Source: Chloroflexota bacterium (GTDB lineage: Bacteria > Chloroflexota > UBA11872 > VXOZ01). From it: a DNA stretch of 64,000 nt. Positions 1 through 64,000 of the stretch are shown in pieces. A model generated the notes under the pieces. It searched no databases. It had not been told where the DNA came from and was given only the letters and a program-made list of their open reading frames with translations. Both the position numbers and the translations under genes were made by a program. The first letter of the stretch is position 1. Each line of letters opens with the position of its first letter. The stretch is from the NCBI GenBank assembly GCA_963663275.1, contig OY760183.1, positions 672,001 to 736,000 of the forward strand. Reading direction: 5' to 3'.

Positions 1-1113
1 TATCTCCACACGGCCGGCATCGGGATGAACGCCCGGCCGGTGCTGGATGAAGTGACGGGCCGCTGGCAGTTCTTCTTTCAGAACGGCCCGTGGCTGCAGA
101 GCCGCCGCGACGAGCGCTTTCTGCACAAGCAACGCACGCGCGAGGCCTTGGCGCGCTTCTTCAACGTGCCCGCCGCTACGATTACGATGATGAACAACGT
201 CTCCAACACCATCAGCATGGTGGTTTCCGGCCTGCCGCTGGCCCCGGGCGACGAGATCATCACCAGCAATGAGGAGGACGACGCGCTCTGGCTGCCGCTC
301 TACAACATCGCGCGCAAACGCTACGGCGCGGTGGTCCGCCACATGCCGGTGGCTGCGACGCCGGCGGAGAATCTGGCCAATTTCACGGCGCTGCTCTCGC
401 CCCGCACCAAGCTGGTCGCCCTGAGCCACGTGACGCAGGATCGGGGCACGGAACTGCCGGTGGCGGAGATGACCCGCCTGGCCCGCGAACAGGGCGCGTT
501 CGTCTACCTGGACGGCGGCCAAGCCGTGGGCCAACTCGCGGTGGACGTCAGCGCCATCGACCCGGACTTCTACGCCGTGCTGGGCTACAAGTGGATGCTG
601 GGCCCCTACGGCAGCGGCTGCTTCTACGTGGCCGAACGGATGCGCGACGTGCTGGAAATGTCGTGGACCGGCAGCCACGTGGCGCGGCATATCGACTTCG
701 ATACCGGCGCGATCGACTGGGAGGACTATCCCCGGCGGCTGGAATGGGGCTCGGTGAACTTTCCCACTATGGCGGGCCTGGGCGCGGCCGTGGAGTATCT
801 GGAAGGGCACGGCATCGCGGCCATCGAGGAGCGCGGCAAACGCCTCTCACGGTGGCTGCGCGCCGAATTGCTGAAGCAACCGAAGGTAGTCTGCTACGAG
901 CCGGAACACCCGCAGGCCCATACGTCGATCGTGGCCTACGGCGTGAAAGGCGTAACGGGCGCCGACCTGGCCGCCTACCTGCACGAGAACGAGGTCTGGT
1001 GCCGCGCGCTGATGCACGACGGCATGGAGGGCGTGCGCCTCTGCACGGCCTTCATCAATAGCGAGGAAGAGATAGAGCGCGCGATTGAGATCATGGCCGC
1101 CATGCCGCGCTGA
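1..1113 (+). CDS. Class V PLP-dependent aminotransferase (cysteine desulfurase/isopenicillin-N epimerase-like), 5' end outside the window
   Basis: Frame open from base 1 (YLHTAGIG...). Motifs TKLVALSHVT, YLDGGQAVG and GYKWMLGPYGSG (PLP lysine). Confidence 0.85.
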   Translation, partial: YLHTAGIGMNARPVLDEVTGRWQFFFQNGPWLQSRRDERFLHKQRTREALARFFNVPAATITMMNNVSNTISMVVSGLPLAPGDEIITSNEEDDALWLPLYNIARKRYGAVVRHMPVAATPAENLANFTALLSPRTKLVALSHVTQDRGTELPVAEMTRLAREQGAFVYLDGGQAVGQLAVDVSAIDPDFYAVLGYKWMLGPYGSGCFYVAERMRDVLEMSWTGSHVARHIDFDTGAIDWEDYPRRLEWGSVNFPTMAGLGAAVEYLEGHGIAAIEERGKRLSRWLRAELLKQPKVVCYEPEHPQAHTSIVAYGVKGVTGADLAAYLHENEVWCRALMHDGMEGVRLCTAFINSEEEIERAIEIMAAMPR

Positions 1114-1127
1114 GGGCGGCGGAGATT

Positions 1128-1160
1128 CCCTCTCCCTGGGGAGAGGGTTAGGGTGAGGGG
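1128..1160. repeat. Family F palindromic repeat (CCCTCTCCC-N-GGGAGAGGG-YYRGGGTGAGGG)
   Basis: Hairpin repeat. Other copies at about 12041, 12136, 12305, 44508, 50931 and 61758; copies interrupted by insertions at 16833, 55198, 61541 and 62572. Confidence 0.85.
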
Positions 1161-1227
1161 AGAATCCTGCCGTCGCGCCTATTGGTGGAAGCGAGGCGAT
1201 TGCATTGATCGTCTCACGTCACTCTGG

Positions 1228-1251
1228 GCGCAGGTTACAAACCTGCGCTAC
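1228..1251 (-). repeat. Family E GTAG-type REP (GTAGCGCAGGTTTGTAACCTGCGC)
   Basis: GTAG followed by a hairpin. Related copies at 19439-19462, 43522-43544 and 45050-45072, with longer-loop versions inside the 177-bp element. Confidence 0.8.
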
Positions 1252-1287
1252 CGGAAAAAGGTGTCGTCTGAGAGCGCCTTGATCGCT

Positions 1288-1362
1288 GTAGCGCGGGGGC
1301 TTGTCCCCCGCCGGATTGTCCGCTCTTTACGCCAAGAAGCGGGGGACAAGCCCCCGCGCTAC
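1288..1362. repeat. Inverted doublet (REPIN-like) of family C REP, GTAGCGCGGGGGCTTGTCCCCCGC
   Basis: 1288-1311 and its exact reverse complement 1339-1362, separated by 27 bp. More family C copies at 17148, 17200, 17243, 43455, 43583, 48373, 48407, 48565 and 49989. Confidence 0.9.
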
Positions 1363-1514
1363 GGTAGTACGACAGCGTTGGGGGCAAATTCCCGTGCTAC
1401 GTTAGTATGACAACGTTGAGGACAAGCTCCCGCGCTACGGTAGTACGACAGCGTTGGGGGCAAATTCCCGCGCTACGTTAATGCGACAGCGTTGAGGACA
1501 AGCCCCCACGCTAC
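1363..1514. repeat. Four 38-bp tandem units in A-B-A-B order (177-bp element end plus family C remainder)
   Basis: Units start at 1363, 1401, 1439 and 1477. Each is an 18-bp GTTAATGCGACAGCGTTG-like segment plus a 20-bp RGGACAAGCCCCCGCGCTAC-like segment. Confidence 0.85.
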
Positions 1515-1540
1515 GTTCCGACTTGGACGTCATTGCGCGT

Positions 1541-1568
1541 GTAGGGGCGGTTCGCGAACCGCCCCTAC
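1541..1568. repeat. Family B REP, perfect 28-bp palindrome GTAGGGGCGGTTCGCGAACCGCCCCTAC
   Basis: Identical copies at 3499-3526 and 48335-48362. This copy supplies the TAG stop of the minus-strand gene ending at 1565. Confidence 0.95.
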
Positions 1569-2893
1569 GTTTCATGCGGCCAGATGCGCACCGTGCCGTA
1601 GCGCCCATCGAACCCCGGTTCCACCACAATGTCGCCGCCGCGCATACGCCCGACGCCATCGGCAATGCGTTCGCCGGCCGCTTCCGCGATCGCGGTCAAA
1701 GGCGTTTCCAGCAGCACGTCGAGTTCCGCGCCGAGGGTGTCGGTCAGGCTCGTGTAGGCGCGGGCGACGGTCTTGGTGCGCTCGCCCACGCCGAGGGCTT
1801 CGGCCAGGATCTGCGCCAGCGGGACCACGCGCTTGAAGGGTGGGCGTCCATCCGTCCCATGCAGAAAACCTTGCTCATTAGCTATCACAAAAGATTCCGG
1901 ACGGGTGGCTAGCGCCTCCACGCGCTCCAACACACCCACCGTGAGCGCGCGGCCGCAGACGGGGCACGTCGTACCGCGCGCTTGCGTCTCCGCCGGCAGG
2001 TAGCGCACGTTGCAGGCGCGGTGCCCGGTGGCGTGGTACTTGCCCTCCTCCGGATAGTATTCCAGCGTGTAGGCGATGCGTTCCGCTCTGAGGGCCGCGG
2101 TAAGCCCGTCGAACGTCAGCGGCCCCTGGAAGGCGGTCACCTCGCGCCCCAGATTCCGCAGCGAATGCGCGTCTGAGAACGAGACGATGCTGCGCCCGTC
2201 GGCGTCCGGCACGCGCCAATTCATCGCCGGATCGCTGGATAAGCCCGTTTCCAGAGCGGGAATCGCTGGTGCCAGGCCGCCAAAGCACTCTTCCAGCGAA
2301 TCGAAACCGGACTTGGAGCCAAAGAGCGCGTACCACGGCGTCCAGGCGTGGGCCGGAATGATGAGGCTGCGCGGGTCTATCTCGAGAATCGCGGCCGCTA
2401 GTTCCCGCGCGTGCAGGGCGATGAGCGGACGCCCGTCCCCGGCCAGCTTTGCGCCGGCGCGCTCCAGGAAGCGGCAGAGCTTTTCGACCGCCGCGAAACC
2501 CGGCACGTACACCAGCAGATGCATGCGGCGGCCTCTACCCGCGTGCTTGAAGACGCAGGAAAGTTCCGTGCCCAGGATGAAGCGGACGCCCCCGTAGCTG
2601 AAGAGGTCGCCCGCGGCGGGTTGCAGCGTCTCTCGCAGGTGGGCGCGCCAGGCCGGATGGGTGAAGTCGGCGGCGGCCAGCAGTTGGATGCCTTTTCGCC
2701 GCGCCCACTGCGCCAGCGCGGGAACGGTGATGTCGTTCGCCGTGCCCTGGGCATACGACGAGTGCAGGTGCAGGTCGGCCCGGTAGCTTGCCGGCTGGGA
2801 TTCAGCGTTGCGCGTGTCTGCGGCGGTGTCCGGCGCGTACTGCGCAAACCGGGAGTCTTGGCGCAATGGTGTCGGCGGCGCGTCACGCGCCAT
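1565..2893 (-). CDS. Endonuclease Q family (YqxK-like PHP-domain) DNA repair protein
   Basis: Motifs ADLHLHSSYA, IIPAHAWTPW, ETGLSSDPAMNWR, SFSDAHS, EEGKYHATGHRAC and the zinc knuckle CPVCG...GVLERV. Confidence 0.85.
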   Translation of the reverse strand: MARDAPPTPLRQDSRFAQYAPDTAADTRNAESQPASYRADLHLHSSYAQGTANDITVPALAQWARRKGIQLLAAADFTHPAWRAHLRETLQPAAGDLFSYGGVRFILGTELSCVFKHAGRGRRMHLLVYVPGFAAVEKLCRFLERAGAKLAGDGRPLIALHARELAAAILEIDPRSLIIPAHAWTPWYALFGSKSGFDSLEECFGGLAPAIPALETGLSSDPAMNWRVPDADGRSIVSFSDAHSLRNLGREVTAFQGPLTFDGLTAALRAERIAYTLEYYPEEGKYHATGHRACNVRYLPAETQARGTTCPVCGRALTVGVLERVEALATRPESFVIANEQGFLHGTDGRPPFKRVVPLAQILAEALGVGERTKTVARAYTSLTDTLGAELDVLLETPLTAIAEAAGERIADGVGRMRGGDIVVEPGFDGRYGTVRIWPHET

Positions 2894-2928
2894 AGTATCC
2901 TGACTCGCTCGTCATGGGTTGTTTGGCG

Positions 2929-3417
2929 TTACTGTTGGCTTTCCTGCGCGGCTAGCTCGGCGCGAATGAACAGGTAGGCTTGCAGACAGGCCAGTTCGGG
3001 CGTTTCCGCCACCACGTCCGCGATGCGGCGGCTCACCTCGTCGAAGCAGATGCAGGCAAAGTCGCCCTGATAGCAATCCAGGACGGTGTGCGGCGAGACC
3101 GCGTTCAGCAACGCCAGGAGTTGGTCGAGACGCGGCAGCCAGCAGACGGTACGCGCGGTAGTGAGGGCGTCAGCGTTTGCCGCCTGGGCCTCATCGAGAA
3201 GACGCGGGGCGTCGTCCTGCAACGTCCAATCGCCGGCGGCCGGCTGCCAGTGCGCGGCCAACTCTCTGCGCGCCGCGCGGCAGCGTTGCACGTAGGCCGG
3301 TGGAAATGGTTGGAGATTGTGCGGTTCGGCTTCGGGCGTCACGACACTGCGCCGCTCCACGCGCGGTAAATGCGGAGTATTGGACTGCTGCCGAGGCGGC
3401 GCTACCCAGTGTATCAT
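2929..3417 (-). CDS. Hypothetical protein (true start possibly near 3345)
   Basis: Plausible composition, co-directional with the EndoQ gene. No family recognised. Confidence 0.55.
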   Translation of the reverse strand: MIHWVAPPRQQSNTPHLPRVERRSVVTPEAEPHNLQPFPPAYVQRCRAARRELAAHWQPAAGDWTLQDDAPRLLDEAQAANADALTTARTVCWLPRLDQLLALLNAVSPHTVLDCYQGDFACICFDEVSRRIADVVAETPELACLQAYLFIRAELAAQESQQ

Positions 3418-3498
3418 GGAGAGGACGGACGATGACGGGCCGGCTGCGGTCTGATTTCATGATAGTCACGGCGCAGGCCGCAAACCGGGACCGCGGCG

Positions 3499-3526
3499 GT
3501 AGGGGCGGTTCGCGAACCGCCCCTAC
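3499..3526. repeat. Family B REP followed by a family D remnant (GCGGGAATGACGGA)
   Basis: Perfect palindrome. Its flank GCGGATGGAT appears as the reverse complement at the 48335 copy. Confidence 0.9.
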
Positions 3527-3597
3527 GCGGATGGATTTGCGGGAATGACGGACTCGCTGTGGTCTATTCTCTATGGTAATGACGATGGGATAACACC

Positions 3598-4926
3598 ATG
3601 AACAGCAACTCAGACGCGCTCGTTTCGGAGCGTTGGCAGACGTGGGTGAAGGTGGGCGCGCTCGCGCTGGCGGTTGCGCTTTGCCTTTTTCTCGTGAGCG
3701 CCTGCGGCGGTGACGACGAACCGGAACCGCCCGTGCCCACGCCCATTATCGCCACGGCCGTCCCCGCGCCAACGGCAGCCGCGACGGCGCCGGAGCCGGC
3801 GGCCAAGCCCGCGCCCACCGCGGCGCCCGCGTCCACCGTTACCACGCCCGTGCCGCCCGCGGCAGGCGCGTACGGTCTTGAGCAAGTTGGTACGGGTTTC
3901 GCGCGTCCGCTCTACCTCACCTACGCGCCCGGCGACACCGCCGATAGGCTCTTCATCGTGGAACAGAACGGCACGATCGCCATTCTCAGAGACGGTCGCC
4001 GCCAGGAGCCGCTCTTCCTCGACATACGCTCGCGCGTCGGCGCCAGCGCCAACGAGCAGGGCCTCCTCAGCATGGCGTTCGACCCCGACTACGCGGCCAA
4101 AGGTATCTTCTACGTCTACTACACCGACAAGGGCGGGAGCACGGTGGTGGCTCGCTACCGCGTCTCCGCTGGCAACCCGGACGTGGCGGCCGTTGACAGC
4201 GAAGAGGTGCTGCTGCGGGTCGGCCAGCCTTACGGCAATCACAACGGCGGCCAGATCAAGTTCGGCCCGGACGGCTATCTCTACGCCGCCCTGGGTGACG
4301 GCGGCTCCGGCGGCGACCCGCTCGGCCACGGGCAGAACCTGGGCACGCTGCTGGGCACGCTGCTGCGCATCGACGTGCGTACCGGCGGCGCTTACGTTGT
4401 GCCCGCGGATAATCCGTTTGTGGGGCAGGAGGGCGCGCGGCCGGAAATCTGGGCCTGGGGCCTGCGCAACGCCTGGCGCTTCTCCTTCGACCGCGCTACC
4501 GGCGATATCTTCATCGCCGACGTGGGACAGAACAAGTGGGAAGAGGTGCACTTCCAGCCGGCCGCCAGCGCCGGCGGCGAGAACTACGGCTGGAACCGCT
4601 TCGAGGGCAACGAACCCTACGGCCGCGGCGGTTCGCGTGAAGGGATGGTCTTCCCGATTGCGGTCTATGGCCGCAGCGAGGGCTGCTCGGTGACCGGCGG
4701 CTACGTCTATCGCGGCCAAAACCTGCCGGACCTCGCCGGCAACTACATCTTCGGCGACTACTGCTCCGGCATCGTCTGGACGCTCACCCCCCAGGCCAAC
4801 GGCGCGTGGCTGCGCACCGTGCTCCTGCAAGCGCCTTCGGAAATCACCTCCTTCGGCGAGGACGCCGCGGGCGAGGTGTACGTGATCATCCGCAACGGCA
4901 CGATCTACCGTATCACAGGGTCGTAG
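3598..4926 (+). CDS. PQQ-dependent glucose/sorbosone dehydrogenase family lipoprotein
   Basis: Lipobox LVSAC and a Pro/Ala linker. Motifs EQGLLSMAFDP, NHNGGQIKFGPDGYLY, GLRNAWRFSFD and SVTGGYVYRG. Confidence 0.9.
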   Translation: MNSNSDALVSERWQTWVKVGALALAVALCLFLVSACGGDDEPEPPVPTPIIATAVPAPTAAATAPEPAAKPAPTAAPASTVTTPVPPAAGAYGLEQVGTGFARPLYLTYAPGDTADRLFIVEQNGTIAILRDGRRQEPLFLDIRSRVGASANEQGLLSMAFDPDYAAKGIFYVYYTDKGGSTVVARYRVSAGNPDVAAVDSEEVLLRVGQPYGNHNGGQIKFGPDGYLYAALGDGGSGGDPLGHGQNLGTLLGTLLRIDVRTGGAYVVPADNPFVGQEGARPEIWAWGLRNAWRFSFDRATGDIFIADVGQNKWEEVHFQPAASAGGENYGWNRFEGNEPYGRGGSREGMVFPIAVYGRSEGCSVTGGYVYRGQNLPDLAGNYIFGDYCSGIVWTLTPQANGAWLRTVLLQAPSEITSFGEDAAGEVYVIIRNGTIYRITGS

Positions 4927-5187
4927 GGGCACGACACGTCGTGCCTCTACGGCGCGACACCGTTTATCATTGGGCGAGGACGCCGCGGGCGAGGTGTACG
5001 TGATCATCCGCAACGGCACGATCTACCGTATCACAGGGTCGTAGGGGCACGACACGTCGTGCCTCTACGGCGCGACACCGTTTATCATTGGGCGAGGAAG
5101 CCGCTGGCGAGGTGTACGTGATCATCCGCAACGGCACGATCTACCGCATCACAGGGTCGTAGGGGCACGACATGTCGTGCCCCTACG
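4855..5187 (+). repeat. About 2.8 tandem copies of a 118-bp unit: 68 bp gene 3' end + 28 bp family A REP + 22 bp flank
   Basis: Units start at 4855, 4973 and 5091. REPs are at 4923, 5041 and 5159. Confidence 0.95.
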
Positions 5188-5229
5188 ACCGCGCGAAAGC
5201 GTTCAGCGCACGTGGGTGGAGCATTCACT

Positions 5230-6468
5230 GTGACTACTCTCGACAATGAAGACCTAATGCAGTTGTTGCGCGCCGGTGAATCAGACCGCGTGGAGTTCAG
5301 GGAGTCCCTGCGCGGCGACGCGCCTGATCGTACCCGCCAGGCCATCTGCGCTTTTGCCAACGACCTGCCGGACCACCGCCAGCCGGGGGTCATCTTCGTG
5401 GGCGTGCGGGATGATGGGACTGCCGCGGGCCTGCCGGTGACGGATGAGCTACTCCGGCAACTGGCGGACATGAAAACCGACGGCAACATTCTACCGCCGC
5501 CCACGATGACCGTGGAGAAGCGCGCGTTGTGCGGAGCGGACATTGCCGTAATCACGGTGCAGCCGTCGGATTCGCCGCCGGTGCGCTACAGAGGCAGAAG
5601 TCACATCCGCACCGGCTCCCGGCGCGGAGTCGCGACCGCGCAGGACGAGCGCATTCTCAACGAGAAACGCCGCTACAGGGACATTCCATACGACGCGTAC
5701 CCGATCCCCTCCGCCTCTTTGAACGAGCTTAACCTGGCGTACTTTACGTACGAGTACTTGCCGCGGGCCTTTGCGCCGGAAATCTTGGAAGCCAACGAAC
5801 GCACCCTGCTCGAGCAACTTGCCGCGACCAAGATGATTGCCGCCGTCGATGAACCGGTTCCTACCGTATTGGGAATGCTCGTCTTGGGAAAACGGACGCT
5901 CTATTACTTGCCGGGGGCGTATATTCAGTTCCTACGCATCGCGGGCAACGATGTGACAGGCTCCATATCTGATGAACTGGCAATCAGCGGCACGGTTACG
6001 GACGTGCTGCGCCGACTCGACGATAAGCTGAACAGCCATAACCGCACGGCGGTTGACATTACCTCGGGTCCCGTCGAGCGGCGCACAAGCACCTACCCGG
6101 TTGAGGCAATCCAACAGATCGCGCGCAACGCGGTCATGCACCGCTCGTACGAGGGAAACAATGCTCCCGTGCGGGTCTACTGGTACGACGACCGCATCGA
6201 AGTCATGAGTCCGGGGGGAGTGTTTGGCGCGGTAACCGTAGAAAATTTCGGCCGGCCGGGCCTGACCGCCTACCGCAATCCTAATCTGGCGGAGGCAATG
6301 CGGAACGTGGAACTGGTGCAGCGTTTCGGTCTGGGCATACCCTTGGCCGAGAGATTGCTGCGTGAAGCCGGGCACCCCGCGCTTCAATTCGACGTAGACG
6401 CGCACAACGTCATCGTGACGATACGCGCGCGTGAAGGCGAACATGGATTCCCGCCTGCGCGGGAATGA
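5230..6468 (+). CDS. AlbA_2 (Schlafen-like) domain + RecG C-terminal/HATPase_c_4 domain protein
   Basis: N-terminal GESDRVEFRES...ICAFAND...GVIFVGVRDDG. C-terminal NAVMHRSY...RIEVMSPGG...YRNPNLAEAM. GTG at 5230 follows GGAG; the ORF track start is 5212. Confidence 0.85.
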   Translation: MTTLDNEDLMQLLRAGESDRVEFRESLRGDAPDRTRQAICAFANDLPDHRQPGVIFVGVRDDGTAAGLPVTDELLRQLADMKTDGNILPPPTMTVEKRALCGADIAVITVQPSDSPPVRYRGRSHIRTGSRRGVATAQDERILNEKRRYRDIPYDAYPIPSASLNELNLAYFTYEYLPRAFAPEILEANERTLLEQLAATKMIAAVDEPVPTVLGMLVLGKRTLYYLPGAYIQFLRIAGNDVTGSISDELAISGTVTDVLRRLDDKLNSHNRTAVDITSGPVERRTSTYPVEAIQQIARNAVMHRSYEGNNAPVRVYWYDDRIEVMSPGGVFGAVTVENFGRPGLTAYRNPNLAEAMRNVELVQRFGLGIPLAERLLREAGHPALQFDVDAHNVIVTIRAREGEHGFPPARE

Positions 6469-6469
6469 C
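6444..6469 (-). repeat. Family D repeat (GTCATTCCCGCGCAGGCGGGAATCCA type) supplying the TGA stop of the AlbA gene
   Basis: Sequence TGGATTCCCGCCTGCGCGGGAATGAC, followed by a decayed 24-bp tandem copy. Confidence 0.8.
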
Positions 6470-6520
6470 GATGCCCGGCCTGCGCGGGAGTGACGTTGCC
6501 CGGCTTGCTGACTTCTGGGC

Positions 6521-6548
6521 GTAGGGGCACGACATGTCGTGCCCCTAC
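6521..6548. repeat. Family A REP GTAGGGGCACGACATGTCGTGCCCCTAC
   Basis: Perfect 28-bp palindrome. Eleven copies in the window: 4923, 5041, 5159, 6521, 9805, 10170, 10535, 29963, 37699, 49901, 61877. Confidence 0.95.
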
Positions 6549-6549
6549 G

Positions 6550-6689
6550 GAAACCATCGCAAAACTGCGTCATTCCGGCGAAAGCCGGAATCCAGACCGC
6601 ATGTACAACTAAAGATAGCGTGCGGTCAAGCCTTGTCATCCCTATCCCAACCTTTTTCCTCAATGGGGAAGGGGTTATGCAAAGGTCTC
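6550..6689 (+). mobile_element. 140-bp MITE (GAGACCTTTGCATAAC-type ends), target-site duplication CTACG
   Basis: Same length and interior as the copies at 16846, 29992, 32133 and 62587. CTACG at 6545-6549 and 6690-6694. Confidence 0.85.
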
Positions 6690-6808
6690 CTACGGGGTTA
6701 TTCCGTCTGTTCGCTTCCCGCTTGTCTCTCGCCTTCACCGGCGCGTACAATGCACCCTAACGATGCGTTGAAACCTCGCCTGTGCAATCCCTCTTGGAGG
6801 CTCCTGTG

Positions 6809-9766
6809 ATGGATAGAGACACATTCAAGAATCCCGGTGTCGAGTACCGCGCCGTGCCGTTCTGGTCGTGGAACGATTGGTTGGAAGACGGCGAGTTGGT
6901 GCGGCAGATCGACGAGATGGAGAAGGCCGGGTGGGGCGGCTTCTTCATGCACTCGCGGCTGGGTTTGGAGACGCCTTACATGACGCCGGAGTGGATGGAC
7001 CGCATTCGCGCTTGCGTGGAGGAGGCGCGGCGGCGCGGTATGCACGCCTGGCTCTACGACGAAGACAAGTGGCCCAGCGGCTTCGCCGGCGGCATGACCG
7101 CGCTGAAAGACCCCGACTACCGCATGAGGGTGCTCGCCTGCCGGGTGTTCAATCGCTACGACAGCTATCCGGAGAGCGTGGCGGTGTTCGCGGGCAACCT
7201 CGATAACGGCGTGCTCACCGGCGCGCGGCAGGTGCACGCCCAACAGGACGAGGCCCACCTCACCTACCTGCAATTCCACGAATGGGTCGCGCCGCTGGGC
7301 AGCCCTTGGTTCAACGGCGCCGCCTACAGCGACCAGCTTAGCGTAGAAGGCGTGGGCGAATTCATCCAGAACACCTACGCCGCCTACCATGAGGTCTTGG
7401 GCGACGACTTTGGCGGCGTGGTGCCCGGCATCTTCACCGACGAGCCGAACTTCTGCTCCTTCCATCAGGAGCACCCGGAGATTTCCGTGCCCTGGACGAA
7501 AGGGTTTGCGCGGATCTTCCAGGAGAAGTTCGGGTACGACCTGATTCCGCACCTGCCGTCGCTCTTCTACGACGTGGGTGACTTTCGCAAAGTCCGTTAC
7601 CATTACTGGCGCGCCATCACCGAGCAGTTCGTGGAGGCGTACTCGAAGCAGATCTACGAGTGGTGCGAGGCGCACAACCTCAAGCTCACCGGCCATTACC
7701 TCTACGAGGATTCGCTCCAGCAGCAGATTCCGGTCTCCGGCGCGGTGATGCCGCACTACGAGTACATGCACTATCCCGGCATCGACCACCTGCGCCGTAA
7801 CATCGCCGATCTGGTGACCCCCAAGCAGTTGGACAGTGTCGCCTGCCAACTCGGCAAGGAGCGGGCGCTCTCCGAGACCTACGGCTGCTCCGGGCAGAAC
7901 CTCTCGTTCGAAGGCCGCAAGTGGATTGGCGATTGGCAGTGCGTGCTGGGCGTGAACTTCCTCAACCCGCATCTCTCGTCGTATACGCTGCGCGGCGCGC
8001 GCAAGCGGGACTATCCGCCGGACATCTTCTACCAGCAGCCCTGGTGGCCGCATAATGCCCTGGTTGACGACTACTACGCCCGTCTCTCGTACGCGCTCAG
8101 CGAGGGCGAGCGGGTGGTAGACCTCTTGGTGGTGCATCCCATCGGCAGCGCGTGGTCGGTCTTTCGCCCGCAGAATCCCCAGGCGGCGCGCAGGATAAAC
8201 GATCCGTGGGTCGCGCTTTCCACGCGGCTGCTGGAGGAGCACTTCGACTACCACTTTGGCGATGAGTCGATCATGGCGCGGCACGCCCGCGTGGCAGACG
8301 GCTGCCTGGTCGTCGGACAGATGCGCTACCGCGTGGTTATCGTGCCGCCCAGCATCACCCTGGCGAGCACAACGGTGTCGTTGCTCCAGGCCCTCCGGGC
8401 CGCGGGCGGCGTGGTGTTCTTCTGCGATGAGAAGCCGACGCTGGTAGAGGGCGAACGCGACGAATCCGTGGACGCGCTGGTTGCCGCGTGCGAGACGCTG
8501 CCGTTGGGAGACGAACCCCTGGCGGCGACGCTGGAACCGCATCTCAGCCGGCCCGTGCGGGTCACCAACGGGGACGGCGGCGAAGTTCCCCACGTCTGGT
8601 ACAACCTGCGGCGCAACGACAGTGGGCACACCCTCTTCCTGGCCAACACCAGCCAGGACGAAGGCGGCGACTACACGGTGAGCCTGCCTGATGGTGACAA
8701 CTGGCAGGTCTGGGACGCCGCTACCGGCGAGACCCGACCCCTGCCCGCGCCAGCCGGAGCGGCCAATGGCGGCGTCACGCTGCCGTTTGCGCCGGTCGGC
8801 TCCTACCTGCTGGTCAGCGATGCGAGCGGCCAGGCCGGTGAAACCGCGCCCGCGCCGGAGTATACCGCGTCGGTGGACGCCGGCGATACGTGGGACCTGG
8901 AACTACTCGACCCCAACGCGCTTACGCTCGACTATTGCGCCTATCGCGTCGGCGACGGCGCGTGGGAAGGCCCGGCGCCCCACCTGAAGGCCCTGGAAAT
9001 CTTGCGCAGAGGCGGAACCCTGGAACACGTCCGCATCACAGGATCGGGCGTGCCGTTTGCCGTGCGGTACACGTTTGAATCCGGCCTAGCGGCGGGGCAC
9101 GACCTCACGCTGGTGGTCGAGCGGCCGGCTGACTTCCGCATCGCGGTGAACGGCACGGCGGTCCAGCACGATCCGGACGACGGCTACTGGCTGGATACCA
9201 CCTTCCGGCGCATACCCATCGGCGCGCTCGCCCGGCCGGGCACGAACACGATTACGTTGGAAGGCGTGACCAGTCTCGATATGGAGATCGAGGCGTGCTA
9301 CGTAATTGGCGACTTTGGCGTTGAGGAATCCGACGCCGGTTTCAGGCTGGTTGCAACACCGGCGCAGGCGCGGTCAGGCGATCTCACCCATCAGGGATTG
9401 CCCTTCTACGCCGGCCGCGCGCGGCTCAGCCAGCAGGTGCGGGTCTCCCGCAACGGCGCCGCCGCTGCGCTGGCGCTCGATGGTCTCGACGCCACTGTGA
9501 CGATCGCGCGCGTGAACGGCAAGCAGGCCGGCAGCGTGGTCTGGCGTCCCCATGAAATCGACGTCTCCGGCCTCTTGGTGGAGGGCGAAAACACGCTGGA
9601 ATTGGAACTCGTGGGCACGCTCCACAACCTGCTCGGCCCCCACCACCACCGCGACGGCGAAATCCTGGCAGTCTCGCCGGCCACCTTCTCCGATTGGCTC
9701 AACTGGACCGATGACTACAATTTCGTCCGCTTCGGCCTGGAGCGCGCGCGCATCCGGATGGAGTAG
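6809..9766 (+). CDS. Large glycoside hydrolase (GH106 alpha-L-rhamnosidase-like, with C-terminal beta-sandwich)
   Basis: Motifs PFWSWND, GWGGFFMHSRLGL, WLYDEDKWPSGFAGG, GIFTDEP, LSETYGCSG and GLPFYAG. GGAGG upstream of the start. Confidence 0.8.
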   Translation: MDRDTFKNPGVEYRAVPFWSWNDWLEDGELVRQIDEMEKAGWGGFFMHSRLGLETPYMTPEWMDRIRACVEEARRRGMHAWLYDEDKWPSGFAGGMTALKDPDYRMRVLACRVFNRYDSYPESVAVFAGNLDNGVLTGARQVHAQQDEAHLTYLQFHEWVAPLGSPWFNGAAYSDQLSVEGVGEFIQNTYAAYHEVLGDDFGGVVPGIFTDEPNFCSFHQEHPEISVPWTKGFARIFQEKFGYDLIPHLPSLFYDVGDFRKVRYHYWRAITEQFVEAYSKQIYEWCEAHNLKLTGHYLYEDSLQQQIPVSGAVMPHYEYMHYPGIDHLRRNIADLVTPKQLDSVACQLGKERALSETYGCSGQNLSFEGRKWIGDWQCVLGVNFLNPHLSSYTLRGARKRDYPPDIFYQQPWWPHNALVDDYYARLSYALSEGERVVDLLVVHPIGSAWSVFRPQNPQAARRINDPWVALSTRLLEEHFDYHFGDESIMARHARVADGCLVVGQMRYRVVIVPPSITLASTTVSLLQALRAAGGVVFFCDEKPTLVEGERDESVDALVAACETLPLGDEPLAATLEPHLSRPVRVTNGDGGEVPHVWYNLRRNDSGHTLFLANTSQDEGGDYTVSLPDGDNWQVWDAATGETRPLPAPAGAANGGVTLPFAPVGSYLLVSDASGQAGETAPAPEYTASVDAGDTWDLELLDPNALTLDYCAYRVGDGAWEGPAPHLKALEILRRGGTLEHVRITGSGVPFAVRYTFESGLAAGHDLTLVVERPADFRIAVNGTAVQHDPDDGYWLDTTFRRIPIGALARPGTNTITLEGVTSLDMEIEACYVIGDFGVEESDAGFRLVATPAQARSGDLTHQGLPFYAGRARLSQQVRVSRNGAAAALALDGLDATVTIARVNGKQAGSVVWRPHEIDVSGLLVEGENTLELELVGTLHNLLGPHHHRDGEILAVSPATFSDWLNWTDDYNFVRFGLERARIRME

Positions 9767-9794
9767 GCAGGTAGGGGAACGGCTTGTACGTGGC

Positions 9795-9842
9795 CCCTCT
9801 AACGGTAGGGGCACGACATGTCGTGCCCCTACCGTTAGAGGG
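9795..9842. repeat. Family A REP (9805-9832) with 10-bp locus-specific arms, forming a 48-bp perfect palindrome
   Basis: CCCTCTAACG-[REP]-CGTTAGAGGG. A decayed GTAGGGG...GCCCCT copy precedes it at 9771. Confidence 0.9.
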
Positions 9843-9883
9843 AGCGCATGCAAATCGTTACAACAAGGTGAAAACGTAAGGCT

Positions 9884-10501
9884 ATGGCGATAGAAGAGGC
9901 CATTCCTCCACGGCGGCGCAAGCGACGATCACTTCGCCTGAAGGACTATGACTACACGCAGCCCGGCGGATACTTTGTGACGATTTGCACTCAAGATCGC
10001 CGCTGCCTATGGGGTGACGTGCGTGCTGGAGAGATGTGGCTAAATGAGATTGGGCAAATCGCCGAGTGGTGCTGGGAGGAAGTTCCATCGCACTTTCCCC
10101 ACGTGCGTGGCGATTCTTTTGTTGTGATGCCCAATCATCTGCATGGCATCCTTATCTTGAGAGAGACGCGTAGGGGCACGACATGTCGTGCCCCTACGCC
10201 CGACACGGAGGAGTTTGCTCGACCGGTAGCAGGGTCGCTGCCGACCATCATTCGCTCATTCAAGGCTGCGGTAACGAAACACGTTAGGAGAGCAACAAAG
10301 ATCAAGGATTTTCAGGTCTGGCAGCGAGGGTACTATGAGCGGATAGTCCGTAACGAGAGAGAACTCGAACTGCTTCGGGAGTACATCGTCAGCAATCCGA
10401 TACGGTGGGCACTAGATGCCGAGAATCCTGCCGTGATTGCCGGAGGAAAGCGGGGTTTACACCAAGGCTCAGGAAGGCAGAAGCACGACCCACCAGAATA
10501 G
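9884..10501 (+). mobile_element. REP-associated tyrosine transposase (RAYT, HUH Y1 / IS200-IS605 TnpA superfamily)
   Basis: RRSLRLKDYDY...YFVTICT, HUH motif VVMPNHLHGI, SLPTIIRSFK, WQRGYYE and catalytic Tyr in EYIVSNP. Family A REPs lie upstream, inside and downstream. No tnpB. Confidence 0.92.
10170..10197. repeat. Family A REP read in frame inside the RAYT gene
   Basis: Perfect copy encoding RRGTTCRAPT just after the HUH strand. Confidence 0.95.
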
Positions 10502-10519
10502 GGTCTTTTCCAATTAGTG

Positions 10520-10577
10520 GTATGGTTTTCCCGCGTAGGGGCACGACATGTCGTGCCCCTACGCGGGAAAACCATAC
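10520..10577. repeat. Family A REP (10535-10562) with 15-bp arms, forming a 58-bp perfect palindrome
   Basis: GTATGGTTTTCCCGC-[REP]-GCGGGAAAACCATAC. Confidence 0.95.
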
Positions 10578-10613
10578 ATAACTTCCGTAACGGCAGAGAA
10601 AGCAAAACATCCT

Positions 10614-11819
10614 GTGGCCGCATCCCAGCAACCTACGACCGTCGCCTCTCACCACCGTCCCGACCGGCTGACTATTTGGGCGTTCTACGTCGGCACGTTC
10701 CTCTACTGGGGCGCGCTTTACGTCTACTCGCCGATTCTCTCGGTCTACGCGGAATCGCTGGGCGCCACGTTTACGCTTATCGGCATCGTGGTGGGCACGT
10801 ACGGCCTGGTGCAGATGGCGCTCAGAATCCCGTTAGGGGTGTGGTCCGACCGCTGGGGCCGGCGGTTGCCGTTCCTCTACGCCGGGCATTTCTTCAACGT
10901 CGTTGGCTGCCTGGGTCTCGCGCTCGCGCCCACCGCCACGTATCTGGCGGTCTTCCGGGGCGTGCTGGGCATCAGCGCCGCCACCTGGGTGGCGTTCACC
11001 GTGCTCTACGCCAGCTACTTCCCCGCCGACGAAGCGCCCAAGGCCATGGGAATCATGTCGGCCGTCAACGGCGTCTCGCTCATCGTGGTCAACCTGGCAG
11101 GCGGGCAGATTGCCGAATCATGGGGCATGGTGGCCACGTTCTACGCTGGCGCGGGACTGGCCGTCGTCGGTTTGATTTCGACGGTGCCAATCAAGGAGCA
11201 GCGCGTCACGCGCACGCCGCCGACGGTCCGGCAGATCTGGCGGGTGATGACCCATCCGGTGCTGCTGATCGTCGCCTCGGTCACGGCGCTCAATCACTAC
11301 GCCTTCTGGGCGACCACCTTCAGCTTCGTGCCGGTATACGCCGACGACCTGGGCGCGAGCAAGTTCACGTTGGGCGTGATCGGCGTGGTCTCGCTGGTGC
11401 CCTATACGCTAGCGTCATTGGTCAATCATCGCTTTGCCCAACGCCTGGGCGATAATTGGGCGGTCTTTGCCGGCATGATGATCATGGCCGCCACCACGTT
11501 CGTGGTGCCGCTCATCCAGGACATACCGCTCCTCGCCGCCTCCCAGGGCGTCAACGGCATTGGACGCGGCATTGTCTACCCGCTGCTGATGGGTCTCAGC
11601 ATCCGGGAAATCTCCGGCGAGGATCGCGCCACCGCCATGGGGGTCTTCCAGGCCGTGTACGCCATTGGCATGTTCGTCGGCCCCATGACGGCCGGCGCCG
11701 TTGCCGACGCGCTCGGTCTCGGCGGCGCGTTCATGCTCTCCGGCGGCGTCTCGGTCTTTGCGGCGCTGGCCGCGCTCGTGCTCATCAAGCGGAAACCGGT
11801 GGAGCGGGCGGCGGCGTAG
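10614..11819 (+). CDS. MFS transporter
   Basis: About 12 hydrophobic segments and motif A (GVWSDRWGRR). The ORF-track ATG at 10548 lies inside the REP, so GTG 10614 is preferred. Confidence 0.85.
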   Translation: MAASQQPTTVASHHRPDRLTIWAFYVGTFLYWGALYVYSPILSVYAESLGATFTLIGIVVGTYGLVQMALRIPLGVWSDRWGRRLPFLYAGHFFNVVGCLGLALAPTATYLAVFRGVLGISAATWVAFTVLYASYFPADEAPKAMGIMSAVNGVSLIVVNLAGGQIAESWGMVATFYAGAGLAVVGLISTVPIKEQRVTRTPPTVRQIWRVMTHPVLLIVASVTALNHYAFWATTFSFVPVYADDLGASKFTLGVIGVVSLVPYTLASLVNHRFAQRLGDNWAVFAGMMIMAATTFVVPLIQDIPLLAASQGVNGIGRGIVYPLLMGLSIREISGEDRATAMGVFQAVYAIGMFVGPMTAGAVADALGLGGAFMLSGGVSVFAALAALVLIKRKPVERAAA

Positions 11820-11968
11820 CATCCCTTTATCCGGCCCAATGAGGATTTCCCGGGTTTGGTGAAGGAGAAGTAAGTGTCGGCGCAGGCAATTCCGTGTAGC
11901 ATACACGCAAAGGGATGGCATTTCCCCGGGTGGAGACTCGCGTATAGCCGGGGATAGAGGCAAGTTGA

Positions 11969-12340
11969 CCCCTCTCCCTGTGGAGACCCTTGCGTAACCG
12001 GAGAGGGAACTGACGAAGCCCAAGCGCACACGCCTCTTATCCCCTCTCCCTCTGGGAGAGGGTTAGGGTGAGGGGAGATTATGCGGCGACTCATACCCAA
12101 GTCTTGCAAAATGGGGCGGAACCGACGAGGATTCCCCCTCACCCCGGCCCTCTCCCCAGGGAGAGGGAGTGGAAGGAGCGCCGCCCGAGGTTACGCAAAG
12201 ATCTCCCCAGGGAGAGGGAGACAGTTCGCCCGATGGGTCTCGTTATGCAAAGGTCTCCACAGGGAGAGATGGCAGACGAAGCCCAGCGCACACGCGCCTC
12301 TTATCCCCTCTCCCTGTGGGAGAGGGTTAGGGTGAGGGAG
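11969..12340. repeat. Mosaic of family F hairpins and 140-bp MITE ends
   Basis: MITE-end segments at 11983, about 12190 and 12242. Family F copies at 12041, 12136 and 12305. The block GACGAAGCCC...CTCTTATCCCCTCTCCC is duplicated. Confidence 0.75.
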
Positions 12341-12380
12341 ATTTTGTGCGAAGTCTAGCAGCGAGCAAAGGAGAAGACTC

Positions 12381-13376
12381 ATGCGCATCGGTGTACGCGC
12401 GAACCGGCGGTCGCTGGAAAGCGGCGGTGACGATTACCTCCGCTTCCTGAAGCAGATCGGCGTGGACTGCATCGACGTCGAGTTGGGAATTGTGGCGGGT
12501 TACGACGAAACCGGCCGCTTCACGCGCCAGGCGTTGCACGACCTGATCCAGCGGTTTGCCGCCGCCGGTCTGCGCATCGAGCGCGCCAACGCCACCAATT
12601 CCCACCACCTGGATGCCCTTGTCGGCGGCCCAAAGGCCGCCGAACAGCGCGATAACCTCTGCGCCATGGCGGAACTGTTGGGCGAGGTGGACGTGCCGGT
12701 GTTTGGCGTCCAGTGCTTCCAGGCGGCGAACGCCGGCGGCGGCTCCTCAACCGGGCGTTCCTGGCCGGAGGGACGCGGCGGCTACCGCTACTACCACTTC
12801 GACCTGGCGGCGGAAGAGGCCGTTCAAGCCGCGCCGCGCTTCACCGTCACCGCCGACCAACTTTGGGAAAACCTGCTTCTCACCTACAGGCAGGTTGTTC
12901 CCGTAGCGGAGAGCGCGGACATCAACGTGGCGATGCACGGCAACGATCCGCCGCTCTATGCGGTCTACGGCAATCCGCAAATCCTCTGCCGCTTCAGCGA
13001 TTTCGACCGCCTCTTCAACGAGGTGCCCAGCCCCAGGAACACCATGACCTTCTGCGTCGGCACGCGCTACGAATCCGGCGAGGACATCTTCGAAGGCATC
13101 CGCCGCTTTGGCGGCCAGGGCAAGATCGTCCACGTGCACTTCCGCAACGTGCGCGGCACCCTGCCCGCGAACGGCGCGTACAGTGAGGTCTTCCTGGATG
13201 AGGGCGATCTGCACATGCAGGCAGTCGTGGAGGCGCTTCATGCGGTACACTACCAAGGCGCGATCGACTTCGATCACGTGATGCAATTGACCGGCGATAC
13301 GGCCAACGGACACCAGTACGTCGCCTACTCGGTGGGCTACGTGCGCGCGCTGCTGGATGGGCTTGTGCGCGCGTAG
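12381..13376 (+). CDS. Mannonate dehydratase (UxuA) family protein
   Basis: Motifs LWENL, AMHGNDPP, TFCVGT, IVHVHFRNVRG, EVFLDEGD, DFDHV and AYSVGYVRAL. Confidence 0.8.
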   Translation: MRIGVRANRRSLESGGDDYLRFLKQIGVDCIDVELGIVAGYDETGRFTRQALHDLIQRFAAAGLRIERANATNSHHLDALVGGPKAAEQRDNLCAMAELLGEVDVPVFGVQCFQAANAGGGSSTGRSWPEGRGGYRYYHFDLAAEEAVQAAPRFTVTADQLWENLLLTYRQVVPVAESADINVAMHGNDPPLYAVYGNPQILCRFSDFDRLFNEVPSPRNTMTFCVGTRYESGEDIFEGIRRFGGQGKIVHVHFRNVRGTLPANGAYSEVFLDEGDLHMQAVVEALHAVHYQGAIDFDHVMQLTGDTANGHQYVAYSVGYVRALLDGLVRA

Positions 13377-13471
13377 GCGACTCTGAGCGCAAGCGCGAGG
13401 CCCGCGCGGGCGAACGCAAAAGGAAAGAGGATGGTGTGGGCCGCTGTCTGTCGTCTGCGGACGATAAGAGT

Positions 13472-13592
13472 GCTTCGACAGGCTCAGCACGAACGGAAAA
13501 GGGGCTTGACCGCTTGTGCTCGGCGCGAAGGGAAAGGAAACACGCGCGTGAAGCGCAACCGTTCGCCCTGAGCATCGTCGAAGGGTGAACGG
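13472..13592. repeat. Two family H repeats (CTTCGACAGGCTCAG..CGAACGG type) in inverted orientation
   Basis: 13472-13496 and 13559-13592. A related nested copy lies at 21171-21228. Confidence 0.7.
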
Positions 13593-13722
13593 TTGCGCGC
13601 TGACAGAAGAGAGCGCCGGTGTCCGCCGCAGCGCCCACAGATTGCGGCTCGCCGCAAAAAGCGCAAGGATAAGCAAGCGCAATCACACGTAAAGCCACAT
13701 GACATTAAGGAGTAGGTGAACC

Positions 13723-14487
13723 ATGCAGAAGAATCGGGCACTGGCAAAGATACGCGCCGGCGGCGTAACCGCCGGGCCGGCAATGGGCATAGATTCGCCG
13801 GACCTGGCGGAGCAGGTCGCCCACGTGGGTTTCGACTTCGTGAGTTTCGATTGGCAGCACGGGCAGTGGACCGAACTCTCGCTCAACAACGCGCTGGCGC
13901 GGTTTCTGCATACTGACACCGCGCCGGTCGTGCGCGTGAAAGGGCACGAGCCGGGCACGATCAACCGCGTGCTGGACATGGGCGCCATGGGCGTGATCAT
14001 TCCCATGGTCGAGACCGCCGAGCAGGCCGCGGCCATGGCGAGTCCGGCGCGCTTCCCGCCGGATGGCACCCGTTCCGGCGGCGGCATGAGACTCAATCTC
14101 ATCGGCGGCGGCACGGCGCAGGACTACTTTGCCGCCGCCAACGACGAGGTCATGGTCATCGTCATGGTGGAGAGCGAAGAGGCGATTGCCAACGTGGAGA
14201 GCATCATGGAGGCGGAAGGCGTGGACGTGGTGCTCATCGGCCCCGGCGACCTGATGATCAACGTGCGCGCCCACGGCCACGACGAGGCCCACCACGAGGC
14301 GCTGGTGCAGCAGGTCGCCGCCGCCGGCAAGCGCACCGGCACGGCGGCGGGCTACGTTTGCCAGAGTTACGAGCAGGCCCAACAGCGCGTGGCCGAGGGC
14401 TTCCGCTTCCTCTGGTTCGGCAACGACAGCGTTTTCGTCATGGACGGCATGAAGAATCTCCTGGAGGAAACCGCGTCGCTGGGATAG
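13723..14487 (+). CDS. HpcH/HpaI aldolase family
   Basis: Motifs GFDFVSFDWQHG, VLDMGAMGVIIPMVET, RFPPDGTRS and IGPGDL. Strong AGGAG RBS. Confidence 0.9.
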   Translation: MQKNRALAKIRAGGVTAGPAMGIDSPDLAEQVAHVGFDFVSFDWQHGQWTELSLNNALARFLHTDTAPVVRVKGHEPGTINRVLDMGAMGVIIPMVETAEQAAAMASPARFPPDGTRSGGGMRLNLIGGGTAQDYFAAANDEVMVIVMVESEEAIANVESIMEAEGVDVVLIGPGDLMINVRAHGHDEAHHEALVQQVAAAGKRTGTAAGYVCQSYEQAQQRVAEGFRFLWFGNDSVFVMDGMKNLLEETASLG

Positions 14488-14544
14488 GCGGCGCTGATTA
14501 CAGACACGGGTAATGTCATGAAGCAGCCGAAAGCGAGGAATGCG

Positions 14545-15609
14545 ATGAGCAGCGAACTGCGTGCCGGTGTGTTGGGCTTGGGCCGCGGCAGGAGCTTTGT
14601 GCGCGTGTTGAAGGCTATGCCCGGGGTGACCGTGGCGGCGGTGGCGGATATGAATGAAGAACGGCTGCAGGAGTTCGGCCGGGATCAAGGCATCCCCCAG
14701 TGCTTTGCCACACTCGAGGAGTTGGTTGCGGCCGACCTGGACCTGGTGGTGGTAGCGACGCCGGTGCCGCAGCACGCCGAAAATTCGATTGCGGTGCTCG
14801 AAGCGGGCATAAACGTCATCTCCGAAATTCCGACGCTCGCCACGCGGGAAGAGGCGGAGCAACTCGTGGCGGCGGCGCAGAAGAGCGACGCCATCTACAT
14901 GTGCGGCGAGAATTGCAGCTATTGGGCCTATGTTCACTCGCTGCAATACCTCAACGAGCGCGGCGACTTCGGCCACATCTTCGCCGCGGAAGCCGAGTAC
15001 ATCCACAACATTCCCAAGCTGCGGCGCGACGAGCACGGCAACCGCATGTGGCGGTCGTACATGGCGCCCATCACGTACCTCACGCACAGCCTGGGCCCGA
15101 TCATGTGGGTCACGGGGCAGTATCCGGTGGAAGTGACGTGCATGGGTACGGAGAACCACTTCGAGCCGGACCTCATCGACCTGCAATTCGCGCTCTTCCG
15201 CATGACGGACGACAGCGTGGTGCGCATCACGTGCTCCTTTGCCAACACCCACTGGGGCAATCACCGCCAGGTGTTCTTTGGCACCAAAGCGTCTTTTGAT
15301 TCCGGCTGGATCGGCAAAGACGAGCCGAAGTTCCGGTACGTGGGCGAAGACTTCTCGGTGCCCGACAACCTGCCGCTGGGCACGAACTTCCCGGAAGCGC
15401 CGGAACACGCGGCGCTGGGCGGCCACGGCACTGCCGAGTGGTATATGCTCACCGACTTCCTCAATGCCATCAGGACCGGCGGCACGCCCAAGCTCGACGT
15501 CTACGAAGGCATCATGTACAGCCTGCCGGGCGTCTGCGCCGCTGAATCCGCCGCCAACGGCGGCAAGCCGGTGGCTATTCCGCAGTACCAATTGCAGCGC
15601 AAGGGGTAG
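14545..15609 (+). CDS. Gfo/Idh/MocA oxidoreductase (paralog 1)
   Basis: Rossmann motif GVLGLGRG, plus VVVATPVPQH, VISEIP, YMCGEN, EAEYIH and YLTHSLGP. Confidence 0.9.
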   Translation: MSSELRAGVLGLGRGRSFVRVLKAMPGVTVAAVADMNEERLQEFGRDQGIPQCFATLEELVAADLDLVVVATPVPQHAENSIAVLEAGINVISEIPTLATREEAEQLVAAAQKSDAIYMCGENCSYWAYVHSLQYLNERGDFGHIFAAEAEYIHNIPKLRRDEHGNRMWRSYMAPITYLTHSLGPIMWVTGQYPVEVTCMGTENHFEPDLIDLQFALFRMTDDSVVRITCSFANTHWGNHRQVFFGTKASFDSGWIGKDEPKFRYVGEDFSVPDNLPLGTNFPEAPEHAALGGHGTAEWYMLTDFLNAIRTGGTPKLDVYEGIMYSLPGVCAAESAANGGKPVAIPQYQLQRKG

Positions 15610-15709
15610 CGGAACGGGCTCAAGCAGCAGGAGTTGACCGTTGGGACCAGGCGCAATTCTCAGAGAACGTGCGTAACGTCCCAAGCAAGACCAAAGCGAG
15701 GAAATGTAA

Positions 15710-16774
15710 ATGAGCAGCGAACTGCGTGCCGGTGTATTGGGTTTGGGGAGGGGCAAAAGCTTTGTGCCGGTGTTGCAGGCCATGGACGGGGTGACCGTGG
15801 CGGCGGTGGCGGATATGAATGCGGAGCGGCTGCAAGCGTTCGGCCGGGATCACGGCATCCCCCAATGCTTTACGACGTGCGCGGAGTTGCTTGCCGCCGA
15901 CCTGGACCTCGTGGTGGTGGCGACGCCGGTGGCGCAGCACGCCGAACAGGCAATCGCCGCGCTGGAGGCCGGGATACACGTAATCTCGGAGATTCCGACG
16001 ATTGGCACGCGCGAAGACGCGGAGCAACTCGTTGCGGCGGCGGAAAAAAGCGACGCCATCTACATGTGCGGCGAGAACTGCAACTACTGGGCGTTTGTGG
16101 ATTCTCTAAAGCGTCTCTACCGGCGCGGCGACTTCGGCCGCATCTTCGCCGCGGAAGCCGAGTACATCCACAACACTGCCACCTTGCGGCGTGACGAGCA
16201 CGGCAACCGCACCTGGCGCTGGTACATGGCGCCCATCACGTATATCACGCACAGTCTGGGCCCCATCATGTGGGTCACGGGTCAATATCCGGTGGAAGTA
16301 ACGTGTATGGGTACGGAAAGCAACTTCGAGCCGGGCCTCATCGACTTGCAGTGCGCGATTCTCCGCATGACGGACGGGAGCGTGGTGCGCATCGCGTGTT
16401 CGTTTTCCAACACCCACTGGGGCGGTCACCGCCAGGTGTACATGGGCACCAAGGCCACGTTCGATTCCGGCTGGATTGGCAAGGACGAGCCGAAGTTCCG
16501 GTACGCGGGCGAAGATTTCTCGGTACCCGACAACCTGCCGCTGGGCACAAGATACCCGGACGCGCCGGAGGCGGCCGCGCGTAGCGGCCGCGGCGCCGCC
16601 GAGTGGTATATGCTTACCGACTTCCTCACCGCCATCAGGACAGGCAGCGCGCCGGCCCTCGACGTGTACGAAGGCGTCATGCACAGCCTGGCCGGCGTCT
16701 GCGCCGCTGAATCCGCCGCCAACGGCGGCAAGCCGGTGGCCATCCCGCAATACCAATTACAGCGCGGCGCATAA
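15710..16774 (+). CDS. Gfo/Idh/MocA oxidoreductase (paralog 2, tandem duplicate)
   Basis: Colinear with 14545-15609 over all 354 aa, including the RBS region. Confidence 0.9.
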   Translation: MSSELRAGVLGLGRGKSFVPVLQAMDGVTVAAVADMNAERLQAFGRDHGIPQCFTTCAELLAADLDLVVVATPVAQHAEQAIAALEAGIHVISEIPTIGTREDAEQLVAAAEKSDAIYMCGENCNYWAFVDSLKRLYRRGDFGRIFAAEAEYIHNTATLRRDEHGNRTWRWYMAPITYITHSLGPIMWVTGQYPVEVTCMGTESNFEPGLIDLQCAILRMTDGSVVRIACSFSNTHWGGHRQVYMGTKATFDSGWIGKDEPKFRYAGEDFSVPDNLPLGTRYPDAPEAAARSGRGAAEWYMLTDFLTAIRTGSAPALDVYEGVMHSLAGVCAAESAANGGKPVAIPQYQLQRGA

Positions 16775-16845
16775 ATCACGGCGGCAAGCGCACGGACTCC
16801 CGCTCCCTGGGGAGAGTGCTAGCAAAGGGACTCCCTCTCCCTCAG

Positions 16846-16985
16846 GAGACCTTTGCATAACCCCTTGCCCATTGAGGGGGAAGGCTGGGATGGGGATGAA
16901 ATGGCTTGACGGTATGCCTTATTTAGTTGTAACACCGCTCTGGATTCCGGCTTTCGCCGGAATGACAGAGTTATGCAAAGGCCTC
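16846..16985 (-). mobile_element. 140-bp MITE inserted in the loop of a family F hairpin, target-site duplication CTCAG
   Basis: GAGACCTTTGCATAAC...GTTATGCAAAGGCCTC. CTCAG at 16841-16845 and 16986-16990. Confidence 0.9.
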
Positions 16986-17012
16986 CTCAGGGAGAGGGCC
17001 GGGGTGAGGGGG

Positions 17013-17284
17013 TAATGTTGTCGCATTGAACGCAATGAAAATGAAGACCACGCTCGTTTCTCCGATAGCGCAGGTTCGCGCGGGAGGTGCGCGCAACCTG
17101 CGTCTTCCGTAGGGTCAATCAATTCCGTTCTCATTTTTCTTGTTCCGGCGGGGGGCAAGCCCCCGCGCTACGTTGACGCGACAGCAATGGGTGAAGGTGG
17201 ACAAGCCCCCGCGCTACGTTAACGCTCATTGTTTTTGTTCCGGCGGGGGACAAGCCTCCGCGCTACGTTAATGCGACAGCATTG
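17013..17284 (+). mobile_element. 177-bp MITE (17013-17189; TAATGTTGTCGCATT-type ends) with a duplicated right end extending to 17284
   Basis: Reverse-complement match to 48388-48564. GGTGAGGGGG at 17003-17012 and 17285-17294. Confidence 0.8.
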
Positions 17285-17298
17285 GGTGAGGGGGCAAG

Positions 17299-17383
17299 GC
17301 AGCGCCGTTCCAGACCACCCCAAAGAGCCGGTGGAACTACGCAGCGCCGTTCCAGACCATCTCCAACAAGCCGGCGGAACTAC
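17299..17383 (-). repeat. Two tandem 42/43-bp units of a further GTAG-headed hairpin (GTAGTTCC...GGAAC)
   Basis: GCAGCGCCGTTCCAGACCA...GCCGGYGGAACTAC at 17299-17340 and 17341-17383. Confidence 0.7.
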
Positions 17384-17412
17384 CCAGAATGCGCCAAAGA
17401 GGAGGCATAACC

Positions 17413-18609
17413 GTGCTCGATGCTCCGCACTTTCCCGGGATTCATCCGGAGACGACCGCTTTGCGCGCGGCGTTGGCTCACGCCGGTGTCGTCAATCCGC
17501 ATACGGGCGAACCCTTCACCGAGGCTATGGTCTTCGGCATTGCCGGCGGCGTCGGCGCTGGTGTGTTCCACTTCTACTACGCCGCCGAGGATTTCGCCAG
17601 CTTCTACGTTGCCGGACGGCATAGCTGGCACGACAGCGACGTGTATCTCAACAATGCCTGCCTGCGCTTTGGCGTCACGCCCGCCGTCCACGAATCCGGC
17701 GGCAAGAAGAAGGCCGCTACCCTTTTGGCCGGCGCGGTTGCGGCTACCGGCTGCGCCATTGCCTGGGTGGACATGGGCCTCCTGCCCTATCGGGGCGCGC
17801 CGGCGGGCATGGAAGGCGGCGGCTACCACGTGGTGACGGTCTACCGCCTGGCTGACGGCGAGGCGCTGGTTGGCGATCTTACCAATGAGCCGATTGCCCT
17901 CTCCCTGGACGACCTGGCGGCGGCCCGGGCGCGCATCAAGAAGCAGAAGAACCGCGTGATGACCGTTGCCGCCGGGGAGCGGGACGTCGACCTGCGCGCA
18001 GCGGCCTTGGCGGGCATCGCGGCCTGCCACGACGGCCTGCAAAACCAGCGCATGAAGAACTTCACCCTGGAGGCGTTCAAGACCTGGGCCGATCGCATCC
18101 ACGGCAGCCGCGGCAAGGATAGCTGGGAGCAGGTCTTTCCGCCGGGGCACCGCCTGCTGCAGGGCCTGCGCTCGGTCTACGACTTCATCGAGCACTACCA
18201 CACCGGCGGCGGCTTGATGCGCCCGCTCTACGCCGCCTTCTTCCGCGAGGCGGCCGCGGCCCTGGACGATGAGTCCTTCCTGCCGCTGGCGGAGATGTAC
18301 GCCAAACTCGGCCGGCAGTGGAGCGAACTGGCCGACGCGGCGCTGCCTGATGACGTGGCGCCCTTCCGCGAAGCGAAAGCGTTGCTCGCCCGCCGGGAGG
18401 CGCTCTTCCTCAGCCACGCGCCGGCCGCTACCGCGGAGATCGAAGACATCTGGTCCCAACTCGGCGCTTTGGAGCAGGCCATGAGCCAGGACTTCCCGCT
18501 CACGGACGCCGAAAGCGCCAACCTCAGAGCCGCGCTGCGGGAACGCATCCTGGACATCTACGCCCAGGAACGCGCCGCCCATGAGGCGTTGGGCGCTCTG
18601 GTAAGCTAG
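17413..18609 (+). CDS. BtrH N-terminal / DUF4872 domain protein
   Basis: HPETTALRAAL, PHTGEPFTEAMVFGIAGG, WVDMGLLPY, YHVVTVY and GGGLMRPLYAAF. GAGGAGG precedes the GTG. Confidence 0.7.
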   Translation: MLDAPHFPGIHPETTALRAALAHAGVVNPHTGEPFTEAMVFGIAGGVGAGVFHFYYAAEDFASFYVAGRHSWHDSDVYLNNACLRFGVTPAVHESGGKKKAATLLAGAVAATGCAIAWVDMGLLPYRGAPAGMEGGGYHVVTVYRLADGEALVGDLTNEPIALSLDDLAAARARIKKQKNRVMTVAAGERDVDLRAAALAGIAACHDGLQNQRMKNFTLEAFKTWADRIHGSRGKDSWEQVFPPGHRLLQGLRSVYDFIEHYHTGGGLMRPLYAAFFREAAAALDDESFLPLAEMYAKLGRQWSELADAALPDDVAPFREAKALLARREALFLSHAPAATAEIEDIWSQLGALEQAMSQDFPLTDAESANLRAALRERILDIYAQERAAHEALGALVS

Positions 18610-18676
18610 GCTCCTTGTGGCTGCATGGCTGCTGCAGCATGTTTCGCCACCGAACGATGCATCGTAGCGCGGAGGC

Positions 18677-19282
18677 CTAATGCCGCAGCGCGCGCCGCAC
18701 TTCGTCGATGAGCATCGGCTCGGCCTGGAGCCGGATGGCGCTTTGCAGGTCGGCCCGCGCCTTGTCGGGACTGCCGGTGTAGCCGTGCGCCAGCGCGCGG
18801 AAGGCGTAGGCGCGGGCATGGCCGCCGTCGAGCTGAATCGCGCGGGTGAACTCCGCTATTGCGCCGTCGAAATCGCCAAGGTCGTAGTACGCGAGACCGC
18901 GCGCGAAATGCCGGGCGGACGGATCTTCCGCCGGTCTGGACGTGGCCGCCGCGGTTGCGCGGGGTGGCTCGGCCAGAGACTCCGCGGGCGCTCGCGCCTC
19001 GGGTTCACTGCGCCAGGTGTAGTAGGTGAGCGGGTGACTCGAATAGGTGAGCCTGTGCGGGATTTCCCCACTGGCGTAGCCCGCCTGGCGGCTGTAGTAA
19101 TCCTTGTAGATGAAAGCGTTGGCGCGGTCGAAGTGCCCCGCCAATTCCGCGCGCGGCGTCGTGGCCACCCAGCGATAGTCCAGGCGCGCTTGCTTTGCCT
19201 CCGGCGCGGACGCCCCGCTCGCATCGCAAGCCGCCAGGGCGAGCATGAACAGGAGCATCAACCGGAGTAGCGATCGTCTCAT
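18677..19282 (-). CDS. Lipoprotein with C-terminal TPR repeats
   Basis: Lipobox LAAC. TPR pattern HFARGLAYYDLGDFDGAIAEFTRAIQLD...AYAFRALAH. Confidence 0.8.
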   Translation of the reverse strand: MRRSLLRLMLLFMLALAACDASGASAPEAKQARLDYRWVATTPRAELAGHFDRANAFIYKDYYSRQAGYASGEIPHRLTYSSHPLTYYTWRSEPEARAPAESLAEPPRATAAATSRPAEDPSARHFARGLAYYDLGDFDGAIAEFTRAIQLDGGHARAYAFRALAHGYTGSPDKARADLQSAIRLQAEPMLIDEVRRALRH

Positions 19283-19699
19283 GCTCTTTCCTCGGTATGC
19301 TTCCCTTTTGCCCGGTTGATCACTATTTCACCACGTCACGGCGCGCCTTGCTACTCCCAAGCCGCTTTTCCAGCTTCTCCCAGCCCTCTGCGGGAGCGGC
19401 GCGGAGGCTCGAGCATAGATTTCCGTCCCCCGCCGCTTGCGCAGGTTACAAACCTGGGCTACCGGAGAAGATGGCCGCGCCTGGCGGCCCCGCTCCGGCG
19501 GTGGAGGTTCGCTTGGCCGTCCGGTAGAACGGCGGCGCGCGCCGGAAGTATATACTGTCAAGGTGGTTCTTTCTGACGGATATAGTCTGCTATGCCACGC
19601 TGACGCGCCGCCGTCACCGGCTGCGCGGAATGGCGCAGTTGGCATACCGGCCGCTTGCCGGAGAAGTCACGCACCCTGAGGCGGATGGGAACACGCGAT

Positions 19700-21103
19700 A
19701 TGGACCCGGTAGCAGATTTGTGCAGATTTGTTGCGGCCTTGCGGTACGATGACCTGCCGCCGGGCGCGGTAGCCGCAGTCAAGGCGCAGATCGCCGACGC
19801 TCTGGCGTGCGCCTTGGCCGGGTCGGCGGCGCCGTTGAGCGCGGCAATCGCGGCGCGCCACGCCCGCTGGGGCGGCGCGCCGGAAGCGACAACGCTGGTC
19901 TACAGCCACCGCCTGCCCGCGCCCACGGCGGCCTGGCTCAACGCGGCCATGATCCACGCCCACGACTTCGACGACTCGCATCGCGCCTCAAACCAACACG
20001 TGTTCGTAACGGTCCTGCCCGCCGCGCTGGCCGTTGGCGAGAGTCTGGGCCGGCCGCTCGCCGGGCGCGACATGATAACGGCCCTCGCCGCCGGGGCGGA
20101 GTTGCAGATTCGCGTGGGTCTCTCCGTGCTGCCGTCCATGCACGTCGGTTGGCTGCCCACGGCGGTCTTCGGCGGATTGGGCGCGGCGGCGGCCGGCGCC
20201 AGGCTGCTCGGTTTGGACGTGGATCGCACGGCCAACGCCGTCGGGCTGGCCTACGCGCAAACGCAGGGCAACCGCCAGGGCCTGCTGGAAGGGACGCTCG
20301 CCAAGCGCCTGACGCCGGCCTTCAGCGCCCGCGCGGGCGTGCACGCCGCCATGTTGGCGGAAATCGGCGTCACCGGCCCCCGCGCGCTCACCGCGGGCGA
20401 CTTTGGCCTCTTCGCGCTCTTTGGCGGCGCGGACGGCGATGGCGGCGGCGATCCGGCCGCGCTCACGGCGGGGCTGGGCGCGCGCTTCGCCGTGGAAGAC
20501 ATCGCCTTGAAGCCGTATCCCTGCTGCCGCGCCGCGCACCGGCCCATCGACATGGCGCTGGAGGCCGCGGCGGCACTGCGACCGTTCGACCCGGATGCCA
20601 TCGCCGCCGTGGAGCTTTGGCTGCATCCGCGCGCCCACGCGCTCATCGGCCAGCCCTTCCACATCCGGCAGAATCCCCAGGTGGACGCGCAGTTCAGCGC
20701 GCAGTGGACGGTGGCGTTCGCGCTGCTGCGGGGCGCGCCCGGGCTGGCGGACTTCGCACCGGAGGCCGTGCGCGCGGCCGCGGACGTGCAGGCCCTGGCC
20801 GCCAAGATCCAGGTGCGCCGCCTGCCCGACGCCGACCCGGCTACGTTGGAAAGCCTCACGCTAACACTCCAAGACGGACGCCAAACCACCATCCGCCACG
20901 CCGAAATCAAAGGCGAACCCGGCCTGCCGCTCTCCCGCGCGGAACGCCTGGCAAAGTTCACCGCCGGCGCCGCTTACGCCCACACCCCGCTGGACGCGCA
21001 AACGGCGGAGCGGGTCTTCCGCGCAATCGAACGGCTGGAGACGCTGGACGACCTGCGCCCGCTCATCGCGCAACTAGCGCCGTCGTCAGGCGCGGCGCGC
21101 TAA
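19700..21103 (+). CDS. MmgE/PrpD family protein
   Basis: Motifs AAWLNAAMIHAHDFDDSH, GWLPTAVFG, LKPYPCCRAAH and VDAQFS. Confidence 0.9.
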   Translation: MDPVADLCRFVAALRYDDLPPGAVAAVKAQIADALACALAGSAAPLSAAIAARHARWGGAPEATTLVYSHRLPAPTAAWLNAAMIHAHDFDDSHRASNQHVFVTVLPAALAVGESLGRPLAGRDMITALAAGAELQIRVGLSVLPSMHVGWLPTAVFGGLGAAAAGARLLGLDVDRTANAVGLAYAQTQGNRQGLLEGTLAKRLTPAFSARAGVHAAMLAEIGVTGPRALTAGDFGLFALFGGADGDGGGDPAALTAGLGARFAVEDIALKPYPCCRAAHRPIDMALEAAAALRPFDPDAIAAVELWLHPRAHALIGQPFHIRQNPQVDAQFSAQWTVAFALLRGAPGLADFAPEAVRAAADVQALAAKIQVRRLPDADPATLESLTLTLQDGRQTTIRHAEIKGEPGLPLSRAERLAKFTAGAAYAHTPLDAQTAERVFRAIERLETLDDLRPLIAQLAPSSGAAR

Positions 21104-21274
21104 GCGGGGTAGGCGACGAAACGGCAGGCAGTTGCGTAAGTGGTCGGGTCTTTCGCGGAATCAAAGAAGCATCCGTTCATCCTTCGGCCCTTCGACAAGC
21201 TCAGGGCAGTCAGGCTCGGGACGAACGGATACTCGCTCTTGCATGGCGGAGAATACGCAAGGGTTATCCGGTGT

Positions 21275-21994
21275 TCAAGGCACGAACTTTATCAACGCAA
21301 CCGCAAGACTGACGCTTGCGATATTGACGGCTATAATACCCATGCCCATGATCCACAAGTGGCGATAGAGATCCGCACCCAGCTTTTGGATGTCGGTTTG
21401 CAACTCTGCATGTATCACGCGGACGTTGCCCTGCACCGCTTGGATGTCTGCTTGCAACTCTCCTTGCATCACGCGGGCGTTGTCCCCCACCGCCTGGATG
21501 TCGCTTTGCAGTTCCCCTTGCATCACGCGGGCGTTGCCCTGCACCGCTTGGATGTCTGCTTGCAACTCCCCTTGCATCACGCGGGCGTTGTCCCGTACCG
21601 TGTGGATGTCGCTTTGCAACTCCCCTTGCATCATGTGGGCGTTGTCCCGCACCGCTTGGATGTCTGTTTGCAACTCCCCTTGCATCACGCGGGAGTCGCT
21701 CCGCATCGCGTGGATGTCGTTCTGCATGACGCGGATCGTCTCTTGCATCGCGTGGATGTCCTCTTGCGTCGTGCGGATGTCGTTCTGCATGACGCCGACC
21801 TTCTCTTGAATCGCGTGGATGTCGGCCTGCATTATGCGCATGTCGGCCCGCATCACCTGGAGGTCGGCTTTGGTGGCCAACTCGCCGGTAGCCTCTTCCC
21901 AGACCTCTACCAAAGCGCCGGCTTGGGATTCGGAAAACCCGGCCGTATTGAGCAACCGCGCCGCCTTGAGTGTGTCGAATGGAGTTGCCGCCAT
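21275..21994 (-). CDS. DUF1640/CCDC90-like coiled-coil protein with C-terminal membrane anchor and internal tandem repeats
   Basis: N-terminal FDTLKAARLLNTAGFSESQA...ELATKADL, 7-aa and 18-aa repeats, C-terminal hydrophobic tail. GGAGAG upstream. Confidence 0.8.
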   Translation of the reverse strand: MAATPFDTLKAARLLNTAGFSESQAGALVEVWEEATGELATKADLQVMRADMRIMQADIHAIQEKVGVMQNDIRTTQEDIHAMQETIRVMQNDIHAMRSDSRVMQGELQTDIQAVRDNAHMMQGELQSDIHTVRDNARVMQGELQADIQAVQGNARVMQGELQSDIQAVGDNARVMQGELQADIQAVQGNVRVIHAELQTDIQKLGADLYRHLWIMGMGIIAVNIASVSLAVALIKFVP

Positions 21995-22230
21995 TGCGCC
22001 TCTCTCCGGTATCCGCGCGTCAGGACTATCATAAACATCATGGTACTACCGCTGCCTCTTTGGAGCAAGACGCTGCGCCGCGCCCAGCGGACCGGGAGCG
22101 GCGGCAAGCGGCGCGATTCTCGCGGCGCCACCGCGCGGTTTACTTTGGCAGATAGTTCACCGAAAATGGTGTGTGGGCGCATCCACAATACCGGAACGAG
22201 ATACGCGCCTATGCTAAGAGACAGGAGCAG

Positions 22231-23007
22231 ATGATGAACGCACTTGAGGGGCGGCGGGCGTTGGTGACCGGCGCGGGGATTGGCATTGGGCAGGGCATTG
22301 CGCTCGAATTGGCGCGGCAGGGGGCGGCGGTGGCCGTGCACTACTATGCCGACAGCGTGGCCGGCGGGCAGGAGACCGTGGCGGCAATCGAGGCGAGCGG
22401 CGGCACGGCGCTGCCAATCGAGGCCGACCTGACGGACGTGGCGGCCTGCCGCCGGGCGGTGGACGAAGCGGCGGCCGGCTTGGGCGGCCTGGACGTGCTG
22501 ATAAACAACGCCGGCGTGACCGTGGAGACGCCCTTTCAGGAGACCAGCGAAACGCACTACAACCTGATGTTCGACCTGAACGTGCGCGGCTACTTCTTCT
22601 GCGCGCAACAGGCGCTGCCCCACATGCTGGCGCGGGGCGGCGGCAGTATTGTCAATATCTCTTCCGTGCACGGCTACGGGGGGTATGCGTCCCACGTGGC
22701 GTACGCCGGCACCAAAGGCGCGGTGAACGCTCTGACCCGCACGCTGGCAATCGAGCTTGCGCCGCAGCGCATTCGGGTCAATACGATTGGGCCGGGCCTC
22801 ATCGAGGTGCCGCGCTACTTCGACAACCCGGCGTACACCACTGAGAAAGGCGCGCGCCAGGTGCCCTGGGGGCGTGTGGGGCGTCCGAAGGACATCGGAC
22901 AGGTGGCGGCGTTCCTGGCCTCGGACGCCGCCGACTTCGTCACCGGACAGGTAATCTACGTGGACGGCGGCACCACGGCGGCCATGGCGCTGCAAGCGGC
23001 GGAGTAG
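22231..23007 (+). CDS. Short-chain dehydrogenase/reductase (FabG-like)
   Basis: Motifs [16 protein letters not shown] and YAGTK. Confidence 0.92.
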
Positions 23008-23051
23008 CGGGGCGCCGCCCGCGCAATTGCCCTAGGCCGCGCCGCCGGCGG

Positions 23052-24065
23052 CTATTCGGAGTCCCCGGCAGCGCCTTCCTCTTCCAGGGAGAGCAACCGC
23101 AGTTCGTCCCCGATCAACTGATACCGGCGCACCACCTTTTGCGTGGGGCAGCACATCGCGTCTTCCGGCCCGTGGGCCACCATGCGCACCGTGATGACGC
23201 CTTCCGCGATGGCGAGCGCCTCCAGTTGAATGCGGTCGCCCAGCGCGGCGGAGGCCGCGTGCAGCGGCGCGCCGCCGCGATTGACGACGGCGGCCAGGGA
23301 GTAGAACGTGCCGCTGCCGCCGCCGCTTGCCGCCAATACCGCCACAGCGTCGTCCACCCCGTCGCCGTCAAGGTCGCCAAAGGCGATCTGTTCGCTCAAC
23401 GCCAGGTAGATTGTGCTTGCGGAGTCCGGGTCGATCTTCTCTTCATAGGTACCGTCTTGCAGTTGCGCCTGCCCGGCTTTGGGGAACTCAGACCGGTAGG
23501 TGGCGTTGCGCAGCGCCGCGGCGGTTAGCTCCGCCGGCGCTTCAGCGGCCGGCGGAGCAATCGTCTCTTCGGAGAGCAACGTCAGTTCGTCGTCGATCAA
23601 CTGATACCGGCGCACGACCCTCTGGGTGGGGCAGCACAGCGGGTCTTGCGGTCCATGCGCCACCATCTGCACGGTGATGACGCCCTCCGCGATGGTGAGC
23701 GTTTCCAGTTGAATGCGGTCGCCCAGCAGCAGGGCGGAGGAAACGTGCACCGCCGCGCCGCCTTGATTGATGACGGCGGCCAAGGAGTAGAACGTGCCGC
23801 TGCCGCCGCCGCTTACCGCAAACACCACCGCGGCATCGTCAATCCCATCGCCGTTCAGGTCGCCGTCCGCGGCGATCGTCTGTACCACGTCGTCTACGGA
23901 CGTCCTTACGGCGCTGTCCACCGCTTCGAAGGTGAGCGTGGTTTCTCCCTCCGCCGTGGTCTCAGTGACCTGTACCGTCACCGTCGAACATCCACCCAAC
24001 AGCGCCGCCAGCACGAGCAAAGCCACGGCTAACGCGCGGTAGCCGCCGAACAGACCACGATCCAT
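23052..24065 (-). CDS. Lipoprotein with an internally duplicated domain of about 100 aa
   Basis: Lipobox LGGC. GDLxGDGxDDA...GGGSGTFYSLAAV...LGDRIQLE...HGPxDxxCCPT occurs twice. Confidence 0.75.
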   Translation of the reverse strand: MDRGLFGGYRALAVALLVLAALLGGCSTVTVQVTETTAEGETTLTFEAVDSAVRTSVDDVVQTIAADGDLNGDGIDDAAVVFAVSGGGSGTFYSLAAVINQGGAAVHVSSALLLGDRIQLETLTIAEGVITVQMVAHGPQDPLCCPTQRVVRRYQLIDDELTLLSEETIAPPAAEAPAELTAAALRNATYRSEFPKAGQAQLQDGTYEEKIDPDSASTIYLALSEQIAFGDLDGDGVDDAVAVLAASGGGSGTFYSLAAVVNRGGAPLHAASAALGDRIQLEALAIAEGVITVRMVAHGPEDAMCCPTQKVVRRYQLIGDELRLLSLEEEGAAGDSE

Positions 24066-24287
24066 GAGCGCCTCTCCGTGCTTCCTGATGCGTTTCGTGC
24101 TATGTACAGGCTTGCGGCCATGCGGCGCGCGCCCTCTTCCCTTTCCCAGCCGCCGCGCCGCTAGCGCCGCGAGCGCCGGCGAGGAGCCTTGCGCTGGTCT
24201 TGCCACACTAATCATTGCATCCCGCGCGCTTGCCGTCTACAGGCGGGGGCGACTATTCTGCAACAGTGGCGTATCATTGGAGTTCCC

Positions 24288-25157
24288 ATGCCGTATTTTC
24301 GCGTCATCCTTGCGCTGTGCGCCTCCGTTGCCATCATCAGCAGCGCCTCGATTCTGATCAAGCTGGCGGACGCGCCGGTGCTCATCATTGCCGCTTACCG
24401 GCTGGGCATTGCCGCGCTTGTGCTGCTGCCGCTGGCGTTCACCTTGCGCCGGGAGCGCCTGCGGGCGTTGCGCGGCCGCGATTGGCTGGTGGCGGCGGTG
24501 GCGGGCAGCTTTCTGGGCCTGCACTTCATCGCCTGGATCGCCTCGCTGGAATATACGTCGGTCGCCAGTTCCGTCGTTCTCGTTACCATTAACCCGATTT
24601 TCGTGGGTCTCGGCATGGTGATCATCTTCCGGGAGCGGCTCCATCCGCTGCTGGTGTGGGGCATCGCGCTCTCGGTGACCGGCGGCATCCTGATCGGCTA
24701 CAGCGACTTTCAGGTGGAAGGCCAGGCGCTCTTGGGCGACGCGCTGGCGCTGCTGGGCGCGGTCTTCCACTCCGCCTACCTGCTGCTGGGACAGCGCCTG
24801 CGCCAACGGCTCGACCTGCTGCCGTACATCACGGCGGTCTACGGCATGGCGGCGCTACTGGTGCTGGCCGCGGCGCTGGCGACGCAGCAGCCCTTCACCG
24901 GCTACGCGCCCGCCACGTACCTGGTGATGGTCCTCCTGGCGCTGGGACCGCAACTCCTCGGCCACACGGCCTACAACTGGACCCTGCGCTACGTCTCCGC
25001 CGCAGTGGTGGCGGTGGCCATCCTGGGCGAGCCGGTGGGCGCGAGCATCTTGGCCTATTTCATCCTGGATGAGCGCCTGACGCTGCTGCAAGTCGGCGGC
25101 GGGGCGCTGGTGCTGCTGGGCATCTACCTGGCCCTGCGCACGCAGAAGCGCGCGTAG
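24288..25157 (+). CDS. DMT/EamA family transporter
   Basis: About 10 transmembrane segments. Motifs SLEYTSVASS, LGHTAYNW and LGEPVGAS. Confidence 0.9.
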   Translation: MPYFRVILALCASVAIISSASILIKLADAPVLIIAAYRLGIAALVLLPLAFTLRRERLRALRGRDWLVAAVAGSFLGLHFIAWIASLEYTSVASSVVLVTINPIFVGLGMVIIFRERLHPLLVWGIALSVTGGILIGYSDFQVEGQALLGDALALLGAVFHSAYLLLGQRLRQRLDLLPYITAVYGMAALLVLAAALATQQPFTGYAPATYLVMVLLALGPQLLGHTAYNWTLRYVSAAVVAVAILGEPVGASILAYFILDERLTLLQVGGGALVLLGIYLALRTQKRA

Positions 25158-25361
25158 CGTTTTGCGGCGGAAAGGTAAGTTGCTATCGAAGTGAAACGCG
25201 CTTGCGTCTGCCGCGCGCGTTGCCCAGAACCCTTAATCTGCCATGTATTCCTTACTCTCCGGGTGCTTGCTCTCTGTGCCTACTCTATAATGACGGCAGA
25301 TACGACCCTCAAGTGTACGGTCCGTTGTCTCTAACGTCGCACTTTGAAAGAGTACGGTTCC

Positions 25362-26756
25362 ATGAACTGCATCGTCATCTGCCTCGACACCTTTCGCGCC
25401 GATTGCATCCGGCATCTGGGCGCTCATACCATGCGGACGCCCACGCTGGACGCCATGGCGCGGGACGGGGTCTGGTTCGAGAACGCGTTTGCCGAGGCGC
25501 TGCCGACCGTGCCGGCGCGGCGTTCGCTCTTCACCGGCATCCGCGGCTTTCCCTGGCGCTGGACGATTGACACCACCGGTTCCTCGCCGGGCGCGCCGGG
25601 GATGCCGGGCTGGCACGGCGTGCCGCCGCACCAGCAGACCCTGGCCGAGCGCCTCTCCCGCGCGGGCTACGCCACGGGCCTGGTGGCCGATACCTACCAC
25701 CTCTTCAAGCCCACCATGAACTTCACCCGCGGCTTCATGAACTGGGAGTTCTTTCGCGGGCAGGAGGCCGACCCCTATCGGCTGGGCACGGAGGAGGAAC
25801 TCCACGCGGAACGCTACACGCGCCAGCCGGACAACCTGCCGTTCGTGCTGCGCCAGTGGCTCTGGAACGTGAAAGACCGTACAACCGAAGAAGACTTCAC
25901 CTTTGCCAAGTGCGTGCGCCGCGCCATCCGGTTCATCGAGGACAGCCGTGCGCACCATCCGTTCTTCCTCTGGATAGACTCGTTCGAGGCCCACGAGCCG
26001 TGGCACCCGCCGTTCGCATATGCGGACGCTTACATGGACGCGCCCTGGCAGGGCATCGAGCCGATCCATCCGCGCGGCGAGCCGCTGAGCGCGGCGGAAG
26101 AAGATCGGGTGCGGGCGCTCTACTACGGCTCGCTTACGTTCATCGACAAGTGGCTGGGCGTGCTGCTGGAGCATCTGGCCGATACCGGCCTGCTGGACGA
26201 GACGATCATCGTCTTCACCTCCGACCACGGCACGCAGATGAACGAGCACGGCGAGTTCGGCAAGAGCCAACGCCACATGAACGCCTACAATACCCGCGTG
26301 AACATGCTGGTGCGCCATCCCGACGGGCCGCGCGATACGGTGATTGCGCCCTTCGTGCAGCACATCGACGTGGCGCCGACGGTCTTGCACTGGCTCGGCG
26401 TGCCCCACGACCGCCTGGACGGCGCGAACATGTGGCCGCTGGCTACCGGCAATCAGGAATCCCTGCGCGATTGGACGCTGACGGTCTGGGGCTACGAGGC
26501 CAGCGTCCGCGACCACACCTGGAACGCGGTGGTGAACATCCAGGAAGCCGAGCCGCAGTGGAAGCTCTACCGCATCGACGCCGACCGCGATAACTTCACC
26601 GACGTTGCCGCCCAACACCCGGACATCATCGCGCAACAACGCGCCCGGCTGGAAGGCTTCTTAGGCGAACCCCTGCCCGCCCGTCTCCCCGGCCAACATC
26701 CGGGCAGCCCCTATCCGATGATGGATTTCACCGCGGCACGCGCGCGCAAAGGGTGA
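25362..26756 (+). CDS. Sulfatase-like (alkaline phosphatase superfamily) hydrolase
   Basis: Motifs ICLDTFRAD, TVPARRSLFTG, FEAHEPW, FTSDHG and HIDVAPT. Confidence 0.85.
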   Translation: MNCIVICLDTFRADCIRHLGAHTMRTPTLDAMARDGVWFENAFAEALPTVPARRSLFTGIRGFPWRWTIDTTGSSPGAPGMPGWHGVPPHQQTLAERLSRAGYATGLVADTYHLFKPTMNFTRGFMNWEFFRGQEADPYRLGTEEELHAERYTRQPDNLPFVLRQWLWNVKDRTTEEDFTFAKCVRRAIRFIEDSRAHHPFFLWIDSFEAHEPWHPPFAYADAYMDAPWQGIEPIHPRGEPLSAAEEDRVRALYYGSLTFIDKWLGVLLEHLADTGLLDETIIVFTSDHGTQMNEHGEFGKSQRHMNAYNTRVNMLVRHPDGPRDTVIAPFVQHIDVAPTVLHWLGVPHDRLDGANMWPLATGNQESLRDWTLTVWGYEASVRDHTWNAVVNIQEAEPQWKLYRIDADRDNFTDVAAQHPDIIAQQRARLEGFLGEPLPARLPGQHPGSPYPMMDFTAARARKG

Positions 26757-26826
26757 ATTCCGTATTCATACTGCCCCATCGGTTTGGTACACTGTCAGTG
26801 TAATGATGCCCAGCCAGGAGGATTCG

Positions 26827-27198
26827 ATGGCAAGCAACGGCAGAGATGAAGCAGTAGAAATGCACGTGCGTATCAGCCGGCGATTTATACTCCAAGCGCA
26901 AGCAGAGTTGAACGCAGGCGACAGGCTCCAGGCCTCGGAGAAAGCGTGGGGCGCGGCCGCGCACGCTGTAAAAGCAATTGCCGAGCAGAGAGGCTTGGAG
27001 CACAGAACTCACGCCCGGCTTTTCATCGCAGTCGATCGCATTGCTGAAGATACCGAGCGTCCTGAATTAATCACGCTCTTCAGCCACGCGAGTGCCTTGC
27101 ACCAGAACTTCTACGAGAACTGGCAAACGGACAAGTTTGTGCAAGACGGCATCAACCAGGTAAGGCTGCTAGTGGATAAACTGCAAGCGCTCTCATGA
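26827..27198 (+). CDS. PaREP1 family (HEPN-like) protein
   Basis: LQASEKAWGAAAHAVKA...LHQNFYE. GGAGG before ATG 26827. Lies in a lower-GC patch. Confidence 0.8.
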   Translation: MASNGRDEAVEMHVRISRRFILQAQAELNAGDRLQASEKAWGAAAHAVKAIAEQRGLEHRTHARLFIAVDRIAEDTERPELITLFSHASALHQNFYENWQTDKFVQDGINQVRLLVDKLQALS

Positions 27199-27305
27199 TC
27201 CGGCATTGAGACCTCTGGTCTCAAGCTACAGATTGCGCTCTTCTCTCTTGCTGACCTGCGCGAAGCTGACGCACTTTCACGGACACGACTGCGCTCAATG
27301 CGGAA

Positions 27306-27740
27306 CTACGCCAGCAGACGCCGCGTGCGCCAGGCGCGGTAGAAGAAGAGTACTGGTAGGCCCAGCACGAACAGCCGCCCGATGAGGCCCCACACGAGAT
27401 GACGGCGGTAGGCGTACTCGATCTCGTCGCGCACCGTGGTGAGACCCTCGCCGCTCTCTATGAACGTATGCCGGTGGACCCAGTACGCGAACGGGCCGCT
27501 GAGCTGCCGGTCGGCAAAACCGGCGTCGCTCACGGCTTCGATGACGGCGTGCCAGCGGATGGGAAAGGGGCCGAGCCAGAGCGTGAACCGCATCTCGTCG
27601 CCGGACGAAAGCACCGCCGGACACTCCTGAATCCGCACGAGCATGGGCGGCGGCGTGATGGCCGGAAGGCTCCGCGCCTCGCGGTGGAACCGCGCCACCC
27701 GCGCGCGCGGCGCGGCGACCGTGAACTCGTGAGCGAACAC
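27306..27740 (-). CDS. SRPBCC/cyclase-fold protein
   Basis: Motifs LPAITPP, FADRQLSGPFAYWVHRHTF, VRDEIEY and FFYR. Confidence 0.8.
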   Translation of the reverse strand: MFAHEFTVAAPRARVARFHREARSLPAITPPPMLVRIQECPAVLSSGDEMRFTLWLGPFPIRWHAVIEAVSDAGFADRQLSGPFAYWVHRHTFIESGEGLTTVRDEIEYAYRRHLVWGLIGRLFVLGLPVLFFYRAWRTRRLLA

Positions 27741-27742
27741 CG

Positions 27743-28870
27743 TCAGCGGCCCGGCGCGAACGGCCGCAAAGCCGCCAGGTAGGCGGCCGCGTCCGCGCTA
27801 TCGTTGTAGAGATGGATGGAGGCGCGCACGCGGCCGTCGCCGCCCCAAGTGTGCACGTTCTTCGCGATGAGGGCGTCGCGCACGACCACCGCATCTTCCA
27901 CCGCGATGGCAATGTTCCCTGCCCGGCGCGCCCGCTCCGGCGGGGTCATCACGGTCCAGCCCTGGGCGTTTAGCCCGTCGATCAGTTCACCGCCCAGCGC
28001 CTCCACGTGCGCGCCGATGCGGTCGGTACCGAACTGCTGCAGGTAGCCCACGCCATTCTCCAGGGCGTAGATCGCCGCGTATGTGGGCATACCCAGTTCG
28101 AAACGCTCGGCGGTGGGTTTCCAGGTGATCTTCTCGAAGCGGTCGTCGCTCAGAAAGTCGCTCACGGAGAACCAGCCCACCGCGCCCGGCGCAAAGTCCG
28201 GCAAGCGCGCGCGGTTCCAGTAGAGCACGCCGCCGCCGTGGATGCCGAGCAGCCACTTGTACGTGCTCGCCACCGCAAAGTCGTATGCGCCCACGTCCAC
28301 CGGCACGACACCCAGCGATTGGGTCACGTCCGCCAGCAGCAACGCGCCGTGGGCGTGGGCGGCTGCCGCGATTGGCTCAAGATCGAGCCGCAAACCGGAG
28401 AGATAACTCACGTGGCTCACCGCCACCAGGCGCGTGCGCCCGTCGATCTGCGCAATGACGTCGTCCGGCGTGAATTGCCAGTCCCGGCTGCGCGCCAGGC
28501 GCACCTCGACGCCGTGCTCCTTCATCTGTATCCAGGGCAGCACCGTGCTGGGAAACTCCAGGTCGTTGGTGACGATGTTGTCGCCCGGTTTGAAGTCGAT
28601 GCCGCTGGCGATGAGGATGATCGCCTCCGACGCGCTGCCCACGACGGCTACGTCGTCCGCGGCGCAGCCCATGACCTGTGCCAACCGTTCCTTGCACCGT
28701 TTCTCCGTCTCGATGTGCGCCGCCCGCCCGGCCTCGGCGCGCGGGCGCTCGCGCAGATACCGTTCCAGCGCCTGCGCCTGCGACTTCAAGGGCGCCGATT
28801 CCGCGCCGGTGTAGAGATAGGCCGCGTCTGCCACGCCGATGAAGTCCTGCCGGGGCGCGAGCGATTGCAT
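27743..28870 (-). CDS. Class V PLP-dependent aminotransferase
   Basis: Motifs DLEFPS, VAVSHVSYLSG, ADVTQSLG and STYKWLLG. Confidence 0.88.
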   Translation of the reverse strand: MQSLAPRQDFIGVADAAYLYTGAESAPLKSQAQALERYLRERPRAEAGRAAHIETEKRCKERLAQVMGCAADDVAVVGSASEAIILIASGIDFKPGDNIVTNDLEFPSTVLPWIQMKEHGVEVRLARSRDWQFTPDDVIAQIDGRTRLVAVSHVSYLSGLRLDLEPIAAAAHAHGALLLADVTQSLGVVPVDVGAYDFAVASTYKWLLGIHGGGVLYWNRARLPDFAPGAVGWFSVSDFLSDDRFEKITWKPTAERFELGMPTYAAIYALENGVGYLQQFGTDRIGAHVEALGGELIDGLNAQGWTVMTPPERARRAGNIAIAVEDAVVVRDALIAKNVHTWGGDGRVRASIHLYNDSADAAAYLAALRPFAPGR

Positions 28871-28952
28871 GTGTCATTGCCTTCCTGGAGTCCGGTACTG
28901 TGTGTTGCGCGCGGGTTATTGCGCCGGAGGCCGCTTGTTTTCGGTCTTTCCG

Positions 28953-29831
28953 TCAGCCGCCAAAGCGAAACGACGGCACGCCCCGGTACGGCGTCTCGAT
29001 GGCAAAGAGGCCGCCGGCCAGCGGCTGCCGCGCAAGTTCTTCCGCGTCGAGTTCTTGCGCCGCCGAGGTAATGAAGAGCGTCTTCAGATCCGGGCCGCCG
29101 AACGCGCAGGCCGTCACCTGGGTAACGGGCAAAGGTATCTCTTCCAGCAACTCACCGGAACCGGGATTCCAGCGGCTCACGCGCGCGCCGCCGTAGTGGG
29201 CGACCCAGAGCATGCCCTCGCTGTCAATCGCCATACCGTCCGGCATCCCGGCTTCTTCCGGCACGTCGATTATGGCTCGCTCGTTGGCAATGTCGCCCGT
29301 CTCGTTGTCGTAGTCCCAGGCGCGCACGTTTTTGCGCAACGTATCGACGTAGTACATCGTGGTGTGGTCCAGGCTCCAGACGATGCCGTTGGAGATGGCC
29401 ACGCCGCCGAACATCTTGTGAACGCTCAGGTCGGTATCGAGGCGGTAGAGGCTGCCTGAATCCTTGGGGTTCTCGTAGGCCATCGTGCCGGCCCAGAAGC
29501 GGCCCGCCGGATCGCACTTGCCGTCGTTGAAGCGGTTGCCGGTTACGTGCGCCTCCGGATTGGCAATGAGCGTCAATTCCTGGGTCTCCAGGTCGAAGGA
29601 CGCGAAGCCCTCCCGCACCGCCAGCATCAGCCCGCCGGAAGCGCGGGTTACCACCGTGCCCACGTGCTGCCCCACGTCCAGCGTCCGGTTCTCGCCGCTG
29701 GCGGGATCGTAGATGAAGAGTCTGGAATTCAAGATGTCCACCCAGTAGAGCACCTGCTCTTCCTCGTCCCACAGCGGCCCTTCGCCCACCAGGGCGCGTT
29801 CATCCACTAAGAGTTCGACATTGCCATCCAC
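28953..29831 (-). CDS. SMP-30/gluconolactonase family protein
   Basis: Motifs GEGPLWD, RFNDGKCDPAGRFWAGTM, SNGIVWS, PDGMAIDSEG and TACAFGG. Confidence 0.92.
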   Translation of the reverse strand: MDGNVELLVDERALVGEGPLWDEEEQVLYWVDILNSRLFIYDPASGENRTLDVGQHVGTVVTRASGGLMLAVREGFASFDLETQELTLIANPEAHVTGNRFNDGKCDPAGRFWAGTMAYENPKDSGSLYRLDTDLSVHKMFGGVAISNGIVWSLDHTTMYYVDTLRKNVRAWDYDNETGDIANERAIIDVPEEAGMPDGMAIDSEGMLWVAHYGGARVSRWNPGSGELLEEIPLPVTQVTACAFGGPDLKTLFITSAAQELDAEELARQPLAGGLFAIETPYRGVPSFRFGG

Positions 29832-29962
29832 GGTTTCGTCTCTCCCTTGTGTCCTCTTGGTATGCTCTGCCCGCATCCACCTTTGATAATAGACTCTTTA
29901 CCATCGGTATGGCGAACGCGGCCCCCGGCGTACTCATCGCATATCTCAATCCGCCCTTCCCC

Positions 29963-29990
29963 GTAGGGGCACGACATGTCGTGCCCCTAC
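29963..29990. repeat. Family A REP whose arms were split by a MITE
   Basis: Left arm TCCGCCCTTCCCC. The matching right arm GGGTGAAGGGCGGA lies beyond the MITE at 30136-30149. Confidence 0.9.
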
Positions 29991-29991
29991 G

Positions 29992-30131
29992 GCGACCTTT
30001 GCATAGTTCCGTCATTCCGGCGAAAGCCGGAATCCAGGGTGCCTTGACAGCTAACGATAGCATGAAGTCAAACCATTTCACCCCCATCCCAACCTTCCCC
30101 CTCGATGGGGAAGGGGTTATGCAAAGGTCTC
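29992..30131 (+). mobile_element. 140-bp MITE, target-site duplication CTACG
   Basis: GCGACCTTTGCATAG...GTTATGCAAAGGTCTC. CTACG at 29987-29991 and 30132-30136. Confidence 0.9.
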
Positions 30132-30285
30132 CTACGGGTGAAGGGCGGAGGCGCAGAACATGGCCGCGGTGTGGGCCGCCTGCGCGCCGTCTCTCCGGCA
30201 GAGGCCGCTTGTGTTTCACCCGCGCGGCTTCTATCATGGGGCGAAAGCAGCCGCCGGCGCGCATACACCCATTACGGAGGATCCG

Positions 30286-31266
30286 ATGCCAGGCCCGAAC
30301 AAAGTCCGCATTTGCATGATTGGCGCGGGCAGCCTCGCCAACGCCATGCACTACCCCTCGTTGTCCGAGATGGAAGACGTGGAGATTGCCGCCACGTGCG
30401 ACCTGGACGCAGACCGCTTGCAGCAGACGGCGGCGCGCTTCAACATCGCCAAGACCTATGCCGACTACCGCGAGATGCTGGACGCCGAAAAGCCGGACGG
30501 CGTCTACTGCCTCATGCCGCCGCACCATCTTTACGACATCTCCATAAACGTCCTGCAGCGCGGCCACCACCTCTTCGTGGAGAAGCCGCCGGGACTCAAC
30601 GCCTTTCAGACCAGCAGCATGGCAAAGACCGCCGCCAAGTACGGCGCGCTCACCATGACGGCCTTCAACCGCCGCTTCATCCCGCTCATGCGCGAAGTAC
30701 GCCGCCAAGTGGAAGCCCGGGGGCCGATCCTCCAGTTCCAATCGGTCTTTCTCAAGCACCAGTTCACCCCGCCCGGCGACCTGCCCTACTACGGCGGCGC
30801 CACCGACATCCTCAGTTGCGACGCGGTGCACGCGGTGGACGTCTGCCGCTGGCTGGGCGGCAGCGACGTGGCGGCCGTGGCCAGCGACGTGCGCGAGGCC
30901 TACGCCGATTATCCCAACATCTTCAACGCCCTCATCCGCTTCGAGAACGGCTGCGCCGGCTTCCTGCAAGCCAACTGGGTTGCCGGCACGCGGCGGCACA
31001 TCTTCGAGATTCACGGCAAGGGCATCACGGCTTACATCGACCCGGACGAAACCGCCAGGGTCTATGCGGACGGCAATGGCGAACCCACGGTGCTGGACGT
31101 GAACACGGCTGCCGGCAACGACGCGCGCTACCACGCCTACGGCTTCTTTGGCGAAAACCGCCACTTCATCGACTGCATCAAGACCGGCCGCCAGCCGGAC
31201 ACGAACTTCGCCGACGCCACCAAGACTATGGAACTGGTGGACGCGATCTACCACTCAGTGCTGTAG
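30286..31266 (+). CDS. Gfo/Idh/MocA oxidoreductase
   Basis: Motifs IGAGSLA, FVEKPP, AFNRRF and DAVHAVD. GGAGG RBS. Confidence 0.9.
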   Translation: MPGPNKVRICMIGAGSLANAMHYPSLSEMEDVEIAATCDLDADRLQQTAARFNIAKTYADYREMLDAEKPDGVYCLMPPHHLYDISINVLQRGHHLFVEKPPGLNAFQTSSMAKTAAKYGALTMTAFNRRFIPLMREVRRQVEARGPILQFQSVFLKHQFTPPGDLPYYGGATDILSCDAVHAVDVCRWLGGSDVAAVASDVREAYADYPNIFNALIRFENGCAGFLQANWVAGTRRHIFEIHGKGITAYIDPDETARVYADGNGEPTVLDVNTAAGNDARYHAYGFFGENRHFIDCIKTGRQPDTNFADATKTMELVDAIYHSVL

Positions 31267-31380
31267 AAAAGCGTTCCGCTCTACCGCGGGCGAGTTGCGT
31301 CGAACGGTGCGACAGGTTTGCCTTGCCGGACGGCGTACTGCGCGCAGCAGTCCAAGCGGAGTGAAAGAGGTAGAAGACGT

Positions 31381-32115
31381 ATGGGGTGGTCTCTTGTCAA
31401 GAGAATAGCGGTTCTGCTGGTCGCGGTGTGGCTGTTCGCCGGGTGCGGTTCCGGCAATGGCGACGGCGCAACCGCGGCGGCCTCGCCGGAAGCCGCCGCC
31501 AATGGAGAGTCCGCCACGCAAGGCGCCGCGCTCGAATTCAAGGCTGAGGTCTGGGCCGACAACTGGTTCGCCCTCTACGTCAACGGCGAACTGGTCGGCG
31601 AGGACTCGGTTCCTATCACTACCGAGCGGTCATTCAACGCCGAGACCATCGTCTTCACCGCCGCCTATCCCCTGACCATCGCCATCGAGGCCAAAGACTT
31701 CAAGGAGACCGATTCCGGGCTGGAATACATCGGCGAACGCAACCAGCAGATGGGCGACGGCGGCATCATCGCGCAAATCACCGACCTCAGCAGCGGCAAG
31801 GTGGTGGCCGTTACCCATAGCGGGTGGCGTGTGCTGGTGATTCACCGCGCTCCCCTGAACCCCGATTGCGAGAAAGCGTCAAACCCGGACACTGCCTGCC
31901 GCTTCGATAAGATGGAAGCGCCCCCTGATTGGGTAACCGCCGATTTCGACGACGGCCAGTGGGAATCCGCCACCGAGTGGTCGGAATCCGACGTGCGTCC
32001 CAAAGACGGCTACAACCGGATCCAATGGGACGATGCCGCCCGCCTGATCTGGGGCAGCGACCTGGAAGTGGACAACACCATCCTCCTGCGCCTCACCGTC
32101 CCGGCGCCCGCCTGA
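31381..32115 (+). CDS. Conserved hypothetical lipoprotein (predicted beta-sandwich)
   Basis: Lipobox FAGC. WADNWFALYVNG...EDSVPITTERSFNAE...QMGDGG. Confidence 0.7.
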   Translation: MGWSLVKRIAVLLVAVWLFAGCGSGNGDGATAAASPEAAANGESATQGAALEFKAEVWADNWFALYVNGELVGEDSVPITTERSFNAETIVFTAAYPLTIAIEAKDFKETDSGLEYIGERNQQMGDGGIIAQITDLSSGKVVAVTHSGWRVLVIHRAPLNPDCEKASNPDTACRFDKMEAPPDWVTADFDDGQWESATEWSESDVRPKDGYNRIQWDDAARLIWGSDLEVDNTILLRLTVPAPA

Positions 32116-32132
32116 GCATCCCGCTGCGGTAG

Positions 32133-32272
32133 GAGACTCTTGCAAAACTCCGTCATTCCGGCGAAAGCCGGAATCCAGAGCGCACTTACAACTAAAACTA
32201 GCATCACGTCAATGCTAGTCGCCCCCAACCCAGCCTTCCTCCTCAATGGGGAAGAGGTTCTGCAAAGGTCTT
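32133..32272 (+). mobile_element. 140-bp MITE, diverged copy with no clear target-site duplication
   Basis: GAGACTCTTGCAAAAC...GTTCTGCAAAGGTCTT, with the same interior as the other copies. Confidence 0.8.
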
Positions 32273-32306
32273 CCTGGGCGGAGAGCGGTCTTTTGCAGAA
32301 CGGCGA

Positions 32307-33614
32307 TTACTCTTGCGACAGCAGCCAGGTTACCAGCGCGTCGGTGAAGGCGTCGCCGTAGCCGGGACCGTGGCCGCTGCCCTCGCCCTGCCACAGCTCG
32401 ATGGTGATGCCCTCAGTGCAGCCGGCTTCCAGGCGGAAGGCGTGGGTTTCCGCCCCCGGCACGTACTGGTCCAGATCGAGAGCGGCGTATGGCTGGGGGT
32501 TATCGGGCCAGTCGCAGCCGGCCCGCCGGCTCCAGCGCGTCACCATCTCCCGCGCCCCAGCGTAGAAGGCCGGTTCATCGTCCTCCCGCGCGCTCCGGTC
32601 GCCCTCGAAGAGGATCACGTCGTCCGCCGTGCCGTGGACGTGCAACACGGACACCGGCTGCGCGCCGTCGCAGCGTGAGTCATCCACGTAACTCGTGCCC
32701 GCCAGACTGGCCACGGCGCGCAGGCCGGGCAGACCCTTGCAGGCCAGGTGGTACGCCATGAACCCGCCGTTGGAGTATCCGAAGACGTACACGCGCCCAA
32801 AGTTCTTGATTATCTTTGCGCCTGCCACCAGTTCGGTCAGATACGCCGCGTCGTCCGCGCCGGACTTGCCGCCGTCACAGCACTCGTCGGTTGGATTCCA
32901 GAAGCGGTCGCCCTCGGCGTTGCGTATCCCGTTGGGCAGCAAGAGCGCGAACCCGTGGGTATTCACGCGCTCGTGCAGGGGCACGTACGCGGCGTGGTCG
33001 GCGGCATTGCCGCCGAAGCCGTGCAGGGAGACGATGAGCGGCGTCTTACCGTTGACGAATTCTTGAGGCGCTATCAGAACCGTGCGGTCTTTGCGCGCGG
33101 GGTGGTCGATGTAGTAGACCGCGCCGCCGCTAGCCTCCGCCAGCTTGGCGGTCGCTTCCAGGATGGCGTCATCCGACAAATCCGCCTGTTCGTCCTTACC
33201 CTTGTCCCATTGCTCCATGGCGGCAAGGTACGAGTCCACTTCCGACGCGATTTCCTCGAGTTCCTGAAGTTGGGCGTCCAGACTGTCCAGGCGCTCGCGC
33301 AGGAGCGCGTTCTCGCTCTTAAGTGCGGCGTTCTCGTCCGCAAGGGCCGCGATGGACGCTTCCAGGGTTTGGACATTTGTCTCCAGCGCGAGTAGCCGCT
33401 CGTCACCAGCAGGATCTTCACTGGCGGCGGCACAGGCAACCAGAACGGCGGCCAGCAGGATGCAGACCGCCGCTGTGCCCAGGCGGCGCAGCCAGCCGGC
33501 CCCAGGGGACGCCGCAGCGCCGAGCGCACCTGTGGTATTGCAGTTCGCTAGATGCCGTTTGTTCCAACGTTCGGGTCCTTCCAGGTTCCATTTCACGTGT
33601 TCAGGACTGGCCAT
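32307..33614 (-). CDS. PHB depolymerase/LpqC-like esterase with N-terminal lipoprotein and coiled-coil region
   Basis: Motifs LIVSLHGFGG, FWNPTDECC, nucleophile elbow GYSNGGFMAY and LHVHGTADD. Confidence 0.8.
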   Translation of the reverse strand: MASPEHVKWNLEGPERWNKRHLANCNTTGALGAAASPGAGWLRRLGTAAVCILLAAVLVACAAASEDPAGDERLLALETNVQTLEASIAALADENAALKSENALLRERLDSLDAQLQELEEIASEVDSYLAAMEQWDKGKDEQADLSDDAILEATAKLAEASGGAVYYIDHPARKDRTVLIAPQEFVNGKTPLIVSLHGFGGNAADHAAYVPLHERVNTHGFALLLPNGIRNAEGDRFWNPTDECCDGGKSGADDAAYLTELVAGAKIIKNFGRVYVFGYSNGGFMAYHLACKGLPGLRAVASLAGTSYVDDSRCDGAQPVSVLHVHGTADDVILFEGDRSAREDDEPAFYAGAREMVTRWSRRAGCDWPDNPQPYAALDLDQYVPGAETHAFRLEAGCTEGITIELWQGEGSGHGPGYGDAFTDALVTWLLSQE

Positions 33615-34028
33615 GAGGCGCTTCCTCCGATGCTTGTAGGCGGGGCGTGCCGTGGGGATGGCTTCATCATGATGACTCTTCCATGATGAACCTGCCGGCG
33701 GCTCGCGCGCAATCCCTGGCGGCCACGGCGCGCGTCAGGGCCGGTCCAGGGAGCGATGTGCCGCCTGCGCCCGAGCGGAGCGCCGCGTGGAACAGGGCCA
33801 TTTGCAGTTTGGCCCTCGCCCCGCTTCTCCCGCCCGCAGCAGCGTCAAAGCACTCCGGTCGATGTGATATGCTGAAAACGTCATGCGCTTGCGGGCGCAG
33901 TACACGGGCCATGCTCTATATGAGCGCGGCATGACGGATATGCGGCCTTGCGGGCGGCTCCAGTGTGTCGCGCTCGCGTCCGCATGGATGTCGTTAGATG
34001 ATGAGCACAGAGAGGCAGCAAAGAGCTT

Positions 34029-34958
34029 ATGGAACGCATTTGGCTGCGCTGGTGGGGCTGCGGTGCTTTCGACGTGCGGTTTGGCGACGTGAACATCGCC
34101 TTCGATCCGTATCTCTTTGGTGAGAATCTGGAAAACGCCAAGCCAATCTACGACTACATCTTTATCAGCCACGAGCACTTCGACCACTGCCATCCCAAGA
34201 CGTTGCGCAAGCTCTGCCGGGGCGAGCGGTTCAAGCGCATGTTCGTGCCGCCGGGCGCGCTGTGGCCGGACGAGCCGATTGATGAGAAGTACGGCGACGC
34301 GGCGTTTTCCCGCGACTTGCCCATCAACAAGCATGTGCCGGCGGACAAGATACAGGTGATGTATCCGAAGCACCAGAACGAAATGCAGCGCGGCCGGCCG
34401 TGGGCGGGACCGGCGGACAAGCGAGAGTTTCCCGGTCCGGACGAGATCGACCTGGGCGCGTTGCACGTGGAGACCATCGAGAGCGGCGAGAACCAGCGTC
34501 CCGACCTGCCGAACCTCGGCTTTCTCGTCACCCACAAAGCCTTGAACGTCTCGTTCCTGCACATTGGCGATAGCTGGGCGGCTTACCCGGCGATGCGGGC
34601 GTTGCGCGGGCGGGTGGACTTTGCCATCCACATGAAACTCGGCCTGACGCCAACCAACTCGGCGCAGCAGACTACCGAACTCGAGGACTTCGTGGACTAC
34701 ATCCGGCCTCATGCCCTGATCCCCATTCACTACCGCACCGACCGCAAGTCGGACCCGGTGCCGGAGGGTCACTGGCCGCCGAACGCCAGCGATGTCGCCG
34801 GTTTCATCGAGTACATTCGCGGCAAGGTCGGCGCGCGGACGCGGGTGCTGCCGTTTACGGCCGGCGTGGAGTATGCGGTGAAACTGCCGGAAAAGCAGGT
34901 GGAGTGGGAGTGGGAATGGGTGAACACGTGGGACGTGCCGCCGTGGCGCGAGGGGTAG
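34029..34958 (+). CDS. Metallo-beta-lactamase fold hydrolase (UlaG-like)
   Basis: Motifs FDPYL, ISHEHFDHC, LHIGDS and LIPIHY. Confidence 0.85.
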   Translation: MERIWLRWWGCGAFDVRFGDVNIAFDPYLFGENLENAKPIYDYIFISHEHFDHCHPKTLRKLCRGERFKRMFVPPGALWPDEPIDEKYGDAAFSRDLPINKHVPADKIQVMYPKHQNEMQRGRPWAGPADKREFPGPDEIDLGALHVETIESGENQRPDLPNLGFLVTHKALNVSFLHIGDSWAAYPAMRALRGRVDFAIHMKLGLTPTNSAQQTTELEDFVDYIRPHALIPIHYRTDRKSDPVPEGHWPPNASDVAGFIEYIRGKVGARTRVLPFTAGVEYAVKLPEKQVEWEWEWVNTWDVPPWREG

Positions 34959-34996
34959 CCGGGTTGCCTGCTTGGCGCCGCGGCGGCAATAGCCGA

Positions 34997-35012
34997 TGTT
35001 TCACGTGAAACA
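34997..35012. promoter_or_regulatory. parS site (ParB/Spo0J binding)
   Basis: TGTTTCACGTGAAACA matches the broadly conserved parS consensus. The palindrome extends to 34994-35015. Confidence 0.85.
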
Positions 35013-35051
35013 TCGCCACCCGCGTAAAGCAGGGAATACAAGGACGCGCCC

Positions 35052-36338
35052 GTGTACCTCACCGCGCTCTCGCTCACCAACTTCCGCAACTACCGCGCCG
35101 TTTCGCTGCCGCTGGCGCCGGGGCTGACGATCTTCACCGGGCCGAACGGCGCCGGCAAGTCGAACATCCTCGAAGCCGTCCACTGCCTGGCCACCGGCCG
35201 TTCCTACCGCGCCCGCGCCGAGGCGGAATTGCGCAGCATCGATCCGGATCCGGCGCGCCCCTATACCCGCGTGACCGGCGAGGTGGCGGCCGGCGACCAT
35301 GCCACCGCCCTGGAAGTAATCTGGGCCGCCGAGCAGGACCAAACGGCCGGCTTCAGCAAGCGCATCCGCGTGGGCGGCGCGCCCCGCCGCGCTTCCAGCC
35401 TCTTGCAACACCTGCACGTGGTGCTCTTTACGCCGCACGACATCGCCTTGGTGGACGGTTCGCCCAGCGGGCGCCGCCGCTACCTGGACTACCTGCTCAG
35501 CCGCATCGATCCCAGCTACCTCCGCGCCTTGCAGAGCTACGAGCACGTGATGGCGGAGCGGAACGCCCTGCTGCGCGCGCTGCGCGAGGGCACGACCCGC
35601 GACCGGCGGCAACTTGAAGCCTGGAACCAGGAACTGACCGCCCTGGGAGCGCCGGTGATTGCGCTGCGCCTGGCCTACGCGGCCCACGTGGCGGAACCGC
35701 TCGCCGCTCGCTACGCGGCGCTCACGGGAACCGGCGGCGACCGGCAGAGCGGAGTGTCGCACCAGCCCAGCACAGGACCGCAACCGCCCAGCACGGGATT
35801 GGAGCCGCCAAGCGCAGGGCCGCAACTGCGCGGCGCGGGACTGCAACTGCGCTACGATTCGAGCGTGCCGCTGCCGGAGACGCCGCCTGCCGCTGAATCG
35901 CTCCGCGTCAGCACGCTGCCCCAGGCGTGGCAGACGGAGATTCAGGCTGCCTTCGGCGCCGCACTTGCCGAGCACGCGCCCCGTGAGCAGGCGCAAGCCG
36001 TGACCGTGGTCGGCCCGCACCGTGACGACCTCACCTTCCTGCGCGGCGGCCATCCGCTGGCGGCCTTCGGCTCCCGCGGCGAGCAACGGCTGGCGGCCCT
36101 CACCCTCAAACTCACCGAGATAGACCTGCTCCACGCCGAATCCGGCGAGTGGCCGGTGATTCTGCTGGACGACTTCCTCTCCGAACTCGACGCCCAGCGC
36201 CGCGGCCACGTGCTGGCGTCGCTCGCGCCTACGGTGCAAGCGTTCGCCACCACCTCCGATCTCCAACAATTCACGCCGGAGGTGGTGGACGCGGCCCACA
36301 TCCTGCACGTGGCGAACAATACCGTCGCCGCCGGATAG
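35052..36338 (+). CDS. recF: DNA replication/repair protein RecF
   Basis: Motifs LTNFRNY, GPNGAGKSNILEA, GSPSGRRRYLD, GPHRDDL, GSRGEQR and LLDDFLSELD. Confidence 0.95.
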   Translation: MYLTALSLTNFRNYRAVSLPLAPGLTIFTGPNGAGKSNILEAVHCLATGRSYRARAEAELRSIDPDPARPYTRVTGEVAAGDHATALEVIWAAEQDQTAGFSKRIRVGGAPRRASSLLQHLHVVLFTPHDIALVDGSPSGRRRYLDYLLSRIDPSYLRALQSYEHVMAERNALLRALREGTTRDRRQLEAWNQELTALGAPVIALRLAYAAHVAEPLAARYAALTGTGGDRQSGVSHQPSTGPQPPSTGLEPPSAGPQLRGAGLQLRYDSSVPLPETPPAAESLRVSTLPQAWQTEIQAAFGAALAEHAPREQAQAVTVVGPHRDDLTFLRGGHPLAAFGSRGEQRLAALTLKLTEIDLLHAESGEWPVILLDDFLSELDAQRRGHVLASLAPTVQAFATTSDLQQFTPEVVDAAHILHVANNTVAAG

Positions 36339-36673
36339 TGATGTCAAGATGAGTAACAGGGATAGACCCTTAGGTAAACATCCAGGGCCCCGCGAGCGGA
36401 ACGCCACGCGCTTTCACCTTCACTCTACGCTTTGTCCCCAGCGGCGCGAACCGGAAAGCGCACAGCAACCTGTAGCAGCCGTTTTGCGTCACAAGCAAAG
36501 GCATTGTTGTCTACAGGCGGCTTGTCCTGCGCCAGGGAGCGATATAGACTGGTTGTAGAGGCAAGGCGCGCGGCTTGCCGGTGGTGAGAAGGAGGTACCT
36601 TCGATGAGACGGCTCGATTGCGTGTTCCTCTGTCCGAGACCGCTTGGCATTGCTCGCGGCCAGGCGGTGCATC

Positions 36674-37081
36674 ATTGAGAGAGAGTCAATCCTCAGCGTT
36701 CCATCCAGGACCAGAGTGTGGTACTTTGCCGCGTTCACAATTCTGGTTGCAATGGGAGCGCTTGGATACGCGCAAAACTGCAATGCCAATCTAACTGTGC
36801 TCATGTGCGCATGGGAAGGCATAAGCAAGAGTGTTGTTGCGGCAACGCCAATCGCGATTATTCTCGTAGAGATAGGAGCGTGGGCAGTGTGGAAATTCCC
36901 AAGTGAGCGGCTGTGGGAGAAGATCGAAGAGGGGAGAGCACGAGCGAGAAGGGAAGGCTTACAGCAAGGCCGCCAGGAAGGCCGGCAGGAAGCCATCCAG
37001 GAGCTTAGGAAAAAGGGCGTCGAAGTCCCTGACGACATGATTCCCGATGATCCCAAGCAGGACCAGCCCCCCTCTCAGTAG
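36674..37081 (+). CDS. Small two-TM membrane protein with a C-terminal (E/Q)GR repeat tail (paralog 1); proposed ATT start 36674, ORF track start TTG 36644
   Basis: Homologous to 39443-39850 (shared GAWAVWKFPSERL and EGRQEGRQ). Confidence 0.7.
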   Translation: MERESILSVPSRTRVWYFAAFTILVAMGALGYAQNCNANLTVLMCAWEGISKSVVAATPIAIILVEIGAWAVWKFPSERLWEKIEEGRARARREGLQQGRQEGRQEAIQELRKKGVEVPDDMIPDDPKQDQPPSQ

Positions 37082-37119
37082 CCAATACCCAAGCAGAAGT
37101 CCCGCGACACTTCCGTTGC

Positions 37120-37541
37120 GGGACTTTGCGTGCCGGGAGATGATATGCGCGTCGGCGTTCTTGCATCCCGACCTTGGCGTCATGAAGAGTGCCACGGAGG
37201 TGTTCGAAGACCTACTGGAGAGTGACGACGGTCATCCACAGATGGGGAAGGAAATGAAAGGCCACATCTTGGCGGCCGGGTTCGAGAACCTCCGGATGAC
37301 CGGCACGATCGACATCTACAGCATCCCCAAGGAAATCGCCTTCGTCCACGCGCTCTTTTCTGAATGGTTCCTGTCTCCCGAAATCGTGGAGCCAAGCCTG
37401 AAGTACGGAGCGACTACCCTGGAACTCAGCGAAAGAATACGCGCGGCCTTGGAGCAATGGAAGCACGATAGCGGGGCCGTTGCCGGCCTGTCGTTTGGCC
37501 AGGCGATAGCCAGCAAGCCCTATGGCTCCGGCCTTGATTGA
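37120..37541 (+). pseudogene. Probable C-terminal fragment of a SAM-dependent methyltransferase
   Basis: Protein-like frame (ACREMI...GHPQMGKEMK..ILAAGF...FGQAIASKP) with no motif I or clear start. The assignment is from recalled similarity. Confidence 0.45.
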
Positions 37542-37686
37542 CGTTCTCTATGGGGCAATGCGTTTGCTCGTCACACCCTGGCCACTGTGCAGGAGCAACC
37601 CCAGTCCACGAGATATAGCGCCGGCGGGTGTCCCCACGGGCGCCGCATTCCAGCGGACGGCAATTACAGAGATCCCTTTTCGCGGC

Positions 37687-37738
37687 ATACCAAAAGACGT
37701 AGGGGCACGACATGTCGTGCCCCTATGTCTTTTGGTAT
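37687..37738. repeat. Family A REP (37699-37726) with 12-bp locus-specific arms
   Basis: ATACCAAAAGAC-[REP, one C>T change]-GTCTTTTGGTAT. Confidence 0.9.
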
Positions 37739-37762
37739 ACTGTCCCGTGCCCCTGCGAGAGG

Positions 37763-38239
37763 TTACGGCGTGTACTCTCTGATAGCGGCATAGTTGCTCA
37801 GAATGGTGGAGGTAGCGGATTCCAGGATGCGCAGGTCTTCCGCGCTGATGCCCTCAACCAGTTTGACGTAGTATTCTTGCATGCGTTCGTGGAGGCGAAT
37901 CGTCAGGTCGCGGCCTTCGTCGGTCAGATTCAGCATAACCGTACGCCGGTCGCTGCGCAGGCGCCGCCGGCGCAGCAGTCCCAGGTTCACCAAAGTATTC
38001 ACAATGCGGCTAATGCGGGAAGCGTCCACGGGCAGCAGTCTCGCGAGTTCCGTCGCCGTACACTCTTGTCTCTTCATGCAGGCCCTGAGAAGGGAAAACT
38101 CAACGTGGGTAAGGTCGTAGGGTTCCACTTCCTCAGCCATCCCTTTGAAAACCGCAGTTTCCAGCCGCATCACACAAGCTTCCAAGTCTACCGGCAGGGA
38201 CTCAGCGCGCTCTGTGGGAGGTTGACTAGATTCTGCCAT
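37763..38239 (-). CDS. MarR family transcriptional regulator
   Basis: LTHVEFSLL...TATELARLL...ISRIVNTLV...SDRRTVMLNLTDEG. Confidence 0.9.
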   Translation of the reverse strand: MAESSQPPTERAESLPVDLEACVMRLETAVFKGMAEEVEPYDLTHVEFSLLRACMKRQECTATELARLLPVDASRISRIVNTLVNLGLLRRRRLRSDRRTVMLNLTDEGRDLTIRLHERMQEYYVKLVEGISAEDLRILESATSTILSNYAAIREYTP

Positions 38240-38488
38240 GATCAATTCCCCTGCGATTGCCTAAACGGTTGGTGCGACGGCAGCCAACGCTCGAACAATA
38301 AACCCTAGTCGAAAATAATCCATACATAAAACCGTTCGCACCAAGCTATGCACTGATTATAGCATCTAATAAATGTTGCTGTACACCACTTCAACCCACT
38401 TTCTGCGCGGCTTTAATCGAAGTGCGGGCACGTTTGGCCCCAATTGCGGCTGCCGGCGCGCTTTGGCCGCCGGCGGGGGCGCTCGCGG

Positions 38489-39232
38489 CTAGGCAATTCC
38501 CCCAAGCAGTTCCAGGATGTTGCCGCCCATGACTCTGGCGTAGTCCGCCGCCGGAAACTCCCAGACCCGCACCTTGGCCATTTCGGGCAGGGGCGGATTG
38601 TAGTCGCCGCCGCCGTCGGAGCCCCAGATGAGCTTGCCCGCGCCCAGCGCGTGGTAGGCCTCGCGGATCATCCACGGACCGCTGGTGAAGGACGTGTCGA
38701 GCCAGACGTTGTCGTGGCGCTTGGCCACGTCGAAGAAGCGCCAGTTCATCGCCTGGTCGCTGCTGGAGCCCAGGTGGGGAATGATCAGCTTGGCCTGCGG
38801 CACGGCGGCCGCCCAACGGTCGGGAAACTCCGGCCGGCCGGCGCAGCAGAGCACAATCGGCAGGTCGTAGCCCGCGCCCAATTCCAGAACAGGCAGGAAG
38901 AGCGCGTCGGTAATCTCGCCTTTCACCTCGCCAAAGTGCAGTTTCAGGCCGCGAAAGCCCCAGTCTTCCACCGCCCGGCGCACGGCGTCCAGGCCCACCG
39001 CGCCTTCCTCCGGCACCATGTGGGCATACGGTATCAGCCGTTCCTCCCGGCCGCGCACGGCCCGGCGGGTCATCTCGTTCGATTCCCGGCTGGGCAGGCA
39101 GATGCTGAACACGCACGACTTGTCCACTCCGGCCTGGTCCATGTAGCGGATCGTATCGTCGGGATCCAATTCGCGGCGGTACGCGTCGCCGCCTTTGACA
39201 TGGACGTGGGCGTCGATGATCATGCGCGCCAT
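38489..39232 (-). CDS. Amidohydrolase_2 family protein
   Basis: Motifs IIDAHVH, FRGLKLH, IIPHLG, WLDTS and LIWGSD. Confidence 0.9.
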   Translation of the reverse strand: MARMIIDAHVHVKGGDAYRRELDPDDTIRYMDQAGVDKSCVFSICLPSRESNEMTRRAVRGREERLIPYAHMVPEEGAVGLDAVRRAVEDWGFRGLKLHFGEVKGEITDALFLPVLELGAGYDLPIVLCCAGRPEFPDRWAAAVPQAKLIIPHLGSSSDQAMNWRFFDVAKRHDNVWLDTSFTSGPWMIREAYHALGAGKLIWGSDGGGDYNPPLPEMAKVRVWEFPAADYARVMGGNILELLGGIA

Positions 39233-39442
39233 TCCTCTCTATCTGACTCGCCGGAGTTCCCTAACAGTAGACCATGTAGGACAGTACCATCTTGAGGCGC
39301 TCTTTGACACTCTCATATATAATGAATGCACATGGCTGGGGCGGTCTAGGCCGGTTTCACTTCTGAGGAGATAGGGAGATGCAACAGTTCGCTTTTGGCT
39401 GTTTCAGGCCGCCTGGCACGTGGCCTGGCCAGGCGGTGAGTC

Positions 39443-39850
39443 ATTGCTGAGCGAGAATCGATCCTCAGCGTTCCTTCGCATACAAGGGTGTGGTATTTTG
39501 GCATCTTCGTTGCATTAGTTGGAATTGGCGCATGGGACAACCTGATGCAATGCGGAGGCTGGAGCATCGAGCTAGTGGCTTGCCTGTGGCAGGGGGTTAG
39601 CGAGAACGTCATTGCAGCCACACCAGTTTCAATTATGCTAACAGAATTAGGAGCATGGGCAGTGTGGAAATTTCCAAGTGAGCGGCTAGCCGAGAAGATT
39701 GCCGACACGAGGAAGAGGATACGAGAGGAAGGTCGGCAAGAAGGTCGGCAAGCAACAATCCAGGAACTCAGGGACAAGGGCGTTGAGCTTCCTGCCGATA
39801 TGGAAGCCAAGGAGCCTGAGCCTGATAAACCGGATCAGTCGTCCGGTTGA
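39443..39850 (+). CDS. Small two-TM membrane protein (paralog 2); proposed ATT start 39443, ORF track start GTG 39488
   Basis: Coding-type conservation with paralog 1 extends upstream of 39488 (ERESILSVPSxTRVWYF). Confidence 0.7.
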   Translation: MAERESILSVPSHTRVWYFGIFVALVGIGAWDNLMQCGGWSIELVACLWQGVSENVIAATPVSIMLTELGAWAVWKFPSERLAEKIADTRKRIREEGRQEGRQATIQELRDKGVELPADMEAKEPEPDKPDQSSG

Positions 39851-39863
39851 CCAACGGACCGTG

Positions 39864-39895
39864 AAGCCCCCGCCGCGCGCGGGGGCTTTACTTTT
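39864..39895 (+). terminator. Intrinsic terminator
   Basis: 10-bp stem AAGCCCCCGC/GCGGGGGCTT followed by TACTTTT, 14 bp after the stop codon. Confidence 0.65.
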
Positions 39896-39947
39896 GCCGC
39901 GTGCCGCCGCAAGCGGCGCCCCGCGCAAAGAGGCGGCAAGAATCCCC

Positions 39948-40108
39948 CTGACAAGGGTATGTAAATGTCATTCCGAGCGGAGCGAGGAATCTAAAGCTGC
40001 TGATTTTGCAGGGCTGCGCTCTAGATTCCGCGAACAGGGTTCGACACTTCGCTGCGCTCCGTTCGGAATGACACGTGAAGTCGATTGTGGAACACATACC
40101 CGTGTTAG
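39948..40108 (+). mobile_element. About 160-bp MITE (CTGACARGGGTA ends) carrying inverted TGTCATTCCGAGCG...GGAATCT repeats (family G)
   Basis: Reverse-orientation homolog of 61555-61713. Confidence 0.7.
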
Positions 40109-40179
40109 CCAGGAGAGGGAGACTGTACGCGGCCGCGGGCGCTCCCGCGTGCGGAGCCAGGGCAGGATGGGGCGCGCAA

Positions 40180-40188
40180 TGGTATAAT
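40180..40188 (+). promoter_or_regulatory. Extended -10 promoter element upstream of moaC
   Basis: TGGTATAAT (TGn + TATAAT) about 40 bp before the start, in GC-rich surroundings. Confidence 0.5.
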
Positions 40189-40228
40189 GGAATAAGCCCC
40201 CCGCACAAGGCAACGAGGCGATTCTGTC

Positions 40229-40789
<561 letters not shown>

Positions 40790-40914
40790 GGGCGTTTGGC
40801 CGGCCCGCGCGCGGTGGACTTGACGCGGATTCATCCCTTACCGCAACGATATGGCGCGTTCTTGGCGTAACGCCGCCCACGCTTGCGCTATGAGCCTGAC
40901 CGCAAGGAGAGAGA

Positions 40915-43413
<2,499 letters not shown>

Positions 43414-43454
43414 CGCCGCTGCGCATGGCGCCCGCGGAGAGAGAGTTTGCCCTG

Positions 43455-43606
43455 GCGGGGGACAAGCCCTAATGTTGTCGCATTAGGCGCAATGCGAATG
43501 AAGACTACGATCATTTTTCCGGTAGCGCAGGTTTGTAACCTGCGTCCGCTGTCGTCATGTCAAGCACAAGCGGAAACCGGAGGCGGGGGACAAGCCCCCG
43601 CGCTAC
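43455..43606 (+). mobile_element. Truncated 177-bp-type MITE (left end at 43470) inserted in a family C REP
   Basis: GCGGGGGACAAGCCC followed by TAATGTTGTCGCATT. Internal family E REP at 43522 and family C REP at 43583. No right end. Confidence 0.7.
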
Positions 43607-43724
43607 GTGCCGTTCCCGGCGCGTGTGGGGAGAGGCTTGGCCCCGTTTCCATTGACAGAGTCCGCCGATTGCGGCAGTATGCGACTACTGATGAGTAACT
43701 TGTGGGAAGGAAGACAGCGTCCCC

Positions 43725-44402
43725 ATGGCGAGAGCAAGAGCGAAGAAACGCAAGTCGCAGAGCCGGCGAACCTCAGGCCGCGCCTTGCGGAAGTGGATCA
43801 TTCCGGCGGTGGTCGTGCTGGGCGTGCTGGCGCTGGTTGTGCCCACCGTCCTGCCCGGCCTCGTCGGCACGGGCGAGCCCACCGGCAGCAGCAGCGCCTT
43901 GCCGACGGACGACCAAGGCGAGTCCCAACAGCGCGGGATCCTGGAAAGCGGCGCCACGCCCCCCGGCTTCGAGTTGGAGGATATCGAAGGCAATACGATA
44001 AGCCTGGAGTCGCTGGAAGGCAAGCCGGTGCTCATCGCCTTCTTCGCTCCCTGGTGCCCCCACTGCCAGGATGAAGCGCCCCGCCTGGTGCAGATCCATG
44101 AACAATACGGCGACCGCGTGCACGTCGTCAGCATCAGCGCTACACCGTACGGCAAGGACTACTCGCCCAACAACCGGGACAGAATCACGCTGGACGACCT
44201 CAAGTGGTTCAGAGATGAGTTCGGCATCACCTATCCGCTGCTCTTCGACCCCAGCGTTCAGGTCGGTACCGCGTATCAAATCAACCGGTTCCCCACAACC
44301 TATTTTCTGGATGCGCAACACCGGGTGGTGGAGGTGTTCGAGGGCGGGAGAGAACTTGCCGAATTCCAGCGGGTGCTGGATGAGATACTCGGCGGGCAGT
44401 AG
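43725..44402 (+). CDS. TlpA/ResA-like thiol-disulfide oxidoreductase
   Basis: N-terminal TM segment, FFAPWCPHC and FPTTYFLD. Confidence 0.9.
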   Translation: MARARAKKRKSQSRRTSGRALRKWIIPAVVVLGVLALVVPTVLPGLVGTGEPTGSSSALPTDDQGESQQRGILESGATPPGFELEDIEGNTISLESLEGKPVLIAFFAPWCPHCQDEAPRLVQIHEQYGDRVHVVSISATPYGKDYSPNNRDRITLDDLKWFRDEFGITYPLLFDPSVQVGTAYQINRFPTTYFLDAQHRVVEVFEGGRELAEFQRVLDEILGGQ

Positions 44403-44597
44403 CGAACCGCTTGCAAAGCGGAAACCGTCATTGCGCTACCGGCGCGCATCGAAACTCCCTCTCCCTGGTGAGGCCTGTGCGTAACCTCGCCGGCCCGCAT
44501 CGAAGCTCCCTCTCCCCCAGGGAGAGGGCCGGGGTGAGGGGGATTTCCTGCGCCTGCCGCTTGGCGCTAAACGGAGCGCCCCCAGAGGAAATGGGCA

Positions 44598-44969
44598 TCA
44601 GCCGCGTTTGCGGGTGATCTCCACGCCCGGCATACCGGAACGCCCCGTAGAAGGAAAGAGCGCCGGCTTGCCCACCCGCACGCGCACCGCCGCGCACGCG
44701 GGAAAATCCTTCAGCACCGCCGCCGCGATGCGCTCCGCCAGGTGTTCCAGCAGCGCGCACCGGACGCTCTCCACCACGGCCACAACCCGGTTGTAGACCG
44801 CCGCGTAGTCGAGCGTATCCTCGATGGCGTCGCTCTCGCCCGCGCGGCGCAGGTCGCAACGCAAGGCAAGGTCGAAGCGCAACACCTGCGGGGTGTCCCG
44901 CTCCTCCGCCGTTACCCCAACGCGCGCCGCCGCGCGCATGCCCTCTATGAAAATGGAATCTTCTGCCAC
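44598..44969 (-). CDS. folB: Dihydroneopterin aldolase
   Basis: IFIEGM...VGVTAEER..PQ, SDAIEDTLDYA, LLEHLAERIA, VRVGKP and GVEITR. GTG start chosen by homology. Confidence 0.85.
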   Translation of the reverse strand: MAEDSIFIEGMRAAARVGVTAEERDTPQVLRFDLALRCDLRRAGESDAIEDTLDYAAVYNRVVAVVESVRCALLEHLAERIAAAVLKDFPACAAVRVRVGKPALFPSTGRSGMPGVEITRKRG

Positions 44970-45203
44970 GCGCGCCCGCCTATACCGGTGTGTTCCGGCC
45001 TTTCCTGAGAGCGTGAGACACCCGCGCCCTACTTTTCCCACATCTTCCGGTAGCGCAGGTTTGCAACCTGCGTACGGCGTCAACCGTAGCGGTTCTTGCC
45101 CCCGCCGTCGCAGGCGCAGTCCGCTTTGTACCCAATCTATCTGCCCAGTATACTGGGCACGGACGAGTAGGGTAAGGCAAAACGAGGGTGAGGTGATGAG
45201 CAA

Positions 45204-46196
45204 GTGAATCCAATTCGCTGCGCTGTGCTTGGCACGGGGCATTCACACGCGCTGGGCAAGCTGGACGTGCTGCGCAATTTCCCCGAGTGGGAACTGGTCG
45301 GCGTCTGCGAGCCGGACGCGGCCTGGCGCGAGCGGCGGCAGCAGGAAGACAACTGGCAAGGTGTCGCGTGGCTGGAAGAAGCGGACATTCTTGAAGACCC
45401 CACCATCCGGATGATCGCGGTCGAGAGCGAGGTGCCCCAGTTGCTGCCGCTGGCGGAGCACGCCATCGACGCCGGCAAGCACATCCATCTCGATAAACCG
45501 GCGGGTACCGACCTCGCCAGGTGGCGGACGCTGCTCGACAAGGCCGCGGGGCAGGAACTCATCATCCAGATGGGCTACATGTTCCGCTACAATCCCGGCT
45601 TCAACCTGGTGCGGCGGGCCGTGCGCGAGGGCTGGCTGGGCGATGTCCACTACGTGCGCGGCGGCATCAACTCCGCCAGCGATCCCGCCACCCGCGAGCG
45701 GCTGTCGCACTATCCCGGCGGCATCATGCTGGAACTGGGCTGCCACCTGCTCGACATGATCACACTGGTAATGGGCCGGCCGGAGAAGGTCACGCCCTTC
45801 CTGCGCCACGACGGACGCTCTTACGACGTTGCCATGTCGGATAACACCGTGGCCGTGTTGGAATACGGGCAGGCGGTGGGTATCATCGAGAGTTCGCTCC
45901 TGGAGCAAGGCTCGCAGGACCGGCGGCACTTCGCCGTCTGCGGCAGCCAGGGCAGCATTGTCCTGACGCCGCTAGAGCCGCCGGCCGGACGCCTCTTCCT
46001 CAATGAGCCCCGCGGCGGTTTCCAGGCCGGCTGGCAGGACGTGCCGTTCGAAAACATCCCCCGCTACGAGCGCGACCTGGTGGAACTGGCCGCCTGCATC
46101 CGCGGCGAGATGGAGTTTCCTTATTCCAAAGAGCACGACTACATCACACAGGAGACCGTCCTGCGCGCCTGCGGGAGCACAGACGATTCAGCGTAG
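45204..46196 (+). CDS. Gfo/Idh/MocA oxidoreductase
   Basis: Motifs GTGHSHA, HIHLDKPAG, GYMFRYNP and ELGCHLLD. Confidence 0.9.
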   Translation: MNPIRCAVLGTGHSHALGKLDVLRNFPEWELVGVCEPDAAWRERRQQEDNWQGVAWLEEADILEDPTIRMIAVESEVPQLLPLAEHAIDAGKHIHLDKPAGTDLARWRTLLDKAAGQELIIQMGYMFRYNPGFNLVRRAVREGWLGDVHYVRGGINSASDPATRERLSHYPGGIMLELGCHLLDMITLVMGRPEKVTPFLRHDGRSYDVAMSDNTVAVLEYGQAVGIIESSLLEQGSQDRRHFAVCGSQGSIVLTPLEPPAGRLFLNEPRGGFQAGWQDVPFENIPRYERDLVELAACIRGEMEFPYSKEHDYITQETVLRACGSTDDSA

Positions 46197-46258
46197 AATG
46201 CCTGTATTCTCCGTCGTGCGTCTCGGGCATGTCTTGATACAACCCAGAGAGCAATGCT

Positions 46259-47149
46259 ATGCCCGTCGTCGAGCGGCAGGTTACCGTAAATGGGATTTCC
46301 CTGTGGACGGCGTCGCAGGGCAGCGGCCCGCCGGTTGTGCTCTGTCACGGTGGACCGGGGGCGTACGACAACCTGGAACCCGTCGCCGCCATGATCGATG
46401 ATATTGCCGCCGTTCACCGGTACGACCAGCGCGGGTGCGGCCGCTCACAGGATAGAGGGCCTTTCAACGCGGCGACCTTCGTTGCCGATCTCGATGCCCT
46501 GCGCGCACACTGGGGCTACGAGACGTGGACAGTCATCGGTCACTCTTGGGGTGCGGAGCTCGTTCTCCTGTACCCCATCGAGCACCCCCGGCGCATCAGC
46601 CGCCTGGTGTACATTTCCGGTACGGGAATCGATCCCGCCTGGCGCCAGGAATATCGCAAGAACCGTGAAGCGAAACTGCCTGCCGGCGAACGCGAGCGCT
46701 TCCGCTACCTTAGTGCAAGACGACATACCGCTTCGGGGGCTGAACTAGCGTGCATCAATCGAGAGCGTGCCGCCTTGCTTGCAACGACGGAGTACTATGA
46801 CGCGACCAAGTTCGACGATCTTCCCCGGCATGACCGGTTCCCGTTCAACTACACGCTGAACGCCGTCATGAATGACGAGTCGAAGCGCCTGGAGGAAACG
46901 GGAGAACGCCCGGTACAGGTCCGCAGGATCATGGCGCCCACGCTCATCTTGGACGGCGAGGCGGACCCGAGGCCGCGGTGGGCGCGCGCCCACGTCGCCC
47001 AATTGATACCGAACAGCCGCCACGTGACCGTGCCGCGGGCCGGACACGAGCCGTGGATCGAGCAGCCGGAAGCCACGGCGCGCGCCCTGCGGGAGTTTCT
47101 CACGGAGACCCATACCGACGACGAAGAAAGAATCATTGGCCTCAATTGA
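46259..47149 (+). CDS. Alpha/beta hydrolase (proline iminopeptidase-like)
   Basis: Motifs CHGGPG, YDQRGCGRS, GHSWG and AGHEPWIE. Confidence 0.85.
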   Translation: MPVVERQVTVNGISLWTASQGSGPPVVLCHGGPGAYDNLEPVAAMIDDIAAVHRYDQRGCGRSQDRGPFNAATFVADLDALRAHWGYETWTVIGHSWGAELVLLYPIEHPRRISRLVYISGTGIDPAWRQEYRKNREAKLPAGERERFRYLSARRHTASGAELACINRERAALLATTEYYDATKFDDLPRHDRFPFNYTLNAVMNDESKRLEETGERPVQVRRIMAPTLILDGEADPRPRWARAHVAQLIPNSRHVTVPRAGHEPWIEQPEATARALREFLTETHTDDEERIIGLN

Positions 47150-47196
47150 GTCTTGCGCAAGACCGGCAAGCCGCTTGCAAGCAAAGGAGATTTGCG

Positions 47197-48240
47197 GTGA
47201 ACGACCAGCTTGAGATCCGAGTAGACATTGCTCCCTGGAAGCACGACGCCCAGCTCGTCTACTCCATGACCTACGACGAAGGCACCATCGACGCCATTTG
47301 CAACTCGTTTCCCATCCACGAGGAGCACGACATTCCGGGGCACGTCTGCACCGTGAGCGGACACCTGGGACAGCAGCGCCTGGTGCGCGGCACCTCCATG
47401 CGCGAAGTGTTCTACATGAACCCGGAACAACTGCGCTTCTTAATCAACAAAGGCTGGACGATCAGCAGCCACTCCCACACCCACGTGCCCACCGACCAGG
47501 ACGGCATCGACCTGGACCTGGAAGTGCGCCTGAGCAAGTGGGAACTGGAGAAGGCCACCGGCGCGCCGGTGCGGCTCTTTGCTTATTGGGGCAACCTGCG
47601 CATCGCCGACAAGATCCTGCCTGTGGCGCAGGCAGCGGGGTATCAAGGCATGCTCAGCATCGGCAACCCCTGGAATACGGCCGACTACGACGTATGGGAT
47701 ATCATGCGCCACACCATCGGACGCGACATGGAGGGCTGGCTCCAAGAGCCGACGGTCTCAACCTACCGCCACTCGCGTGATGCTTTTCTGAATGAACTCA
47801 CGCAAGAGAATACGCGCGGTAATTGGCTGGTGGACATATCGCACATCGTGGTCGACCGCCTGCCCAAGGCGAACGGTCCCAGCCTCTGGAACCGCTGCAT
47901 GACGCCCGCTATCCTGGACGCCCGCCTGCGCGAGGTGCGCGCGCTCTGGGGCAACGACCTGTGGGCAACGGTCCCCGAAGAGGTGGTGGAATACACGCTC
48001 CTGCGCCGCGCCGCCGCGCTCACCGTCACCCCAAACGGCGCCGGCCGCGCCACCTGCACGGTCAACCTGAACGGCCTCCGGGACGACGTGACCGCCCGCG
48101 AACTGACCTTCCGCGCCCAAACTCCCTGGCGTAACGCCACAGTCAACGGCGGCGCGATTCCGGCACAAATGAAAGACGGCACGCTGACCTGGACCGCGGC
48201 GGTGACGGACGGCACGGCGTTCGTGCTCAGCGCGGGCTGA
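47197..48240 (+). CDS. Polysaccharide deacetylase (NodB-like) domain protein
   Basis: Motifs SMTYDEG, GWTISSHSHTH and LFAY. AAGGAG before GTG 47197. Confidence 0.75.
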   Translation: MNDQLEIRVDIAPWKHDAQLVYSMTYDEGTIDAICNSFPIHEEHDIPGHVCTVSGHLGQQRLVRGTSMREVFYMNPEQLRFLINKGWTISSHSHTHVPTDQDGIDLDLEVRLSKWELEKATGAPVRLFAYWGNLRIADKILPVAQAAGYQGMLSIGNPWNTADYDVWDIMRHTIGRDMEGWLQEPTVSTYRHSRDAFLNELTQENTRGNWLVDISHIVVDRLPKANGPSLWNRCMTPAILDARLREVRALWGNDLWATVPEEVVEYTLLRRAAALTVTPNGAGRATCTVNLNGLRDDVTARELTFRAQTPWRNATVNGGAIPAQMKDGTLTWTAAVTDGTAFVLSAG

Positions 48241-48334
48241 AAACTACACGAGAATCCTAAGGAAAGCCCGACTTTGCGCTGAAAGAGAGCCGCACCCCGT
48301 TCCGTCGTTCCCGTTTGCGCGGCGATCCATCCGC

Positions 48335-48362
48335 GTAGGGGCGGTTCGCGAACCGCCCCTAC
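48335..48362. repeat. Family B REP
   Basis: Perfect palindrome identical to the copies at 1541 and 3499. Confidence 0.95.
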
Positions 48363-48387
48363 GTCGTGCCCGGCGGGGGACAAGCCC

Positions 48388-48564
48388 CAATGCTGTCGCA
48401 TTAACGTAGCGCGGGGGCTTGTCCCCCGCCGGAACAAGAAAAATGATAACGGAATGGATTGACCCTACGGAAGACGCAGGTTACGCGCACCTCCCGTGCG
48501 AACCTGCGCTACCGGAGAAACGAGCGTAGTTTTCATTTTCATTGCGTTTAATGCGAAAACCTTA
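48388..48564 (-). mobile_element. 177-bp MITE inserted in the centre of a family C REP, 11-bp target-site duplication GGGACAAGCCC
   Basis: Duplication at 48377-48387 and 48565-48575. Removing the element and one duplicate restores GCGGGGGACAAGCCCCCGCGCTAC. Confidence 0.88.
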
Positions 48565-48627
48565 GGGACAAGCCCCCGCGCTACAGAGCCCACCATCGGC
48601 TTGGGAGTACCGTGCAAACGTAAAGGC

Positions 48628-49869
48628 TCAAACCGGCTCCGCAGCTTTCTCCACACTGAACGCCCCGTGCACTTTCGCCACGGCGTCCACGACCTGCCGC
48701 ATGTCCCGTTCTTCCGCCAGCAGTGCGTTTTGGGGTAGCCAGACCCCTTCATGGTGGGCGATGCGGTCGGTGTTGGGCAAGGGGCGGTCAAGTGGATCAT
48801 CCGCGCGGCCGAGCTTCTGCAGGATGTCGCGCACTGAATTCTTGACCGCGTTCTGCTCGTGGCAGGGCCAGTCGTAGCCGGGCGAGCAGGGGATGCCTTC
48901 CGCGTTGAGCGCCTGGATGAACGCGGCGCGGTCGTGGCCGCCAAACGCCGCCTGGTCGTAGCGCAGCATGTAGAGGTGGTGGGCGTGGCCGGTCACCTCC
49001 GGCGGACGGTGTTGGGGCGTGATGCCGGGTATCGCCCCCAGATGGGTATCCAGATAGCGGGCGTTGGCATCGCGCCGCGCCATTTGCTCGGGCACGCGGG
49101 TCAATTGCGCCCGCAGCAGCGCGCCGTGGAACTCGCTCAGGCGGTAGTTCCAACCCAGCCGCTCGTGCTGGTACCAGGCGCCTTCCCGCAGGCGGCCCAC
49201 GTTCATCACCGACCACGCCAGTTCGGCCAACTCCTGGTCGTTGGTGCAAATCGCGCCGCCTTCACCGGCATTGAGGTTCTTGCTCGATTGGAAGCTGAAA
49301 CTGCCTAGGTCGCCGATGCCGCCCGCGCCCTGGCCGCGCCAGGCCGCGCCGTGGGCCTGGGCCGCGTCTTCCAGCACGCGCAGGCCGTGTTTCCGCGCTA
49401 CCGCCAGGATGCCGTCCATATCGGGCGGTTGGCCGGCGATGTGCACGGGTATGATGGCTTTGGTGCGCGGCGTGATGGCGGCTTCTACCGAGGCGGGATC
49501 AAGCTCGAACGTGTCCGGGTCGATGTCGGCAAAGACCGGAATCGCGCCCAGGAAGAGCGGCGCGGCGGGCGTGGCCACGAACGTGTACGACGGCACGATC
49601 ACCTCGTCGCCAAATCCCACGTCCAGCACGCGCAGGCCGAGTTCCAGCGCGCACGTGCCGTTCACGACGGCAATGCAGTGCTTCGTGCCCTGGAAGGCCG
49701 CGAATTCCTCCTCGAACGCGACCACCTGCGTACCGGCGTTGCGCCCCCACACGCCGGAGCGCAATACCTCCAGCAGCGCCTTCTCATCCGCGCCTTCCCA
49801 GACCGGCCAGGCGGGAAACGCAGTCGTTCGCACCGGCGTGCCGCCGTCGCGGGCAAGTTTTTCATTCAT
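48628..49869 (-). CDS. DegT/DnrJ/EryC1/StrS family aminotransferase
   Basis: Motifs VNGTCAL, IIPVHIAG, EDAAQAHGA and SFSFQSSKNLNAGEGG. Confidence 0.92.
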   Translation of the reverse strand: MNEKLARDGGTPVRTTAFPAWPVWEGADEKALLEVLRSGVWGRNAGTQVVAFEEEFAAFQGTKHCIAVVNGTCALELGLRVLDVGFGDEVIVPSYTFVATPAAPLFLGAIPVFADIDPDTFELDPASVEAAITPRTKAIIPVHIAGQPPDMDGILAVARKHGLRVLEDAAQAHGAAWRGQGAGGIGDLGSFSFQSSKNLNAGEGGAICTNDQELAELAWSVMNVGRLREGAWYQHERLGWNYRLSEFHGALLRAQLTRVPEQMARRDANARYLDTHLGAIPGITPQHRPPEVTGHAHHLYMLRYDQAAFGGHDRAAFIQALNAEGIPCSPGYDWPCHEQNAVKNSVRDILQKLGRADDPLDRPLPNTDRIAHHEGVWLPQNALLAEERDMRQVVDAVAKVHGAFSVEKAAEPV

Positions 49870-49900
49870 GTGTGCTACTCCCGGGTGTCACTTGCTGCGC

Positions 49901-50102
49901 GTAGGGGCACGACATGTCGTGCCCCTACGCCTCCAATTTCCAACGCGCGGGTTGCCTCTCTCTGCGCGCAATGTCCCGCAGCATTAACGTAGCGCGGGGG
50001 CTTGTCCCCCGCAACGGCGAAGGACCGGACCCGTCATGCCGGCGGCAGCCGGCATCCATCTTCGCCATGCTCCTTGGACTCCGGCCTGCGCCGGAGTGAC
50101 GG
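49901..50102. repeat. Repeat cluster: family A REP 49901-49928, family C REP 49989-50012, inverted family D doublet 50031-50102
   Basis: Direct sequence match to the respective families. Confidence 0.85.
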
Positions 50103-50180
50103 AGGGAATGTCCGCACTCCCGGCGAGGCTGTGATGCTGCGAGGCTGAGCGGAGCGTGCTCTCCTTGAATTATACGCCGC

Positions 50181-50861
50181 TTAGCGCACGCCCACAGCGC
50201 GCACCGCCAGCGTGAACTCGCCGCGCGGTTGATTCTCCGCAAAGTGCGCCAGCATCTCCGTCAGCGTGCCGCGCAGGATCTCTTCGTGGAGCTTGGTCAA
50301 CTCCCGCGCGACGACCACTTCGCGATCTCCCAGGCATTCATGGCAAACTTCCAGATCATCGACCAAGCGATAGGGCGAGGCGTAGATCACGAGGGTGAAC
50401 GGCAGATCCGCCACGCTCTCCAGCAGGCGCTTGCGGCGGGACGTCCGCCGCGGCAGGAAACCCAGAAAGCAGAACATGCTCCCCGGAAACCCGGCTATGG
50501 AGACGGCGGCCGCGGTCGCGGTTGGGCCGGGAACCGGTACCGCCGGAATCCCCTGCGCCACGGCGGCGGCGATGAGCGGCTGTCCCGGATCGGCTATGCC
50601 CGGCGTGCCGGCGTCCGTGACCAGCGCGACGTTCTTGCCCTGCGCCAGTTTACTGAGGATGCGCTCCAGGCGGGCCGTGCCGCTATGGGCGTGAAAGCTG
50701 GTGAGCGGCGTGTGTACGTCCAGATGCGCCAGTAGTTTGCGGGTGTGGCGCGTATCCTCGGCGGCAATCTCGTCCACCTCGCGCAGGATGCGCACCGCGC
50801 GCAGGGTAATGTCTTCCAGGTTGCCGATGGGGGTGGCTACCACGTAGAGCGTGCCGGGCAT
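50181..50861 (-). CDS. rsmI: 16S rRNA (cytidine1402-2'-O)-methyltransferase
   Basis: Motifs LYVVATPIGNLEDITLRA, AAEDTRHT, DAGTPGIADPG, ARELTKLHEE and RGEF. Confidence 0.95.
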   Translation of the reverse strand: MPGTLYVVATPIGNLEDITLRAVRILREVDEIAAEDTRHTRKLLAHLDVHTPLTSFHAHSGTARLERILSKLAQGKNVALVTDAGTPGIADPGQPLIAAAVAQGIPAVPVPGPTATAAAVSIAGFPGSMFCFLGFLPRRTSRRKRLLESVADLPFTLVIYASPYRLVDDLEVCHECLGDREVVVARELTKLHEEILRGTLTEMLAHFAENQPRGEFTLAVRAVGVR

Positions 50862-51025
50862 CGTCTTGGTCGCGCCTTTCTCAGTCCCGCCGCCGGAGAT
50901 ATGAGACGAAGCCACATCGAAGAGGAATCACCCTCACCCTTGCCCTCTCCCTCGATGGAGAGGGGATGCCGCGCACACGATCCACGTATCGCAAGTCGTG
51001 CGCCACCGCGAAAATTGCGGTCCCG

Positions 51026-51886
51026 TCAGCGCCCCCAGTCGCGCGGGTAGCGGAAGTCGCGCTCGATGGTGCGTTGCGAGAGCTTGGCGATGATCGGCGG
51101 CCGCCTCTTGTACTGCATGGACCGCACCAAACGGGTTACGTCCCCCACAAACTCCTCATCGAACCCCGCCGCCATAAGTTCGCCGGGACGGTAACGCTCG
51201 TCCACAAGGAGGTAGAGTAGGTGATCGACGTCTTCATACGAAAACCCCAGTTCGCCCTCGTCGGATTGCCCCGGCCAGAGATCGGCACTCGGCGGTTTTT
51301 CGATGATTTGCTGCGGGATTCCCAAATGGCGGGACAACTGCCGCACCTGGGTCTTGTAGAGATCGCCAATCGGATTCACCGCGCTCGCCATGTCGCCGTG
51401 CAGCGTGCTATAGCCCAGGAGCAGTTCCGTCTTGTTGCTCGTGCCCAGCGGAAGGCTTTCGAACGCGACCGATTGGTCGTAGAGTACTATCATCCGCGCT
51501 CGCGCCATGACGTTGCCCTGTCGCTTCACGTCCATATCCGGGAAATCGGCAAAGTAAGAGTCGACCAGCGGCGTGATCTCGATAAGCTTGGACGAAATGC
51601 CGAGCGACTCCACCACGGTTTCGGCATCAGCTTGGCTATCGGGATTCGATTCACGATACGGCAGCAGGAGCGCGAGGACGTTTTCGGCCCCCAGCGCGCT
51701 GGCCGCCAGGTAGGCGGAAAGCGCGGAGTCGATACCGCCGGACAGGTTTAGCACGGCGCGGGTAAAGCCGAACTTGTGCACCTCATTGCGTATGAAGCTG
51801 TGCAAAATCTCCACGGTGAGCGGCAGATTGAGCTTGAGCGCTCCGTGCGCTTTCGCGATGAGTTCAATTGCTGCGTCATTCGTCAT
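51026..51886 (-). CDS. nadE: NAD+ synthetase (synthetase domain only)
   Basis: Motifs [31 protein letters not shown] and KPPSADLW. Confidence 0.93.
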
Positions 51887-52767
51887 GTATATCGCTCGCG
51901 ATAGATGCGGCGCAATTCCCGATACGTCAGGTCCAGCCGTTCGTCGCGCAGCAGCGGCAGGAGCGACCGCTGGCGGCGCAAGGCGTCAGCCGAAATCTCA
52001 GCGGTGACCAGCGTCTCTTCGAAGTACGGCGCCCGCGCCAACACCGTGCCGTCGGGCCCAATGACCTCCGACCCGCCCCAGAAGTTCACGCCGTCTTCAT
52101 AGCCCACGCGGTTGCAGTACACCACAAAACTCGTGCACGTGCGGGCGTAGAGGTTGTTCAGGTTGTGCCAGGTCTCGGCGCTGCGCAGGTCTTGCGATTC
52201 GCCGGAGACGCCGCGTCCCGGCCCGCTGGAGATACCCAGAATCAGGTCCGCGCCATCGGCGTGAACGACGCTCACCGCCGAGGGATGCCAGAAGTCCTCG
52301 CAGATCAGCGCGCCCAGGCGGCCAAAGCGCGTGTCGAAGGCGCGCAGGTGCTCGCCGGCCGCCAGATACCGACCCTCGTCGAACATGCCGTACGTGGCCA
52401 GGTACACCTTGCGGTGCACGTGGCGCACCCGCCCGGCCTCCACGTACACACCGCTATTGTAGAAGCGCCGGTCGGCGGATTCCTCCACCATGCCGAAGAG
52501 CAGGCTCATGCGCCCACCGGCGGCGATGAGCGGCTCCAACCGCGCATTGTCCACGCGCATGGCCGTCTCCGCGACCAGGTCTTCCAGGAAATACCCGTTC
52601 AGAGAAAGCTCCGGAAACACCAGCAGGTCCACGGCTTGCTCCTCCGCCCGCGCAATGACGTCCAGATGCTTCCGCAGGTTGCGCGGCACGTCACCCAGGT
52701 GGGGATTGATCTGCGCCAGGCCGATGCGGAATGACTGTAGCGGATTCTGCGTGCGTTCGGGGAGCAT
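51883..52767 (-). CDS. Carbon-nitrogen hydrolase (nitrilase family), likely the glutaminase partner of NadE
   Basis: E-K-C triad in VFPELSL, HRKVYL and LICEDFWH. Overlaps nadE by 4 bp. Confidence 0.85.
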
Positions 52768-53168
52768 GAGTGCGCCGCTAATTCCTTATTCGATTTACAG
52801 GTTAGTCACGCAAGACTCTAGCGCTTCAGTTACCCACATTGTAGCTGTCTGACACCTGTACGGGCTAGTGATTGAAAAGCCACGGTGTTAATGGCATTCT
52901 AGCAGCGTGCTTGCCGGAGAATTTCCCAGTCTCAGTGATAACGCACGAGGACTTGGCACTTGCAACCTTCCAGTTGAACGCTATTGCGCAAATGGAAACA
53001 CAGTATAATTGAACACAATGTGCGGCTCCTGTAACAGAAGCATGGTGGAATGGTGTCCGTACCTTCCTATACCAGAGTCATCATCCAAATTCAGAGTCTT
53101 GATCTGTCTCATGACTGCGTTCTTGGTGTAAACTGTTACGGTAAGGAAGAATAGAGAAGGAGGGTGAC

Positions 53169-53420
53169 ATGGGAATCCTTGAAAGAGAGATTGCAGTCTT
53201 CGAAGGCATGCGCGACCTTCTGGAACGCGATCACCTTTACAAATGGGTGGTCATCTACGGCGAGGAACTCTGTGGAATCTATGATGATTTCCAGGATGCT
53301 GCTGCAGATGCGACCGTGCGGTTCGGTCGGGGTCCTTACCTCATCAGGCAAGTAGGGGCTCCTCCTGCAACCTTACCCGCATCTCTGCAATTCAGACCTG
53401 TAAATTATGCCGACAACTAG
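53169..53420 (+). CDS. Small DUF5678-like protein
   Basis: LEREIAVFE..LLERDHLYKWVVIYGEELCGIYDDFQDA...RFGRGPYLIRQVG. Overlaps the downstream protease gene. Confidence 0.65.
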   Translation: MGILEREIAVFEGMRDLLERDHLYKWVVIYGEELCGIYDDFQDAAADATVRFGRGPYLIRQVGAPPATLPASLQFRPVNYADN

Positions 53421-53889
53421 ATTTGGATTCGACGACACCGACTCTCAGTCCGGCCAAGACCTACTGGTGACGTTCGGCCCAACTCTATTTGTGCAAATTG
53501 GGTTTGATCCGGCATTCCAGCCAGGGCTGTCCTCTCGTCCAAAACTGCCACAGCTTGAGTTACCCGCGCTAGTGGATACCGGTGCAACTGAGAGTTGCAT
53601 TGACTCCGCTTTGGCGCGAGAACTGCAATTGCCCGAAGTTGATACAGGGTTGATTTCGGGCGTACAGGGGAGAAGCGAAGCTGTCTTCTATGTGGCACAG
53701 ATACTCGTCCCAAATCTGAACTGGACCATTTACGGTAGGTTCTCTGGAGTGCACCTTACTGCAGGCGGCCAACCGCACTCCGCACTCCTTGGCAGAACGT
53801 TCCTTCGAAATTTCGCCCTAACCTATGAAGGCAGAACAGGGGAAGTGATAATTGGGAACGACGTAGACCCACTACAGGGCGTTGTGTGA
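53407..53889 (+). CDS. Retropepsin-like (clan AA) aspartic protease
   Basis: Motifs ALVDTGATESCID and ALLGRTFL. Confidence 0.85.
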   Translation: MPTTRFGFDDTDSQSGQDLLVTFGPTLFVQIGFDPAFQPGLSSRPKLPQLELPALVDTGATESCIDSALARELQLPEVDTGLISGVQGRSEAVFYVAQILVPNLNWTIYGRFSGVHLTAGGQPHSALLGRTFLRNFALTYEGRTGEVIIGNDVDPLQGVV

Positions 53890-54024
53890 GGTTTCTCAAA
53901 GTCATCCCGTACTCCTGCTAGCACAACGCATCAATTTACTCTTCGCATTGGCTTGCTCAGTAAGTGTGTCTCTGTCTGAGGATAGACCCCAAGTAAAGGG
54001 ACGTTGCGGGAAGGTAAAGCACCC

Positions 54025-55059
54025 ATGGCAGCCACGTACCGGGTAGGCATCGTCGGTCTCGGGCGCGTAGCCGGCGGCATTCAGGAAGAAGTGGCCGGTT
54101 ACGCCGGGCGCATGTTGCTGCCTTATTCCCACACGCACGCCTACGCTGCCGTGCCCCAGACCCGCGTCTGCGCCGTCGCCGACGTGGATTCGCAAAAGAC
54201 CGCAACCTATCTGGAGCAATGGCAGCCGGAGTTCGGCGCCATCGCGGCCTACGCCTCCTATGAAGAGATGCTGGCGACTGAAGACCTCGACGTCGTCAGC
54301 GTCTGCACCCACGCGCCGCTGCACGCGCCGGTCACGCTGGCGGCGGCACAAGCGGGCGTGAAGGCGGTCTTCTGCGAGAAGGCCATGGCTACCAGTCTCG
54401 CCGAGGCCGACGCCATGATCGCCGCCTGCGACGGGCGCAACGTGAAACTCGTGATCAACCACACCCGTCGCTGGGATCCTTTCTACGAAACGGCGCGCGC
54501 GCTGCTCGCCGAGGGGCGCATTGGCAGTGTCCGCACGGTCTCTGCCCACTTCGGCGGCACGCTGTTGCACACCGGCGTTCACTGGCTGGACGCGATGCTG
54601 CTCTTCAGCCAAAGCCCGGCCGTGTGGGTAGCGGGCGCGCTCGCGCCCGGGGCCGACACCGCCAGGGACGCCGGCGGCACGGCCGTCGTGGGTTTTCGCA
54701 ACGGCGTGATGGGCTTCATCGACGGCCAGAGCGGCCCCGTCTTCGAGATCGACGTCATCGGCACCGCCGGCCGCCTGCGCTTGAGCAACAGCGACGCGGA
54801 GTTCTTCACGTTCGATTCCGCCACGCGCACAATGGTCAAGCGGCCGTTCCCGCTGGTCGCGTACCCGCGCAGCGGCATGCAGGGCGCGGTGGAGGAGATC
54901 GTGCGCTGCATCGAGCACGACCGGCCCAGCCGCGCCGAAGGCCGCGTGGGCCGCGCCGCGCTGGAACTCGCGCTGGCGGTCTACGCCTCTCATGCGTCCA
55001 ATGGCGCGCGCGTACCCCTGCCGCTGGCGGACCGCGAGCGCGTGGTGCTCTCCCGCTGA
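54025..55059 (+). CDS. Gfo/Idh/MocA oxidoreductase
   Basis: Motifs GIVGLGRVA, VSVCTHAPLH, FCEKAMA, NHTRRW and HTGVHWLD. Confidence 0.9.
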   Translation: MAATYRVGIVGLGRVAGGIQEEVAGYAGRMLLPYSHTHAYAAVPQTRVCAVADVDSQKTATYLEQWQPEFGAIAAYASYEEMLATEDLDVVSVCTHAPLHAPVTLAAAQAGVKAVFCEKAMATSLAEADAMIAACDGRNVKLVINHTRRWDPFYETARALLAEGRIGSVRTVSAHFGGTLLHTGVHWLDAMLLFSQSPAVWVAGALAPGADTARDAGGTAVVGFRNGVMGFIDGQSGPVFEIDVIGTAGRLRLSNSDAEFFTFDSATRTMVKRPFPLVAYPRSGMQGAVEEIVRCIEHDRPSRAEGRVGRAALELALAVYASHASNGARVPLPLADRERVVLSR

Positions 55060-55223
55060 CGCGCCGTGAGCGGAAGCGCCGTTTCCGCTATCATGGTGCT
55101 GGGTACCGCATAAGCGATCTGCGGTACAGCATTTCTTTTATGGACGCTTTGTATACGTTTGACCCGCGTGTGGAATGGGGTCAAGAAGAGGAAAGACCCC
55201 CTCACCCCGGCCCTCTCCCTCAG

Positions 55224-55319
55224 AAGACCTTTGCATTACCTCGCTGAGAGGCGAACAGTTCCCTCTCCCCAGGGAGAGGGAGTTTCAATGCGCGCCGACC
55301 GGGGTTACGCAAAGGTCTC
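55224..55319 (+). mobile_element. 96-bp MITE with the ends of the 140-bp family but different cargo, target-site duplication CTCAG, inside a family F hairpin
   Basis: AAGACCTTTGCATTAC...GTTACGCAAAGGTCTC. CTCAG at 55219-55223 and 55320-55324. The right end is duplicated again to about 55371. Confidence 0.8.
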
Positions 55320-55406
55320 CTCAGGGAGAGGGAGTCTGAGCGCGCGCCGACCTATGTTACGCAAAGGTCTCCCCAGGGAGAGGGGGCTTTTTGCCTCCCG
55401 GCGTGT

Positions 55407-55546
55407 GCTATGCGTGGGGCAGGTATGAGCTATGCGTGGGGCAGGTATGAGCTATGCGTGGGGCAGGTATGAGCTATGCGTGGGCTAGGTATGAGCTATG
55501 CGTGGCCCAGGTATGTGCTAAGCGTGGGGCAGGCATGAGCTATGCG
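55407..55546. repeat. 22-bp tandem repeat GCTATGCGTGGGGCAGGTATGA, about 6.4 copies
   Basis: Units at 55407, 55429, 55451, 55473, 55495 and 55517, plus a partial unit. Confidence 0.92.
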
Positions 55547-55605
55547 AAGGTCCTTATCTATGTGAAGATCGCCGATAGCAGAGCAAGTCAATAGAGGATT
55601 GTGCA

Positions 55606-56943
55606 ATGGTACGAACCGAGCAGAGCGCGGCGCTGTTTGCCGCGGCCGAGGCCTACGCCCCGGGCGGCGTGCATACGTCCATCCGCAACGTCGAGCCCCG
55701 GCTGGTATTCAACCGCGCCGAGGGCGCCCGCATCTGGGACGCCGACGGCAACGAGTATCTCGACTACCACGCCGCATTCGGTCCCTTCATCCTGGGTCAC
55801 GTGCACCCTTTCGTCGTGCAGCGGGTTGAAGAAGCCCTGTGGGAGACCGACCTCTACGGCGTCGGCGCCACGCCGCAGGAAATCGCGCTCGCCAAGAAGG
55901 TAGTCGAGCACGTCCCTTCCATCGAGCAGGTGCTCTTCACGAATGCCGGGTCGGAGGCCACGTTCCACGCCTTGCGCGCGGCCCGCGCCTACACCGGCCG
56001 CCGGAAGATCATCAAGTTCCAGGGCTGCTACCACGGCTGGCACGACGCCGTGCTGCGCAACGTCATCAGCGCCCCGGACATGGTCGGCAAGCGCGACCTG
56101 CTCTCGGCGGGCATCATGGAAGAGACCGCCGACGCCACGCTCATCTGCGACTTCAACGACGCCGGCCAGGTAGAGGACACGCTCAAGCTGCACCCGGGCG
56201 AAGTGGCGGCCATCATCGTGGAGCCGATTCCCCACAACATCGGCTGTGTGCGCCCGCAGCCGGGCTTCCTGGAGGCGTTGCGGGAGTTGTGCGACGCCCA
56301 CGGCGTCGTGCTCATCTTCGACGAGGTGATCACCGGCTTCCGGCACGGCCTCGGCGGCTACCAAGCGGTCGCGGGCGTCACGCCGGACCTCACTACCCTG
56401 GGCAAGGCCATTGCCAACGGCTTTCCACTGGCGGCAATTGGCGGCAAGCGGGAGATCATGGCGCGTTTCAACACGGCGCCCGGCGGCGATACCTTCTTTG
56501 CCGGCACGTATAACGGCCACGCCGTCGGCACCGTGGCCGCCCTCGCCACCATCGAGGTCATGGAAACGCAGGGCGTGCACGCGGAGGTCTTCCGCCTAGG
56601 CGACCGCGTCCGCGCCGGCCTGACGGAGATCATGGCGGATGCCGGCGTGCCCGCCGTGGTGGAAGGATTCGGCTCGGTCTTCCTTACCTATTTCATGGAG
56701 GGGCCGGTGCGCAACTTCACCGACCTCCTGCGGAACGACGCCGACTTCTTCGTGCGCTATCGCCGCGAGTGCGTCGAGCGGGGCGTCTTCAAGCTGCCCA
56801 TGAACATCAAGCGCAACCACGTCAGCTTCGCCCACACCGACGCCGACATCGACCGGACGCTGCAAGTGGCGGAGGACGCCGTGCACGCGCTCCTGCGCCA
56901 AGGCGTGCGGCCGGAACCCAGCGGCGCGCTGGCCGTAACGTAA
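55606..56943 (+). CDS. Class III aminotransferase (glutamate-1-semialdehyde aminomutase-like)
   Basis: Motifs WDADGNEYLDY, NAGSEAT, KFQGCYHG, LIFDEVITGFR, LGKAIANG and GTYNGH. Confidence 0.88.
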   Translation: MVRTEQSAALFAAAEAYAPGGVHTSIRNVEPRLVFNRAEGARIWDADGNEYLDYHAAFGPFILGHVHPFVVQRVEEALWETDLYGVGATPQEIALAKKVVEHVPSIEQVLFTNAGSEATFHALRAARAYTGRRKIIKFQGCYHGWHDAVLRNVISAPDMVGKRDLLSAGIMEETADATLICDFNDAGQVEDTLKLHPGEVAAIIVEPIPHNIGCVRPQPGFLEALRELCDAHGVVLIFDEVITGFRHGLGGYQAVAGVTPDLTTLGKAIANGFPLAAIGGKREIMARFNTAPGGDTFFAGTYNGHAVGTVAALATIEVMETQGVHAEVFRLGDRVRAGLTEIMADAGVPAVVEGFGSVFLTYFMEGPVRNFTDLLRNDADFFVRYRRECVERGVFKLPMNIKRNHVSFAHTDADIDRTLQVAEDAVHALLRQGVRPEPSGALAVT

Positions 56944-57048
56944 CGTTGGCGGCGCGCGCAGTTGCCGCGCCGCCGCAATCACGGTATGGTGAGTAGCCAG
57001 TGATAGCACCGCGCGGCGGGCGGCAGCGCGCCGCCGGAGGATTTCTTC

Positions 57049-57654
57049 ATGCCCGTCGGCTTCGCCACCCAGTTGACGCTCTTGCGTATCGCCCTTGCGC
57101 CGCTCATCATGTATCTCGTCATTTGGGGCCAGGGCACGCCGCACTGGTATTGGCTGGCGGCCTGTTTGCTGGCGGTAGCCGCGGCCACGGATTGGCTGGA
57201 CGGTTTCGTGGCCCGCCGCAGCGATACCGTTTCGGCGGTGGGGGCCTCGCTGGACCTGGTGGCGGATAAAGTCCTGGTTGCCGTCGTCTTGATCGCGCTG
57301 GTGCAGGTGGGCCTGCTGCCCGGCTGGTGGGCGGCCCTCGTCGTCAGCCGCGAAATGGCGGTCACCGGCCTGCGGGGCCAGGCCGCGGCCAAAGGCATCG
57401 CCATTCCGGCCGGGCCCACCGGCAAGCTCAAGACCGCCGTCACCTTCATCGCCTTGGTCGTGCTCCTGCTCTGGCAGAGCATCGTCAGCGACGCGCTGCT
57501 CGGGCTGGCGCTCATCCTCACGCTCTACTCCGGGGCGGAGTACCTCTACACCGGTATGCGCAAGATACGCCAGGCCGCCAACGCCCCGGCCGCGGCTGAT
57601 TCGCCTTCACAGACACCCGCACAGACAGCACACGAGGAGGTCCAAGTGAAATGA
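57049..57654 (+). CDS. pgsA: CDP-diacylglycerol--glycerol-3-phosphate 3-phosphatidyltransferase
   Basis: Motifs LTLLRI, TDWLDGFVARR...G..LDLVADK, REMAVTGLR and GKLKT. Confidence 0.85.
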   Translation: MPVGFATQLTLLRIALAPLIMYLVIWGQGTPHWYWLAACLLAVAAATDWLDGFVARRSDTVSAVGASLDLVADKVLVAVVLIALVQVGLLPGWWAALVVSREMAVTGLRGQAAAKGIAIPAGPTGKLKTAVTFIALVVLLLWQSIVSDALLGLALILTLYSGAEYLYTGMRKIRQAANAPAAADSPSQTPAQTAHEEVQVK

Positions 57655-58541
57655 AAGTAGCCTTCATCGGTCTCGGCACCATGGGCATGCACATGGCCGT
57701 CAACCTTCGGGCGGCAGGCCACGACGTCTACGCCTTCAACCGCACCCGCGCCAAAGCGGAAGCGTTCGTTGCCTCCGGCGGCACGCTGGTGGAGACCCCG
57801 CGGGAAGCGGCGGAGCGGGCGGATTGCGTCCTCTCCTGCGTTTCCATGCCGGAAGACGTGGAGGAAGTCTTCCTGGGCGCGGCCGGCGCGATCCACGGCT
57901 CGCGGCCGGGGCAGGTCTTCGTCGACCACAGCACCATAGACCCGGCCACCGCGCAACGCGTCGGCGCCGCGCTGGCGGAGAAGCAGGTGCAGTTCATCGA
58001 CGCCCCCATCAGCGGCGGCCCCATGGGCGCGGAGGCCGGCACGCTGGCTATCATGGCCGGCGGCGAGGCCGAGGCGTTCGCCGCCGCCGAGCCGCTCTTC
58101 CAGGCCATGGGCGAAAACATCTTCCACGTCGGCCCGCTCGGCGCCGGTTCGGTGGTCAAGCTCCAGAACCAACTGCTCGTGGGCATCAACCTGGCCGGCA
58201 TCGTGGAAGCGATGGTGCTGGGGGCTAAGAACGGCGTAGACCCGGAAACGTCCTACCAGGTGCTGGGCACGGCCATGGGCGACAGCCGCATGTTGCACCG
58301 CGCCATGCCGGACTTCATCCTGCAGCGCAACTTCGCCCCGGCCTTCGCCATCAAGCTGCTGGTGAAAGACCTGCGGCTGGCTACCCAACTCGGCCAGCAG
58401 GCCGAGGTGCGCATGTTGGTCAGCAACCTCACCCAGCTTGTCTACGAGGAAGCCATCGCCCAAGGCCTGGCCGACGAAGACCAGACGGCGGTGGTCAAGC
58501 CGCTGGAAGAACTGGCCAAGGTGGAGGTTGCGCAGGCGTGA
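57651..58541 (+). CDS. Beta-hydroxyacid dehydrogenase (3-hydroxyisobutyrate/tartronate semialdehyde reductase family)
   Basis: Motifs FIGLGTMG, DAPISGG, GSVVKLQNQ and KDLRLA. Confidence 0.9.
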   Translation: MKVAFIGLGTMGMHMAVNLRAAGHDVYAFNRTRAKAEAFVASGGTLVETPREAAERADCVLSCVSMPEDVEEVFLGAAGAIHGSRPGQVFVDHSTIDPATAQRVGAALAEKQVQFIDAPISGGPMGAEAGTLAIMAGGEAEAFAAAEPLFQAMGENIFHVGPLGAGSVVKLQNQLLVGINLAGIVEAMVLGAKNGVDPETSYQVLGTAMGDSRMLHRAMPDFILQRNFAPAFAIKLLVKDLRLATQLGQQAEVRMLVSNLTQLVYEEAIAQGLADEDQTAVVKPLEELAKVEVAQA

Positions 58542-59691
58542 GCGCGCCGAGCACAGACGCGGGCGGGCCTGGGAATGGCGCAAGCGCGCCGGGCACAGGC
58601 GCGACCGAAACGGAGAAAGGCGGGAGCGCGCCCCACGCCGCGCCCGCTTCCGCGATCCGCATCCCCGCCGGGCGTCTTGAAGCCTTCGCGCGGGACGTGC
58701 TCGTGCACGCGGGCATCCCGCCGGAGCACGCGGCCCAGTCGGCGCGCCACCTGGCGCTCTGCGACCTGCGCGGCGTGGAAAGCCACGGCATCACGCGCCT
58801 CTCCGCGCTGGTGCAGCGCATTCGCAACGGCGCGGTCAACGCCAGGCCGAACATCCGCGTGGAGCGCCAACGCGCCGCCTCGGCCCTGGTGGACGGCGAC
58901 AACGGCCTCGGCGTGCCGGTCAGCGCGTACGCTACCCAACTGGCGATCGAGCGCGCCCAGGCGCAGGGCATCGGCGCGGTGGGCGTGCGCAATAGCAACC
59001 ACTTCGGCATGGCCGCCGACTACGCCCTGCGCATGGCGGAAGCCGCGTGCCTGGGCATCATCACCACCAATTCCAGCCCGGCCATGGTGCCCTGGGGCGC
59101 GGCCAGGAAGTTCCTGGGCACCAATCCGATCTGCTTCGGCGCGCCCACCCATGACGAACCGCTCATCCTGGACATGGCGACAAGCGTGGTGGCAATGGGA
59201 CACGTGGTGCTGGCGGAGAAGCGCGGCAAGCCTATCCCGGAAACGTGGGCGCTCGGCCCGGACGGCCTGCCCACCACCGACCCGACCCGCGCCCGGCAGG
59301 GCGGCGCGCGCCCCTTGGCGGACTACAAAGGCTCCGGCCTGGCGTTCATGATCGAGGTCTTCACCTCGCTGCTCACCGGCGCGACGCTGGGCGTGCACGC
59401 CGCGGGCTTCTTCAGCGACATGACCCGGCCGCCGACGTGGCGCACCTCTTCATTGCCATCGACATCGCCGCGTTCATGGACATGGAGCGGTTCAAGGAGC
59501 GCCTGGAGGCGCTCATCGCGGAGATGCGGGAACTGCCGCTGGCGCCGGGATTCGAGCGGGTTACGCTGCCCGGCGAGATCGAGGCGGAGCGCATGGCGGA
59601 ACGCCGGGCAAACGGCGTGCCGCTGGATGCCGCGGTGCTCGCCGACCTCCAAAACCTGGCCGCGCAGACGGGAGTCCCACTATCGGTATGA
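58538..59691 (+). pseudogene. Ldh_2 family oxidoreductase (AllD/YiaK/ComC-like) with a 1-bp frameshift near 59430
   Basis: DLRGVESHG, RNSNHFG, LGTNPI, DMATS and YKGSGL are in one frame. The expected C-terminus HLFIAIDI...VTLPGEIE...GVPL is in the -1 frame ending at 59691. Confidence 0.8.
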
Positions 59692-59740
59692 ACGCGACGC
59701 GGCCGCTGTGTACTCACCTCATTTGCGGGGGCTTCGTGTA

Positions 59741-61558
59741 ATGGCGCTTCCGCTCTTCGAACGCCAGGCGCTCGTGGAACGCGCCCACCGCATCCTGGAG
59801 GACGGCGCGCGCGCGCTGAGCCTTGCGGAATTGGCGCGGGCGGCCATGCAGATGAACGGCGCGCTGCCCGCTCCCCTGCTGCAACTCCTGGAAGCCAAAC
59901 TGGTGGCCGACGGCCGCTTTGCCCAGAACGCCGCCGGCGGTTGGGGCCTGGCGCAGTGGGGCGCGGCAAACCCGGCGGAAGCGCTGAGTTCCCAGGTATT
60001 CGTGGTGCTGGACGTGGAGACCACCGGCGGCATCGCGGGACGCCACCGCATCATCGAGCTTGGCGCCGTGCGCGTCTGCAACGGCGAGGAAATCGCGCGC
60101 TTCCACTCCTTCGTGAATCCGGGGCGGCGGGTGAGCAAGCGCATCTGGCAACTCACCGGCATCAGCGACGACATGCTCTGCGACGCGCCGCCGGCCGGCC
60201 CGGTGCTGGACGAACTCTACGCTTTCGTAGCCCACGTGCCGGTGGTGGGCCACAATATCGCCGGGGACCTCAACTTCCTGCGCAATGAGGCGCTCTGGAC
60301 GCAGCGCCGCCCGTTGAGCAATCTCTCGATCGACACGGTGACGTTGAGCACGCGGCTCATTCCGCAACTCAAGAAGCCCAGCCTGGAACGCCTGGCGCGC
60401 CACTTCGGCCTGAACGACGCGCCCAAGCACCGCGCGCTCAGCGACGCGCGGGTGACCGCCCAGTGCTTCATGCGCCTGCTGGCGGAAGTGCCCGCCGCGC
60501 ACGGCGCCAGCATGCAGACGTTCACGCACTGGTTGGAGAGTGGGAGGCAACAGCGGGCGCCGGCGCACCGCGCCGCCCTGCAAGCGCAAATCCGGCTCAT
60601 TCCCGCCCTGCCCGGCATCTATGTCTTCCGGGATAGCGAGGGCGCCGCGCTCTACGTGGGCAAGTCCAAGTCGCTCCAGCGGCGGGTGCGCAGCCATTTG
60701 GCGAACCCGGACCGCCTCTTCGACGGCATGATCGAGCGGCTGGAGCGCATCGACGTGGAGGTCACCGGCTCCGAGTTCGAGGCGCTGCTGCGCGAGGCGC
60801 AGGTCATCCAGGAGTTGCAGCCGGTCTACAACGTGCAGCAGCAGTATCGCCCTATGCAGCCCTACGTGCGGGTCTGGCGCAGCGAGCAAGCCGGTATCCA
60901 GGTGCGCACCAGCAGCCGGCTGCGGCCGGACGCCGCCGCCTACTTTGGGCCGTATCGAGGCCGCGCGGCGGCAAGCTGGAACGCGCGCGCGGCCCGGCGC
61001 TTGCTGGTCGCCGCGTCCGCGCTGCCGCCGCAAGACCAGGCTAACCTGGTCTTCCAGTTCCTGTCCGAAGGGCCGGAGGCGGTGGCGGACCGCTGGCAAG
61101 GCCGGGATGAGCCGGCCGCGGCGGCGGTCCTGCGCATTCTGCGGCGTCTGCGGGCGCGCCACCGTCCGCTTTCCGGCGGCTTTGCCGGCCACGACATTGT
61201 GCTCATCTATCCCGCCGATCCGCCGGAAGAGGTGCGCGTCTTCTTCGTCCGCAACGGCCAGATACTCGGACGCGAGACACTGGTGCCGGCCGCGGAGACG
61301 GCTATGGCGGAAACCCTCCGTGCGCTCTTCGGCCACTACCTCGCCTTGCCCGACAGCGCGGCCTCAGCGGATACGATCCGCCACTTCGTCTTGCAATGGG
61401 TGTACCAGCACCGCGATGACCCCGCCGTTATTCCCATCGACCCCGACCGCGTGCACGACGCGCTGGCCGCGGCGCACAAACGGCTCAAGCGCTTGGGCGT
61501 GATAGAGCCGCCGCCAACCCACCAGGAAGAGCGAAAAGATTCCCTCTCCCTGGGCTGA
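59741..61558 (+). CDS. DEDDh (DnaQ-like) exonuclease fused to a UvrC-type GIY-YIG nuclease
   Basis: Exonuclease motifs VVLDVETTG, VGHNIAGD and HRALSDA, then PGIYVF...LYVGKSKSLQRRVRSH...EFEALLREA...PVYN. Confidence 0.85.
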   Translation: MALPLFERQALVERAHRILEDGARALSLAELARAAMQMNGALPAPLLQLLEAKLVADGRFAQNAAGGWGLAQWGAANPAEALSSQVFVVLDVETTGGIAGRHRIIELGAVRVCNGEEIARFHSFVNPGRRVSKRIWQLTGISDDMLCDAPPAGPVLDELYAFVAHVPVVGHNIAGDLNFLRNEALWTQRRPLSNLSIDTVTLSTRLIPQLKKPSLERLARHFGLNDAPKHRALSDARVTAQCFMRLLAEVPAAHGASMQTFTHWLESGRQQRAPAHRAALQAQIRLIPALPGIYVFRDSEGAALYVGKSKSLQRRVRSHLANPDRLFDGMIERLERIDVEVTGSEFEALLREAQVIQELQPVYNVQQQYRPMQPYVRVWRSEQAGIQVRTSSRLRPDAAAYFGPYRGRAAASWNARAARRLLVAASALPPQDQANLVFQFLSEGPEAVADRWQGRDEPAAAAVLRILRRLRARHRPLSGGFAGHDIVLIYPADPPEEVRVFFVRNGQILGRETLVPAAETAMAETLRALFGHYLALPDSAASADTIRHFVLQWVYQHRDDPAVIPIDPDRVHDALAAAHKRLKRLGVIEPPPTHQEERKDSLSLG

Positions 61559-61713
61559 CAGGGGTAGGAATTCTAGAATCCGATTTCTCGTGTCACTCCG
61601 AGCGGAACGCAGGGGAGAGGCGCTAAGAGCGCGAAATCTAAGGCTTTTGCTGCAAGAACGTTGGTTCTAGATTCCTCGCTCCGCTCGGAATGACACTTGC
61701 CTACCCCTGTCAG
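61555..61713 (-). mobile_element. About 160-bp MITE (CTGACAGGGGTAGG ends) inside a family F hairpin; supplies the TGA stop of the upstream gene
   Basis: Perfect terminal inverted repeat. Flanks CTCTCCCTGGG (61544-61554) and CTTTCCCTGGG (61714-61724). Confidence 0.8.
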
Positions 61714-61869
61714 CTTTCCCTGGGGAGAGGCCGTAAAGACGAAGCGGCGCGAAAAGACCCCCTCTCCCTGGGGGAGAGGGCCGGGGTGAGGGGTTCAATG
61801 CCGCCGCACGACCTCCTGACGTAGGCAAGCACGGTCAACCCGCGCCCTTATACGACTCACCGCTCGCTG

Positions 61870-61911
61870 AACAGGGGTAGGGGCACGACACGTCGTGCCC
61901 CTACCCCTGTT
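61870..61911. repeat. Family A REP (61877-61904) with 7-bp arms
   Basis: AACAGGG-[REP]-CCCTGTT. Confidence 0.9.
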
Positions 61912-61923
61912 TTCCAATCAAGG

Positions 61924-62346
61924 CTAGCGTTTCCGCGACCGGGCCGCGGATTGCAGCGCGGCGCGCTCTGCCGGCGTCAGGTTGACGATGAAGAGTATGC
62001 CGGTGACCAGCGCCGGCAGGGCGGCGGCGCACCAGATGAGCACGTCCGCCAGGCTCTGCAGCCGCACCACCAGCAGTGACGAGAGCAGAAATCCCGCAAT
62101 CAGCCAATACACGCCGCCCGCGGCCGGGTGGCGGCGGGCCGCGAGGCCGCCGGCAAACCCAATTCCCACCGGTATCAGATGTACGGCCAAGCTATCCTGC
62201 GGCAGATCGGGAATGCCCACCCAGGGCGCAACGCCCACGATGCCCCAGGCGGGCGTCCACAGCAGCAGCAACGCCCACGCCAGGCGGCGGTACAGGAGGA
62301 CGCGCGAAGCGGGCGGCGCGGCGTGTTTATCTTCCGTTTTCGGCAT
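61924..62346 (-). CDS. Hypothetical membrane protein (about 4 TM segments)
   Basis: Four hydrophobic segments. GGAAAGG upstream. Confidence 0.65.
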   Translation of the reverse strand: MPKTEDKHAAPPASRVLLYRRLAWALLLLWTPAWGIVGVAPWVGIPDLPQDSLAVHLIPVGIGFAGGLAARRHPAAGGVYWLIAGFLLSSLLVVRLQSLADVLIWCAAALPALVTGILFIVNLTPAERAALQSAARSRKR

Positions 62347-62586
62347 GGCCGGCGGTACCTTTCCCGGATTTCGCGGTTGCGGTCGGGCTTCTCAGCAAGA
62401 GACGAGCGTGCACGGCCAAGGCGCATCCCGCGCAACCCGGCGGTTCGCTTCATCCACACGCACACCGGAGCAACAGAAAGCATTGTACCAGCGGCGCCAA
62501 GAGTTGGCGCGCCCATCACCTGTGCGCAACCGCCTCAAGCCGTTGGAAATCGTCCGCATAGCGTGACTAAACCCCCTCTCCCCCGG

Positions 62587-62726
62587 GAGACCTTTGCATA
62601 ACTCTGTCATTCCGGTGAAAACCGGAATCCAGAGCGCTTTTACAACTAAACATTGCATGGTTTCAAGCCATTTCACCCCCCATCCCAACCTTCCCCCCAG
62701 TGGGGAAGGGGTTACGCAAAGGTCTC
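62587..62726 (+). mobile_element. 140-bp MITE in the loop of a family F hairpin, target-site duplication CCCGG
   Basis: CCCGG at 62582-62586 and 62727-62731. Confidence 0.9.
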
Positions 62727-62972
62727 CCCGGGGAGAGGGTTGGGGTGAGGGGGTCTTTTCCCTCCGGCCGGGGCAGACGGCGCGCCGCCGCGCAGAGGCT
62801 CCGCTCCAGCATTTGCTACAATGAACAAGAGCACTCCTTGAACACAAGCCGTCCGCGGACGGATTCGCGCCGCGCGTATGAACGGCACACGCGCAAGACG
62901 CTAGCCGCTTATCCGTATGCATACCCAAGAGAATACGTTTCACAGACAGCCTCAGCACGAGAAACCCTCTTC

Positions 62973-64000
62973 GTGAACCAGCAGCACACTCGCAACTTCT
63001 GCATCATCGCGCACATCGACCACGGCAAGTCCACCCTGGCGGACCGGCTCCTGGAGCTAACCGGCGCGTTGGACGCGCGCAAGGCGGTGGAGCAGGCGCT
63101 CGACTCCATGGAACTCGAGCGCGAGCGCGGCATCACCATCAAGGCCAAAGCCGTCCGCATGATCTACGCGGCCGCCGACGGCGCCGACTACGAACTCAAC
63201 CTGCTCGATACGCCGGGGCACGTGGACTTTGCCTACGAGGTATCGCGGGCGCTCTCGGCCTGCGAGGGCGCGCTGCTGGTGGTGGACGCCTCCCAGGGCA
63301 TCGAGGCGCAGACGTTGACCAACCTCTACCAGGCGCTCAACCACGACCTCACCGTCATTCCCGTGATCAACAAGATCGACCTGCCCAGCGCGCAGCCCGA
63401 CGTGGTGGCGGCGGAGTTGGAAAACCTCGGTTTTGATCCGGAGGAGATGATCTTTGCTTCCGCCAAGACCGGAAGCGGCGCGGAAGAGGTACTGGCCGCC
63501 ATCGTGGAGCGCATCGCGCCGCCTTCCGGCGCGGAAGCGGCGGCCACCCGCGCGCTCATCTTCGATTCGCACTACGATCCCCACAAAGGCGTGGTCGCCT
63601 ACGTGCGCGTGGTGGAAGGCGCGCTGGCGGCGGGCGCGGAGATCCTGCTCATGCAGTCCGGCGCGCGCTCCGAGGCCATGGAGATCGGCACGTTTCGCCC
63701 CCATCCGGTCAAGGAGACGCGCCTGGCTACCGGCGAGGTGGGCTACGTGGCCAGCGGCCTCAAGACCCTGCGCGAGTGCCAGGTGGGCGATACCATCACC
63801 GTTGCCAAGGCCCCGGCCGCGGACCCGCTGCCCGGCTACCAACCGGCGAAACCGATGGTCTTCGCCGGTTTCTATCCGGTGGAGAGCGAGGACTACGCGC
63901 CGCTGCGCGACGCCCTGGATAAGCTCAAGCTCAACGACGCGGCCTTGACCTACGTGCCCGAGACCAGCCCGGCGCTGGGTTTCGGCTTCCGCTGCGGCTG
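62973..64000 (+). CDS. lepA: Elongation factor 4 (LepA), runs off the window end
   Basis: [49 protein letters not shown] and ALGFGFRCG. Missing from the ORF track because no stop lies in the window. Confidence 0.97.

Follow-up and report, generated by a model that had tools for sequence, protein, structure and literature searches.

Why should a short repeated hairpin lie at the centre of a longer palindrome whose outer arms are peculiar to one site? The question is raised by positions 10520–10577 of the window, the 64 000-nt stretch of Chloroflexota DNA analyzed here, and by four similar palindromes within it. REPs of the GTAG type are palindromic, hairpin-forming units of 20–40 bp that carry a GTAG tetranucleotide tag. 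The DNA flanking REPs is diverse, according to sections of PMC3733652. A first-pass annotation of the window proposed that one flank of each armed REP had been copied in inverted orientation onto the other, as an inverted target duplication made on insertion. In this study, the arms were measured across the whole genome (G000; 3.53 Mb, 64% G+C, one metagenome-assembled contig) and were compared with swapped flanks, with a second repeat family and with the corresponding sites in relatives.

At the locus in question, a core of the element termed family A occupies 10535–10562. Family A (GTAGGGGCACGACATGTCGTGCCCCTAC) is a perfect 28-bp palindrome in which GTAG begins the 5′ ends of both strands. 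The core is flanked by the left arm GTATGGTTTTCCCGC (10520–10534), which is probably an inverted copy, and by the right arm GCGGGAAAACCATAC (10563–10577), which is probably the native flank and the template; together with its arms the core is predicted to form a DNA hairpin of −43.2 kcal/mol. All five palindromes of the first-pass annotation were recovered. At 9795–9842, arms of 10 bp (CCCTCTAACG and CGTTAGAGGG) enclose a core at 9805–9832. At 37687–37738, arms of 12 bp (ATACCAAAAGAC and GTCTTTTGGTAT) enclose a core at 37699–37726, the outermost pair of which is a G/T mismatch (TAT for TAC, the last core base being T). The copy at 61870–61911 has arms of 7 bp, AACAGGG and a native CCCTGTT, around a core at 61877–61904 with the centre ACACGT. 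In the fifth case, at 29950–29990, the left arm TCCGCCCTTCCCC (29950–29962) and the core (29963–29990) are separated from the right arm GGGTGAAGGGCGGA (30136–30149), which has 13 complementary bases and one extra T as a bulge. The separation was correctly attributed to a later element: 29991–30135 comprises a 142-bp inverted-repeat element (29991–30132; inverted ends GGCGACCTTTGCATA and TATGCAAAGGTCTCC, TAC on either side) and the repeated TAC (30133–30135), inserted at the REP edge. An element of about 142 bp with the inverted ends GGNGACCTTTGCATA abuts a family A REP at three places (window 29991–30135 and genome positions 1283040 and 1720605) and, judging from these junctions, appears to target the REP end.

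Eleven family A copies lie in the window, where shuffled sequences are expected to have 0. The six not yet described show palindromy of at most 4 bp beyond the core: three tandem cores with a period of 118 at 4923–5186, only the last of which pairs past the core (4 bp, GGTC/GACC), and single cores at 6521–6548 (1 bp), 10170–10197 (2 bp) and 49901–49928 (2 bp). Two side observations bear on the 10520 locus. An ATG at the core centre (10548) opens a listed open reading frame for an MFS transporter (10548–11819), the true start of which is probably downstream because homology with relatives begins only near 10595; REP centres can apparently seed spurious start codons. In addition, a ten-base stretch of the right arm (GAAAACCATA) mirrors the 37687 left arm (ATACCAAAAG) when read backwards without complementing, which may be chance.

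By its hairpin and its GTAG tag, family A is a GTAG-type REP. A genome-wide search at up to three mismatches gave 134 copies in G000, of which 107–117 are exact; the closest relative, G011, has 57 exact copies and the other 15 congeners have 20–46. The high copy number and dispersal of a REP are therefore seen both in G000 (134 copies) and in each of 16 congeners (20–57 exact copies). Family A resembles the GTAG-tagged REPs and REPINs with RAYT treated in sections of PMC3733652, PMC3116915 and PMC3479197 in that it is a short GC-rich GTAG hairpin at high copy, with tandem arrays that include flanking DNA, compensated hairpin changes and a single-copy RAYT gene in the genome that lies between REPs. 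Unlike a REPIN, it consists of one perfect palindrome, tagged by GTAG on each strand, and no REP doublet, and the RAYT is flanked by another family (family C). A lone core occupies the hairpin tip at the five loci named above and in the copy lists, and the Y1_Tnp gene of G000 lies between family C copies, so that family A lacks a cognate RAYT gene between its own REPs. An Rfam search of the 64-kb window gave 0 matches at the gathering score.

The exact family A unit occurs, among the matches listed, in Chloroflexota, Desulfobacterota, Acidobacteriota, Rhodothermales, Bacteroidota, Cyanobacteria, Leptospiraceae and Desulfosporosinus. Among these matches only the central four bases vary, nearly always symmetrically (ACATGT, ATATAT, ATGCAT and ACGCGT). 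Such identity across phyla is not usual among REPs and points to horizontal spread or to a binding partner that is conserved. Within G000, families A and B crowd the first 2 Mb, which holds 112 of the 134 family A copies and within which the putative origin sits (∼0.7–1.1 Mb, from GC skew). Tandem arrays whose units have a whole or half family A core at their ends (periods ∼57–118 bp) lie at 1025947–1026289, 175239–175441 and 1467851 onward in G000 and at 4923–5186 in the window; in these arrays a partner arm is found only at the terminal complete copy. In the relative G012, the sequence left of site 1 and that right of site 3 (window 9805–10562) adjoin one and the same REP, and the 205-amino-acid open reading frame between the two sites is absent; this may represent a deletion between REPs or a cassette bounded by them. 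In the relatives searched, the two flanks of the armed REPs at 1231284 and 1827205 are found on separate contigs or at distances of 10 kb to more than 100 kb, and these REPs thus appear to sit at synteny breakpoints.

Across the 134 copies, palindromy past the 28-mer has a mean of 6.0 bp and a median of 6. Lengths between 0 and 17 bp occur, none of them favoured; 88 copies extend by 4 bp or more, 69 by 6 bp or more and 28 by 10 bp or more. When the left flank of one copy was set against the right flank of another, the mean was 0.84 bp, with 6.7% of the pairs at 4 bp or more and 1.1% at 6 bp or more; random G000 positions gave a mean of ∼0.4 bp, with ∼0.6% reaching at least 4 bp. In 64 copies the 40-nt flanks have no 12-mer in common with those of any other copy; at least 4 bp is reached in 46 of these, at least 6 bp in 35, at least 8 bp in 21 and at least 10 bp in 12. 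The excess is real, and the presence of locus-specific arms on family A is confirmed. The arms are perfect and end abruptly. In 126 of the 134 copies (∼94%) the flank base next to the core is already paired, and pairing is purely Watson–Crick. Past the first mismatch, the 2010 positions compared show a complementarity of 0.297 versus 0.263 by chance; this first mismatch is G/T in only 20 of the 134. A search for a second helix past the family A arms found none above the level of family B. What adjoins the core is a multi-base block exactly reverse-complementary to adjacent sequence, as a template switch would leave.

The extension is confined in two respects. Family B (GTAGGGGCGGTTCGCGAACCGCCCCTAC) is likewise a perfect 28-bp palindrome, with the same GTAGGGG ends, and its 60 copies in G000 show no extension (mean 0.42 bp, 41 of them at zero). 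Family A itself is nearly armless in other genomes: 120 copies among the matches listed, from many phyla, have a mean of 0.7 bp, with 83 at zero, and 33 copies in 15 genomes of the same genus have a mean of 1.03 bp, with 20 at zero. In G011 the mean is 4.2 bp over nine copies, a sample that consists of orthologues of armed sites and is therefore biased upward. The arms are thus specific to family A and to the G000 lineage, extending to a lesser degree to G011.

An artefact of assembly or polishing at the hairpins of a single-contig metagenome-assembled genome would fit the observation that short-read contigs on the window break at every REP, so that their support reaches only up to the core and no independent contig spans a whole arm–core–arm unit. 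However, family B has the same format in the same genome and is without arms, which makes a general hairpin effect or an assembly artefact unlikely. Furthermore, a short-read contig from run X5, possibly the source sample, spans 6667–9824 and covers the left arm at 9795–9804 into the core with 0 differences, and the independently assembled G011 has armed orthologous REPs with compensated differences. An artefact is consequently regarded as extremely unlikely. Among public runs, X5 is identical and three others are related at low depth; the listed REP–REP joints are repeat-graph joins. G000 appears to belong to sponge metagenomes. A metagenome search anchored beside the 10520 locus yielded no further alleles.

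A second possibility is that the REP was inserted into the tips of older hairpins, both arms of which predate it. G000 does contain such structures, namely 103 unique REP-free perfect hairpins with stems of 11–21 bp, and at 37687 and 61870 the arms resemble an A-run/T-run pair. Intrinsic terminators and armed REPs share perfect GC-rich stems in intergenic DNA; in the armed REPs, however, A-rich 5′ and T-rich 3′ ends are lacking and a 28-bp repeat stands in place of the loop. The 103 REP-free hairpins have T/A end counts of 2.93/2.86 (of eight positions) versus 0.81/0.83 on the opposite strand, whereas the 69 copies with arms of at least 6 bp have 1.61/1.52 versus 1.48/1.43, which is background-like and without the terminator signature. 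Loops in the REP-free hairpins range from 0 to 8 nt and are at least 1 nt long in 90 of the 103. Insertion into looped hairpins would leave unpaired remnants, and none is seen beside the core, where 126 of 134 copies pair from the first flank base. Nor does family A show such a site preference in other genomes, among the matches listed. As an observation in its own right, the 103 hairpins end in AAAGAG...CTCTTT and look like unusually long, perfect, bidirectional terminators.

The decisive comparison is with relatives. Twenty-eight armed G000 loci were compared, mainly with G011, in which intergenic DNA is still alignable; the relatives are 10–20% diverged, and half of the sites are for this reason unreadable. 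The 14 loci at which flanks could not be aligned or synteny was broken are 681805, 1827205, 2362852, 923714, 19223, 251727, 111905, 450188, 466705, 1476269, 972525, 1665057, 1437896 and 1450809. At five loci the comparison could be anchored on a G011 REP that lies at the same offset from the homologous flank and has short arms or none. The 10520 locus is one of these (genome position 682535; arms of 15 bp in G000 and 0 in G011): its right arm matches the G011 flank at 9 of 15 positions, and its left arm at 3 of 15, a figure that is not an orthologous comparison because the G011 left flank is rearranged. The matches are 10/13 on the left and 4/13 on the right at 1035887 (arms of 13 versus 3 bp), 1/8 and 5/8 at 458738 (8 versus 0 bp), 4/11 and 7/11 at 1486232 (11 versus 5 bp), and 8/13 and 5/13 at 1312280 (13 versus 5 bp). 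Summed over the five, the better side matches at 39 of 60 positions and the other at 17 of 60, which is chance, although choosing the better side inflates the asymmetry somewhat. The former value is the usual identity of alignable intergenic DNA between G000 and G011. If both arms had pre-existed, a value near 65% would be expected on both sides. Only one of the two arms is native.

The same asymmetry is found in other comparisons. At the empty G011 site for window position 61880, CCCGTTCTTCAATC matches CCCTGTTTTCCAATC of G000, and there is neither a REP nor a counterpart of the left arm. Within G000, one arm at 1231284, 175441 and 1467851 lies in a tandem unit that is also found repeated with no partner arm. 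At the 10520 locus the left arm is without counterpart in G011, G013, G009, G008 and G012, and the left spacer, read directly from the alignment, is ∼16 nt longer in G000 than in G013. The right arm aligns gap-free and at the same offset to the flank of the degenerate G011 REP, and the match continues beyond 10577 (11/20; 36/57 overall, counted on the alignment); G013 also has a stretch homologous to 10563–10577. The proposal that one flank is an inverted copy of the other is therefore supported, both by the five loci and by the empty site at 61880, where only the right arm is present. Native arms lie on the right at five loci and on the left at five, and among these ten loci the template side shows no replichore polarity, both sides being mixed on both replichores. 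For insertion of the copied arm versus overwriting of the old flank, the best offsets gave 10–12 matches out of 24.

Two sites speak for some earlier symmetry. The empty G011 site for 296408 has imperfect homologues of both arms ∼100 nt apart, and in G013, again read directly, a 7-bp hairpin without a REP occupies the place of the 10520 right arm. These suggest that some sites began with weak symmetry that was later made perfect. An orthologous state with a single arm or an imperfect pair, the latter at 296408 and 1486232, is also the state from which a template switch would be expected to start. No alignable empty site has a ready-made adjacent hairpin, and at none are both arms already present as a terminator. 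With one arm at chance over the five loci and the left arm absent from the 61880 empty site, insertion into older hairpins is quite unlikely to account for the arms.

The orthologous REPs also date the arms. At 458738, G000 and G011 share a rare core variant (GGCATGCC centre) that is carried by only three of the 134 G000 copies, and this REP must accordingly predate the split between the two genomes. At orthologous REPs older than the split the arms differ (0 bp in G011 versus 8 in G000, 3 versus 13 and 5 versus 11 bp). The REP at 9795–9842 has counterparts in the same intergenic location in G013, G009, G008 and G012, where the arms are different or absent. The arms are younger than the REPs that bear them; because they differ at resident copies (458738, 1035887, 1486232 and window 10538), they grew where the copies already were.

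This bears directly on the mode of origin that the first-pass annotation had preferred, according to which copies are born with their arms through a nick, fold-back and self-templated extension during transposition. Such an inverted target duplication would explain why one arm is native and the other a copy, why the arms are contiguous with the core and why they are commonest in the genome with a copy-number burst (107–117 exact copies versus 20–57). However, it is not supported by the 458738 locus, where a REP that predates the split has no arms in G011 and arms of 8 bp in G000, or by the other resident REPs with differing arms, and the 120 copies elsewhere (among the matches listed) are armless even though the REP spread there. 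Duplication on insertion is accordingly considered unlikely.

The annotation had further stated that the arms share no clear sequence. This holds for the outer parts, which are unique, but not for the innermost 3–7 bp, which recur: among 100 copies extending by at least 3 bp, the inner arm is GGT in 46, CGGT in 19, AGGT in 17, CCGGT in 11 and CGCCGGT in four, and the base adjoining the core is never A (0/126). The concern that the same arms might recur at many loci as fixed subfamilies is thus borne out in part, the inner 3–7 bp forming nested subfamilies. Since the inner arm bases are non-random, later copies must in addition have inherited extended stems or acquired them by conversion; random flanks, when copied in place, cannot yield GGT in 46 of 100 inner arms, which stands against in situ copying as the only process.

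Could the arms then be subfamily features only, spread or converted from a few long-stem master copies with no local copying at all? The nested inner arms, from GGT down to CGCCGGT, and a long subfamily of 19 copies would agree with this. Orthologous intergenic REPs at three positions (window 9805–10562) have the centre ATATAT in G008, G009 and G012 and ACATGT in G000 and G013, a species-specific pattern that reflects concerted evolution of REP copies and that again would suit such a spread; concerted change does occur. However, 64 of the 134 copies have unique flanks by 12-mers, 21 of them with arms of at least 8 bp, and the outer arms match the native orthologous flank on one side. Subfamily spread with no local copying is therefore very unlikely.

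The arms also bear marks of upkeep. At 981119 there is a compensated one-base indel, G000 having CGCCGGT/ACCGGCG and G011 CGTCCGGT/ACCGGACG, and at 167446 the arm differences between the two genomes are compensated, that is mirrored, substitutions. In the 19-copy long subfamily the commonest stem is bulged (GTCAAC/GTGAC, five copies) and has been perfected in two ways, by gain of a T on the right (five copies) and by loss of an A on the left (two copies). These changes are the classical footprint of quasipalindrome correction with either arm as the template. They can also be read as point mutation with selection for a longer or stabler hairpin, for example as a terminator or mRNA stabilizer: orthologous armed copies do show compensated differences, and compensatory changes are common in REPIN hairpins according to sections of PMC3116915. 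Against this stand the lack of G/T intermediates and of graded decay at the arm ends, the spread of arm lengths from 0 to 17 bp with no favoured value, the implausibility of a compensated indel and of blocks of up to 15 new bases arising stepwise, the unaffected family B and the missing terminator signature. Stepwise mutation under selection is thus highly improbable.

The reading that we favour, with a probability of roughly 0.55, is that the stems of resident family A copies have been lengthened and kept perfect by self-templated DNA synthesis in G000 and, to a lesser extent, in G011. During replication, or during repair of an adjacent nick or break, a strand carrying the 28-bp palindrome would fold on itself and thereby set its 3′ end on its own upstream flank. 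This end would copy from a few to ∼17 flank bases and then go back to the normal template, leaving flank, REP and inverted copy of the flank in succession, with either side able to serve as the template. The same self-templated process would mend mismatches and bulges in existing stems, and copies with grown stems may seed new copies or convert others, carrying the inner stem with them and so giving rise to the nested subfamilies.

Quasipalindrome template-switch mutations occur during DNA synthesis in replication or repair, and 3′ exonucleases modulate them. According to sections of PMC8794818, perfect stems are both made and preserved by template switching, and according to sections of PMC5941160, imperfect inverted repeats in bacteria are corrected by it; sections of PMC13100816, PMC8604942 and PMC7202029 further document self-templated synthesis for bacterial inverted repeats and perfect stems. 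The Ripley model of the quasipalindrome switch, on which there is work in Escherichia coli and yeast as well as comparative studies (PMC5941160, PMC8794818 and PMC13100816), likewise involves an exact reverse-complement copy of neighbouring sequence. Such switches resemble the family A case, in addition, in that imperfect stems are perfected in one event and arms are lengthened with either arm as the template. Unlike the usual quasipalindrome events, the process in family A would be nucleated by a repeated mobile hairpin; it involves ∼94% of family A copies in a single lineage and leaves untouched a sister family that has the same format. Eukaryotic fold-back priming and foldback inversions are similar in that a single-stranded hairpin primes itself and the flank is duplicated in inverted orientation, as described in parts of PMC7467729 and PMC3907307; those events, however, involve kilobase-to-megabase duplications and dicentric chromosomes after double-strand breaks, whereas the family A tracts are 1–17 bp long and the chromosome is intact. 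No application of template switching to REP elements was found in the main texts of the literature searched, and no description of locus-specific stem extension was found in the main-text sections of the REP literature covered, including PMC3733652, PMC3116915 and PMC3479197. The mechanism that fits best, self-templated template switching seeded by the hairpin, is itself already known.

Template switching by itself is insufficient, since family B and the family A copies of other genomes lack arms. Because the arms track the copy-number burst and spare family B, a family A-specific nicking or mobilizing activity that supplies 3′ ends is suspected as the trigger. Two candidates for such an activity were rejected. 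G000 has a single RAYT-like gene (Y1_Tnp, E = 4e-11; L015 1290–2320, corresponding to G000 ∼382.8–383.9 kb), which is flanked by family C (GTAGCGCGGGGGCTYGTCCCCCGC) with two copies upstream and four downstream in opposite orientations, a classical REPtron arrangement. The sole Y1 transposase therefore lies between family C copies, and 15 of 16 relatives also match Y1, so that RAYT leaves the specificity for family A unexplained. A restriction-type nuclease that cuts the family A tip was also rejected, as neither ACATGT (observed/expected 0.83, rank 41 of 64) nor CATG (0.97) is avoided. Other palindromes are avoided in G000 (observed/expected 0.14 for CAGCTG, 0.20 for AAGCTT, 0.25 for ACGCGT and 0.40 for CTAG), which is likely to be a restriction–modification footprint.

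How REPs are processed and spread, and how long perfect hairpins originate, are both poorly understood. In G000, more than 100 copies serve as natural replicates of stem growth, with family B as an internal control and 16 congeners as an outgroup series; the same sites carry the REP without arms in this series, so that the trigger and any coupling to mobilization can be tested. The arms create perfect palindromes of 40–60 bp; these put recombination and replication at risk, and short-read assemblies are interrupted at each of them. Should generic template switching be the whole cause, family A would be no more than a clean comparative case of a known mechanism. Tentatively, and with more doubt than confidence, the element may instead be a replicator defined by structure, the unit of which is not fixed: a family-specific nicking or mobilizing activity, switched on in the G000 lineage, would cut at the hairpin, healing of the cuts by self-templated synthesis would lead to stem growth into local DNA, and the lengthened hairpin would be copied to new sites, so that stems ratchet through GGT, CGGT, CCGGT and CGCCGGT as copies rise. 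If so, the arms would be a direct footprint of the processing and spread of a singlet REP, and a mobile hairpin could create new long perfect palindromes in the genome.
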